Of a stretch of DNA of 64,000 nt, positions 1 to 64,000 are shown piece after piece; the stretch's first letter is position 1; every line of letters starts with the position of its first letter. The notes beneath the pieces were generated by a model. The model saw only the letters and a program-made list of their open reading frames with translations, did not search any database and was not told the DNA's origin. The position numbers and the translations under genes were made by a program. Source of the DNA: Octopus vulgaris (Eukaryota); NCBI GenBank assembly GCA_951406725.2, contig OX597819.1:50716001-50780000 (forward strand), written 5' to 3'.

Positions 1-336
1 AGCTATTTGCAATATCATTGAAATCATTGTTTCCCATGTAGGTGGTGACAAATTTTGACTGAATATACGTCATTGATAAGCTCTAACAATGTTGAAATAC
101 ATCTGGGAGGACTTTTCGTCTTCCTTTCACATATATCCATTGTGTGTTTTTTTAAAACAAAGTACGTCCGCATGAGATATTATATCTCACAATATAACTC
201 GAATCGCATTATATGCGAATATCGCATAACCATGTCTTTCAAACAATTTATATACTTTAAGTATGACACATTCATGCCTATTTTTAATTTAATACTGCTA
301 CAATTGAATATTTAAGGCATAAATTATTATTCCGAA

Positions 337-1045
<709 letters not shown>

Positions 1046-1090
1046 AATAATAATAATAATAATAATACGGAAGTAAGAAAGTGACCGTAG

Positions 1091-1147
<57 letters not shown>

Positions 1148-1240
1148 CACACACGTATCCACACACAGACATACATATTAATATGTATTTAGATATATAC
1201 ACGTACATACGCATATATTTGCATTATATATATATATATA

Positions 1241-2023
1241 TATAAATATAACAATTTAGGAGTGACCCTAACAGGTAATTCGTCCACCAGAAAGAGCAGC
1301 CATAACTCACACCGCCAAGTAGTAGTAATTCAGAAATTAGGTGAAAATTTAAAAACATTTACCCTAATTCATCTTTTAGACGTTGCAACGTTTCTGTGTC
1401 ATTAATGATTAAATTAGCTTAATTAAATTAAATTAAGCTAATCTACCATAGGTTACACTTCATCAGTAAAAAACCTGGGAGAGACAAATATACACGAGGC
1501 GTCTGTATCGATGCCTACGGAATATCTGTCTTAAAATTTTCAAGACTGACGTATTCGCGCCAAACTTATCAGCAGTAAATATAAACTGCCGATTCAATCT
1601 CAGAATTATTCAGAAAATTATCAATTAGTCAATTTAGGGTAGCAAAAAATTCAATAGAAATTTATCGCTACCAACGGCCTAGTGGAAAAGAGAAAATAGT
1701 CAACGACTAGATATATAAATATAACAATTTAGGAGTGACCTAACAGGTCATTCGTCCACCAGAAAGAGCAGCCATAACTCACACCGCCAAGTAGTAGTAA
1801 TTCAGAAATTAGGTGAAAATTTAAAAACATTTACCCTAATTTCTGAATTACTACTACTTGGCGGTGTGAGTTATGGCTGCTCTTTCTGGTGGACGAATGA
1901 CCTGTTAGGGTCACTCCTAAATTGTTATATTTATATATTTAGTCGTTGACTATTTTCTCTTTTCCACTAGGCCGTTGGTAGCGATAAATTTCTATTGAAT
2001 TTTTTGCTACCCTAAATTGACTA
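1241..2023 (-). mobile_element. HHR-bearing non-autonomous PLE-like element: 473-bp unit, partial tandem copy and fold-back inversion
   Basis: 1241-1369 is repeated at 1714-1841; 1835-2023 is the reverse complement of 1626-1813; flanked by (TA)n; homologous to the 491-bp unit at 8360. Confidence 0.8.
1373..1472 (-). ncRNA. Type I hammerhead ribozyme (long stem II)
   Basis: UUUUUA-CUGAUGA-[long hairpin]-GAAA-C-GUUGCAAC-GUC-UAAAAG; stem I has 6 bp; stem III ACGUUGCAACGU is a palindrome; stem II closes with an A/A mismatch. Confidence 0.8.
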
Positions 2024-2047
2024 TATATATATATATATATATGGCTG

Positions 2048-2112
<65 letters not shown>

Positions 2113-3024
2113 CATATATTTGATGATGTTTGTGCGTTAGTGTATATTCGTATACATGTACATTTGCTACTAGCATAATATATTTGCATATTTGAATATG
2201 TTTAAACTTGCATTTGTTGAGATTGCGGAATTTCTCGAAGTTCACACACACGCACACACACACACACGCACACATACACACACACGCACCCACACACACA
2301 TCTGTATACACACATATATATGTGTGTGTATGTGTCTTTGTGTATGGATGTGTATGACAATCGGTATGTTTGTGAGCACTTGTTTGTGCATTGCAATAGC
2401 CTTGATTGTAGTAAATCAGATATGATTCGCTAATCGGCTTTATGGTGAGATTATAGACCAATTAAATACGACTTATATTCTATAAGAAATGAATACTATA
2501 ACCGACAAAGAGAGCGGGGGTGGGGAGAGGCAGAAAGAGAGAAGGTAGTGAAAAAAAAAGAAGAGGACAGAGAGATTTAGTTACAGAGATACAGACAGAG
2601 ACAAGAATGAGAGAGTGAAGAATAAGATTGAGAAAGAGGATAAATAGTAAGAGGAGAGGCGAAACGAAATCATAGCTTGCGTTTGGCATATTTGTATGTA
2701 TGTCTATAGAAATACACAGTATAACAATGAACAATGCAATCTACATCTAACTGTTTGCTACGATAATAACAGATATTGAAACTAGGCTAGCCATGTATAT
2801 TACTCTGTAAATTTGCTATTTATTTGACAGGAATACATGTATGGAACCAATTTTTGTTATTTGGCTCTTTGTTGCTTTTATGTATATGATAATCTAGCGC
2901 TTGTTTTTCTAAAGTTACAGCGGCCGCATATCGCAATATCATATTCGATAACATTATCTGGCACTCTGTCGGTTACAACAACGATGAGGGTTTCAGGTGA
3001 TCCAATCAACGGAAAAAGCTATTA

Positions 3025-3620
3025 CAAAAACACTACAAGTTGTGGCGTCACGATCAAGTAGCGAACGTGCTACATTGGAAACTGTGCGAAAAGTGGGGGC
3101 TAGTGGGAGGCAAGACGCGGTATGACCCTAAGCCGCAGTGAGTGGCGGAGTCAAAGATCAACAAAATCCTCTGGGATTTCCCAATCCAAATAGATCAGGT
3201 GCTAGAGCATAACAAACCGAACCTAGTGGTGGTGTACAAGGTGCACCACGTATGCTATATATTTGATTTTGAATACCACTTTGACCCATGAATAGTGAAA
3301 AAGGAAGGCGAAAAGATGGATAGATACAACCCTCTTAAGTACGAAATAGCCCGGCTAAGGAAAATGAAGAAGGTGAAGATAGTGCCACTTATTGTTGGCT
3401 CCTTGGGAGCAGTATCGGAAGGCATCAAGGGGAATATGGAGGAATATGGAGGAAATTGGAACAGAGCAACCTGTTATAAAAGGTTTGCACTGCCAGAATT
3501 ATTTGGGAAGTATTAGATAGCTGAAAAGAATGGACAGCATGGTACCGTAGGCAGAAGTCAGCAAGTCCGCTTCGTATACAAACTCCAGGAGCTTCAACAA
3601 AATCTCTGATAAAAAGAGAA
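3025..3620 (+). mobile_element. R4/Dong-type RLE non-LTR retrotransposon 3' fragment (degenerate)
   Basis: Translates WRHDQVANVLHWKLCEKWG..KILWDFPIQIDQVLEHNKPNLVV..KIVPLIVGSLGAV with in-frame stops; ends in an AAT run. Confidence 0.85.
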
Positions 3621-3630
3621 ATAATAATAA

Positions 3631-3843
3631 TCATTTCTACCATAAGCACAAGGCCTGAAATTTTGGGAGAGAGCGCTCAGTCGATTAGATCGACCCCAGT
3701 ACGAAACTGGTACTTAATTTATCGACCCCGAGAGGATGAAAGGCAAAATCGACCTCGGTGGAATTTGAACTCAGATTGTAACGACGGGTGAAATACCTCT
3801 AAGCATTTCGTTTACCGTGATAACGATTCTGCCAGCTCACCTT
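3631..3843 (-). mobile_element. tRNA-derived SINE family A (Nin/Deu-like domain)
   Basis: Reverse strand has the GAGTTCAAATTCC B box followed by TTTGCCTTTCATCC..GGGGTCGATAAATTAAGTACCAG. Confidence 0.85.
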
Positions 3844-3867
3844 AAGAGAAATAGTAACAGCAACAAT

Positions 3868-3903
<36 letters not shown>

Positions 3904-3930
3904 TACAAAAAAAAAAATAATAATAATAAT

Positions 3931-4488
3931 TGCGGTGATGTAGTACCAGGCAGTGGCTCCCATGGCTTCTGATCTTAACTGATTGGAAGTGTTATCATGT
4001 ACATTGTTTTGTCTTGGTATAAAAGATGGGCTATCGCAAATATTCTGCTCAATACCACAGATTTGCTTGTCAGTTGTTTGACCATAACCAGTTGAGCATG
4101 TCCCTTAGTGGCTGACAATATGTGCATCTCTGATCATGAGTAGGAGTAATGAGGGAGCATCATAGCCATGTGTCAAGAGGAATTATCTGGGGGTTTGGAT
4201 AATTCACCTTTGGAAACATGGGTGTTTCATTCAGCATGCTTAAACAATCCTTATTCAGGGAGCTTTTGAGTGGGGTGGGCTACTGAACCTGAAGAAAATT
4301 CTAACTGGGCCCCACCTGCAAGGTCATGCGCTGTTTATGTTGATATGTGATCACCATGTCGTGTACATATGGTTGTGATGCATGTGCTTGGTGTACTCTT
4401 ATCAGATGAGTAGTGATGATGGGTATACTGGATTTCGTATATTTTACCCTAGCGTCACTTTGATGGCATGCAATGCTCTCTCTTACTC
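3931..4488 (+). mobile_element. (AAT)n-associated element, copy 2 (more diverged)
   Basis: Colinear with 491-1045; AAT runs on both sides. Confidence 0.9.
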
Positions 4489-4550
<62 letters not shown>

Positions 4551-4551
<1 letters not shown>

Positions 4552-4769
4552 CATTTCAAATTTTGACACAGGGCCAGCAATTTCGGGGTGGGTGGGTAGT
4601 AAGTCAATTACAACGACACCAGTAATCAACTGGTAATTATTTTATCGATCCCGAAGGGATGAAATGCAGAGTGGACCTTGGCGGAATTTGAACTCTGAAC
4701 CTTAAGATAGACGGAATGCCACTATGCATGTTCTCCCATATCATATCGATTCTGCCATTTCCCCGCCTT
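4551..4769 (-). mobile_element. SINE family A, diverged
   Basis: Similar to 3631-3843. Confidence 0.75.
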
Positions 4770-4882
4770 AATAACTTTAAACTCGACCTCGGGTGAATTT
4801 GACCAATTTTGCCAATAGTAATAATAATAATTTATAGATGTATAGTTTTTAATGTATGTATGTATGTATGTATGTATGTATG

Positions 4883-4913
<31 letters not shown>

Positions 4914-5930
4914 GCGCATAAACATACATATGTCAGTATGTGCACTTATGTATATTCATATATATGTATATACACTTGTTTACTTAGTAAGAATACTTAA
5001 GTCGATATTCTAACATGCTCACAAAATGTGGGTCGATCGACTTCGCTGGCTGACTAAACCGAATACCTTAATACATTTGAGAAAATTGTGCAGTTTATTG
5101 CTTTATAATCAAATAAATTTCCACCTTCAAGAGATAGCTAAATGCATTAAACGCCAGCTTGGGCTGCTAGTTGTCAACAATAAAATATTTATCTGATAGA
5201 CGTCACAAATGTTACTTGTTTAATCATGCTGTAGTGTGATAATACTTGCTCGCATCTGATAACGAAGTGGTAATTATCATATCTTCTCCCACGCCTCCTT
5301 CTTTGCTTCAAAGTAAGCTTGGTTCTCTCGTTTGATTTTCGGACTGGTATTTAGGTAAGCCCGCATTTGAAGCTGCTGTAAAGAAACAAAACTGAAGATG
5401 GCAGCATCAAAATGTGTGAGAGACTTACAGTCGAAGGAGCGAAGGCTCGCATGTGCACACTGGAACAATAATGCGACAACTGTTATAATTCTATTGTAAA
5501 CCTGTATACACTTCATATCATCCGCTTGAGGAGTGTAAAGTAAAGATCTGCTATATTTAGTCGAAATCGTTATAAACATTATCCCATAGCCTACAGATAT
5601 AATCTTTAAATAATTCTGTTTACCTCTACCAGCAAAACCTTTACTGACATTGCTGTTTAGCTGCACGTAAACTCTTCTGAACCTACCGACCTATGACCAA
5701 TGGCGTTTCAGTTGTGGCTCTATCGTCACTTTGTGCTGCACGGTATATTCAGATATAGATCATGCAACGTTAGGATGTGATTTCAGGAAGTAGTTGCTGC
5801 TGTACCTAGCTTGGACGAATAACCGCTGGAAGACATCTTTTTTCTTCTCTTTTTTCATCTCCTTATTTTTTTACTCCTGTCCTTTGTGTAGTCATTTCAT
5901 TAATCTATACCTTTCTCATTTTCCCTATTT

Positions 5931-5986
5931 CTCTCCGATGACGAATTATCCCATACTCTGGGATATCCCTGAAACAGCTGTAAGAC
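5931..5986 (+). ncRNA. HHR-like motif with CCGAUGA core, in a repeat shared with 9420-9640 and 10500-10720
   Basis: UCU-CCGAUGA-hairpin(UAUCCCA/UGGGAUA)-GAAA-C-AGCU-GUA-AGA; stem III ACAGCUGU is a palindrome. Confidence 0.55.
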
Positions 5987-6261
5987 TGAATCCTTTTTCC
6001 AATAATAATAATGTACATGGCTTGAAATGTTTGTCTCGCTTTAACGTTTGTTAACAATTATATATCCGCTATATCGGAAATCTGCAATGGCTCCATAACT
6101 ACCGTCTCGGCAATGATGTGTGTATCCATGTGATATAATATGCACGTTACATTATATATAGATGCATATATACACATACATGTATATATATATGCACACA
6201 CATACATGTAAATATCTATATATATATATATATGTGTGTATGTATGTATGTATGTATGTAT

Positions 6262-6465
6262 ATTATGTTAAAAATGGGGAGAGCCGGTTTATGGGATTGC
6301 CATAGGTTTCTCGTCCATAAAGGGTTTAGCTTTATGGCGTATCGTCAGATCACAAAACCTGTCGGCCTTTTGGGATCTGACGATACCCCATGAAGCTAAA
6401 TTTTTTATGGACGGGAAACCTAAGGTATTCCCATAAACCGGCCTTCCCCATTTTTGATATTATAT
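6262..6465. mobile_element. ~200-bp imperfect fold-back formed by two inverted copies of an HHR-bearing repeat
   Basis: Arms of ~95 bp around a CCTGTCGGCC loop; microsatellite flanks. Confidence 0.8.
6371..6433 (+). ncRNA. Type I hammerhead ribozyme (mirror copy on the minus strand at ~6292-6354)
   Basis: UGGGAU-CUGACGA-stem II(CCAUGAAG/UUUUAUGG)-GAAA-C-CUAAG-GUA-UUCCCA; the mirror copy supplies AUCCCA (perfect stem I) but has GCA in place of GUA. Confidence 0.7.
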
Positions 6466-6734
6466 ATACTGCTCTACATCTTAGAGTGTGCTTCTTCTTT
6501 CGGAAAGACTATGTATTAGTTATAAAATATAGTGTACATTTAAATACATAAGGAATTCTCTCATGGGATTCAACACGCTAGAAAGAACAGCTAGGTTCTA
6601 TAACCACAAAATTAGGTATAAAATTCGACAGGAATGAAATGAAAAAATAATAACATTTTACTATCTAATTTCCTGGACCAATTGGTTTCTGATTTTAGTT
6701 TAGCAAGTAAATAAATCTTACTCGCGAAGTGAAA

Positions 6735-6860
6735 TCCTTCGGCAAAAGAAACCGATACAATTAGTACTAGGCTTACGAAGAATATGTCTTGGGATCGATT
6801 TGTTCGGCTTAAAGGCGGTGCTCCAATATGGACGCAGTGAAATGATTGAAACAAGTAAAA
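6735..6860 (+). mobile_element. SINE family B 3' fragment
   Basis: Tail AAAGGCGGTGCTCC...AAATGATTGAAACAAGTAAAA. Confidence 0.75.
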
Positions 6861-7090
6861 TAAATAAATAAATAAATAAAAAACCTGTTTAATAATGAAA
6901 AAAAAACCCCGACTAATCTTGAACACAGTCGTTTTTCCAATATAACATACTTCAATGACAAGCTGTTCCCGATACACAAAGAGACACTCAAACATACGTA
7001 TGTATGTATGTATGTATGTATGTATGTATGTGTAGGAAGATACATAATATAAATATGCATGTATGTACAATACAGATATGCGTATGTAAA

Positions 7091-7124
<34 letters not shown>

Positions 7125-7803
7125 TTATATATATGAATATACATATGTGCCCGTGTGTGTCCGTATTTGTGTTTATGTGTATACGCATGTGAACGAATAT
7201 ATCGTTCTGTGTGTCAGTATGTGTGGGAGTGTGTGAGTACGAACCTGTATGTGTGTATGTGAAAGTGTGTTTTTGTCTTAAGATGTTTTACGCATCTGAT
7301 TAGAAGAGAACCGACTAATTAATAAGTAGAATATGAAAGACATTTCCGAACTAATCTAGAAACTTGTATTAGTTCTCAATGGACATTTTTATTGGATATT
7401 AATCTGAAATTAGTATGAATGTGATAAATTGTTCGATTTAAGCGAACAATGTTTGGCCATCGGCTCTTAATAATAGCTGGAAAATTAGATTTAATTATAT
7501 CTCTGATATTGATATAGTCGTCTTAACTCTGTTTATCACTGTTTGTTTTTAGTTTGGAGATGAATTTTTCTCTACAGATAAGTAAGATTTTTAACTTGTG
7601 ATATTAATTTTCTCTTGTTTTGCTTTGTTTTGTTATGTTCACACACACATACATACATGCATACACATACACACATACATACATATATATATATAAACTC
7701 TGTAATAATAAGGTTGGGTGTGGCTGGTGCTAAAGACTGAGAAAACAATTTATATAGTTGTAACGAATATGTTGCCTTTGGCCAAGCCCTAATACATACA
7801 TTT

Positions 7804-7846
<43 letters not shown>

Positions 7847-7847
<1 letters not shown>

Positions 7848-8232
7848 TCTTTTTACTCTTTTACCTGTTTCAGTTATTTAACTGTGGCCATGCTGGAGTA
7901 CCTCCTTTACTCGAGCAAATTGACCCCAGGAGTTATTCTTTGTAAGCCTAGTACTTATTCTATCGGTCACTTTTGCCGAACCGCTAAGTTACGGGGTCTA
8001 AACACACCAGCATCGGTTGTCAAGCGATGTTGGGAGAACAAACACGCACACATATTTATATACATATAAACGACGGGCTTCTTTCAGTTTCCGTCTACCA
8101 AATCCACTCACAAGGCTTTGGTCGACCCGAGCCTATAGTAGAAAACAATTGCCAAGGTGCCACGCAATGGGACTGAACCCAGAACCATGTGGTTCGTAAG
8201 CAAGCTACTTACTACACAACCACTCCTAGGCC
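7847..8232 (-). mobile_element. tRNA-derived SINE family B
   Basis: Reverse strand reads GGAGTGGTTGTGTAGTAAGTAGCTTGC..GGTTCAGTCCC..GGATTTGGTAGACGGAAACTG, then an internal microsatellite and the tail. Confidence 0.85.
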
Positions 8233-8259
8233 TATACACACAAACACACACACACACGC

Positions 8260-8357
<98 letters not shown>

Positions 8358-8478
8358 GACAATCAAGGAACGGCCATAATAGGCCATTCGCCCACTAGAA
8401 ATAACAGCCAAAAGCTTTAACCGCAAAATAACATCAATTCCGTAAACCAGGAGAAAATTAAAAAACATTTACCCTGTA

Positions 8479-8585
8479 ATTTCTTAGACGATGCACCGTT
8501 TCATCTACTGTTTAATGGTAAACTAACCTGATTAAATTAAATCAAGCCAATCTACCATAGGCCCTTAGATTCATCAGTAAGAAAT
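8479..8585 (-). ncRNA. Type I hammerhead ribozyme, canonical core
   Basis: AUUUCUUA-CUGAUGA-AUCUA[long hairpin]UAGAU-GAAA-C-GGUGCAUC-GUC-UAAGAAAU; stem I is a perfect 8 bp and the base of stem II a perfect 5 bp. Confidence 0.9.
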
Positions 8586-8969
8586 AGCCAAGTCGGAACA
8601 GATATTTTTCACGAGGCATTCCCGTTGCTACCTCGGCAATATCTGACCTAAAATTTTCAAATCGTCGCACTCGCGCCAAATTTATCGGCAGCAAATAAAT
8701 ATAAGCCGCCGATTCCATTACGGAATTAACCAGAACATTCATAATTAATCAATATAGGGTGGCAAAAAAAATTTTGTAGAATTCTTTTGCCACCAGCGGC
8801 CTAGTGGGAAAAAATTAAATAGTCATAAACCATTTTTAAGTTCAACATCACAATCAAGGAACGGCCATAATAGGCCATTCGCCCACTAGAAATAACAGCC
8901 AAAAGCTTTAACCGCAAAATAACATCAATTCCGTAAACCAGGAGAAAATTAAAAAACATTTACCCTGTA

Positions 8970-9076
8970 ATTTCTTAGACGATGCACCGTTTCATCTACT
9001 GTTTAATGGTAAACTAACCTGATTAAATTAAATCAAGCCAATCTACCATAGGCCCTTAGATTCATCAGTAAGAAAT
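8970..9076 (-). ncRNA. Type I hammerhead ribozyme, second tandem copy
   Basis: Same sequence as 8479-8585, offset by 491 bp. Confidence 0.9.
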
Positions 9077-9500
9077 AGCCAAGTCGGAACAGATATTTTT
9101 CACGAGGCATTCCCGTTGCTACCTCGGCAATATCTGACCTAAAATTTTCAAATCGTCGCACTCGCGCCAAATTTATCGGCAGCAAATAAATATAAGCCGC
9201 CGATTCCATTACGGAATTAACCAGAAAATTCATAATTAATCAATATAGGGTGGCAAAAAAAATTTTGTAGAATTCTTTTGCCACCAGCGGCCTAGTGGGA
9301 AAAAATTAAATAGTCATAAACCATTTTTAAGTTCAACATCACAATCAAGGAACGGCCATAATAGGCCATTCGCCTATGATCGGAAAGTTGAACTATGAAC
9401 TTTTATGCTTCCTTTTTCTTCTCTTCATCTCCTTATTCCTTTACTCCTGTCCTTTATGTTGTCATTTCATTAATCTATACCCTTCTCATTTTCCCTATTT

Positions 9501-9556
9501 GTCTCCGATGACAGACTATCCCATACTCTAGGGTATCCCAGAAACAGCTGTAAGAC
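9501..9556 (+). ncRNA. HHR-like motif with CCGAUGA core (duplicate at 10581-10636)
   Basis: GUCU-CCGAUGA..GAAA-C-AGCU-GUA-AGAC; stem I is a perfect 4 bp; stem II is degenerate. Confidence 0.55.
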
Positions 9557-9678
9557 TTTGAATCTTTTCCCAATAATAATAATAATGTATATGACTTGAG
9601 ATGTTTGTCTTGCCTTAACGTTTTCTTTCCTCTGTTACAACTAACAAGTATATATATGTAAAATCTCAAGAACACATA

Positions 9679-9729
<51 letters not shown>

Positions 9730-9814
9730 CACACACACACGCGTGCACATGCACACAAATATAGAAATCTAAATGTACATATATATAAATTCTTTTAGTT
9801 TTTCTAACCCCTGA

Positions 9815-9896
9815 AAAAACTTCACAAGGGAGGATCTCCATCCAGGCCTTTCCCGATACTCTTAAAGCCAGGAACTTTTCAGCATTCCCTCGCATA
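9815..9896 (+). mobile_element. Mariner-type terminal fragment (duplicate at ~10895-10975)
   Basis: Ends GCCAGGAACTTTTCAGCATTCCCTCGCA-TA, which resembles a mariner TIR. Confidence 0.5.
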
Positions 9897-10037
9897 TACC
9901 TCTCGTATATACATATGTATGTGTTGGAGTTTAGCAATACCATGTACGCCTATGAGGATTTAGTTTCCCAATGAAACTCGGTTTTTTTTCTCAAACCTGT
10001 TATAATGTGATACAAGTCTTTGGTGTGGCAATTGTAC

Positions 10038-10130
10038 GCGGCTGAAGAAGGCTTTTGATCTATCTGTTATATCAATTATGCATTGATATAAGAATAAGTT
10101 GTTCAATAAAGCTCGACACATATGTACCGC
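10038..10130 (+). ncRNA. HHR motif with GAAA>GACA substitution (duplicate at 11116-11208)
   Basis: GCGG-CUGAAGA-long hairpin(UUAUAUCAAU/AUUGAUAUAA)-GACA-C-AUAU-GUA-CCGC; stem III ACAUAUGU is a palindrome. Confidence 0.65.
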
Positions 10131-10166
10131 AAAATCCTTTGTGTCCTGTTTTTCATTTACTTCATT

Positions 10167-10208
<42 letters not shown>

Positions 10209-10249
10209 TCGTATGTTTGTGTGTGAGTTCGGGGTTCCTATAGAGTATC

Positions 10250-10318
<69 letters not shown>

Positions 10319-10333
10319 CCTATCTATCTATCA

Positions 10334-10397
<64 letters not shown>

Positions 10398-10760
10398 GTT
10401 TGTTTAACTATTTATCTACTTAAACCTGTTTTTGCCCAGAATGCTTTAATAATAATAAACATATTACTTACTCAACCACAGTTATTCGAGTTCTATTTTT
10501 CTCTTCATCTCCTTATTCCTTTACTCCTGTCCTCTATGTTGTCATTTCATTAATCTATACCCTTCTCATTTTCCCTATTTGTCTCCGATGACAGACTATC
10601 CCATACTCTAGGGTATCCCAGAAACAGCTGTAAGACTTTGAATCTTTTCCCAATAATAATAATAATGTATATGACTTGAGATGTTTGTCTTGCCTTAACG
10701 TTTTCTTTCCTCTGTTACAACTAACAAGTATATATATGTAAAATCTCAAGAACACATAGA

Positions 10761-10819
<59 letters not shown>

Positions 10820-11244
10820 GCGTGCACATGCACACAAATATAGAAATCTAAATGTACATATATATAAATTCTTTTAGTTTTTCTAACCCCTGAAAAAACT
10901 TCACAAGGGAGGATCTCCATCCAGGCCTTTCCCGATACTCTTAAAGCCAGGAACTTTTCAGCATTCCCTCGCATATACCTCTCGTATATACATATGTATG
11001 TGTTGGAGTTTAGCAATACCATGTACGCCTATGAGGATTTAGTTTCCCAATGAAACTCGGTTTTTTTCTCAAACCTGTTATAATGTGATACAAGTCTTTG
11101 GTGTGGCAATTGTACGCGGCTGAAGAAGGCTTTTGATCTATCTGTTATATCAATTATGCATTGATATAAGAATAAGTTGTTCAATAAAGCTCGACACATA
11201 TGTACCGCAAAATCCTTTGTGTCCTGTTTTTCATTTACTTCATT

Positions 11245-11286
<42 letters not shown>

Positions 11287-11327
11287 TCGTATGTTTGTGT
11301 GTGAGTTCGGGGTTCCTATAGAGTATC

Positions 11328-11400
<73 letters not shown>

Positions 11401-11418
11401 CCTATCTATCTATCAATC

Positions 11419-11471
<53 letters not shown>

Positions 11472-11730
11472 GTTTGTTTAACTATTTATCTACTTAAACC
11501 TGTTTTTGCTGCTTTAATAATAATAAACATATTACTTACTCAACCACAGTTATTCGAGTTCTATTTTTTCCCACCTCGTTTCACATTTTTGTGCTTACTT
11601 TGGTGGTATTTATTTATGTATCTAGATTTGTCCGTCTCTATAGCTGTTCATCAAATTATTCCTGTGGTTATTATTATGCGTTATATGAATGAATTTTTGA
11701 ACGCTTATTACTGTGTCTCGTTCTGTCCCG

Positions 11731-11785
<55 letters not shown>

Positions 11786-11919
11786 TGCGTGCGCGTTTGT
11801 GTGTGTATGTGCATGTGTATCGTGTATAACATCTTGTATATGTGCACACAGCCATTGCTATTGTTTTCACATATGCAATTTGTCATTCAGCCATAAATTA
11901 TATCTTGATGATGCTTAAC

Positions 11920-12878
11920 GTTGCTACTTGTTGCTGTTGTTGCTTCATCTGCTGCTGCTGCAGCTGTTGCTGATGGTGCCGATGGTGCTGCTGCCACTGC
12001 CGCCATTGCCGTCACTGCTGCTCTACATGTTGTTGTTGCTGTTGTTGTTGTTCAGGTTTTGCTTGTTAGTGTGTTATCATTATTATATTTACTGCTATTA
12101 GTAGCATTTGTATTGCTTATGCTGTCATTGAAATTGTTGTTGCTGTTATTGTTGCTGTTGTTGTTATTGTTGTTGTTATTGGTGTTGTTTTTGTTGCTGT
12201 TTTTCTCGATTTTGCTGTTTTTTTTTGTTTTTATTACTACACCGTTTCTCCTCACCGCTCTAGTTGTTGCCTTCATCGCTGTTGTTTATGTCGCTGTTCT
12301 GGATATAATTTTCCTTTTCCATTGTTTTCCCGTCGTTGTTGTTATTGTTGTTGCTGCTGGGCGTAATACTTCTTCCTAATGTTGTTGTCGTTGTTGTTAT
12401 TGTTGTAAGTTTTCTTTTATTTGTTTCAATCTTTGGTACTACAGCAGTCGTTCTCGTCGCTGACGTAGACGGTGCCGATGTTGATATAACTTGTCTTGTC
12501 AGTTTCATTCTAGTCTTTGCTGTAATTACTATCATTGTTGGCATTCATGTCTTTTACTACAGTTGTTGTTGTTGCTGTTGCCATTGCTGCTTCTGCTGCT
12601 GCTGTTGTTGTTGTTTTTGTAGTTGCTGTTGCTGCTTGTGTTGTTGTTGTTGTTATTTTTACAGGTGCTGCTAGTTATTGTTATCACTGATGCAGCTGTT
12701 GCTGTGGTAGTTATTGTTGCTTTTACAGCTTTTATTACAGTTGTTGTTGTTATTGCTGGCGTTGCTCATTATGTTGACGTTATTGTAGTTCTTGTGACTG
12801 TTGTTGTTGTTGTGGCTGTTGCTGCTGCTGTTGTTGTTGTTATTGATGTCATTGTTGTTGCTGTATTGTTGTTATTTT
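11920..12878. repeat. Degenerate (GTT/GCT)n low-complexity tract
   Basis: Read directly; source of the V/L/A/C-rich ORFs. Confidence 0.9.
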
Positions 12879-13722
12879 AGGTGGAAAGCTGGCAGAATCG
12901 TTAGCACGCTGGGCGAAATGCGTAGCCGTATTTCGTCTGCCGTTACGTTCTGAGCTCGAATTCCGCCGAGGTCGACTTTGCCTTTCATCCTTTCGGGGTC
13001 GATAAATTAAGTACCAGTTACGCACTGGGGTCGATGTAATCGACTTAATCCGTTTGTCCGTCCTTGTTTATCCCTTCTATGTTTAGCCCCTTGAGGGCAA
13101 TAAAGAAAGAAGAAACATTAGCACGCCGGGCGAAATGCATAGCGGCATTTCGTCTGTCAACGTTCTGAGATCAAATTCCACCGAGGTTGACTTTACCTTT
13201 TATCCTTTCGGGATCGATAAATTAAGTACCAGTTGCGTACTGGGATCGATCCAATCGACTGGTTCCCTCCCCAAAAATTTCGGGCCTTATGCTTAGAGTA
13301 GAAAAGAATAATTATTGCTTGAAATGCAGCGAACTGGCAGAAACGTTAGCAGGCTGGGCGAAATGCGTAGCCGTATTTCGTCTGCCGTTACGTTCTGAGT
13401 TCAAAATCCGCCGAGGTCGACTTTGCCTTTCATCCTTTCGGGGTCGATTAAAATAAGTACCAGTTACGCACTGGTGTCGATGTAATCGACTTAATCCGTT
13501 TGTCTGTTATTGTTTGTTCCCTCTGTGTTTAGCCCCTTGTGGGTAGTAAAGAAATAGGTATTTCGTCTGTCTTAATGTTCTGAGTTCAAATTACACCGAG
13601 ATCGGCTTCGCCTTCATCCTTTCGGAGTCGATAAATTAAGTACCAGTTGCGTATTGAGGTCGATCTAATCGACTGGCCCCACCCCCAAAATTTCGGGTCT
13701 TGTGCCTATAGTGGAAAAGAAT
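12879..13722 (+). mobile_element. SINE family A, four head-to-tail modules (two dimers)
   Basis: Repeated GTTCTGAG(T/C/A)TC(A/G)AA B box plus CATCCTTTCGGGGTCGAT-like domain near 12950, 13165, 13395 and 13580. Confidence 0.85.
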
Positions 13723-13772
13723 ATTCTTATCGCGAAATTTATTGTTGTGGATGAAGATGGAGCTTCTGATAC

Positions 13773-13813
<41 letters not shown>

Positions 13814-13952
13814 TTGTTATTGTTGTCGTTCTGGTGCAAATGGCGTTATTTACGTTCTTTCAGGTGCTGTTGTTGTTGTTGCAGTTCTTGCACTATTTTG
13901 TAGAAGCTTACGCTGTTGTTGTTAATATTGTTGATGATGAAGTTGTGATTGT

Positions 13953-14010
<58 letters not shown>

Positions 14011-14225
14011 GATGTTGTTGTTGTTGTGGCGGTGGTTGCTACTGTCAGTGTGGGTGTTAAGGCTGCTAGGTGCTTAGCAGAGATTCCGTTAATTTCTGCA
14101 GACAATTTATTATCATCTCAGCTGTGTCGAAAACATCAGCCGCAAGATATATTATTGAACATTATTGCCACTGACGATGTAGAAATTAATGTTTCAGACA
14201 GCAATATGTCTTGTCAATCTAAACA

Positions 14226-17490
<3,265 letters not shown>

Positions 17491-18025
17491 ATATACTTAC
17501 ATACATATGTATTTATATCCATTACCAATATTTCATTTCGATGCTTATAACAATAAGAAGTAGGAAACATTATGAAATTTACTTATAATATTCTCATTGT
17601 TATCAGATCTGTGAATGCTCGTTGCTAGTTATAATCCTGTAATGAAGACACCGCGGAGATTTTCGCGCCATTTAACTTCTTAGCTGCTCCAGTTAAACCT
17701 CTAGACACATCGTTAGACTTGAACGAATTCAGATCTCGCCGCCATGTCTTTATAAAGCATCGTTTAAACAGCCTTTCAATATAATTTCTCTTCTCTTTTG
17801 GAGCTGCGTCTACATGTCTTCGTCTGTTCTTGTTTATCTGTAACATAGAAGTGTTTTTATATTTATGTATGCATATATGCATGTACGTACAGATGAAATT
17901 GTAATTGTCTTTTCTATCTATATGTGCGTATATATATATATATATATATACATACATTTATATGTATCATTTCTAAACCTCTCAGAGAGATTTATACAGT
18001 AGCAGCACGATAAAGTGATCGCTTG

Positions 18026-18277
18026 TTGCCAACTTAATGTGGCAGTCTCAGGAAAGGTAAAAATGCTAGGCCATACTACTCCAGACTGATGATGAGCAAT
18101 GATTCTGAAACTAGTCTCTGAATGCTGGCTTTGCTGGGTGGAGATGCTTATCTCCCCTCTTTGAAAACATAAGGACACAGAACGCTTGTGTCACATGGCC
18201 AACTGGAAACGGTGTTTCCTGGGGCTAAACAGCAGTAGCATTTTTCCTTTTCCTGGGACTGCCACATTAAGTTGGCA
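18026..18277. mobile_element. ~250-bp element with ~42-bp terminal inverted repeats and an internal HHR
   Basis: TGCCAACTTAATGTGGCAGTC..AAAAATGCTA pairs with TAGCATTTTT..GACTGCCACATTAAGTTGGCA; no clear TSD. Confidence 0.75.
18082..18120 (+). ncRNA. Minimal type I hammerhead ribozyme
   Basis: CAGA-CUGAUGA-UGAGCAAUGAUUCU-GAAA-C-UA-GUC-UCUG; stem III ACUAGU is a palindrome; stem II is weak. Confidence 0.7.
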
Positions 18278-18929
18278 TTCCTCGCATACTCTTTTTCTCT
18301 GTTATTTTGGTGCGGTACGGTGGATAAATTTAAAACTTTAGCTCATATTTCTAGCACGTGTATGCTTCTTAAGCATCTTTACGCGTCATGCAAATTTATA
18401 ATTCATAGCTATTTAATGCTATTGCACCTGCGATCCACCTATGTCACTCACGGTGATATCATCAATTTTAAAATTTATCCACAGTATGAACAGTAGTGAC
18501 ATCTGATATTAAATCTCATTGTTTGAATGTTTTGCTTATATATATACACCCGCACAGATATGTACACACACTCACACACACACATATATAAGGTTTTATA
18601 AAGAATTATCAATAACGTAACAATATTTGAAAATTAATTTTCTTAAGTTAAAATTTATTAATCATAGTAAAATGTCTAACTGCAGAATAATACTATGGAG
18701 GAGGTTTTCGTAAGTGTGTACGCTCTCATTGTTAATAGACTTTTTCAAACACTCGTCTTACGGCATAATCTGTATTAGTGGAAGGTGTTTTTAGTAATGG
18801 TGTGCACCACCTCTGATATAGCTCCGAAAAAGAGTTCTTGTAAAGTATTCTTCTTTTTATCTTCCCTTGTGGATCATTTTCTCAAAATATGTAGTTGACA
18901 TTCAGTAACTTTTTTTCAGTTTTCTTTGA

Positions 18930-20130
18930 AATAAAATTATAAATACCGATAAAAAGTAATCTCAGAACGGGTATTAAGTTTTTCTTCAAGCACTGCAATT
19001 ACTAGTCTTGCCAAGTGGAGGGCAAATCTTGTGATCATTACTGCGCCATGTTTTTTGGAAGTTAATATTTATTGTCAGAAAATAAGTGATTGTTTTCTAG
19101 CACCAATCCTTCTAGTATAAATTCTCTATGAATTTCTCTTGACTTTTGTGTTGGTGTTTGTCTATCCAGAATTCTAACGGTTCCAATCGTAACCCATGGG
19201 AAATATTTATCTATAGGCTAGTCACGTCGAAAATAAACATGATAAGCGTTATATATCTCTTTCCGGAAAGACGTTTAGGAAGTTAATGCCATTTCTACCA
19301 AACTTGGAATTTATTTGTATAATAGTTTCGAAATTATGCTATGTGATTTGCTTATTCGTTGGGTACTCTATTTTGGTCCATCAATAACTGGTCATAATTT
19401 TGTATCAAATGTTTAGAGAATCTTAACTATGGTTTACGGAGGTTCTTTAACCTGTTATGAATTTCTTTGGTTTATGAATTTTCGGCCAGTTTTTCAATTC
19501 CAAATTTAAATGGTAACCCAAATCTTTTTCTGTTAAACTGTTTTTGAGTTTGCTCCTTCATTTATCAGTTTTGTTAATTTATCTGCACTCTTTCTAAGTG
19601 TTTGTAGAAATCTTGGTCACTTCATTGTTTTAAGAATAGCCCTTGTCCGTTGTCCTGTAATAGCTCTTGTCCGTTGTTATTTTAGCTTCTCTTTTGTCAC
19701 CTTCTCTAATGAATATTGCCGAGTCTTTGTGTAGACATTTCACTGCCTGTTACCTTTCATTTGCAATGTTTGATTTTATACGATTTACTAGAATGTTTGA
19801 ATTTGTAGACCTTTTTAGATAGGGATTTTTTTATATTCCTCTGAGTGTTTATACATATTCATTAAAGGCTTGATTATCTTTTGTTACCGACGGCTGCGAA
19901 CAGGTGCGCGGACGAAGTTGTTTAACTGCGATGTTTGTGCTTGTGCTCTTTTGAGTTTAACAAGTGATGGATCTTCGTAACTCTTCTTTTTAGAAGAACT
20001 TCCGTTGACGAAGATTTTATTTCATTTCTGAGGGGTTTCGTTGTGAAAAATTTATTATTTCTTGATAGATTAGTTCAGTATTGATTTGAATCTTTATATC
20101 ACCTGCCTTGTCTTTAGTTTTTGCATGGAA
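18930..20130 (-). mobile_element. Degenerate Penelope-like element reverse transcriptase
   Basis: Reverse-strand motifs in order: FIREGDK..DKSYY (IIKxADKG-like), PKIHK, PVIDGPK*STQRIS, FDVTSL*INISH..LEFWIDKH, VLENN, HGAVMITRFA..LVIAVLEEKL; many stops and frameshifts; the 5' limit is uncertain. Confidence 0.8.
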
Positions 20131-20382
20131 CTCCTGCTCCCAAAAGAAGTTTTATTAGTGAGCAATTGTCCTCCATATTCCTGTTCTGTGTCTTTTAACC
20201 TGAAGGAAGCTGGTTGGTATGCACCTTACATTAACTAATTCATCTGCTACTGTTACAGATTCCGTCCACCGCTTTTCGCTTCCAAATCCCTAAACTCATG
20301 GGAACTTGTAATTAAAAAACCCCTGGTGATTGTTAGTGAGAAAAGAAACTCCCGAGAAATACTCCATATTGTATATAAGTTT

Positions 20383-20801
20383 TCTTATTTCTTTATTGCC
20401 CAGAAGGGGCCAAACATAGAGGGAGCAAACAAGGACAGACAAAGGGATTAAGGCGATTACATCGGCCCTGGTACATAACTGGTACTTAATTTATCGCCCC
20501 CGAAAGGATGAAGGCAAAGTCGACCTCGGCAGAATTTGAGCTCAAAACATAACGGCAGACGAAATACCTATTTCTTTACTACCCACAAGGGGCTAAACAC
20601 AGAGAGGACAAACAAGGATAGACAAACGGATTAAGTCGATTATATCGACCCCAGTGCGTAACTGGTACTTAATTTATCGACCCCGAAAGGATGAAAGGCA
20701 AAGTCGACCTCGGCGGAATTTGAACTCAAAACGTAACGGCGGACGAAATACCGCTAAGCACTTCGCCCGGTGTGCTAACGTTTCTGCCAGCTTGCCGCCT
20801 T
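20383..20801 (-). mobile_element. SINE family A dimer
   Basis: Two modules; TATTGTATATAAGTTTTCT flanks both sides (~20367 and ~20801) as a likely TSD. Confidence 0.9.
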
Positions 20802-22161
20802 ATTGTATATAAGTTTTCTGAGTAACAATTTGTAGTTGCTAGAAACCAAACAAACATTGTTTTGATCACTTGAGCGTTAGAAATAGTTATTAAATTCACG
20901 TATAAATTTACATTATACCGTTTTAAAGATGTGAAGAAGAAATTTGAGAGTAAGTTATGTGAGCATCTACACCTAACTATTATAAACCAAATAAATAGCA
21001 TATACTATTAGAAACAGCAACCAAATATTCAAGAATATCAATATCCCAGCTTAATAACATGAAGGACAATTTGAATAACATTGCTTCAAATAGTTGTCAC
21101 GAAGATGGCTTTAATTATGTCTCATAGAGCATGACTGACCTTGAACTAATCAAAAACAACAACAACAACAACAAAAACAACAACAACAACAACACTACCG
21201 CCACTTTCAATTGTAAGCTATTGACACTTAGAATTGTGAATGAAAACAGTGGGTATTTGGAAAATATCCTTCGATGTATATAAGTATTCCAAGCATTAAT
21301 ACCTAGTCATTATTTAGCGATAAATAGACTAAACTTTGATCTGTGTTAATCGTAAATCTTCTGTGAAACTCAGCGAAAAGTCAACAGTTTGCATGTTTTA
21401 TGTTGATCAGTAATCCGTTTGTGGTTCACTAACAATTGTTAATCCCTTGGAGGATTATCGAACGAATATATATTAAGTAAATATGATGCAAAACTTTGCC
21501 AAAATTTTACTCTGATTCACTGCTGTTTATATTAACTTATATAAATAGTCATGTAACAGATGTGATACATACATACACACATACGTACATACATACATAC
21601 ATACATACATACATACATACATACATGCATACATACATACATACATACATACATACATACATACATACATACATAATACATACACATATTCACACACATG
21701 TGTAGTGTGCATGTATATATAATATATATATATGAATATAGTATATAGATAGCTATACATATACATATATAAATATATAAATGCATACACACATATGCAC
21801 ATATATAAATGCATGCATACACACATATACATACATATATACATACATGCATGCATGCATACATATATAATATATATACATTCATATGTATGTGTACGCG
21901 TGTGTGCATATGTGTATGTGTAACAGGTAGATATACCTACATATGCACATATGCATTCATTTATGCATGTATCTAAGTGTATATCCTTGTATTGTGCATA
22001 TGTGTATGTGTATGTATTGGTGGTGATATCTGTGTCACTGATTTCTGTCATCAGTTTGAAGTGTGCTGAAGTACGGTGTTCAAGAGTTTTCTTTTGCGAG
22101 CAGGGATCATACTAATCTCGGTACTTATTTTATTGACATTCATTTCTCGGTTCGCTAGGGT

Positions 22162-22486
22162 GATCCCCTTCAGTCATGTATGACCATCGGATTGCACCTA
22201 GAAAGTTACCCTCCGAGGCACTAGTCCAAGCAAGGTTGTTTCTGGAAAACCAGCATTCGCCCATGCATACCAACCCACTTCTCCATGCCACCGATGTTGT
22301 CCAAAGGAAAGGCAAAGACCGATACAGATTGGCACCGGTGACGTCACAACACATTTCTACTGGTGAGTAAGCCAAAGCAACGTGAGATAAAGTGTCTTGC
22401 TCAAGAACACAACACACAACTCGGTCCGAGAATCGAACTCACAACCTCGCGATCGTAATCTCGACGCTGTAACCACTGAGCCATGA
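22162..22486 (-). mobile_element. tRNA-derived SINE family D
   Basis: Reverse strand has the TGGCTCAGTGG A box and GAGTTCGATTC B box; homologous to 63033-63330. Confidence 0.85.
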
Positions 22487-22624
22487 ACAACACCAGCTTT
22501 AGGCTGGTAAAACATTCTAAACCGCTGCGAAAACACATGGCTGCACATATGTACGTACATACATACAAGCATACATGTATGCATGCATGCGTACATACAC
22601 ACACATACATACATGCATACATTA

Positions 22625-23135
22625 TAGAATACATTCATAAAGACCAACTCAAAGATTACTGGTGAAATATTCTCATCAAAATTTCTGTCAAATGTAAAGA
22701 GGCCGGATATTGTTGTTTGGGACAGAGAGGCAAGGATATATGCCATCAGAGAGGTCGCCTTGCAGATATAAATATCTCTTTGAAAATCAAAGAAAAGAGG
22801 ATATCTCTGGACAACTGCTTCGAAACCTCCATCTTCTATATCTAGATATGAATTCATTTTCATACCAATAATAATTGGAGCACTAGGTTTTGTTAGTAAA
22901 TGCTTAAAGGAGACTCTGGATAAAATGGGATTTTCAGAAAGAGAAAATCGACCGGCTAATTCGTACGTTACGAGTGCAATCTGTGAATGGAAGAGTAAAA
23001 ATATGCAAGACTTTTCTCAAGTTCCAAATGTGAATTTGTCTGTGTTAACTGCATCCCAAAGATGGAGCCTTCTATCTTTGTTGGAAATCGGCTCCTTCCT
23101 CAGTGGAAGATTTATATTAATTAAAAATTAGAAGA
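22625..23135 (+). mobile_element. RLE non-LTR retrotransposon 3' fragment in (TACA)n
   Basis: Translates YW*NILIKISVKCK / RPDIVVWDRE / IPIIIGALGFVSKCLK / VKICKTFLKFQM*, followed by a short 3'UTR and (TACA)n. Confidence 0.8.
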
Positions 23136-24314
23136 GACATACATACATGCATACATACAAACATACATACATACATACATGCCTCGATGGTTTAAAATGT
23201 TAATTTGTCTTTGTTATCAATATTCCAACAAGGAAGCTATGTATCTTTGTTAGAAGCCAGCTCTTTTCTCAGCGGAAGATTTCAAATAGTTGAAAATAGA
23301 ATAGAATATACCTTTATACATACTTATACAAACACACTTGTATATGTGTCTCCCTTAGACCAATCGAAATGTATTGCATTTAATGCCTTTATTAAATATT
23401 CCTGTGTTAGTTTTCTTTAACCCTTCTGTTAAGTTCAGTGGGGGATTTTCTCTTTGACAAATAGATTAGCAACTTAAAATCAATTTTAACTGATTCTTTT
23501 TTCCCCATTTGTATTGCGATTAAAGTTAACAGTAACCAATTGAAACCGTTTTGTAATTGGAAGGTAGTTTCCTCTAGTTACTATAGTAACGATTGTTAAA
23601 GCTATCTGTCGAAACAAGACTTCATTTAGACTCGATGAAACTGGGCTAAGAAATGCATGTATTATGTGTATATATAAGATCTCTCACACGCTTATAGGCT
23701 CATTAGGACTAAGCGTATCCTTGTTTCCATGCTGTATAAGCAACCAAGATTTGAACGGACAGCCAGTTTGCCGCACGCTTTATAACCAGTACTTATTTGA
23801 ACTAGGTGAATAGCAGCAACGCGAAATAAAAACACAACCTCCTGGTTAGTCTAGTAATCGCCATCATAGCCACTGTTCAACAACTTAACCACTGACGCAT
23901 TTTTGACCGCTTATTCGATTAAAGTTGTAGATAGTCCAGTAAAGCACCTAATAACAGCGGCTTTAAAATACAATTCCACAGTAGCCACTTAAGAGTAGGG
24001 TAATCGATAACTGATAAGAATGTCAATAGGTATGAAACTATAGTCCGCTAGACCCGCTTTTGTCTACGGTGACATTGTATAAATATGCAATATAAATATG
24101 TAATATCACAGATGGCAGGTAAAGAGGAATCTACTAAAATATAGTTTCAAACCAGTTTAATTAGACAACACATATTGGCTAAAATCTATGTGCTTACTCC
24201 AAAGCGAACTTTAGAATGAAAAATTAACACCGCTAAAGCCTCAGTAATTTTTTTCCCAATCGAACTAACTGGTAAGGTTGCGACAAATATTCAAAATTTT
24301 TTGATTGGTATAAT

Positions 24315-24465
<151 letters not shown>

Positions 24466-24489
24466 TTTAAATAATGGTGAAATGTAAGT

Positions 24490-24720
24490 GGGAATGCACT
24501 ATAATGTATATATAAGAAGTAATTAAAATTCAGCTGAATTAGGTACTTAAGTTGAAGCACCAAGTCCGCCCGGTATTATCCGCACAGCTCGAAGTAGGGT
24601 GAATAAAATCAAAAATCAAAATACGTAACAGGATTTAAAATAGTAATGCAGTACGACCGTTTCAAGCGTCGCAATCATTAAGTCAATTTTAAATTCAGTG
24701 TTATCTTCAGTTGCACAGAT
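24490..24720 (-). mobile_element. PLE terminal-repeat-like segment with a degenerate HHR (24647-24715); relatives at 25920-26030 and 26480-26712
   Basis: UGCAA-CUGAAGA..GAAA-C-GGUC-GUA-CUGCA; the relatives have the palindromic ACGAUCGU stem III. Confidence 0.55.
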
Positions 24721-25149
24721 ATGGAATTTCAACAGACAGGGTACATTAATATAATTTTTCTTAAATACTTTAAGAGAGCCAGAGGATAGAAGAAATTCAT
24801 GCTGTGGCTATTGTAGCAGGAATAGCTAAGAGAACAGACGACAATTTATATATAGAGTGGCATGGAACACAGTAGGAGTCATAGGGTTATAATTCATTTC
24901 CAAATATTATCTATTTCTTTATCATTCAACTAATAACTGAGACTAGAAGACTGTGTATATTTAGAAGAAAGGGCAAAAGTGAGTTGACAGCTCATGACTG
25001 GCTATTGGTCATAGATATTTTCAAAAGTACCCCTCCATCCACAAGAAAAAGAAACAAAATTTTAGAAAAGAGTCAATTAGATAGTAACTGTCTATAAAAG
25101 AGGTTGGGTAGGAGTGACATTAATTCATGGTGTTGCTACCAGTTAAAGG

Positions 25150-25350
25150 GGAAAATACTATGACACTTAGGATGCTATAATGAGATTCAGAAAAAATATT
25201 AGGGGCTCGGTGGGAGGACGTTTATAAACAACGCTATGATGTTGTATAAGAATTTTTTTAAATGTCCAGAAAATTGATATCATAACCAAGTATGCTAAAA
25301 GATGTATATGGATCAATTTTAAGCATTAAAAGGAAGATTACTATTATGTA
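25150..25350 (-). mobile_element. Possible highly degraded PLE RT thumb region
   Basis: INFLDI..VYKRP..HP-like residues across frameshifts, upstream of the HHR at 24647 on the same strand. Confidence 0.3.
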
Positions 25351-25585
25351 GAATCCATTTAATACATCATCTTCACTTAATTAATTAACTATTAGGTGGT
25401 TTCAATTAAGACTATTCAAACCACTTACATGTAGAATATCTGGAAAGATATACATACTATTTGCTGATTGAAAGTAATGACTCAGAAGCAGAATAATAAG
25501 ATAATATGTAGACATGATTAAATGTAAATATCCAAGAAAGGTGTGTACTGATATAAGTAGGTGTGATAGTATAAAAATAATACAT

Positions 25586-25800
25586 GGAGGCGCAATGGCC
25601 TAGTGGTTAGGGCAGCGGACTTGCGGTCGGAGGATCGCGGTTTCGATTCCCAGACCGGGCGTTGTGTGTGTTTATTGAGCGAAAACACCTAAAAGCTCCA
25701 CGAGGCTCCGGCAGGAGATGGTGATCCCTGCTGTACTCTTTCACCACTCTAAAGGCGGTGCTCCAGCATGGCCGCAGTCAAATGACTGAAACAAGTACAA
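25586..25800 (+). mobile_element. Chimeric SINE: family C tRNA head joined to a family B tail
   Basis: GGAGGCGCAATGGCCTAGTGGTTAGGGCAGCGG..GTTTCGATTCCC, switching at ~25750 to AAAGGCGGTGCTCCAGC. Confidence 0.8.
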
Positions 25801-25864
25801 AAAAAAAAAAAAAAAAAATACTTATACATATGCAAAAAGTGATTTTATATATACATATGTATAT

Positions 25865-25916
<52 letters not shown>

Positions 25917-26039
25917 ATATATAATCAAAATAAGCAACAGGATATTCAGAGGTAATGCAGTACGATCGCTTCAAGCGACTTCATTTAATTGAACAATGCA
26001 ACCATTACATCAATTTTAAATGCAGAGCAATCCATGAAC

Positions 26040-26280
26040 TCTGCTGTGCATGCGCACTAAATTTTACCGTTCTAGTTCACTTCCGCTCTTTACAGCAGTG
26101 TTTGGAAGGAGAATCTCTAGCGTGTGATCGTCGCATTGACCTCGAGAGAGTAAGTTGTCATGATGATACCTGCTTAAGAGGCCGACGCAAAGTTGCAGAA
26201 AGTGTATGGCGACAGATGTATGAGCCGCACACAAGTGTATGAGTGGTTCAGACGTTTCTAAGATGGCGCCAAAGAAATGT
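26040..26280 (+). mobile_element. Mariner transposase N-terminal HTH remnant
   Basis: Translates AKLQKVYGDRCMSRTQVYEWFRRF*DG. Confidence 0.8.
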
Positions 26281-26384
26281 TGATATGTTCACTAATGTTC
26301 ACTAATGTTCCAGGAGACCTGCAACCAGCAGAACCGAGAAAAACAACAGTCCGGATACTTATTGATCAGGCAACACATATACAT

Positions 26385-26420
<36 letters not shown>

Positions 26421-26559
26421 GCACACACACACGCACACACACACGCACACACACACATATATATATATACTAATATATAGATTCGGATGAATATGGTATT
26501 TAAGTTGAGGCACCAGAATTTAGTGCGGTATTATCCATACAATTTCAAAATAAGGTGAT

Positions 26560-26712
26560 TAAAATCAAAATAAGCAACAAGGATATCCAGAGGTAATGCA
26601 GTACGATCGTTTCAAGCGACTCCATTTAATTGCATTGTTCAATTAAATGGAGTCGCATGAAACGATCGTACTGCATTACCTCTGGATATCCTTGTTGCTT
26701 ATTTTGATTTTA
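26560..26712. repeat. Near-perfect palindrome (~73-bp arms, 7-nt loop)
   Basis: One mismatch seen; each arm carries the HHR 3' half GAAACGAUCGUA. Confidence 0.9.
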
Positions 26713-27832
26713 TACACTTATATATGTATATACATCTATGTGTTGTGCATTTGTGTGTGGATAAATGGAATTTGATCAAACGGAGGCTGTAGCGAAGAGT
26801 TGGTAATCCCTGGTTCATATTTTACTACTAATATGCATACATCTACGTTAGAAAATCATCAGTGTGTTTATATTCCGATATATGTATGTATGTATGTACG
26901 TGTGCTTGTGTGTTCAATGTGTGTGTGTGTACACACACAAACACACACACACACACATATATATATCCATGTTGGCTGGTATATCACCGTGTATGGTTCG
27001 AATATATGGATGTACTGCGTGTATGTATAAATATATGTTGCTGTTTCGTGTCGTTAAGCATTTCCCTTGTATAATTCCTTGCTTTACATACATATTTAAT
27101 TCTGGAGCTTTATAGAGAAATCTGCGATTTATATAGGTGTGTACTTATGTACATATTTGAACGTATATTAATATTGCAAAAGAACATATTCACACACATA
27201 CACACACATATATATATATGACTGTACATGTTTCTGTGAACCAGCGTGTAGATTGATACATAAATACACATGCACATTCTTAAACTCAGACACACACACA
27301 CAAATACATACATATATATATGTGTGTGTGTGCGCATGTATATACATACAAATTTCATGCAACGTTAAATTATGCATAAATGTACTGTACATTTATTCCT
27401 ATGTATATGTTTGTCTTAATGCGTCATGTCTGTCTGTATTAAGTACGATATGTTTAACGTTATCTGATGTAAGTATGTAGGGTTGAGTGGACGACCTGAT
27501 CAGGATTTCATGCGTGAATATATTAAAGTGTAGATAAGTAGTCAGCGTACATAGAAAACATGTATAAAAACATACAAAGACGAGTTTCCTCTCGGAAACA
27601 CAAGCAGACCGACTCTGTCTCACGCTCATAGATACACGCATATTAATGTCTAATATGTAGTATTATGTGTATTATATGTAATGTACTATACACACACACA
27701 TACACACAGACACACTCACACATATATATATATATACATACACGCATATGTATATAAATACGTACGTACGTACATACATACATACATACATACATACATT
27801 TATCTGTGTGTATGTATATATATATGTATATA

Positions 27833-27879
<47 letters not shown>

Positions 27880-27927
27880 CATACATACATATATAAATAC
27901 ATATATATATGTTATAAAAATATACGA

Positions 27928-28039
<112 letters not shown>

Positions 28040-28161
28040 AGAACAATCTTACTTAGAAAGGGATGCGTGCGTTACCGTAATGGGCTTATTACACATGCTA
28101 AGCTACTGATATTATTATAAACAATAATATCCTCACACACACATATGTATGTATGTATGTG

Positions 28162-28222
<61 letters not shown>

Positions 28223-28342
28223 GTATATATATGTGTGTGTGTATGTGTGTGTATAGGATAAGTATATAAACAAATATAAATATCTATGCATATATATATA
28301 TTCATATAAATATGTATGCATATCAATCTATCTATCTATCTT

Positions 28343-28421
<79 letters not shown>

Positions 28422-28472
28422 CTCTCTCTCTCTATCTATCTATCTATACATACATACTTACATACATACTAT

Positions 28473-28792
28473 CTTTTATATTTTGCTTCTGTCAGTCCTT
28501 GAACTACGGCCATGCTGGGGCACCTCCTTGAAGTGATTAGTCGAGAAATTGACCCCCACTACTTATTCTATCGCACTCTTTTTGCCAAACTATTAAGCTA
28601 TGGGAACACAAGCAAACCATCTGTCGTAAAGCACAAAAATACATACACATACCCTCACATACGCACGTACTCACGTATAGACACGCATACGCACGCGCAA
28701 ACACACATATACACACATACACACATACACACTCGTGCACATATATTTGTACGGCGGGCTTCTTTCAGTTTCCGTCTACGAAATATACTCAC
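28473..28792 (-). mobile_element. SINE family B, partial and diverged
   Basis: Similar to 7847-8232. Confidence 0.7.
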
Positions 28793-29329
28793 GTAGTACT
28801 GCACACCTTTCTGGCTTAATGGTTCGCTTGACTGAAGAAGCAGCAGAACCGATGTTGCAGGACAACGGAGTTGAGAGAGAGGGAGAGAGAGAGGGAAAGA
28901 GAGGGAGAAAGAGAGAGAGAGAGAAAGAGAAAGGGAGGGAGAGAGACCCTTAGTTCGGTACCCTAGCCCAAAAGCGGTCAAGTGTAATCAAGTGACAGAT
29001 TTAGTTTACCAAATAGGATCATGCAATTGACGAAGCCAGTGATAAAAAGCAATTAGTGCAACGACACTAACAGAAATCAGAAGTTGCGATGGCAACAGCG
29101 ACAACAGCAATAACAACAGCAACAACAGTAAGACTATTAACAATTTAGACTATTAAAAAGAATATCCACAACAATAACATTAACAATAATATCATCAACG
29201 TGCTATAAGTGGAGATTTGTTTATCGGATTTATATAAAGAGTATTTAAATATTACAGGAGAGAAGCCGTATTTAGAAACTATATGATATATACATACATA
29301 CATACATACATACATACATACATACATAA

Positions 29330-29361
<32 letters not shown>

Positions 29362-29427
29362 TTACATATGTATATATTTTTACCTATATGCATACTCTAT
29401 ATGTATGTGTATATATATGTATGTATG

Positions 29428-29481
<54 letters not shown>

Positions 29482-29486
29482 GAGAG

Positions 29487-29597
<111 letters not shown>

Positions 29598-29609
29598 GAG
29601 ATAGAGATA

Positions 29610-30385
29610 TTTAAGTTTAAAACAATAAGGGTGAAAACTTGAATATATATTAGATTAATATCAATTTATAACCAGTGGTCTAGCATATTGAAAAATCTGA
29701 AAATTCAGAAAAAACTATATTACGTACATATAAGTGGGGTGACCACTAAGTGGACATCCATTATGCTAGATGTAGACCCCCTATGGTCTTACCATGAAGA
29801 AAGGATTGTTCTCAAGATAATTTAGCAAACGCCAGAACGTAAGCGAGCAAGACAAATGAAAAGATATAAAATATAAAATATAACATTTTGTATATTTTGC
29901 ATCTTTTCATTTGTCTTGCTCGCTTACGTTCTGGCGTTTGCTGAATTTTCTTGAGAACAATCTTTTCTTAGTGGTCAGACCATCTCTCAAAGGCCACTGC
30001 AGTAAAGTATTATATGCAGTATAATTTTTTCCGGTAATTTAGCGCGCCAAAACGAGGACATTTGAAATAGTAACCACGAGTGTATAGGTAGAAATGTTTA
30101 CAAGTTTGATTTTATACGGACGTCCTAGTATGCAGTCCTGCAAATTATGTTCATTTGAACGTTCACACCGATGTTCTACGGACATTTATGTAAGTGAATT
30201 ACGTAATATGTTAATAGTGAAATATGTATGCGAATAATCCATATTTTTATTGCTTTTTCTTTTGTCTTGCTCGATTACGTTTTGATTGCTTTGCTAAATT
30301 TTTCTTGAGAACATTTCTTAGTGGTAAGACCATGGCGGATCTATTTCTAGCATATGGGTGTACACATAGTGGTTTCCCTCTAATA
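29610..30385. mobile_element. Unclassified repeat with a ~100-bp-arm fold-back (29781-29983) and a further inverted copy (30250-30385)
   Basis: ATGGTCTTACC..AGCAAACGCCAGAACGTAAGCGAGCAAGACAAATGAAAAGAT and its reverse complements. Confidence 0.7.
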
Positions 30386-30501
30386 TGTATATATATATCT
30401 GTGTGTGTGCATGTGCGTGTCCGTACGTGTGTGTATGTATACATAAATACACACACATATATACTCGGACTCTCATACATACATATACATATGTATATAT
30501 A

Positions 30502-30903
30502 CTCTTTTACTCTTTTATTTGTTTCAGTCATTTGACTGCGGCCATGCTGGAGCACCGCCTTTAGTCGAGCAAATCGACCCCGGGACTTATTCTTTGTAAG
30601 CCCAGTACTTATTCTATCAGTCTCTTTTGCCGAACCGCTAAGTGACGGGGACGTAAACACACCAGCATCGGTTGTCAAGCAATGCTAGGGGGACAAACAC
30701 AGACACACAAATACACACACACACATATATATATATATACGACAGGCTTCTTTCAGTTTCCGTCTACCAAATCCACTCACAAGGCATTGGTCGGCCCGGG
30801 GCTATAGCAGAAGACAATTGCCCAAGATGCCACACAGTGGGACTGAACCCGGAACCATGTGGTTGGTTAGCAAGCTACTTACCACACAGCCACTCCTGCG
30901 CCT
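30502..30903 (-). mobile_element. SINE family B, full length
   Basis: Head AGGCGCAGGAGTGGCTGTGTGGTAAG through to the (AAAAGAGT) tail. Confidence 0.9.
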
Positions 30904-30942
30904 ATATATATATATATACGTGTATATATATATATATGTATG

Positions 30943-31003
<61 letters not shown>

Positions 31004-31117
31004 GCATATATATATATTTGTGTTTTCATGTTTGTATTAACTATATATATATATAGATATATATATATATAAATATACATATATTCATACCATACAATTT
31101 ATTAACTTATACATATA

Positions 31118-31161
<44 letters not shown>

Positions 31162-32025
31162 GAGTGGGGGAGAAATAATCCGCGCAAAGTATTATCCAGA
31201 TTTACTCATAAATCCACACATAGAACGATGTAGGGCGGAGCGCTGAAGGGCAAGAGTTAAGCCATACGAGACCGTGATCCTTCCGGTTTTAATTGCCGCT
31301 TATCAGAACTAGAATACTGAAAGACGTAACTAAATACTGCAAAGTATTTTATCATTCTCAATACCGATTTAACCATTTATCGATTTAATAAAGAAAAGAA
31401 ATCCTATGGATACTAGTACGGTCCCAGCTTGCAAGCTGAAATGGGTAAAATGTAACATAGTAATGAAGTTGTATGGCTTTTAAACGTGGCTGTATATTTT
31501 GGCGAGGCACAGTGTAATGGATTAAGTTAACCTTTGCACCTAATTTGGTTAGTATTTTATTTTCTGTCAATCTCTGGATTTGTGAATAGTTAAAATTACC
31601 TCTGTGGCGGAATTTGAACTCGGAAAGCGATTCAGGCTTGCAACTATGACTCACCGCTTAATGCTACACTGTACTTTAACCCCGAAAACAAATTAATAAC
31701 TTTAAGGATTTCGGCTTTGAGTACTTGATATGTTCTCTGGCCAATGAGAGAATCTCTCAGTGCTCGCTCAGTTTGCTAGTTATAATAACCAAATATAACT
31801 CAAATCACTTTCTAACATTAAAAAAAACATGAAAAACACTAAATAAGGTTGTCCTCGATACATGATGCTTGAAAACGATAATAGTTTGAAAGGTCATGGC
31901 TGGAACGTCCACATGTTTACTGCAGAAAACAGATATTTCAATTCAAAATTTCATTGCCATTAACTGTGGAAAATAGTTTTATATAGCAATCTATCTTTTG
32001 TTGAGGGATGTCCTCTTTGAAACTA

Positions 32026-32188
32026 CGGCTGTTAGATAAGTAGCTTGCTTATCAACCACATGGTTCCAGGTACAGTCCCACTGCGTGACACCTTGGGCAT
32101 GTGTTTTCTACTATATAGCCTTAAGCCGACCAAAGCCTTGTGAGGGGATTTGGTAGACGGAAACTGAAAGAAGCCCGTCGTATATATG

Positions 32189-32261
<73 letters not shown>

Positions 32262-32465
32262 GTGTGTGTTTGTGTGTCTGTGTTTGTCCCACACCATCGC
32301 TTGTTAATCGATGCTGGTGTGTTTACGTCCCCGTAACTTAGCGGTTCAGCAACGTGAAATGAAGTGTTTTCCCCAAGAACACAACACGTCGCCCGGTCCA
32401 GCAATCGAACATACAATCTTACGATCACGAGTCCAACACCCTAACCACTAAGCTACGCGCCTCCA
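32026..32465. mobile_element. SINE B (+, 32026-32350) fused to a SINE D head (-, 32351-32465)
   Basis: Junction reads AGCGGTTC/AGCAACGTGAAATGAAGTG. Confidence 0.8.
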
Positions 32466-32680
32466 CTTAAAGGTTTAAGGCTAACTGAAATAAACACAGA
32501 CATCAACAACAACAATGATATAGCATTTATATTACTTTATCAATACTAGAACTGAGTCTGACCAAAATCAATTCACGTTAAATGAAGATCTGTATTCCAG
32601 ATCTGAACATAAAAAGAAAACCGGCGCTCAAAGGACTCTGAGCATCTTCACCCATCTCTGACTATCCGCTTCCATAATAA

Positions 32681-32889
32681 TGATTTCAAATTTTGGCACA
32701 AGGCCAGCAATTTTGTGCTAAGTCGATTACATCGACTCTAGTGCTAAAGTGGTACTTATTTCATCGACAATAAAAAGATGAAATGGAAAGACGACCTCGG
32801 TGGAAATTTGAACTCAGAGCGTTAGGACGAGCGGAATATCGCTACAGGTTGTGGCCGACGTCCAAACGATACTGCCAACCCGCCGCCTT
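32681..32889 (-). mobile_element. SINE family A, diverged
   Basis: Family similarity. Confidence 0.7.
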
Positions 32890-33129
32890 ATCTCCACCCA
32901 TAATAATAACTCTTACAATTATTTATACTGATAAATATGTCGAAGAATTCCTCAAGTAATGTGATACATGAGAAGTCAAGATTAATAGAAGATCATTTCC
33001 ACGTCATTACATTCTAATTAGAGAACACCACGTCAAACTAAATGGAGGTAGTTCATGCCTGCATTAATTAAATCCGTCTACCAATTGATATCAAATATTG
33101 CACTCGGAGCAATGGAGTTTTTGTCGCTG

Positions 33130-33889
33130 ATGTTGTGGTTACTGGTGTTGATGATGCTGATGTTGTTGTTGTTGTTGATTATAATGATGATGATGATGAT
33201 GATGATGATGGTGCTGCTATTGTTGTTGTTGTTGTTGTTGTAGTTGGTGATGGAAGTTGTTTGGCGTTAGGTGGTGTTGGATTACTGTGGCATGTTAGTT
33301 GTAGAGGTGGTAGTTGTGGTGGCTGTGGTGGTTGTGGTGGTGGTTGTGATGGGGGTGGTTATATTGGTAATAGAGCTGTTGTTGTTGTTGGTGGTGGTGG
33401 TCATGATCATGACTACGACGACGACGACGACGACGACAGCGACGACGATGACGATGACAACGCTGATGATGCTGATGATGGTGACGACGACGACGACGAT
33501 GATAATAGCGATGATGATAACGATGATAATGATGATGATGGTGGTGTTATTGATAGTGCTGGTGGTATTGATAATTATGCTAGCGGCTGGTAGCGTTCGT
33601 TTATCGTGATTGGGCTGTTGGCGGCGAAGGTGGTAGTGGTGATGGTAGGGAAAATGATGATGGTGAGTGTGAAAATGGTATTGATGACGGTGGTGGTAAT
33701 GATGATGGTAATGGTGATGGTTGTAGTGGTGGTGGTGGTGGTGGGGGTGGGGTGGGGGTGAGGGATATTAGTGTTAGGTGGATGAGTGGGTGGTTAATGT
33801 TGGGCGTGGTCATCGCCGTGGAAGCTGTACAGTCGGTGGTGATGCTGGTGGAGATGTTTATGGTGATATTGGTGATGGCGATGAGGATG

Positions 33890-33920
<31 letters not shown>

Positions 33921-33931
33921 CGACGATGATA

Positions 33932-33975
<44 letters not shown>

Positions 33976-34140
33976 AACGATGATGATAGTTGTGGTGGTG
34001 GGGATGTTTATAATGAGAGTGGTGGGGGTGAGGATAATGATGGTGTTTGTGGTGTTGGTGTTGATGGCAGTGGTGTTATTGGTGGTGGTGGTGGTGGTGG
34101 TGGTGGTGATGGTGGTGGTGTTGGTGGTAGTGAAAGTAAC
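33130..34140. repeat. (GGT/GAT/GAC)n low-complexity tract
   Basis: Read directly. Confidence 0.9.
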
Positions 34141-34830
34141 GGCATTTGGTACAGCAAGTGCTATTAGATGGTTCCAATTAGCCGACCTGTTATATTAAGT
34201 ATTGTACAAGTTTCAGGCGGGTGCAAATAGCACAAACGGTGAGAGAAATTGGATTAAATGCCTAAATTAATTATTCCCAATTAGGAGTTTCTGAGTTCAA
34301 ATGTGACAGCGATTTGCTTCGCGTTTTCGCACCTTCTGGGTTTAATGAAAAAGAAAAAGACAGCCAGCTGATGATAATCATCAAAACTTGTTCACCACAG
34401 AAATGTTTTATGTATGTATATATTACCCTCTATAATCTATATATATATGTAAAAAAAAACCCAAAAAACCCCAGTCATAATGCATCGTTGGTGCAAATGT
34501 AGTTCGTTACATCAGTTTGTACAGCATATTACCCGCAAGACACCCGTTAGTTGTGGAGGTGAATAATGAAGAGATTAGTGAAATTCATTTTCTTTCTCTC
34601 ATGTTTTATAAGCACTATGGACACGAAGGGATTCCTGAAATAAGTCCAGTGATTTTTAAATCCACGCTGTTGATGACATCAGATAGCCGAATACAGCGAG
34701 TGGGCTTTAAATGGTGTAGTACAGGATGTAGTACATTAAATTATTTCTTATATATATCAAATGATAATGTGGATCGTTGGCGATTTTTTTCCTCCGTCTT
34801 ACTTTTCTCTTGGGCTTTCATCTGTTTCCT

Positions 34831-34865
34831 GTTTCTGACGAAGAGCTTTGCTCGAAACGTATAGC
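34831..34865 (+). ncRNA. Minimal HHR motif in a PLE-terminal-like repeat (~34770-34960)
   Basis: GUUU-CUGACGA-A-GAGC-UUU-GCUC-GAAA-C-GUA-UAGC; the truncated sister copy at 36074-36103 has the AAAC partner for stem I. Confidence 0.6.
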
Positions 34866-34981
34866 TAATTTCCCTTCCTTCCCTGAGTGTCTGCTAATAC
34901 TTTGCATGTACCACGTCCTCGCGTCGTTGTTTTTCTTGTGTTTTTCCTCGTTTTTATTATCTCTCTCTGTCTCTCTCTGTC

Positions 34982-35087
<106 letters not shown>

Positions 35088-35330
35088 TACTAATATAGGA
35101 TGAAGTTTTTTTTACAGAAAAAAAATTTCATCAGAAGATGTGGCATCTTTAAGGTTAGAATGATAAACAACTTATAAATAGGGGCTAAAGAAAATTATTT
35201 CTATGCCAATATGCTGATAACAGACTTTTAAATCGTCAATTTCCACATATTATTTACTCGCTACAGAAAATACGTGGAGCTGAAATCGAGGAAAGCTGGT
35301 CAACAGGATTTTTTTAGAAAAAGTTCGCTA

Positions 35331-35392
35331 TTTCTATATTGAATCAATTTCGGAATTAATCTCATAATAGATTTTTTCATCCTCAGTAGAAA
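35331..35392 (-). ncRNA. Type I hammerhead ribozyme
   Basis: UUUCUA-CUGAGGA-stem II(GAA..AAUCU/AGAUU..UUC)-GAAA-UUGAUUCAA-UA-UAGAAA; stem I is a perfect 6 bp; AUA triplet. Confidence 0.7.
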
Positions 35393-35509
35393 ACACGAAA
35401 AGATATAAATAAGATACTTATTTAGATATATCTGGGGTACTTATATGTACTCATGATTTTTGCTTCGGCTTTTTCCATGGGCGCATGTAAGTATCTTATT
35501 TATATATAT

Positions 35510-36060
35510 GGTGGCTGCCCCTCGTTATCGAGTATGGCCATTGCACAAAGCTTAATCAATGTTGTTATCGTGCAATGCCTGTGCAAGAAGATTTTTTTTT
35601 AAGTGAGGAAAGGCTGTGCACCGAGTCAATCCTACTCACTAAGCAACAACAGCCATAATCCGAAAAGAAGAACAAGTCAATATCATCGGTAACCACTGAG
35701 CCGCAGGTTTTATGTCGGAGTTATCCAGTTATCTGAATTACCTTCTCCTAGAAGAATGCCCTAACAAAGGCTAGGAGTCCTTCACTCCCAATGGTTTAAC
35801 CGCGCGATCGGGTATTCAGTCCGATTATTTCTATGTCCCCGCGCATGATGCAGCCTTAAGACATTTATTGAATGGCCTTTGACTCTCAAGAGTTCCTCCG
35901 CCCTTTGACGGGTTTTATTTTTCATCCCGCAGGGTGTCCTATAAACACCCTCCTCACCAAGCAATCTTGGTGGGGTTGCCGGCTCAGTCGCCGACGACCC
36001 GACCATGCAACAGGTTGTACTGGGTTACATGTTACCAGTAGCACTCGAAAGTGACCTGAC
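35510..36060 (-). mobile_element. GC-richer structured retroelement (RTE-associated SINE or 5'UTR-like) in (TA)n
   Basis: Discrete block with several hairpins on the minus strand; the family assignment is inference. Confidence 0.55.
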
Positions 36061-36073
36061 ACATATATATATA

Positions 36074-36206
36074 TGACGAAGAGCTCCGCTCGAAACGTTA
36101 AACCCTCCTTCCCTTCTTTCCTGAGCGTCAATAATACTTTAATTGTTCCACGTCCTGCGTTGCTGTGTTTTTTTCTCTTTCTTTCTGTGTTTTCTTGTTT
36201 GGATTA

Positions 36207-36210
<4 letters not shown>
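36074..36210 (+). mobile_element. 5'-truncated copy of the 34831 HHR repeat
   Basis: TGACGAAGAGCTCCGCTCGAAACGTT..TTCCTGAGCGTC..CCACGTCCT; (TA)n on both flanks. Confidence 0.7.
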
Positions 36211-36270
<60 letters not shown>

Positions 36271-36283
36271 TATATATATATGC

Positions 36284-36332
<49 letters not shown>

Positions 36333-37109
36333 TATACACACACACATACACAGTGTATGCGATTTATTAATACTTCGAATTTGCTGCGGAATAGAGTCCT
36401 AAGAATGCTCCCAACATACTTCGAGTGTTAAAGAACACCGGAATGTCACAGACCAGACGCGACGAGAAAGGCACATATCAGTATTTCGCGATTATTGTGG
36501 CTTATCGATACCATGTCCTCCAATCATCGTGAAACGAATTGAGTCACTGCGCAAAGATTTATAAGCAAATAGAGTATTTACAAATGTTTGCTGATGCGCT
36601 GCATTGTAGCACGTGTGAATGTAAATCAAATTACAGAGTAAAAGTAGCTCTTTTGATATAAACAGTACCGATTGCAAATACACGGTTTATTGAATTTGCT
36701 GTGACATAGCGTCCGTAGTTGTCACCATCATCGTCACCGCATTACTACAAGTATTATTATTTTTATTAGTTTATGCGTTCACGCTGCTTTTCTTATAAGT
36801 ATGACAACCATCTCCACTCAGCTCCAATCCACCCCGGACGTCCACCCTAAACACATCCATTGTCATTAGTTCCCTTAGGTCCCTACATACGCTTCATGTT
36901 AAAAAAAAGACATCTGAATGTCAGAGACCTGGCGAAACAATTCGTTTCGGAATCACCGAGAAATTATACGTCCCGATATTTCGCAATTCTAGTTTTCTTT
37001 AACACTCGACGAATGTAAGGATTTTTCACAGGATGATATCCTGCGATGATTTGAAAATGTTGCTATTATTTCTAGCCGGTGAGGCACCTGCGTAGATGCT
37101 TGATTCTTG

Positions 37110-37354
37110 TATTAGTAGTGGTGCTAGCAGCAGCAGCAACAGTAGTAGTAGTAGTAGCAGCAGCAGCAACAGTTGCAGAGGTGGCAACAGCAGTATTAGT
37201 AATAGATGCAGCAGCAGCAGCAGCAGCAGCGGTGGCGGTAGCAGTAGTAGTAGTAGTAGAAGTAGTAGTAGTCATAGTAGTAGTAGCAGTAGCGTTGGCA
37301 GCAGCAGTATTAGTAACAGATGCAGCAGTAGCAGCGGTGCCAGTAGTAGTAGTG

Positions 37355-37386
<32 letters not shown>

Positions 37387-37576
37387 GGTGGCAGTAGCAG
37401 TATTACTAACAGATGCAGCAGCAGCAGTCGTGGTAGTATTAGTGGTTGTAGTAGTAGTAGTAGTAGCATTAGTAGTAGTAGTTGTAGTAGCGGTGGCAGC
37501 AGCAGTATTAGTAACAGATGCAGCAGCAGCAGTCGTAGTAGTAGTAGTAGTAGTAGTAGTAGTTGTCGTCGTCGTC

Positions 37577-37612
<36 letters not shown>

Positions 37613-38800
37613 ATAGTAGTAGTAGTAGTAGTAGTAGTTTATGCGTTCTCACTGCTTTTCTTAGGAGTGTGAGAACCATCTCCACCCAGCCGCCAATCCA
37701 CCCCAGACCTCCACCCCAAACACATCCATTGTCATCAGTTGAAGAACATCAATGACAGAAACTTCAAAATGTATTTCTCGGTTTGCAAAGAAAATTGCCA
37801 CCAGTAAATGTCGAATGTAATTGAATTGTGAAATTGTTTCAATAGGTCTGGGTGTGGTAGTGGCGGTATAGGTGGTGGTGTTGGTGTTGGTGGTGCGCGG
37901 CGGTGGTGGTGGTGGCGGCGGCGGCGGCGATGGAGGTGGTGGTGGTGGTGGTGACGGTGACGGTGACGGTGAAGATGGTGGTGGTGGTGAAGGTGGTAGT
38001 GGTCGAGGTGTGGGTGGAAGAATTGGTGGTGGCGATGGTGGTGATGGTGGATGTGGAATGGTGGTGGTGGTGGTGACGGTGACGGTGAAGATGGTGGTGG
38101 TGGTGGTGGTGATGATGGTGGTGATGAAGGTGGTAGTGGTCGAGGTGTGGGTGGAAGAATTGGTGGTGGCGATGGTGGTGATGGTGGATGTGGAATGGTG
38201 GTGGTGGTGGTGACGGTGACGGTGAAGATGGTGGTGGTGGAATGGTGGTGATGAAGGTGGTAGTGGTCGAGGTGTGGGTGGAGGAATTGGTGGTGGCGAT
38301 GGCGGTGATGGTGGGTGTGGTGGGGTTGGAGGCAGTGGTGGTAGCGGTGGTAGTGGCGGTAGTGTTGTTAGTGGTGGTGATGTATGGCAGAAATGGTGGT
38401 AACCGTAGCTTGGGTGGTTTCGGTGGCAGTGGTGAAGGTTGTAGCATATAGGTGGAGATATAGGGTGGATTTGACGGTGGGGGTGATGAAGGTGGTGGTG
38501 GTGATGACGTTGTTAGTGATGGTGATGGTGATGATGGTGGCGATTAACAATGGCGGCGTGTGTGATGGGTTTTAGAGCGGTGATGGTATGAGGGAGGGCT
38601 GTGTTGGTATGAATGGTGGTGGTGAAGTCTATTGTAATGCTGACGTTGGCAGTAATGCTGGCGGTGATGGTAGTGGTGGTGGTGGTAGCTTAGGTGGGTG
38701 GTGTGTAAGTGGTGGTGGATTTGCGAGAAAGAAGAGAAAGAAATGGTGGTGGTGGGGGAGTGGGGTGTTGATGAGATGGTAGTGATGACAGTACGTGGGT
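37110..38800. repeat. (AGT/AGC)n and (GGT)n arrays with higher-order repeat units
   Basis: Recurring GCAGTATTAGTAACAGATGCAGCA and GGTCGAGGTGTGGGTGGAAGAATTGG anchors. Confidence 0.9.
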
Positions 38801-38959
38801 GGCGGGGAATGTCAGTGAATGATGTGACAGGAGACATCGTTGCAGCGATATACTGCATGTATATAATTGCATATGTGTATGTGTGTGTGAATGAGTATGT
38901 GTGTGTGTGTGTGTAAGTGTGTGTGCGTAAATGTGCATGTGTCTGTGTGTGCGTATGCG

Positions 38960-39161
38960 TCTGTATTTGACCCTCACCACAGATTGACAATCGGTGTTGG
39001 TGTGTTTACGTCCTCATGTCTAGCGGTTCGGCAAAAAGAGACCGATAGAATAAATACCAGACTTTATAAAAATAAGTACTGGGGCTGATTAAAGGTAGTG
39101 AAATTATTCAAGGCGGTGCTCCAGTATGGCTGTAGTCATATGGTCGAAAGAAGTAAAAGAA
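38960..39161 (+). mobile_element. SINE family B 3' half
   Basis: Family similarity. Confidence 0.75.
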
Positions 39162-40500
39162 AATACACACACTCATATATATATATATATATGTATGTAC
39201 GTACGTACATATGTACGTACATATGTACGTGTTTATGTACCTACCTACATGTACGTACGTACGTATGTAGAGATGTATGTATGTGTATATGAATATAAGT
39301 ATGTCATTATTCAGTTTCTTTCAAGATTTCTTGCCAATAGAGAGAGAACTGGTTTCTAACCTAAATCCAATGCTCCTTCATTGGAATTCCAACATCATCA
39401 ACAGGGCATTTTTGTATGTATGTATGTATGTATGTATGTATGTATGTATGTGTCTGAAAAGCAAACCTAACAATGAATATACACACAAACGCACAATCAT
39501 ACAAAAAGAAGTATTAGTCGTTGCTAAAAATATGAGAAATCCGCCGTCTGAATAAATTAGCATGTATTAAAATTTCTCTGAATGTATATAGGAATTTTTT
39601 TCTCAGTGGCCGTTCAGTTACAGAATATAATTAGAAATGAACACCTTAGCCTTCCATGACAGCAAAGATTATTGGTCCCCGCGTATGCTTTAACTCGAGA
39701 GTAAATATTTCAAGACGAAAGTGTATCGAGAATTTTTAACAACTAAATATATGAAGCAAAATAATTTTGTTTGCTTCTGTCTGGATTTCGAAACGAATGC
39801 ACATGAAATGAAGGTTTGTATTTAAATAGGTTTGAAGTTAAACAATGTAAGTTTTAGAGTTGTTAGTAACAATCAACAACTATACATTGATACACTTTAC
39901 ACTCGATCAGATTTTTCACCTTCAACGTGGATAAATCCTAAACGCCCTTTGCTTGTATTGGTTTCCTTTGTTTTATCTTGAATTTGAATTAATTACCAGT
40001 CACATTTAGATTTTGTTTTATACAGTTTATGTGTACGCGCGTACACAAAGCTTTAACTTTATAATTCTTGTGACAATATAAAATAGACAGATGTAGAAAA
40101 ACACTAAGAATGTAGAAAACACTTCTTGTTTTATGAAAATTTAATTAGCTACGATTGTATCTAAAGACACTTGTTCAAACCTAATATAAATCGAATTTGA
40201 ATTATATTCCCCTTTGAATAATTCCAGTCACAATTTGTATATCGAATAATTTGTTGAAAAATTGTAAGCTAACTTCAATTTTAATAAGCGTAACTTATTA
40301 GGTTACTATCAATAAGAATAAGTGTTTAATCCTTTATTCAATTGGACATAAATAGAGAGAAAAATAAATACTTCTAGCTTTATCTGCCTGAATTAAGATT
40401 TATTAATATAAGTTAGAAATTTTTCTTATCACCTAATATTTTCAAGCTACAACGACATCACATTAAGCTGAACTATATATATATACATATACATACATAC

Positions 40501-40574
<74 letters not shown>

Positions 40575-41082
40575 TTATTTATTTATTTATGTATATATAT
40601 TTATTTATTTATTTATGTATAATAGTGACATATTCAAGAAGAAAAAAAGGCGAGTCCGACATATTTTAAATTAGTATTGAATGAAGTAAATATACGTTAA
40701 AGTATACAATGTATTATAGTGAACACACACACGCATACACACGCTCATGCATGCACACATACACACTCATGCACATACACAGTTACATACACACACACAT
40801 GTAACCAATTAATATTATTTAATAATATAACGATATTTTCGTTCACAATAGAATAGCCAAAATTACCGGACGCAGTCCATTTCTAATATAGTGTGCAGAA
40901 ATTGATAGCATAATAAACATACAAATTTATTGCTTTATAAGAAATTGATCTAAATAAACGATTAATTTTTGAACAACTACAAAATAGACCGCCTTTAATA
41001 AAGTTTCGTCCTTTTCACTTAATAACTAATTAGAAAAACAAACTGCGTTATGAAAAGTATATACATATAAATGTATATATAT

Positions 41083-41687
41083 TTCGGTGCGAATGGTTTT
41101 GTTTAGCTGTGACGAGTTTTACAATTATGTAAATACTAATAATGGTATTTTTTTTATAAGCTTAAATCTTATAGCGATCACCGTGCTAATGACTAAGGAA
41201 AATTGTCTAATAATGGGGAATATAAGCACTCGACAGAAAAGAAAAAGTAGATTTTGCCGTACGTGAACCCACATTCTTTTGTTAACGCGACCAAGTGTGT
41301 TACCGATTATCAAATTTAAGAAATTTATTAGTTCGTAATTGTTTTTGGTAAACAAACTTTATACGCTTTCGGTGCGAATGGTTTTGTTAATATAGTTCTT
41401 AAATTTAACAGAAAGGTTCAGGCTGGTTCATTGGTGTAATCGGTAACATACTTAGTCGCATTAACAAAGAGATGTGTGTTCGAGTCCCACGCTTACGGCA
41501 AAGCCTACCTTTTTTCTGTCGAGGGCTTATATACCCTATTATCAGACTATTTTCCTTAGTCATTTATACGGTGATCGCTTTAAACTTATAAGAAATACCA
41601 TTATTAGCATTTACAGAATCGCAGAACGCGACACTGCTTAATAAAACCATTCGCACCGAAAGCCTACTTTTATCTGTCGAGGGCTTT
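41083..41687. mobile_element. Inverted pair of a tRNA-headed repeat
   Basis: 41083-41312 is the diverged reverse complement of 41431-41660; A box TGGTGTAATCGG and B box GTTCGAGTCC lie at 41432-41487. Confidence 0.7.
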
Positions 41688-41868
41688 GTCTAACCTTTTT
41701 TTTTTTTTTGTTTCTTTCTACCTGTCTTCCTTTTCTCTCTCATTCCTTTCTTTCTTCCTTGTTTATTTTTTCTTTGCTGTCACCCAACCTTTCTTTGTCT
41801 GCTCTCATAAAAACAACCAGACCAAGTAAGACCAAGAGCTCTGAGAAAAGAGTAGTAGTAGTAGTAGT

Positions 41869-42257
41869 AATGGTTTCAAATTTTCTCACAAGGGCAACAA
41901 GGGTAAGGGGGTAGTCAATTACATTGGTTTCAGTACTTGACTGGTACTTAATTTATCGACGCCGAAAGCATGAACGGCAAAATCGACCTCGGCGGAATTT
42001 GAACTCAGAACGCAGACGAAATACCTATTTCTTTACTACCCACAAGGGGCTAAACACAGAGGGAACAAACAAGGATAGACAAACGGATTAAATCGATTAC
42101 ATCGACCCCAGTGCGTAACTAGTACTTAATTTATCGACCCCGAAAGGATGAAAGACAAAGTCGACCTCGGCGGAATTTGAACTCAGAACGTAACGGCAGA
42201 CGAAATACGGCTACGCATTTCGCCCGGCGTGCTAACGTTTCTGCCAGCTCGCCGCCT
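41869..42257 (-). mobile_element. SINE family A dimer
   Basis: Family similarity. Confidence 0.85.
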
Positions 42258-42334
42258 CAATAATAATAATGATGATAATAATAATGATGATAATAATAAT
42301 AATGATAATAATAATGATAATAATAATAATAATA

Positions 42335-42553
42335 AAAAATATTCAGACAAATACATAACAAAAACACCAGGACTTACAAACACATATAACATACAGAAAA
42401 TTGCACTACTAGGCACTGCACACATCCTACGCAGAACACTTTCCATACAATAACCATCAGAGCATCACAACAAATCACAGCACATACCCAAGGCACACAG
42501 AGCTGCGCTCGGTAGTGAAGTGAAAGCACGCTATAAAAATAAAAATAAAACTA

Positions 42554-42557
<4 letters not shown>
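42335..42557 (+). mobile_element. 5'-truncated Dong/R4-type element in (AAT)n
   Basis: C-terminal YNIQKIALLGTAHILRRTLSIQ* plus a ~100-bp 3'UTR; AAT repeats on both sides. Confidence 0.85.
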
Positions 42558-42615
<58 letters not shown>

Positions 42616-42648
42616 TAATGACGATGATGATGATGATGATGATGATTT

Positions 42649-42709
<61 letters not shown>

Positions 42710-43033
42710 GAGGATGACGAGGATGATGAGGATGATGATGATGATGAATTTTTTAAAACTTGCAATTTAAAAAAAAATTAAAAAAGAAAAATAACGAGAG
42801 AAACTGAGGTTCCACCATCTGAACTTTGTTTTACGCTATTGCCTTTCAAAACATTAGGTATTTATACATATATTTTTTGCGTATTTGTATGTATGTATCT
42901 TTACTATAGCCATATGTATATATATGTGTGTGTGTGTGTGTGTATTTATATATATATTTACTTATATATGTGCGTGTGTGTAAATATATATATATATATA
43001 CATGCATCCATACCTATATGCATATATGTATAT

Positions 43034-43076
<43 letters not shown>

Positions 43077-43114
43077 CATATGCACACACACACACACATA
43101 TATATATATGCATA

Positions 43115-43206
<92 letters not shown>

Positions 43207-43653
43207 CGCGATAACGCGATGTACGGTGATAACGTTTTATTTGCTGATAGACGTACACTCACACAGTCACATGCACGCACACAGTCACACGCGCAGGCAC
43301 GTACATATAAACATCATTGCATTTATATAATTATGTACGTATATATGCATGCATGTATTCGTGTGTATGAGTGTGTATAGTCATACCAGAATGGGAGCCA
43401 GAGTGAAAGAGGCTGGATGAATGTAAGATTTATACTCATACAGATTGTTGTAGTTGTTTATGGGTATAAACACACATAAATACACATATATACAATATTC
43501 ATATCGCTAAATATAATATGCTTTCTCCGTAGAGTTATTAAAAAAAAATACACCTGTACCTGTTATGAACATTTATCTAATATCTATATATCTAGAAGAT
43601 ATTCTTGATATATTAAAATTTATGTTTGTATGCATAAATCTATGCAACGAGTG

Positions 43654-43685
<32 letters not shown>

Positions 43686-43844
43686 CATACACACTTACGT
43701 ACGTACCTTCGTACGTTCATGTGTACATACATACATATGCATACACCTTGATATACACACATTCACACATACATATACTTATAGATACATATTCATATAT
43801 ACATACGTTTACGCATGGATATATTCAGGCATACATACGCACAT

Positions 43845-44870
43845 CAGGCCTGTCAAATAAAAGAAGCAGAACTGTTTTGGAACAAATTTATTGGTTTACT
43901 TAGAATTTAATCAAACTTCCTTCGTGATAATAGTCTACAGTGCCGAGACACGTTGCTCACGTCTTTGACAGTCTTGGAATGCATTCTTGAACGCGTTTTC
44001 AGGAATTAGACTATGTTCTCGTAGTTGATATTCATCGTTCTCTTCTATCGTTCAAATTCAGCCATTTGTTGGACATCACGAGAAATGCAACTCAATTCTG
44101 AGCAAAATCCCAGCGAATAGTTGTTCTTATTGTTGTTTGTTCCTTCTCGAGCCACGCCTGGCTCATAGGGCCGGTTTCCCGGCTTCCTTGGCGTATAGGT
44201 TCCCCACCTGGACGGGACGCCGGTCCGTCGCAGGCGAGCTGCAAGCTGCAGGAGGAAAGAGTGAGAGGAAGTTGTGGCGATAGAGTCAGCAGAAGTTCGC
44301 CATTACCTTCTCCAGGAGCCGCGTGGAACTTAGGTGTTTCGCTCATGAACACACACATCGCCCGCTCTGAGATTCGAACGCGTGATCCCTCAACCGTGAG
44401 TCCGCTGCTCTAACCACTAGGCCATGTGTCTCCACCCAGCGAATAGAGCTATTGATAATTTGATAGTCTTTGTGCTCTTTGCTAAAAAATCACAGATAAG
44501 GGGTCAAGTGGGAGCAGGTGAATTGATGTGATGCAGTAACCAGGTTTTGTTTCTTCGCACTACCTTTCTCAAATGTCACAAGGAATCTATGCTGAACACT
44601 TTATCGATAGTTTAACTACTCAAGTGGGAAAAGTTCATGAGGAAAGATGCTCTCCTAATGAAAAAAACAACAACAAAAAACGATGAAATATTGCATTTAT
44701 AGTTCAGTTACACTGACATCATTCGTGAAATCACACAAAAGGGAAGATTAGCGGAAGCGATCATCCCTTCGCTCGCGTGGCGGCGTTCTCCGTTGTTTTG
44801 AAAGTACTGTTATCAAAAAACCAACAGTTGAAGAAAAGAGTTGCCATAGAATTTGACGGACAACCATAAG
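43845..44870 (-). mobile_element. Degenerate mariner transposon interrupted by a SINE; 3' part repeated at ~44953-45080
   Basis: Translates WLLHHINSPAPT..DFLAK and IPENAFKNAFQD..YYHEG. Confidence 0.75.
44121..44434 (-). mobile_element. SINE family C, full length, with a 12-bp TSD
   Basis: CCCAGCGAATAG at 44109-44120 and 44435-44446; tRNA-like head and (AAC) tail. Confidence 0.9.
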
Positions 44871-45149
44871 CATATATCTATGTATACTTCTTTTCTAGTT
44901 TTAATTATTTGAAACCTCCCTCTGAGGGAAAGAGCTGGTTTCTAACAAAGGTAGAATTTAATCAAACTTCCTTCATGATAATAATCTACAGTGCCGAGAC
45001 ACGTTGCCCACGCCTTTGACAGTCTTGGAATGTATTCTGGAAGGCGTTTTCAGAAATTAGACGATGTTCTCTTAGTTGAACTAGAGTAAAGTCTTGAATA
45101 ATTTTTACGGTTCCGCTTACAGCTTTTATTATAATATGCGTGTTAGCTG

Positions 45150-45660
45150 GTTGATTTGTTTTTCTGAAACCCCCAGTTCATCCAGATTTTCACATAGATT
45201 CACAAAAGAATGTGCCTAATTTATTATCGGCATAAATGTAAATTTTAAAACTGGATATAGAAGCTGAAGTTTTCGAAGTCGTGCCCGTAGCCATCCTCTT
45301 TTCCTTTGATTTTCGCAAGCATATTCGCATTAACGGCGCTTGACATTTGTGATGGTACATTCTTTTCATGACTGTCCCAAAAACAACGATGTTCAACAGG
45401 TTATGCTTACACTTCATGGAAATTTTGATGGAAATGTTCCACCAATATTCTTCGTTTGATCTTTATGTGTGTACACAGCAATGGAAGAATTTTCTTGTAT
45501 TTTTCCCAGAACAGTTTTTTTCTTCAGATAGAATCGTACATTGTCTTAATAACAATGTCATTTAGCATTGGGTGGGAAAACATTGATGACATTTTTGTGC
45601 AGTTGCTGAGCGCATGTGCGGAACCTTCAACAGAAATGTGACATAATCGACATTTTCGTT
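45150..45660 (-). mobile_element. Possible very degraded mariner remnant
   Basis: VFWDSH..KEKR-like residues across frameshifts. Confidence 0.35.
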
Positions 45661-46079
45661 TGGGGATCTAAGAGTTTCATTTTTCTTTTGTCTATTAGGT
45701 TTTTTTTGTTGCAATCTCCTACTCTTGGGCTGCAATATTTGTATGTATGTGAATTATGTATGTGAGCGTGTGTGTGAATTTTAGAAATGAACCCAGAAGA
45801 ACATACATACATACATACAACATATGCATGCATATGTGCATATGGATATATGTATGCATGCATATGTTGTATATATGACTTGTGTATGTATGTATGTATG
45901 ATCTTCTGGAGTCATTTCTAAAATTTCTTACTGATAAAAAACTAATTTTTAATATATCAATAGAAACAAAACATTTTCATTGGAATTTAAGCAGTGTCAG
46001 CTTCGTATTCATGTATGTATTTCTGTCTGTCTGTTCTTTGTCTGTACATATGAATCTGTGTATGTAAGACTAGAGTGTA

Positions 46080-47290
46080 CTTACTTCAATAGTGATTTAT
46101 CTGAATCTTTTCCTGGTGAGTGAAGTAAAGCAAGGTGATGTTATATGCACGAACTCCATGTATTTTATTTTTTACTTAATACAAAGGTAACTATATTAAA
46201 TTTAGAGCCACAGGAAGGTTGTGCAACTTCTGGAGATACTAAGATGTTTGAATCTTTTGTTAAAGTACTATCATATGCTGAGGATTGTGATTAAGTATCT
46301 CACACAGAACAAGAACCGAAGGATCTGATTACAGTTTTTAACGCATCTTGCAAAGCTTTTGACTTGGAAATGAATTTGAAGAAGACAGACGTTATGTTAT
46401 ATATGGAAAAGCATTCTTTAAACCAAAGATAATAGAGAGAGATAAAGGATTAAAAGTGGTGAAGTCTTCTACTTATCTGAGAAGTGTGCTGTCAGATGAT
46501 ACAAGTCTGGAGAAAGAGATTTATACAGAATGAAGAAGGCTTGGCAGCTTTTGGAAATTTGGAAAAAAGCTTCGGTCACAAAATAGGATCAGATTAAGCA
46601 GAAAGGCACCTGCAAAACTAGTGAGCTCTCAGTTTTATAATATGGCTGTGAAACTTAGATGACCTACAAACACCAAGTTAAGTTGCTCGAAAGGTTTCAC
46701 CAGTGCTGTTTGAGACTTATACTCAATGTGAAGTAAACCACACCGAAGTTCTAGAGGAAGATCAGATGACAAGCATTGAAGCCATCACCGTTCGGAGAAT
46801 TTGTTTTAAAGTGGAATAGACATCTTGTTCGAATGACTAATACCAGAACTCCATGTCAACTGTTTTACGGGAAACTGAAACAAGGAAAGAGGAAGCCTAA
46901 AAAGTCAAACAGCAGAAAAAAACCTTCTTAATATGAATTTGAAGAAACGTAATATTTCTCTTAGGAAATAGGTAGAACAAGCTGCCTATAACACAAAGTA
47001 GAGAAAACCAGTCTGTGATGGTGTAGTATTATTTGAGAGGGAAAGATTTCAGCATGCGTCAAACAATAATTAGAGCAATACGAAAGAGGGGGCAAGCATC
47101 ACCTTCAAATGTTACGGGCAAAAATAATCAATGTGAAAAATAAATAGAAGAATCTCTTTCTTTTGGTGGTTTCAAGAGTCACATGAGAGGACATGATGAT
47201 AAGAAACAGGTTTAAGATCTTGTGCAAAATGTATGGCAAAGTGACGAAGTCGAAAGTTGGCATGAAGGGTCATTTACAAAGTCATGCAAG
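46080..47290 (+). mobile_element. Degenerate RTE-clade LINE 3' region
   Basis: FDLEMNLKKTDVM, TYLRSVLS, YGCET*MTYKHQVKLLERFHQCCLRLILNVK, RTPCQLFYGKL and a degenerate C2H2-like end (CKMYGK..GHLQSH). Confidence 0.85.
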
Positions 47291-47360
47291 GCAAAGGGGG
47301 TCAAGGGAAAATCCGATGTCATACTTGATGACGAACTGTCAACACACACACACACATATG

Positions 47361-47458
<98 letters not shown>

Positions 47459-47593
47459 CATATATGTATGTACGTATGTATGTATTTATGTAGGCAGATA
47501 GGTATATATCTGTGCGGGTATGTATGTATCTACCGATCTGTCTATTTGTGTGTGTATGTGTGTGTATCTGTTTATCTCTATCAAACTGTCCGT

Positions 47594-47632
<39 letters not shown>

Positions 47633-47691
47633 AAGTTAGACACGGCCAGGACCAATCTTTGGTCGAAACATATTTAAGTTTATCTATATAT

Positions 47692-47753
<62 letters not shown>

Positions 47754-47845
47754 AAAATAAGCAATCATGCAGCTAGTTTTATCCAAGAAACTATATCTTT
47801 TATACATTTATACATACATATACATACATACATACATACATACAT

Positions 47846-47912
<67 letters not shown>

Positions 47913-47929
47913 TATATATGGTTTTTCAG

Positions 47930-49455
47930 AGTCCCCGTGAATACACTTCCTAAAACGTTAAAAGAAGGAATAATTTGCCCTGTCCACAAAGGAGGAAGCA
48001 GAGCAGATGCTATAAACTACAGACCTATCTTTCTGATCTCACATGTCAGCAGGATCATGGAACGCATTGTCGAAAAAAGACTGACCACGTTCCTTGATGA
48101 CAATGACTTCCTTGCAGACATGCAACATGGTTTCCTTCGTGGACAGAGATGCCGAACACAGCTACTACAACACTTTGACTGGGTACTAAAATAATAGCTC
48201 AACCATTCAAATGTGGATGTGATATATATCGACTTTGCGAAGATGATTGACAAAGTCGATCATGAGATGATATGTCACAAATTATGTGACCTCGGTATCG
48301 CTGGTTGACAGGGAGAGTGGTTGCATGATTTCCTAAGATGCAGAAGTCAGGCTGTCACAGCAAATGGTGATCTCTCTGAAGTGACACCAATCCTCAGTGG
48401 AGTCCTCCAGGGAATAGTGCTGGGTTCACTACTGTTTGTGGTTGCTCTCTCGGACATGACCCCAGCCATAAAGTGAGCCACACTCACCAGCTACGCCGAT
48501 GATATAAAAGTATCCCGGGCGGTCAAGGATCCTATTGACATCTTAAGATTGCAGAATGACCTGAATGCAATATATAAATGGGCGGATGAGAATAATATGC
48601 AGTTCAATGGCGCAAAATGTCCAGCACTCTGCTATCAGCCCACAAACAAACTAAAGCTGAAGTACACGGGACCAGCAGGCAATGTAATCCCAGAGTTAGA
48701 GTCGGTGCGTGACCTGGGAATCCACATGAGCAACGACGCAACTTTCCATGAGCACATTGCTCAGATGGCAACACTATGCAGGCGGATGGCAGGTTGCATC
48801 CTTAGATCCTTCAGGACCAGGGACAGAGATACAGTGCTTCTGCTTTGGAGAACCATTGTCCTCAGTCGTCTGGACTACTGCTCCCAACTGTGATCGTCAC
48901 AGAATGTAAAACTAATTGCGGAACTAGAAGCATTCCAACACCACTTCATAAAGAAGATAGATTCGGTAAAACACGTGGGCTACTGAGAAAGATTGAGGAA
49001 TCAGGAACTCTACTCCTTGGAGAGGAGACGTGAGAGATTTACAGTGTTATATATGTTGAAGGTAATGGAGGGTCTGGCTCCAAATTTCGGAATTGAAATC
49101 TACAACAATCACCGAGCTGGACGGCACTGCAGAGTGCTAAAGGTCCCATCTTCTCCATCGAGCATACGAACCCAATATTGTAATAGGTCGGGATTCAAAG
49201 GACCGCAACTGTTTAATACCTTACCACATAACATCAAAGATCTGCAAAATGTAGACATGGAAGTCCTCAAAACCTTTTAGACAGCTTTTTATCTGCAATT
49301 CCGGATGAATCCACATCATCAGAAGAGTAGCAACGTCCAACTCGCTACTTCACCAGAAGCAGTACTGGAATCCCTACCCCCGACACAGAAAGAGCGGTGC
49401 ACTAACATGGCCTCGTCCACTGGCTGAAACCCATGAAAGATAAACGATAAAAGAT
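47930..49455 (+). mobile_element. 5'-truncated CR1/L2-group LINE RT, pseudogenised
   Basis: PVHKGG..NYRPI..QHGF..IDFAK..SGVLQG..YADD..RDLGI..RLDYCSQL..SLERRR with in-frame stops. Confidence 0.92.
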
Positions 49456-50486
49456 TCGTGTATTTGTAAGAATTACAGGTTAAACTTCTACAATGCTTTA
49501 CACATTTTCACTGTTCTCTTACTGGCTTGTAATTTATGAATAGCCGTTGCGCTGTTTTGATTTTGGGGAACCTAGCTTTCGGAAATCAATGCAGTGTTTG
49601 TGGACTACGTAGCAAGTTTGCCTGTCTATATTTAAAATGCGTAGATATTTATAAGTTCTAGGTAAACTCTCTTTCTCTCTTATAGACACGCGCACGTGAT
49701 ATAGATATACATATACATGTACATAAATATATACATGCACACAATCATACAAACACCCTCCCCCATTCATATATGCAAACTTGCAAAAATAAACATATGT
49801 ATGTTCAATGTTAGTACGTTTTATACGTGTATTTATACATACATACATACATACATACATACATACATACATACATACACATATATATATAAATAATTGC
49901 ATGTGTGTGTGTGTGTTTGTGCGAGTGTTTTTGTGTGTGTGTGTTTGTGTGTGTGTGTTTCTGTGTGTGTGTATACACACATACTCAGCTTATTATATGA
50001 GTTATGTCATCGACACTTAATTAAAAAAAATATAATCATGCATTCTTCATTCACTCCTAGATTAGTGTTTAACATTTATAAATCTAATGGAATAGGCATG
50101 CATGTATGCATGTGTGTATGTGTATATATATATATATATATGTGTGTGTGGTTCTGTGTACGCATGTGTGCTAGTGTGTAGACCGCGTATGTTTACGTTA
50201 AGTTATAACACGATAACGTTATATATAGTGTCTTTCCTCAGCTCGGTTACTCTTTCCTATTAATATTATTTCCTTTAAACACGCATTCGTGATCTAATGC
50301 GTTGATGTCAATTAGTATGATTTGTATTTAATTTTTTTATTTTTATTTATTTATTTTTTTACCCCAGCTCCAGATTCATTAACTGCAATAATCCCGAAGG
50401 CTTTCAGTTTGGATTAGCATTGAACTAAGTTACTTTAAAACAGTCGTTCTCAGCTAGTTTTTGCCTATGGATCCCCTTTGATTTCT

Positions 50487-50642
50487 AGGAGTGGCTGTGT
50501 GGTAAGTAGCTTGCTTACCAACCACATGGTTCCGGGTTCAGCTCCACTGCATGACACTTGGGCAAATGTCTTCTACTATAGCCTCGGGCCGACTAAGACC
50601 TTGCGAGTGGATTTGGTAGACGAAAACTGAAAGAAGTCCGTC

Positions 50643-50676
<34 letters not shown>

Positions 50677-50946
50677 GACGGACTTCTTTCAGTTTTATAT
50701 ATATATATATATATGCGTGCGTGCGTGTAAGTGTGTGTTTGTGTGTCTGTGTTCTCCCCCACTATCACTTGACAACCGATGTTGGTGTGTTTACGATCCC
50801 GTAACTTAGCAGTTCGGCAAAAGAGACAATTGAATAAGTATTAGACTTACAAAGAATAAGTCCTGGGAGACGATTTGCTCGACTAAAGGCGGTGCTCCAG
50901 CATGGCCGCAGTGAAATGACTGAAACAAATAAAAGAATAAAAGAAT
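50487..50946 (+). mobile_element. SINE family B, full length, with an internal fold-back
   Basis: Family similarity; palindrome at 50623-50696. Confidence 0.9.
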
Positions 50947-50959
50947 GTATTTTTATAAC

Positions 50960-51150
50960 GGGAGTTGGCAGAATCGTTAGCACACCGGGCAAAATACTAA
51001 GCATTCTGAGTTCAAATTCCGTCAAGGGTCACTTTGCTTTTCATCCTATCGATATTGATAAAATAAGTGCCAGCTGAGTACTGTGGGTCGATCTAATCGA
51101 CTTATCCCATTCTCCGAACTTGGTGGCCTTGTGCCGAAATTTGAAGTCAT
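50960..51150 (+). mobile_element. SINE family A
   Basis: Family similarity. Confidence 0.75.
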
Positions 51151-51167
51151 AATTAAATTTTCTGTTC

Positions 51168-51570
51168 AGAGTGGCTCTGTGGTAAGTAGCTTGCTTACCA
51201 ACCACATGGTTCCGGGTTCAGTCCCACTTCGTGGCACCTTGGGCAAGTGTCTTCTACTATTGCCTCGGGCCGACCAAAGCCTTGTGAGTGGATTTGGTAG
51301 GCGGAAACTGAAAGAATCCCGTCTTATATATGTATATGTATATATATATGTGTGTGTGTGTGTGTTTGTGTGTCTGTGTTTGTCTCCTCAACATCGCTTG
51401 ACAACCGACGCTGGTGTGTTTACGTCCCCGTAACTTAGCGGTTCGACAAAAGAGACCGATAGAACAAGTACTAGGCTTACAAACTATAAGTCCTGGGGTC
51501 GATTTGCTCGACTAAAGGTGGTGCCCCGGCATGGCTGCAGTCAAAAGACTGAAACAAGAAAAAGAGTAGA
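51168..51570 (+). mobile_element. SINE family B
   Basis: Family similarity. Confidence 0.9.
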
Positions 51571-51925
51571 AGAGCAAAAGAATGATTGAAACAAGTAAAC
51601 GATAAAAGAATCACTAAAAGTTTATAAAAAAAGGATAAATTACCGTAGAAGTCGATGCAATGTGAGCTTACATGAATGAGTTTGTGAAGAGAAGAGCAAC
51701 AGTAACAATTCCTGAATGATTCCTCGAAAGAGAGAGGCTGCAAAGTACTACTCGTGGAGACGCTACGAAACAAGTGGCGTCTCCCTAACCACTAAGTCAA
51801 GGGCCTTCTCTCTGATTTAATTCTTCGATCTGCAGGGGCACACTCAGAGTAGCCCGCTTCAGTAGACCCATGCTTACCAAGCTCAACTACTTTTCTACAA
51901 ATGTGCTAGGGGTCGGAACTTCACT

Positions 51926-51999
<74 letters not shown>

Positions 52000-52474
52000 G
52001 TCTTGGTATGAAAGATGGGCTACAACAAATATTCTGCTCAATACCACGGACTTGCTTGTCAGTTGCTTGACCTTAACCAGTTGACCATGTCCCTTAGTGG
52101 CTGACGATATGTGCATCTCTGATCATGAGCAGAAGTAGTGGGGGAGCATCATAGCCATGTGTTGAGAGGGATCCTTTCAGGTTTGAATAATTCACCTCTG
52201 GAAACATGGGTGCTTCGTTCAACATCCTTAAACAACCCTTATTCAGGGACCTTTTGAGCGAGATGGGTTACTCGACCAGAAGAAAATTCTAACTGGGCCC
52301 CACCTGTAAGGACATGTGCTGTTTATCTTGATATGAAATCACCATGTCGTGCATATATGGCTGTGATGCATGTGCCTAGTATACCCTATTCAGACAGGTA
52401 GTCATGATGGGTATACTGGGCTTCGTATATTTTACCCCAGTGTCACTTTGATGGCATGCACTGCTCTCTCACTC
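52000..52474 (+). mobile_element. (AAT)n-associated element, copy 3, left-truncated
   Basis: Lacks the first ~80 bp; shares the right end CTCTCTCACTC-AAT. Confidence 0.9.
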
Positions 52475-52477
52475 AAT

Positions 52478-52537
<60 letters not shown>

Positions 52538-52538
<1 letters not shown>

Positions 52539-52731
52539 TTTAATGGATTGATCTTACTCCTCCAGAAAGTGAAGAAACAATAAGAAGAGTGCGACTGTTA
52601 TCGAATTGACATGTTTATTTTGAACTCGTGGAAGACACACGAGATGACGAAATATTGTTCATTCGATAAGAGTCGCACTCTTCTTATTGTTTTCTTTACT
52701 TTCTGGTGGAATGACACCAATCCTTTAAATA
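52538..52731. repeat. ~190-bp imperfect hairpin between AAT/AAC arrays
   Basis: ACAATAAGAAGAGTGCGACT pairs with AGTCGCACTCTTCTTATTGT, with further paired extensions. Confidence 0.8.
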
Positions 52732-52754
52732 ACAACAACAGCAGCAGCAGCAGC

Positions 52755-52790
<36 letters not shown>

Positions 52791-52805
52791 AATAATAATA
52801 ATAAT

Positions 52806-53180
52806 CTATTTCTTTATTGCCCACAGCATGCTTGATATAGAGGGGACAAACGAGGACAGACAAACGGATTAAGTCGATTATATCGACGCCAGAGCGTAAC
52901 TGGTACTTACTTAATCGACCCCGAAAGGATGAAAGGCAAAGTCGACCTCGACGGAATTTGAACTCAGAGCCCTAGCGGCAGACGAAATACCGCTAAGCAT
53001 TTTGCCCGGGAAGCTTGTGGAAGGTGGGAATGAGTCGATTACAGTGATTCAACTGGTACTTATTTTATCGACGATGAAAGGAAGAGTCGACCCCGGGGGA
53101 ATTTGAGCTCAGAACGTAAGCAACATGCGAATCACCGCTAAGCATTTCGTCCAGTGAACTAACGATTTGCCAGCTCGCCT
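52806..53180 (-). mobile_element. Two SINE family A modules
   Basis: Family similarity. Confidence 0.8.
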
Positions 53181-53253
53181 CCTTACTACTACTACTACTA
53201 CTACTGCTACTACTACTGCTGCCGCTGCTGCTGCTGCTGCCGTCGCCGCCACC

Positions 53254-53320
<67 letters not shown>

Positions 53321-53346
53321 TTAATAATAATAATAATAATAATAAT

Positions 53347-53398
<52 letters not shown>

Positions 53399-53464
53399 GT
53401 AATCTTAATAAAAATAACAATAATATTTTGAAAAGGATTGACGTAACTCTTCACAAAGGTAAAC

Positions 53465-53830
53465 AGTCAACACGACGAGCGTGATTCGATTGTAAGATAT
53501 TTTATTAGTTGAAAAATATTTCAACAGTAAATCTGTCTGTGTCAAGTTCAATATAAGAAGTGATAAAAATTCAAATTTACAGAAATCTAAACGTATTTGA
53601 ATGGTACGAAATCCATTGGTCCAAGATTGGGTTCAACACTGGGGTCTAGCGAAACTAACAGGTCTGAGAAGCCAACTGTGAGAAGGAATAAAACGCAAAA
53701 GCTGTAAAATTTCTGTAATTTTGAATTTTTATCACTTCTTATTTTGAACTTGACAAAGACAGACGTACTGTTGAAATATCTTTCAACTAATAAAATATCT
53801 TACAATCGAATCGCGCTCTTCGTTCTTGAC

Positions 53831-53831
<1 letters not shown>
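53465..53831. mobile_element. Element with ~120-bp inverted arms and a ~120-bp spacer (MITE-like or fold-back)
   Basis: GATTCGATTGTAAGATATTTTATTAGTTGAAA..TTACAGAAAT and its reverse complement. Confidence 0.75.
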
Positions 53832-53895
<64 letters not shown>

Positions 53896-54470
53896 TGCCC
53901 TGATGCAGTACCAGGCAGTGGCTCTCATGGCTTCTGATTTTAACTGATTGGAAGCGTTATCATGTACATTGTTTTGTCTTGGTATAAAAGATGGGCTACA
54001 GCAAATATTCTGCTCAATACCACAGATTTGCTTGTCAGTTGTTTGACCTTAACCAGTTGAGCATGTCCCTTAGTGGCTGACGATATGTGCATCTCTGATC
54101 ACGAGCAGAAGTAGTGGGGGAGCATCATAGCCATGTGTTGAGAGGGATTCTTTGGGGTTTGAATAATTCACCTCTGGAGACACGGGTGGTTTTTTCAACA
54201 TCCTTAAACAACCCTTATTCAGGGACTGTTTCCCTTATTCAGGGACTGTTTGAGCCGGATGGGCTACTCAACCTGAAGAAAATTCTAACTGGGCCCCACC
54301 TGCAAGGTCATGTGCAGTTTATCTTGATATGAGATCACCATGTCGCGCACATATGGTTGTGATGCATGTGCCTGGTGTGCCCTTATCAGACGGGTAGTCA
54401 TGATGGGTATATTGGGCTTCGTATATTTTACCCCAGTGTCACTTTGATGGCATGAACTGCTCTCTCACTC
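53896..54470 (+). mobile_element. (AAT)n-associated element, copy 4
   Basis: Full length; has an internal ~20-bp tandem duplication CCCTTATTCAGGGACTGTTT. Confidence 0.9.
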
Positions 54471-54505
<35 letters not shown>

Positions 54506-54527
54506 CAACAACAACAACAACAACAAT

Positions 54528-54573
<46 letters not shown>

Positions 54574-55245
54574 ACAACAACGACAACAATAATTGATGAG
54601 CAGCGGGGCATGGGCAGGTAGCTGGATACACCAAGTTGACGCTGGTGAAGGGGTCAGAGCATTTGGTGGGAACATTAGTCGGATTTATAAGCCTTTTTAG
54701 ATGTTTCTTTGCTGTGAGGAAAAAGAAAGATATGGCAATTTAGGCAAGGCTCTTTATCAAACTTTAATATTATTTACAATTTTATCAATTCATTTATTTA
54801 TTATTTACTTTTACATTTTCAGATTTTTGTATAATTTATGGAGGTTTGGTTGCTTTTTCGAGAAGTGAGTCATGTGATTTCACCATAGACGGCAAACTGA
54901 TACAGACACAACATATTTTCCGCCATCTGCAATAGTTATAGCACATGAACCATGTCATGTTCTTTCAAATTTGAAGCCATAAGCGAATACAGAGGGAAAC
55001 ACCTACGTATACAAAACACGAAACGGAAGCATAGTAGAGAAACGCTTAACCTATGTATTCTGGATAGACACTTCACGTAAAATACTAAACCAGCAGTCCT
55101 CAATCGCGGTCCATATGAAGTCCTTGGGACTTCATGTTACCTTTACGGGTCCATATAAAATTTTGTCGTAAAAATTAATGTGCAATAAATTGGTTACACT
55201 TTTACAATAGACAAAATGCTTAATAACGTTTTTAACATATTTCCT

Positions 55246-55432
55246 GGGCGAGCTAGCAGCGTCGTTAGCGCATCAAGCAAAATGATTAGCAGCATTTTGT
55301 TTGTCTTTAAGACCTAAGTTCAAATTCCGCCGAGGTCTACTTTGCCTTTCATCATTTCGGGGTCGGCAAATTAAATACCAGTAGAGCACTGGGGTCGATG
55401 TAATCGACTCGTTCCCTACCCTAAAATTTCAG
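55246..55432 (+). mobile_element. SINE family A
   Basis: Family similarity. Confidence 0.75.
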
Positions 55433-55729
55433 AAAGCATTATTGTTGTAATTCAGGTTAACAGTTTTGAAGGAGAAGTTGGTCGATACTATCGACTCTAG
55501 CTCTTGTTTAGCACTTCATTTTATCAACCTAGAAAGAATGGAAAGCCAAGCCGACCTCACAGAGAACTGAGCGCTCTCGTGATTCTGGCAATTCAATAAT
55601 AACTAAAAGATGACACTGATGCGAAGTATTTAAGCTGAAGACGGTTTAACAGAGCAGCGTTGCGGACAAAGCAATTGTCTTGTCATCTAATGAAGGGTCT
55701 GTCTGTGAAATAGGGTAGGGGGGATGAAA

Positions 55730-56101
55730 AGGGAAGAAAGGGAAGAAGAAGAAGAAGAAGAAGAAGAAGAAGAAGAAGAAGAAGAGAAAGAAGAATAGGA
55801 AGAAAAAGAAGAAGGAATAGAAGATAAAGGAGAAGAAGGGGAAGAAAAAGAAGAAGAAGAAGAAGAAGAAGAAGAAGAAGAAGAAGGTGATGATGATGAT
55901 GATGATGATAAAGAAGGCAAAGGAGATGAAGAAGAAGAAGAAGAAGAAGAAGAAGAAGGTGATGATGATGATGATGATGATAAAGAAGGCAAAGGAGATG
56001 AGAAGAAGAAGAAGAAGAAGAAGAAGAAGAAGAAGAAGAAGGTGGTGGTGGTGGTGATGATGATGATGATAAAGAAGGCAAAGGAGATGAGGGAGTAGAA
56101 A

Positions 56102-56135
<34 letters not shown>

Positions 56136-56235
56136 AGAAGAAGAAGAAGAAGAAAGCTGTGGTTCGGTTGCTATGAAAGTATTTGAGATTATCCTTGTTG
56201 TTAGTGTTGTTGTTGTTGGTGGTGGTGGTGGTGGT
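55730..56235. repeat. (GAA)n/(GAT)n tract with higher-order units
   Basis: GATAAAGAAGGCAAAGGAGATGA recurs three times. Confidence 0.9.
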
Positions 56236-56351
56236 TGAATGATAGTTGTTTGCTGACGATAGCAATGGCGGTAAACCGAAGGATAGTGAAAAGGGGAGCT
56301 ATTGGTCTTTTTGGAGGTGATAGGTGGTAACTGGGATGCTAGTTAGTAAGA

Positions 56352-56400
<49 letters not shown>

Positions 56401-57075
56401 TGCGGTGAGTGGTATTTAGAAATGGTGTGTGGTGGTTTTTCCGAAATGTCAGCGGTCACAGAAGACAAAACGTCAAGTCATTAAACAAATTTACCTACAA
56501 AAATCATAAATAAGAAAAATAAAACAGAAATAAGAGAAATACATAAAAACAAAAAACAAAAATTAACAAAATGATTTTTAAGTATGTAGAGTTGTGTCTT
56601 CGTGTATGTACGTAAATGTATATACACACATATACACACGTTATAATACGCGTGTGAGTATTCATATATGTATGTGTGTGTCAGTGTCAGTATTCATATG
56701 TGGATGAGCGTCCATATGTGTGTGTGTGTGTGTGTGTGTGTGATTGTATATGTGTGTATGTATGCTTATATATGCATAGATGCTTATATATACATATATG
56801 CGTGTGGTTGTATATGTACGATTATATATACAGATTTATGTGTGTATAGCTTTGTATATACGTGTAGTTTTTGTATGTGGATTGTGGAGACGTATTACAG
56901 TGTTATATTGTAGGTAGGGTACGTTATCAAGATTCAAAACAGAAAGGGAGGGAATACGACACATACCTACACACTTTCACATCTACATAAGCGCATACTC
57001 GTATCCATACATATACCGGTACATTCATAAATACATACACACACCTATAACTCTCTCTCTCTATATATATATATA

Positions 57076-57378
57076 TCACGTGATCACGTCACCGACCAAA
57101 CCATCAGATGTTGCTACACATCGCTGGTCACAATGAGCTTTGCATTGTTTTAGCCTTCAAATGACGCCACCCCGCTGGCTTAAGCGGGCAGGCCAACAGA
57201 AGAAAGAGTGAGATAAAGTTGTGGCGAAAGAGTACAGGAGGGATCGCCACCACACCCTGCTCTCGTGGAGCTTTAAGTGTTTTCGCTCAATAAACACTCA
57301 CAACGCCCGGTCTGGGAATCGAAACCGCGATCCTACGACCGCGAGTCCGCTGCCCTAACCACTGGGCCATTGTGCCTC

Positions 57379-57380
<2 letters not shown>
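57076..57380 (-). mobile_element. SINE family C with a different 3' tail
   Basis: Head matches 25586; tail differs from the 44121 copy. Confidence 0.85.
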
Positions 57381-57456
<76 letters not shown>

Positions 57457-57971
57457 CAAATATATTTATACATATATATACATATATGAATACCTATATA
57501 CATACATATACATATATGTATATATATATTCGTACTTATATGTGTACAAATGTATATATATATATATATATATGTCCTCGTGTGTGTAAATAGGTGTTTA
57601 GGGATGTGTGTATGTATGCACTTCAAATCATACCTACATACAGAAGTACATGCATTTATGAGGTAAACTGAAGACAAAACCAAAACCATGTTCTGTAAAC
57701 ACACACACACACACACATATAGATAGATAGAAATACATACACACACAAGCATATATGAATATGTATATATATATTTATATATATACATAATATATGTATA
57801 TACATATATACTTATATACGTATGTGTGTGTGTATAAATTCCAACTATATATATATATATATATATACCGGAGTAAACACATAAATGTGAAACAAGGTGG
57901 AAAAAAGAGTACTCAAATACCAGTGGTAGAGTAATATGCTTTATTTAAAGCAGCAGAAAATTCAACAAAAC

Positions 57972-58009
57972 CTGTTACTCTGAGTTTCCCGTTGCCGTTC
58001 ATCGGACAG
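57972..58009 (-). ncRNA. HHR-like motif with CCGAUGA core in a ~145-bp island (57868-58012) inside (TA)n
   Basis: CUGU-CCGAUGA-ACG-GCAA-CGG-GAAA-CU-CAG-A-GUA-ACAG; stem I is a perfect 4 bp; GNRA loop in stem II. Confidence 0.6.
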
Positions 58010-58025
58010 TTACATATATATATGG

Positions 58026-58092
<67 letters not shown>

Positions 58093-58184
58093 CATTAATA
58101 CATATATATATATATATGTATATATATATAATTTTATATATATATATATATATACACACACATATACATATATATATACATATA

Positions 58185-58242
<58 letters not shown>

Positions 58243-58931
58243 ATAGAAATTGTTAAAGAAGCTGGCAGATAGCAAAGCAATATGAAATAAGAAAGAAAAA
58301 AAAAGAAATCAGGAAGGAAGGAAGAAGACAAAGAAAGAAAAAAGAAAGAAATAGAGCGGTGACAGACATAATGGAATGGAAGAAGAAGAAGAAGAAGAAG
58401 AAGAAGAAGAAGAAGAAGAAGAAGAAGAAGAAGAAGAAGAAGAAGAAGAAGAAGAAGAAGGAGGAGGCGGAGGAGAAGCAGTACATTATAAAAGAAAAAT
58501 AAGGAAAAGGCCAAATTTGACAAGAGAATCATTGTAGTCTAGTCACCGAAAAAGATTCTCAGCCGTATAGTTTACATCTACATTATTGGTTAGCTTGTGA
58601 ATGTGTGTGTGTGTATGTGTGTGTGTGTGTGTGTGTATGTGTGTGTGTGTATGTGTGTGCGTGTGTGCGTGTGAGTGTGTGCGTGTGTGTGTGTGAATGT
58701 GTGTCTATACATACATACATACATACATGTGTGTGTGTGTCTACATACATGTACATATATATATAATTATATGAATATATATATAGAGACAGATATATAT
58801 ATGTATAATTATATTCATATCTGTGTATACGTGTATACATACATATCTACCTACCTACCTACCTACCTACCTATATACATACCTACCTACATGCATATAT
58901 ACACACATACATACATACATACATACATACA

Positions 58932-58963
<32 letters not shown>

Positions 58964-59179
58964 CATACATTTATGTATGTATGTATACTCACGCACACAC
59001 ATACTGGACCGCTGAGATCTACAAGTTTATTTTCGTTCTGTCTTTGTTTTCTCTCATTCCTTACAGTTGTAGAGCGTAGGCTTGAAACGTAAAAGACTTC
59101 ATTTTCACCAGCGTTAAGCTAATACACTTGCTTGTTGTTCATACACCTGTCTTCGTCTTTTGTTTCTCTATAAATCCCA

Positions 59180-59218
<39 letters not shown>

Positions 59219-59353
59219 GCACGCTCAAACGTACATATGTTATGTGTGTATTTGTGCTGTAAGTATGCATTGACATAGAACAACACTAATTTCTCTGTTA
59301 CTGACACTCTTCTATTTTCTTCTCAGCACGCTTTTCTTCTGATGTGATATTCA

Positions 59354-59398
59354 AACTTTCTGAAGAAGAGCTCAGTTCTGAAACTTCCGTAAGAAGTT
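59354..59398 (+). ncRNA. Minimal type I hammerhead ribozyme
   Basis: AACUUU-CUGAAGA-AGAGC-UCA-GUUCU-GAAA-C-UUCC-GUA-AGAAGUU. Confidence 0.7.
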
Positions 59399-60584
59399 AC
59401 TTCTACTTCCGTAATTTCTCATTATGCATCAAACAAATAATTTCCATTTCGTTCTCACATTGTCTTCTTTGGTTGCTATTCTTGTTACTAATTTTGAATC
59501 TACACAAACATATGCACACACGCATTCGCACGAGCATACATGCACATACTTGTATATCAATGAAGCTCAACGCACTAGAAAATTGTCCTGTATGCGCCGC
59601 TAATCACGAATGTATGGAATGGGAACAATGGATAAATACAATTAAGACACAATGAAAAAAATTTTAGCTGTCATCAGCTGTATCTCTAAGTATTCTGCCA
59701 GTTTCGATACCTCAGTATAGAACTGGTAACTAAATGGCGAGAACAAGTCATTGATTATAGTTATTAGGCAATTAATTCAGTGGAGACGAGACAGAAATAA
59801 CAAGTGAAACATGATGTGGAATCGCTGAAACTCGAATGGACGAAAAAATATATCGTTAAGACTAGTGAAAAAATTGAAACTTATATCTATTTCATTTCAC
59901 CACAAAATTCGGTATTTTTCATTTTTTTTCTGTTCTTGTTGCTAGTTTTAACCCCACATCTCACTGTCCTTGCTTTTTGTCCGTCCGAGTCGCTAAAACA
60001 TAACTACCTGTTTCTTTTGTATCAATTGCAGTACTATCGTATTTAATGGCTTGTTGACGCCATTAAGGTGGCGAAATAGCTAATGATTTCAAAGGTGATA
60101 AGAGTATACGGATGTGTACAGCTCACAATTCGATGTTGTATCAATAGTTTTTCTTGTTTTCGTATTGCGATAACATCGTAACTATATCACCGAAGTTCAG
60201 TTTAGTGGTAATCTGTTTTGTGATATAGGTCACTCAGTTCTGTGATAATCCAAAGAATCCTTTCATCTAATTTACAGAAGTAGAGTGTTTGTTGTATTAT
60301 ATTCTAAATAGCATATGTATGTTTTATGAAGCTTGTTCCTAAAAATTTGGGTTATTGACAGTCAGCTTAAGTTGTCTTTTAATGATATCTGCTTGTCAGT
60401 TACTGCATCCGGTATTGATTAATATTTGAATAATTCTAAACATTTCTACATCGATTAGATTTTCGGATGGAATGTATTAAGTGCACTATTTGCAGAAGCG
60501 ATAGAAATATTAGTATCACTACCCTCCATACACACGCATACACACACGTCTCTATGCAAGTGTGTGTATGTATGTATGTACATA

Positions 60585-60790
60585 GGCATGGTTGAGATAG
60601 GCTCAAGCGTGGCTCTGTAGTAAGTTTGCTTTCCAGTCACATGGTTTCGGGTTCAATTCCACTGCGTGGCAACTTTCCCGAGTTTTTTTATCAAGTTGCC
60701 ACTCGTTCAAGTGTCTTCTACTATAATCCTAGGCCAACCAAAGCCTTCTGAGTGGATTTAATAGACAAAAACGGAAAACATATCGTATAT
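60585..60790 (+). mobile_element. SINE family B 5' half, diverged
   Basis: GGTTCAATTCC B box and family similarity. Confidence 0.7.
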
Positions 60791-61149
60791 ATGTATGTGT
60801 GCGTATATATGTATGTGTGCGTATATATGTATGTGCAAAGACACACACATAGATGTTATACACACACACATATATTTATATATACATATATAGTTATGGT
60901 ATATGCTGTTAAGGACGTAGCACAGTACAATATGAAGCTCGTCCACCTTCAGATTTGAACTTACAGAGACAATATTTATATATCGTCTGACGAAACACAA
61001 CTAGATCCCATAATGCATAATCAAGTACCTCCACGCCTGGATCACTATGTTGCGTGGAAACAATTGTGGTGATTAAAAATTTCATGTCCAAACGTACTCT
61101 TTCTTGTTGACTCCAATATTTTCAATTACATACATATATACTGTATATA

Positions 61150-61870
61150 CAGGGTGCGGTGAATAAACTGTTATCTAAATTACGTAAAACCATAACACTG
61201 ACATATCTTTTTAACAGATATATTTACCAAAATTACAGAAAAATATCTTGAAATACTAAAGAGTATACTTATACTGTAAAATCGCCATTGGTTTCAACTA
61301 CAGCCGCCAGACGACTTCGGAAACTACTGTAACTTTTCTGGACGGTCTCCTTCTTTAAATTGGTGAATGCTGCTATAATCCTTGCATTCAGTTCATCTTT
61401 GGTGTTAAAAGCAGTTTTGTTTGTCTTTCGCTCAACTGCGTCTCACACATAACAATGAAGGGAGTTAGGTAGCCAGATGCTAGGGGTGATTAGGTTGCAG
61501 AAATTGTCTGACAGCCATGACTGGTTTCTCCTGCTTGTGTGGCATGGTACAAAATCCTATTGTCAGACACAGGCTTTTCCACATCAGCCACCCACTTGAC
61601 CCACGGCAGCACTTCAGGCACTCGATATAGGCCCCCGTGTTGAGTGTGAGGCCTTGTGAGAAGATAAAGGGGAGCATAACGTCACCATCACTAGTGATCA
61701 CCCCAAACGCCATGATGGTGACTGTATGTTTAATTTTTACACTCTCGGTACATGTTTTGGGGACGAGGTAAGCCAAAAACGGTTGTTCTGTGTGTTCACC
61801 ATCTCATCCTGACAGAAATTTTTCTCGTTTGAGAAAAACGAAAGAATGTTCGGTTTGAAGGCATACTTAA
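61150..61870 (-). mobile_element. DD37D/maT-type Tc1/mariner transposase remnant
   Basis: TA-CAGGGTG terminus; FSNEKNF..KHTVTIMAFGVITSDGDVMLPFIFSQGLTLNTGAYIECL..WLPNS. Confidence 0.8.
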
Positions 61871-62099
61871 TGTGTTCGAGTTACGAATGTGTTCAGAGTT
61901 TTATATTGTTCGTATGCTTGAGGAAAGAGTGACATTTCGTTGGGGATTATCTTTCTCTAACGATAGATGCAGTCTTTCTGCTGCTGAACTACACTTTAAA
62001 GTAGTTTGCCCAAGTTATATACAGTGAATAGCTATGTGTTAGGGCATCTAGCCACACAGAGTGGCGCGCTTGCACACACACACACGTAGCTGACTATCT

Positions 62100-62450
62100 A
62101 CATTTGCCTAGATAGGTCTGATATTACTGTTGAATAAAACGGGTTCCCGAACAGGGCTTTGAGAGACTTTGTAGAATATTTTCAGATAGGGTTCAGATGG
62201 CCTCCATCATTTGTTTCTTGTCTTTCCAGAAATGAAAGAATTAAACACTAAACACCCATGCCAAGATCCCTGTCGTAAGATTTTGTGGACCATCGTTGCA
62301 AAAGTATGTAAACTCATGATATTGACTTTCATACTCTTTAGAAATTAACTGTGTTGGTGTAGAAGCCGTATCAGAGCTTCTGCGAACGAGTAAGCCATGT
62401 TAGGTGCTGTTAAAAGCTTCTACTGGTCTAAAGAGTTCGTTATCATTCTG
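62100..62450 (-). mobile_element. Highly degraded LINE RT fragment (CR1/L2-like)
   Basis: VNIMSLHTFA..HKIL..DLGM..SFLERQ..VSQSPVREPVLF, colinear with RT domains 3-5. Confidence 0.45.
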
Positions 62451-63032
62451 CATATAAAACACGCTACAAATTTTGAAGGAGATATACGAAGCACAAGACT
62501 ATGAATGCTTGCTTGTGCACTAGTGCCTGTGTATGTATGTATGTATGTATGTATGTATGTATGTATGTATGTATGTATGTATGTATGTATGTATGTATGT
62601 ATGTATGTGTGTATGTATGTATGTATGTATGTATGTATGTATGTACGTACGTACGTATGTATGTATATATTTGTGTGTATATGTATATATATGTATATAT
62701 GTGTGTATGTATGTATGCATGCACGTATGCCTGTGTGTACGTATGCATGTATGTAAGTATGCATGCATGTACGTATATTTGCATGTATGAATGTATGCAT
62801 GTACTATGTAAGTTTGCATGCTTGTATGTATATATACATGTATGCATGTATGGATGTATGTGTGCATGTATCTATGCATGTATTTGTGTATGCATGTGTG
62901 CATGTATTCATGTATGTATGTATGCAAGCATATATGTACGCATATGTACGCATGTATATATGCTTGTATGTTTGTGTGTATGCATGCGTGTATGTATGCA
63001 TACATGTATGCACGCACCTAGGTATGTATGTA

Positions 63033-63330
63033 TGGAAGCGTATGACTCAGTGGTTTGAGCATCGGGTTCGGAATCAGAAGGTAGTGTGTTCGATTCCCGG
63101 ACCGGGCTGTGTTGTGTTCTTTAGCTGTAGAAATGAGTTGCGACATCACTGACACCAAACTGTATCGGCCTTTGCCTTTCCCTTGGATGACATCAGTGGC
63201 ATGGCGAGGGAGGTTGGCATGCATGGGCGACTGTTGGTTTTCCATAAAAAATCTTGCCCGGACCTGTACCTCGGAGGGTAACTTTCTAAATGCAATCCCA
63301 TGGTCATTCATGACCGAAGGTAGGGGTCTT
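63033..63330 (+). mobile_element. SINE family D
   Basis: TGACTCAGTGG A box and GTTCGATTCC B box; homologous to 22162-22486. Confidence 0.85.
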
Positions 63331-64000
63331 TACACATGTATGTATGTTTGTATTTATGTAAGTGTGCATGCATTATGTATGTATGCAAGCATTATGTATG
63401 TATGTATGTATGTATGTATGTATGTATTAATGTATGTATGTATGTATGTATGTATGTATGTATGTATGTATGTATGTATGTATGTATGTATGTATGTATG
63501 TATGTGTATATATGCATACATTTTCTTTCGAAGACACACACATGTATAAGCGTGTCTGTATGTACAAAGTTTAATGAAGCAACTTTTTATTGATAATAAA
63601 TTAAATTATAATCAAAGCGTTTATTGATGTTCATCTAAACCTCAGAAACAAAAAAAAAAACGGAATAAAAAATAAAAAATAAAATAAAAACACACAAAAC
63701 AACGCGATAAAGCAAAAAAAGGAATATATGCTTATTGATAGTAAAATCAACTGAATTGATATACTGACTAAGAATTGATCACGAAATCGATAATTTCAAC
63801 TTCTGCAAATCATTGGTGCTGCTACTAAAAATTGGTTCTTATAAGTGAAGTGAAAATATGCATCAAACCAAACTAATTATTGAAGTTACTAAACAAAGAA
63901 CTTAAGGTTAAATATATTTTGTGTCTGTGAGCACAACCTTTGGACGCCTAACTTTAATAAATACTAAATAGGATGGCGAATAAGGTTGAATTTGAACGCG

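What the first reader, a model, noticed from the sequence alone, without database searches (positions are those of the whole stretch)
1241..1713. Diverged 473-bp homologue shows compensatory changes across the hammerhead
Seen: this unit shares colinear blocks with the 491-bp unit (AAAAACATTTACCCT, ATCTACCATAGG, CGCGCCAAA.TTATC, CGGCCTAGTGG) but is otherwise substantially diverged. The catalytic CUGAUGA, GAAAC and GUC are invariant while the stems change in pairs. Stem I is UUUUUA/UAAAAG versus UUCUUA/UAAGAA. The stem II base is GUGU/ACAC versus UCUA/UAGA. Stem III is ACGUUGCAACGU versus ACGGUGCAUCGU. Inference: selection maintained ribozyme structure in two subfamilies, which argues against a chance motif match. 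The conserved blocks outside the HHR may be promoter or RT-recognition signals.
Basis: partly seen in the sequence, partly recalled or inferred. Interest (0 to 1): 0.85.

Follow-up and report, generated by a model that had tools for sequence, protein, structure and literature searches.

The report
Two-armed hammerhead retrozyme with paired ends
This is one of over a thousand copies of a non-coding, roughly 480-base mobile repeat with a structurally conserved hammerhead ribozyme fold, and its insertions sit in (TA)n repeats as two back-to-back arms ending at two different fixed sites, which likely records a Penelope-type enzyme copying a predicted circular RNA from both DNA strands at once.

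Summary
Confirmed and extended. The 473-bp unit (A) and the 491-bp unit (B) are 73% identical end to end and carry a type I hammerhead on the minus strand. The genome holds 1,205 matches to the core motif (control 2) and 228 to a second motif that finds diverged subfamilies (control 0). Stems I-III covary: partner columns change on the same tree branch 20 times against 5.5 expected.

The finding's unit is one arm of a two-armed insertion (1238-1841 minus, 1835-2023 plus) in (TA)n. In 56 of 56 simple two-armed insertions with both ends at the fixed sites, one arm ends at site X and the other at site Y, about 90-105 nt further on. Arms reach 10.5 tandem units and share insertion-private variants.

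This matches the Penelope-like (PLE) 'tail' signature, so the element is a non-autonomous PLE-type retrozyme, a known class. New here: strict one-X-one-Y pairing, a long tail, and genomic hints of circular templates. Not shown: self-cleavage, expression, circles, or the partner enzyme (three PLE families checked, none similar).

The parts
1238..1841 (-). X arm of the subfamily-A insertion: 1.28 tandem units; 3' end at site X in (TA)n; 5' end 10 nt after the predicted cleavage site
   Evidence: (L001 1498-2101)
1835..2023 (+). Y arm of the same insertion (0.40 unit, inverted); 3' end at site Y running into (TA)n
   Evidence: (L001 2095-2283)
1835..1841 (.). 7-nt microhomology (CCTAATT) at the junction of the two arms
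   Evidence: sequence; overlap
1373..1472 (-). Type I hammerhead. Stem I 1472-1467 with 1378-1373; CUGAUGA 1466-1460; long stem II 1459-1395; GAAA 1394-1391; palindromic stem III 1391-1380 with UGCA loop; C17 at 1379; predicted cut 1379|1378
1352..1366 (-). Conserved block 3' of stem I; its core TAAATGTTTTT is nearly invariant and unpaired in the consensus fold; role unknown
1260..1281 (-). Covarying hairpin immediately 5' of site X
   Evidence: (pairs 109-128, 111-126, 113-124, 115-122)
1238..1248 (-). Site X (unit position about 131-141 after the cut), where one arm of each insertion joins (TA)n
1624..1672 (-). Internal copy of the hairpin 5' of site Y (1672-1638) and of site Y itself (about 1626-1624; unit position 226-228)
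1225..1240 (.). Left (TA)n target flank
2022..2041 (.). Right (TA)n target flank
8359..9374 (-). One-armed subfamily-B insertion: 2.07 tandem 491-bp units ending at site X in (TA)n; hammerhead cores at 8577 and 9068

Best explanation
A non-coding repeat with a covarying type I hammerhead fold, inserted into (TA)n as two back-to-back tandem arms that end at two different fixed sites, likely a non-autonomous Penelope-like retroelement (non-LTR retrozyme) copied from a predicted self-cleaved, circularised RNA. Shown: the fold, the copy number, the arm geometry, the one-X-one-Y pairing, the (TA)n targets and the homogeneity within insertions. Inferred steps: (1) a tandem array is transcribed; (2) the hammerheads cut at GUC/GUA, possibly as dimers through the palindromic stem III, and monomers (sometimes dimers) are ligated to circles; (3) a Penelope-like RT-GIY-YIG protein supplied in trans binds the structured X/Y domain and nicks both strands of a (TA)n tract about 12-14 bp apart; (4) one 3' end primes at X and the other at Y; (5) both RTs run for a variable distance, often several rounds; (6) the two cDNA ends are joined through 0-7 nt of microhomology. 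Confidence by step: PLE-type mobilisation about 0.88; hammerhead fold under selection about 0.95; mostly circular template about 0.6; both arms from one RNA molecule about 0.5.
For: Fold. Copy number. Architecture: of 84 insertions, 56 simple two-armed ones with both ends at the fixed sites are all X+Y (0 XX, 0 YY); 20 are one-armed and 8 are complex, cut or have an odd end; 132 of 141 X/Y ends are followed by (TA)n. In a sample taken from the junction patterns rather than from the hammerhead (C1, 0-90.85 Mb; 22 X and 44 Y junctions), all 16 divergent pairs are X+Y. The same ends recur in subfamilies 65-84% identical. Target duplications of about 12-14 bp or more are visible in four interrupted TA tracts. 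Two RT start sites that bound the PLE tail, and cleavage of both strands of AT-rich DNA, are shown in vitro for a PLE (PMC11167929, parts 1-2 of 4 read). Circle: 43 of 112 arms exceed 2 units, the longest 10.5. Substitution differences within an insertion are 0.17% (A) and 0.52-0.56% (B), the same between opposite arms as within an arm, against 2.84% and 2.45% between insertions. One variant is in 9 of 9 units on both arms of a C2 insertion and once elsewhere, in a 95%-identical older unit. Another alternates unit by unit, in the same phase on both arms of a C8 insertion, and occurs nowhere else in the assembly. 5' ends pile up 5-12 nt after the predicted cut: 13 of 150 arms, expected 3.7, p=1e-4; scan-corrected p=0.013 on the first 120 arms. 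RT+GIY-YIG elements with long open frames are abundant in this genome.
Against: No autonomous partner found: three PLE families (L152-155, L227-237) show no similarity to the unit by blastn or nhmmer. Subfamily A has an A.A mismatch at 10.1-11.1, and its isolated ribozyme region misfolds by 2.4 kcal/mol (B by 3.3); Li et al. saw cleavage in only 1 of 9 tested Xenopus retrozyme dimers. Variant patterns are mixed. Shared non-fixed variants are in phase on both arms in 3 insertions and out of phase in 4. Several are confined to one arm or to neighbouring units, which points to exchange after insertion or to two template molecules. One variant is shared only by the terminal units of both arms (C3:22531271), which fits a linear multimer. 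No 5' end maps to positions 1-4, so the pile-up may be RT stalling at stem I rather than run-off from a cut end. Y junctions outnumber X junctions (647 against 413 on the forward strand), so many insertions lack a detectable X arm. The tail is 90-105 nt, not the 30-40 bp described for PLEs.
Confidence: 0.72

Rival explanations
1. Same PLE-driven two-site priming, but on linear multimeric read-through transcripts of existing arrays. The hammerhead is a conserved protein-binding or processing fold that need not cut, and arrays are lengthened and homogenised by unequal exchange after insertion.
For: Hammerhead mutants did not affect PLE insertion in vitro, and no reads ended at the cut site (PMC11167929). 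A terminal-unit-only variant on both arms, and arm-restricted or neighbour-shared variants. A.A mismatch in the young subfamily A. A C7 array carries G12U in 5 of 8 units.
Against: Private variants fixed across inverted arms (15 private fixed variants among the 54 insertions with 3 or more passes, most on both arms), with no donor array in the assembly for the two variants tested genome-wide. Opposite arms are as alike as units of one arm. Stems I-III keep pairing through repeated double changes.
Confidence: 0.2
2. The arrays are solo pLTR remnants of an autonomous PLE, or DNA-level satellites amplified locally, not independently mobile RNAs.
For: Li et al. (bioRxiv 10.64898/2026.07.22.740005) propose local amplification of PLE termini into tandem repeats. 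Some neighbour-shared variants.
Against: Dispersed over most large contigs. Each insertion has its own random 5' truncations and fixed 3' ends. No ORF-bearing version was seen in 84 A/B insertions or about 45 diverged loci. The unit has no ORF over 66 codons.
Confidence: 0.05
3. Mobilised by a LINE through ordinary twin priming, with (TA)n microhomology choosing the ends.
For: Back-to-back geometry and junction microhomology resemble L1 twin priming (recalled). X and Y are AU-rich and could anneal to TA primers.
Against: L1 twin priming uses the RNA 3' end plus a variable internal site (recalled). Here both sites are internal and fixed across subfamilies 65-84% identical, never the same on both arms, and there is no poly(A) tail.
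Confidence: 0.03

Closest known systems
Non-LTR retrozymes of animals (Cervera and de la Pena 2020, PMC7229834; parts 2-4 of 6 and a term search read)
   Same: Non-coding, low-GC tandem repeats with one type I hammerhead per unit; palindromic stem III loop; target duplications longer than 4 bp; coexistence with PLEs; proposed circle-templated tandem cDNA.
   Different: Units are 468-491 nt (150-450 bp there). Stem II spans about 55-80 nt across subfamilies, with an internal loop and an AU-rich hairpin. The two-armed insertions with fixed X/Y ends in (TA)n are not described there: the words inverted, opposite and microsatellite do not occur in its main text (supplement not read). Expression and circles were shown there and could not be tested here.
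EN+ Penelope-like elements: pLTR, inverted copy and tail (Craig 2021 PMC8557442, passages; Arkhipova 2013 PMC3846280, passages; Frangieh 2024 PMC11167929, parts 1-2 of 4)
   Same: Partial tandems plus an inverted 5'-truncated copy; a tail often at only one end; microsatellite or AT-rich targets; hammerhead upstream of two internal RT start sites; both strands cut.
   Different: No ORF. The tail is 90-105 nt rather than 30-40 bp. Both arms are multimers. The tail is described there as optional, and Frangieh saw no difference in start site between strands in vitro, whereas here two-armed insertions always use one site each.
Retrozymes as non-autonomous PLE derivatives (Li, Clavereau, Pollet 2026, bioRxiv 10.64898/2026.07.22.740005; parts 1-3 of 5 read)
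   Same: Same conclusion on origin; unit size within their 51-972 bp range.
   Different: Their evidence is co-occurrence and pLTR homology, mainly in vertebrates; no analysis of insertion ends was seen in the parts read. Here the evidence is the insertion signature, and pLTR homology to an autonomous element was not found. Their supplements are closed.
Non-autonomous Chlamys elements such as MRC1 (passage in PMC8557442)
   Same: Non-autonomous PLE derivatives forming multicopy head-to-tail insertions.
   Different: Green algae; the Naiad/Chlamys clade lacks canonical hammerheads; those elements are similar to autonomous families at the 3' end.

Membership tests
Type I hammerhead ribozyme | Core CUGANGA, GAAA and NUH in type I order | tested here: met
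   H is C in 38, A in 6 and U in 1 of 45 stem haplotypes
Type I hammerhead ribozyme | Three helices with covariation | tested here: met
   pair 10.1-11.1 forms in 31 of 45 haplotypes and is A.A in subfamily A
Type I hammerhead ribozyme | Tertiary contact between stems I and II | tested here: inconclusive
   a candidate GG/CC pseudoknot shows no covariation in its flanking pairs, 77 of 124 against 74.6+-4.0, p=0.32
Type I hammerhead ribozyme | Match to an Rfam hammerhead model | tested here: not met
   the long stem II is the likely reason
Type I hammerhead ribozyme | Self-cleavage | not testable with these tools
   indirect only: 5' ends enriched 5-12 nt after the cut site
Non-LTR retrozyme | Dispersed tandem repeats, one hammerhead per unit | tested here: met
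Non-LTR retrozyme | Non-coding and GC under 50% | tested here: met
   GC 32-37%; longest in-unit ORFs 43-66 codons, not shared by A and B
Non-LTR retrozyme | Target duplication longer than 4 bp | tested here: met
   about 12-14 bp or more in four interrupted TA tracts; undefinable in pure (TA)n
Non-LTR retrozyme | Expressed as linear and circular RNA | not testable with these tools
   no run on record as RNA holds the unit; circular fold z -5.7 (A) and -6.2 (B) on 12 shuffles each
EN+ Penelope-like element | ORF with RT and GIY-YIG | tested here: not met
   none in the element; present elsewhere in the genome
EN+ Penelope-like element | Partial tandem plus inverted 5'-truncated copy | tested here: met
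EN+ Penelope-like element | [quoted passage not shown] | tested here: met
   56 of 56 and 16 of 16 pairs are X+Y; length 90-105 nt, outside the published 30-40 bp
EN+ Penelope-like element | AT-rich or microsatellite target | tested here: met
   132 of 141 ends in (TA)n
EN+ Penelope-like element | Homology to the pLTR of an autonomous family | tested here: inconclusive
   none to the three families examined; the genome holds more families than were sampled

The most novel reading that the evidence does not exclude
Each insertion is made in one concerted event. A dimeric Penelope-type RT-endonuclease holds a single ribozyme-made RNA circle, nicks both strands of a (TA)n tract and starts rolling-circle reverse transcription from two structurally defined sites, one per strand and never the same one. 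The PLE 'tail' is then not optional but the mark of an asymmetric two-ended integration, and these arrays are a direct genomic record of circular RNAs (monomer, dimer, perhaps trimer) serving as retrotransposition templates in an animal.
Probability: 0.4. Interest if true: 0.78.

Novelty: new variant of a known kind. Interest (0 to 1): 0.56.

Why it matters
The class is known. How animal retrozymes are copied back into DNA, and by which enzyme, is stated as open in the papers read (PMC7229834; bioRxiv 10.64898/2026.07.22.740005), and so is how PLEs form tandem/inverted structures with a tail (PMC8557442, PMC11167929). This family gives hundreds of young, ORF-free insertions in which both questions can be read from the ends: strict one-X-one-Y pairing, arms of up to 10 units, and variants that mark the template. 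It also offers a defined RNA domain of about 240 nt, with two mapped candidate start sites, for in vitro tests with a PLE protein.

Tried and rejected
Rfam: no hammerhead hit; the microRNA-like hits at 1783-1865 are the arm-junction hairpin and lie below gathering score.

RNA evidence: no RNA holder listed. Two raw RNA runs of another coded organism laid 0 reads, which is no test; two contig sets only guessed to be RNA cover the unit but cannot show expression, strand or ends.

Autonomous partner: the PLE fragment beside L098 and its family and two further families have unrelated termini. Ten further PLE regions were not examined, so the search is incomplete.

Other ideas: the stem I/stem II pseudoknot is not supported. 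A short-stem-II pattern found only an unrelated minimal hammerhead family and SINE matches. The C7 'trimer circle' is kept only as a hint: the core-killing G12U follows period 3 over 8 units, but two other variants and the opposite arm do not. No tRNA gene in the window. Earlier scan notes were empty.

Literature searches that found no description of this family or of paired ends in retrozymes. Subscription journals, Repbase/Dfam entries and supplements were not visible and may hold it.

Full report
Observation. The window comes from a 2.8-Gb animal assembly. Its repeat content looks cephalopod-like to me, but that is recalled and no call names the host. The unit at 1241-1713 and the 491-bp tandem unit at 8359-9374 align end to end at 73% identity. 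Unit A has an A.A mismatch at 10.1-11.1. Rfam does not detect the motif.

Family. DNA searches gave 1,516 and 1,502 first-look candidates for A and B; the scored full-length copies were 93-100% identical. A core pattern matched 1,205 times (reversed control 2). A second pattern that excludes G at 15.3 matched 228 times (control 0) and exposed further subfamilies 65-84% identical to A/B, with units of 468-491 nt.

Covariation. On 15 representatives, stems I and III are 98% paired, 7 of 10 pairs change on both sides, and neither 500 shuffles nor slid partners reach the score. Position 15.3-16.3 occurs as G-C, A-U, U-A, C-G and U-G. On a tree built from sequence outside the ribozyme (37 representatives of 161 distinct sequences), partner columns change on the same branch 20 times at 12 pairs, against 5.5+-1.7 for re-paired columns, with 0 of 11,027 as high; 17 of these keep the pair. 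The patterns imposed CTGATGA and GAAAC, so core invariance among the diverged subfamilies is not independent evidence.

Structure outside the ribozyme. The rest of the unit is also structured: 22 of 95 consensus pairs have a two-sided change, and the circular fold lies 5.7 (A) and 6.2 (B) SD below 12 shuffles each. The catalytic fold is predicted 2.4-3.3 kcal/mol above the local optimum, and stem III is marginal as a hairpin (-0.9 and -0.2 kcal/mol) but strong as a duplex (-17.9, -17.5), which suggests dimer cleavage (dimeric hammerheads are described in PMC4209133, part 1 of 4 read). A proposed stem I/stem II pseudoknot failed its test.

The finding's unit belongs to an insertion at 1238-2023 made of two arms that point away from each other, joined at a 7-nt microhomology and flanked by (TA)n. 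Across 84 A/B insertions, 56 are simple two-armed insertions with both ends at fixed sites. All 56 have one end at X (about 131-141 nt after the predicted cut) and one at Y (about 226-237). Twenty are one-armed, and 8 are complex, cut or oddly ended. 132 of 141 X/Y ends run into (TA)n, and the two arm lengths are uncorrelated.

These loci were chosen for holding a full unit or a hammerhead, so I checked a sample drawn from the junction patterns instead. On C1 0-90.85 Mb, 22 X and 44 Y junctions form 16 divergent pairs, all X+Y. Y junctions outnumber X genome-wide (647 against 413 on the forward strand; reverse counts are inflated by the variable gap). The diverged subfamilies end at the homologous positions. 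X and Y each lie about 10 nt 3' of a covarying hairpin, after a similar CCT(A/T)(A/T)ATTG-like word, inside one multibranch domain closed by a long helix. Interrupted TA tracts show target duplications of about 12-14 bp or more.

Comparison with PLEs. Craig 2021 and Arkhipova 2013 (passages) describe partial tandems, an inverted 5'-truncated copy, a 30-40 bp tail often at one end only, and microsatellite targets. Frangieh 2024 (parts 1-2 of 4) shows that the tail is the stretch between two internal RT start sites and that both strands of AT-rich DNA are cut and extended. The anatomy here is that signature without an ORF. It differs in tail length (90-105 nt) and in the strict pairing, which the in vitro work did not see. 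Cervera 2020 defines non-LTR retrozymes, shows their circles and names PLEs as the likely helper. Li 2026 links them to pLTRs by homology. In the parts read, neither analyses arm ends.

RT+GIY-YIG elements with open frames of 750-1,200 residues are plentiful here (20,550 and 6,322 first-look candidates; domains), but the three families examined have unrelated termini. The partner is unidentified.

Circular or linear template: evidence for circles. 43 of 112 arms exceed two units and the longest has 10.5, so copying crossed many predicted cut sites. Units within an insertion differ by 0.17% (A) and about 0.5% (B), no more between opposite arms than within an arm, against 2.8% and 2.4% between insertions. 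Fifteen variants are private and fixed within one of 54 insertions. One variant fills 9 of 9 units on both arms of a C2 insertion and occurs once elsewhere, in an older 95% unit. Another alternates T,G / T,G,T,G in phase on both arms of a C8 insertion and occurs nowhere else, as a dimer circle would give. 5' ends are enriched 5-12 nt after the cut (13 of 150, p=1e-4; scan-corrected 0.013 on the first 120).

Evidence against, or blurring. No 5' end lies at positions 1-4. Shared non-fixed variants are in phase in 3 insertions and out of phase in 4, and some are confined to one arm or to neighbouring units. A C7 array keeps G12 in every third unit, but its other variants are not periodic. The assembly shows one haplotype, so donors may be missing. 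Expression could not be tested.

Verdict. Real, and the ribozyme reading is supported. It is a new family of a known class, a non-autonomous PLE-type retrozyme, with an unusual long stem II and long tail. Its value is the clean record of mechanism in its insertions: two-ended priming with one start site per arm, and probable rolling-circle copying. Searches found no description of this family or of paired ends in retrozymes; repeat databases, subscription papers and supplements were not visible. Interest 0.56.

Noticed in passing
window 6259-6464: A separate 206-bp two-armed inverted element (arms 82% identical). Each arm has a hammerhead-like core (CTGACGA at 6377 + and 6348 -), and both arms end at about the same point in TA-rich flanks, unlike the X/Y rule. 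More copies in L192 and L135.
   Followed up: partly
window 6515-6658 (-): Old, diverged relative of unit positions 17-160 (nhmmer 25 bits, E 1e-7); more copies in L159 and L135.
   Followed up: partly
window 34835 (+): Minimal hammerhead core of a different, short-stem-II family that also lies in the termini of the PLE in L155 and L098.
   Followed up: partly
L177, L195, L200, L223-L225: Another long-stem-II hammerhead-like family with a 2-bp palindromic stem III and GUA; no blastn similarity to A/B and no long ORF nearby.
   Followed up: partly
L159 (G000:C7:78332830-78337428): Array in which 5 of 8 hammerheads of the long arm carry G12U and every third keeps G.
   Followed up: yes
L152-L155, L236, L237: Three young RT+GIY-YIG (Neptune-like by the recalled Cys motif) families with open frames of 753-1,214 residues; one ends in (TA)n and one shows inverted arms.
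   Followed up: partly
window 1557-1567 (-): GCGC is invariant in all 14 aligned units, usually as TTGGCGCG(A/G), and resembles an E2F site (recalled); possible promoter element, untested.
   Followed up: no
window 414-1067, 3856-4510, 52000-52496, 53832-54492: Four copies of an interspersed repeat of about 600 bp (90-93% identical to the first) between (AAT)n/(AAC)n tracts; may be another microsatellite-targeting element.
   Followed up: no
window 9416-10500 and 10496-11568: Local tandem duplication of about 1.08 kb at 98% identity, next to the B array.
   Followed up: no
L164: Two-armed A insertion whose second arm ends at unit position 44, after a CCTAATT word like those at X and Y, instead of at X.
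   Followed up: no
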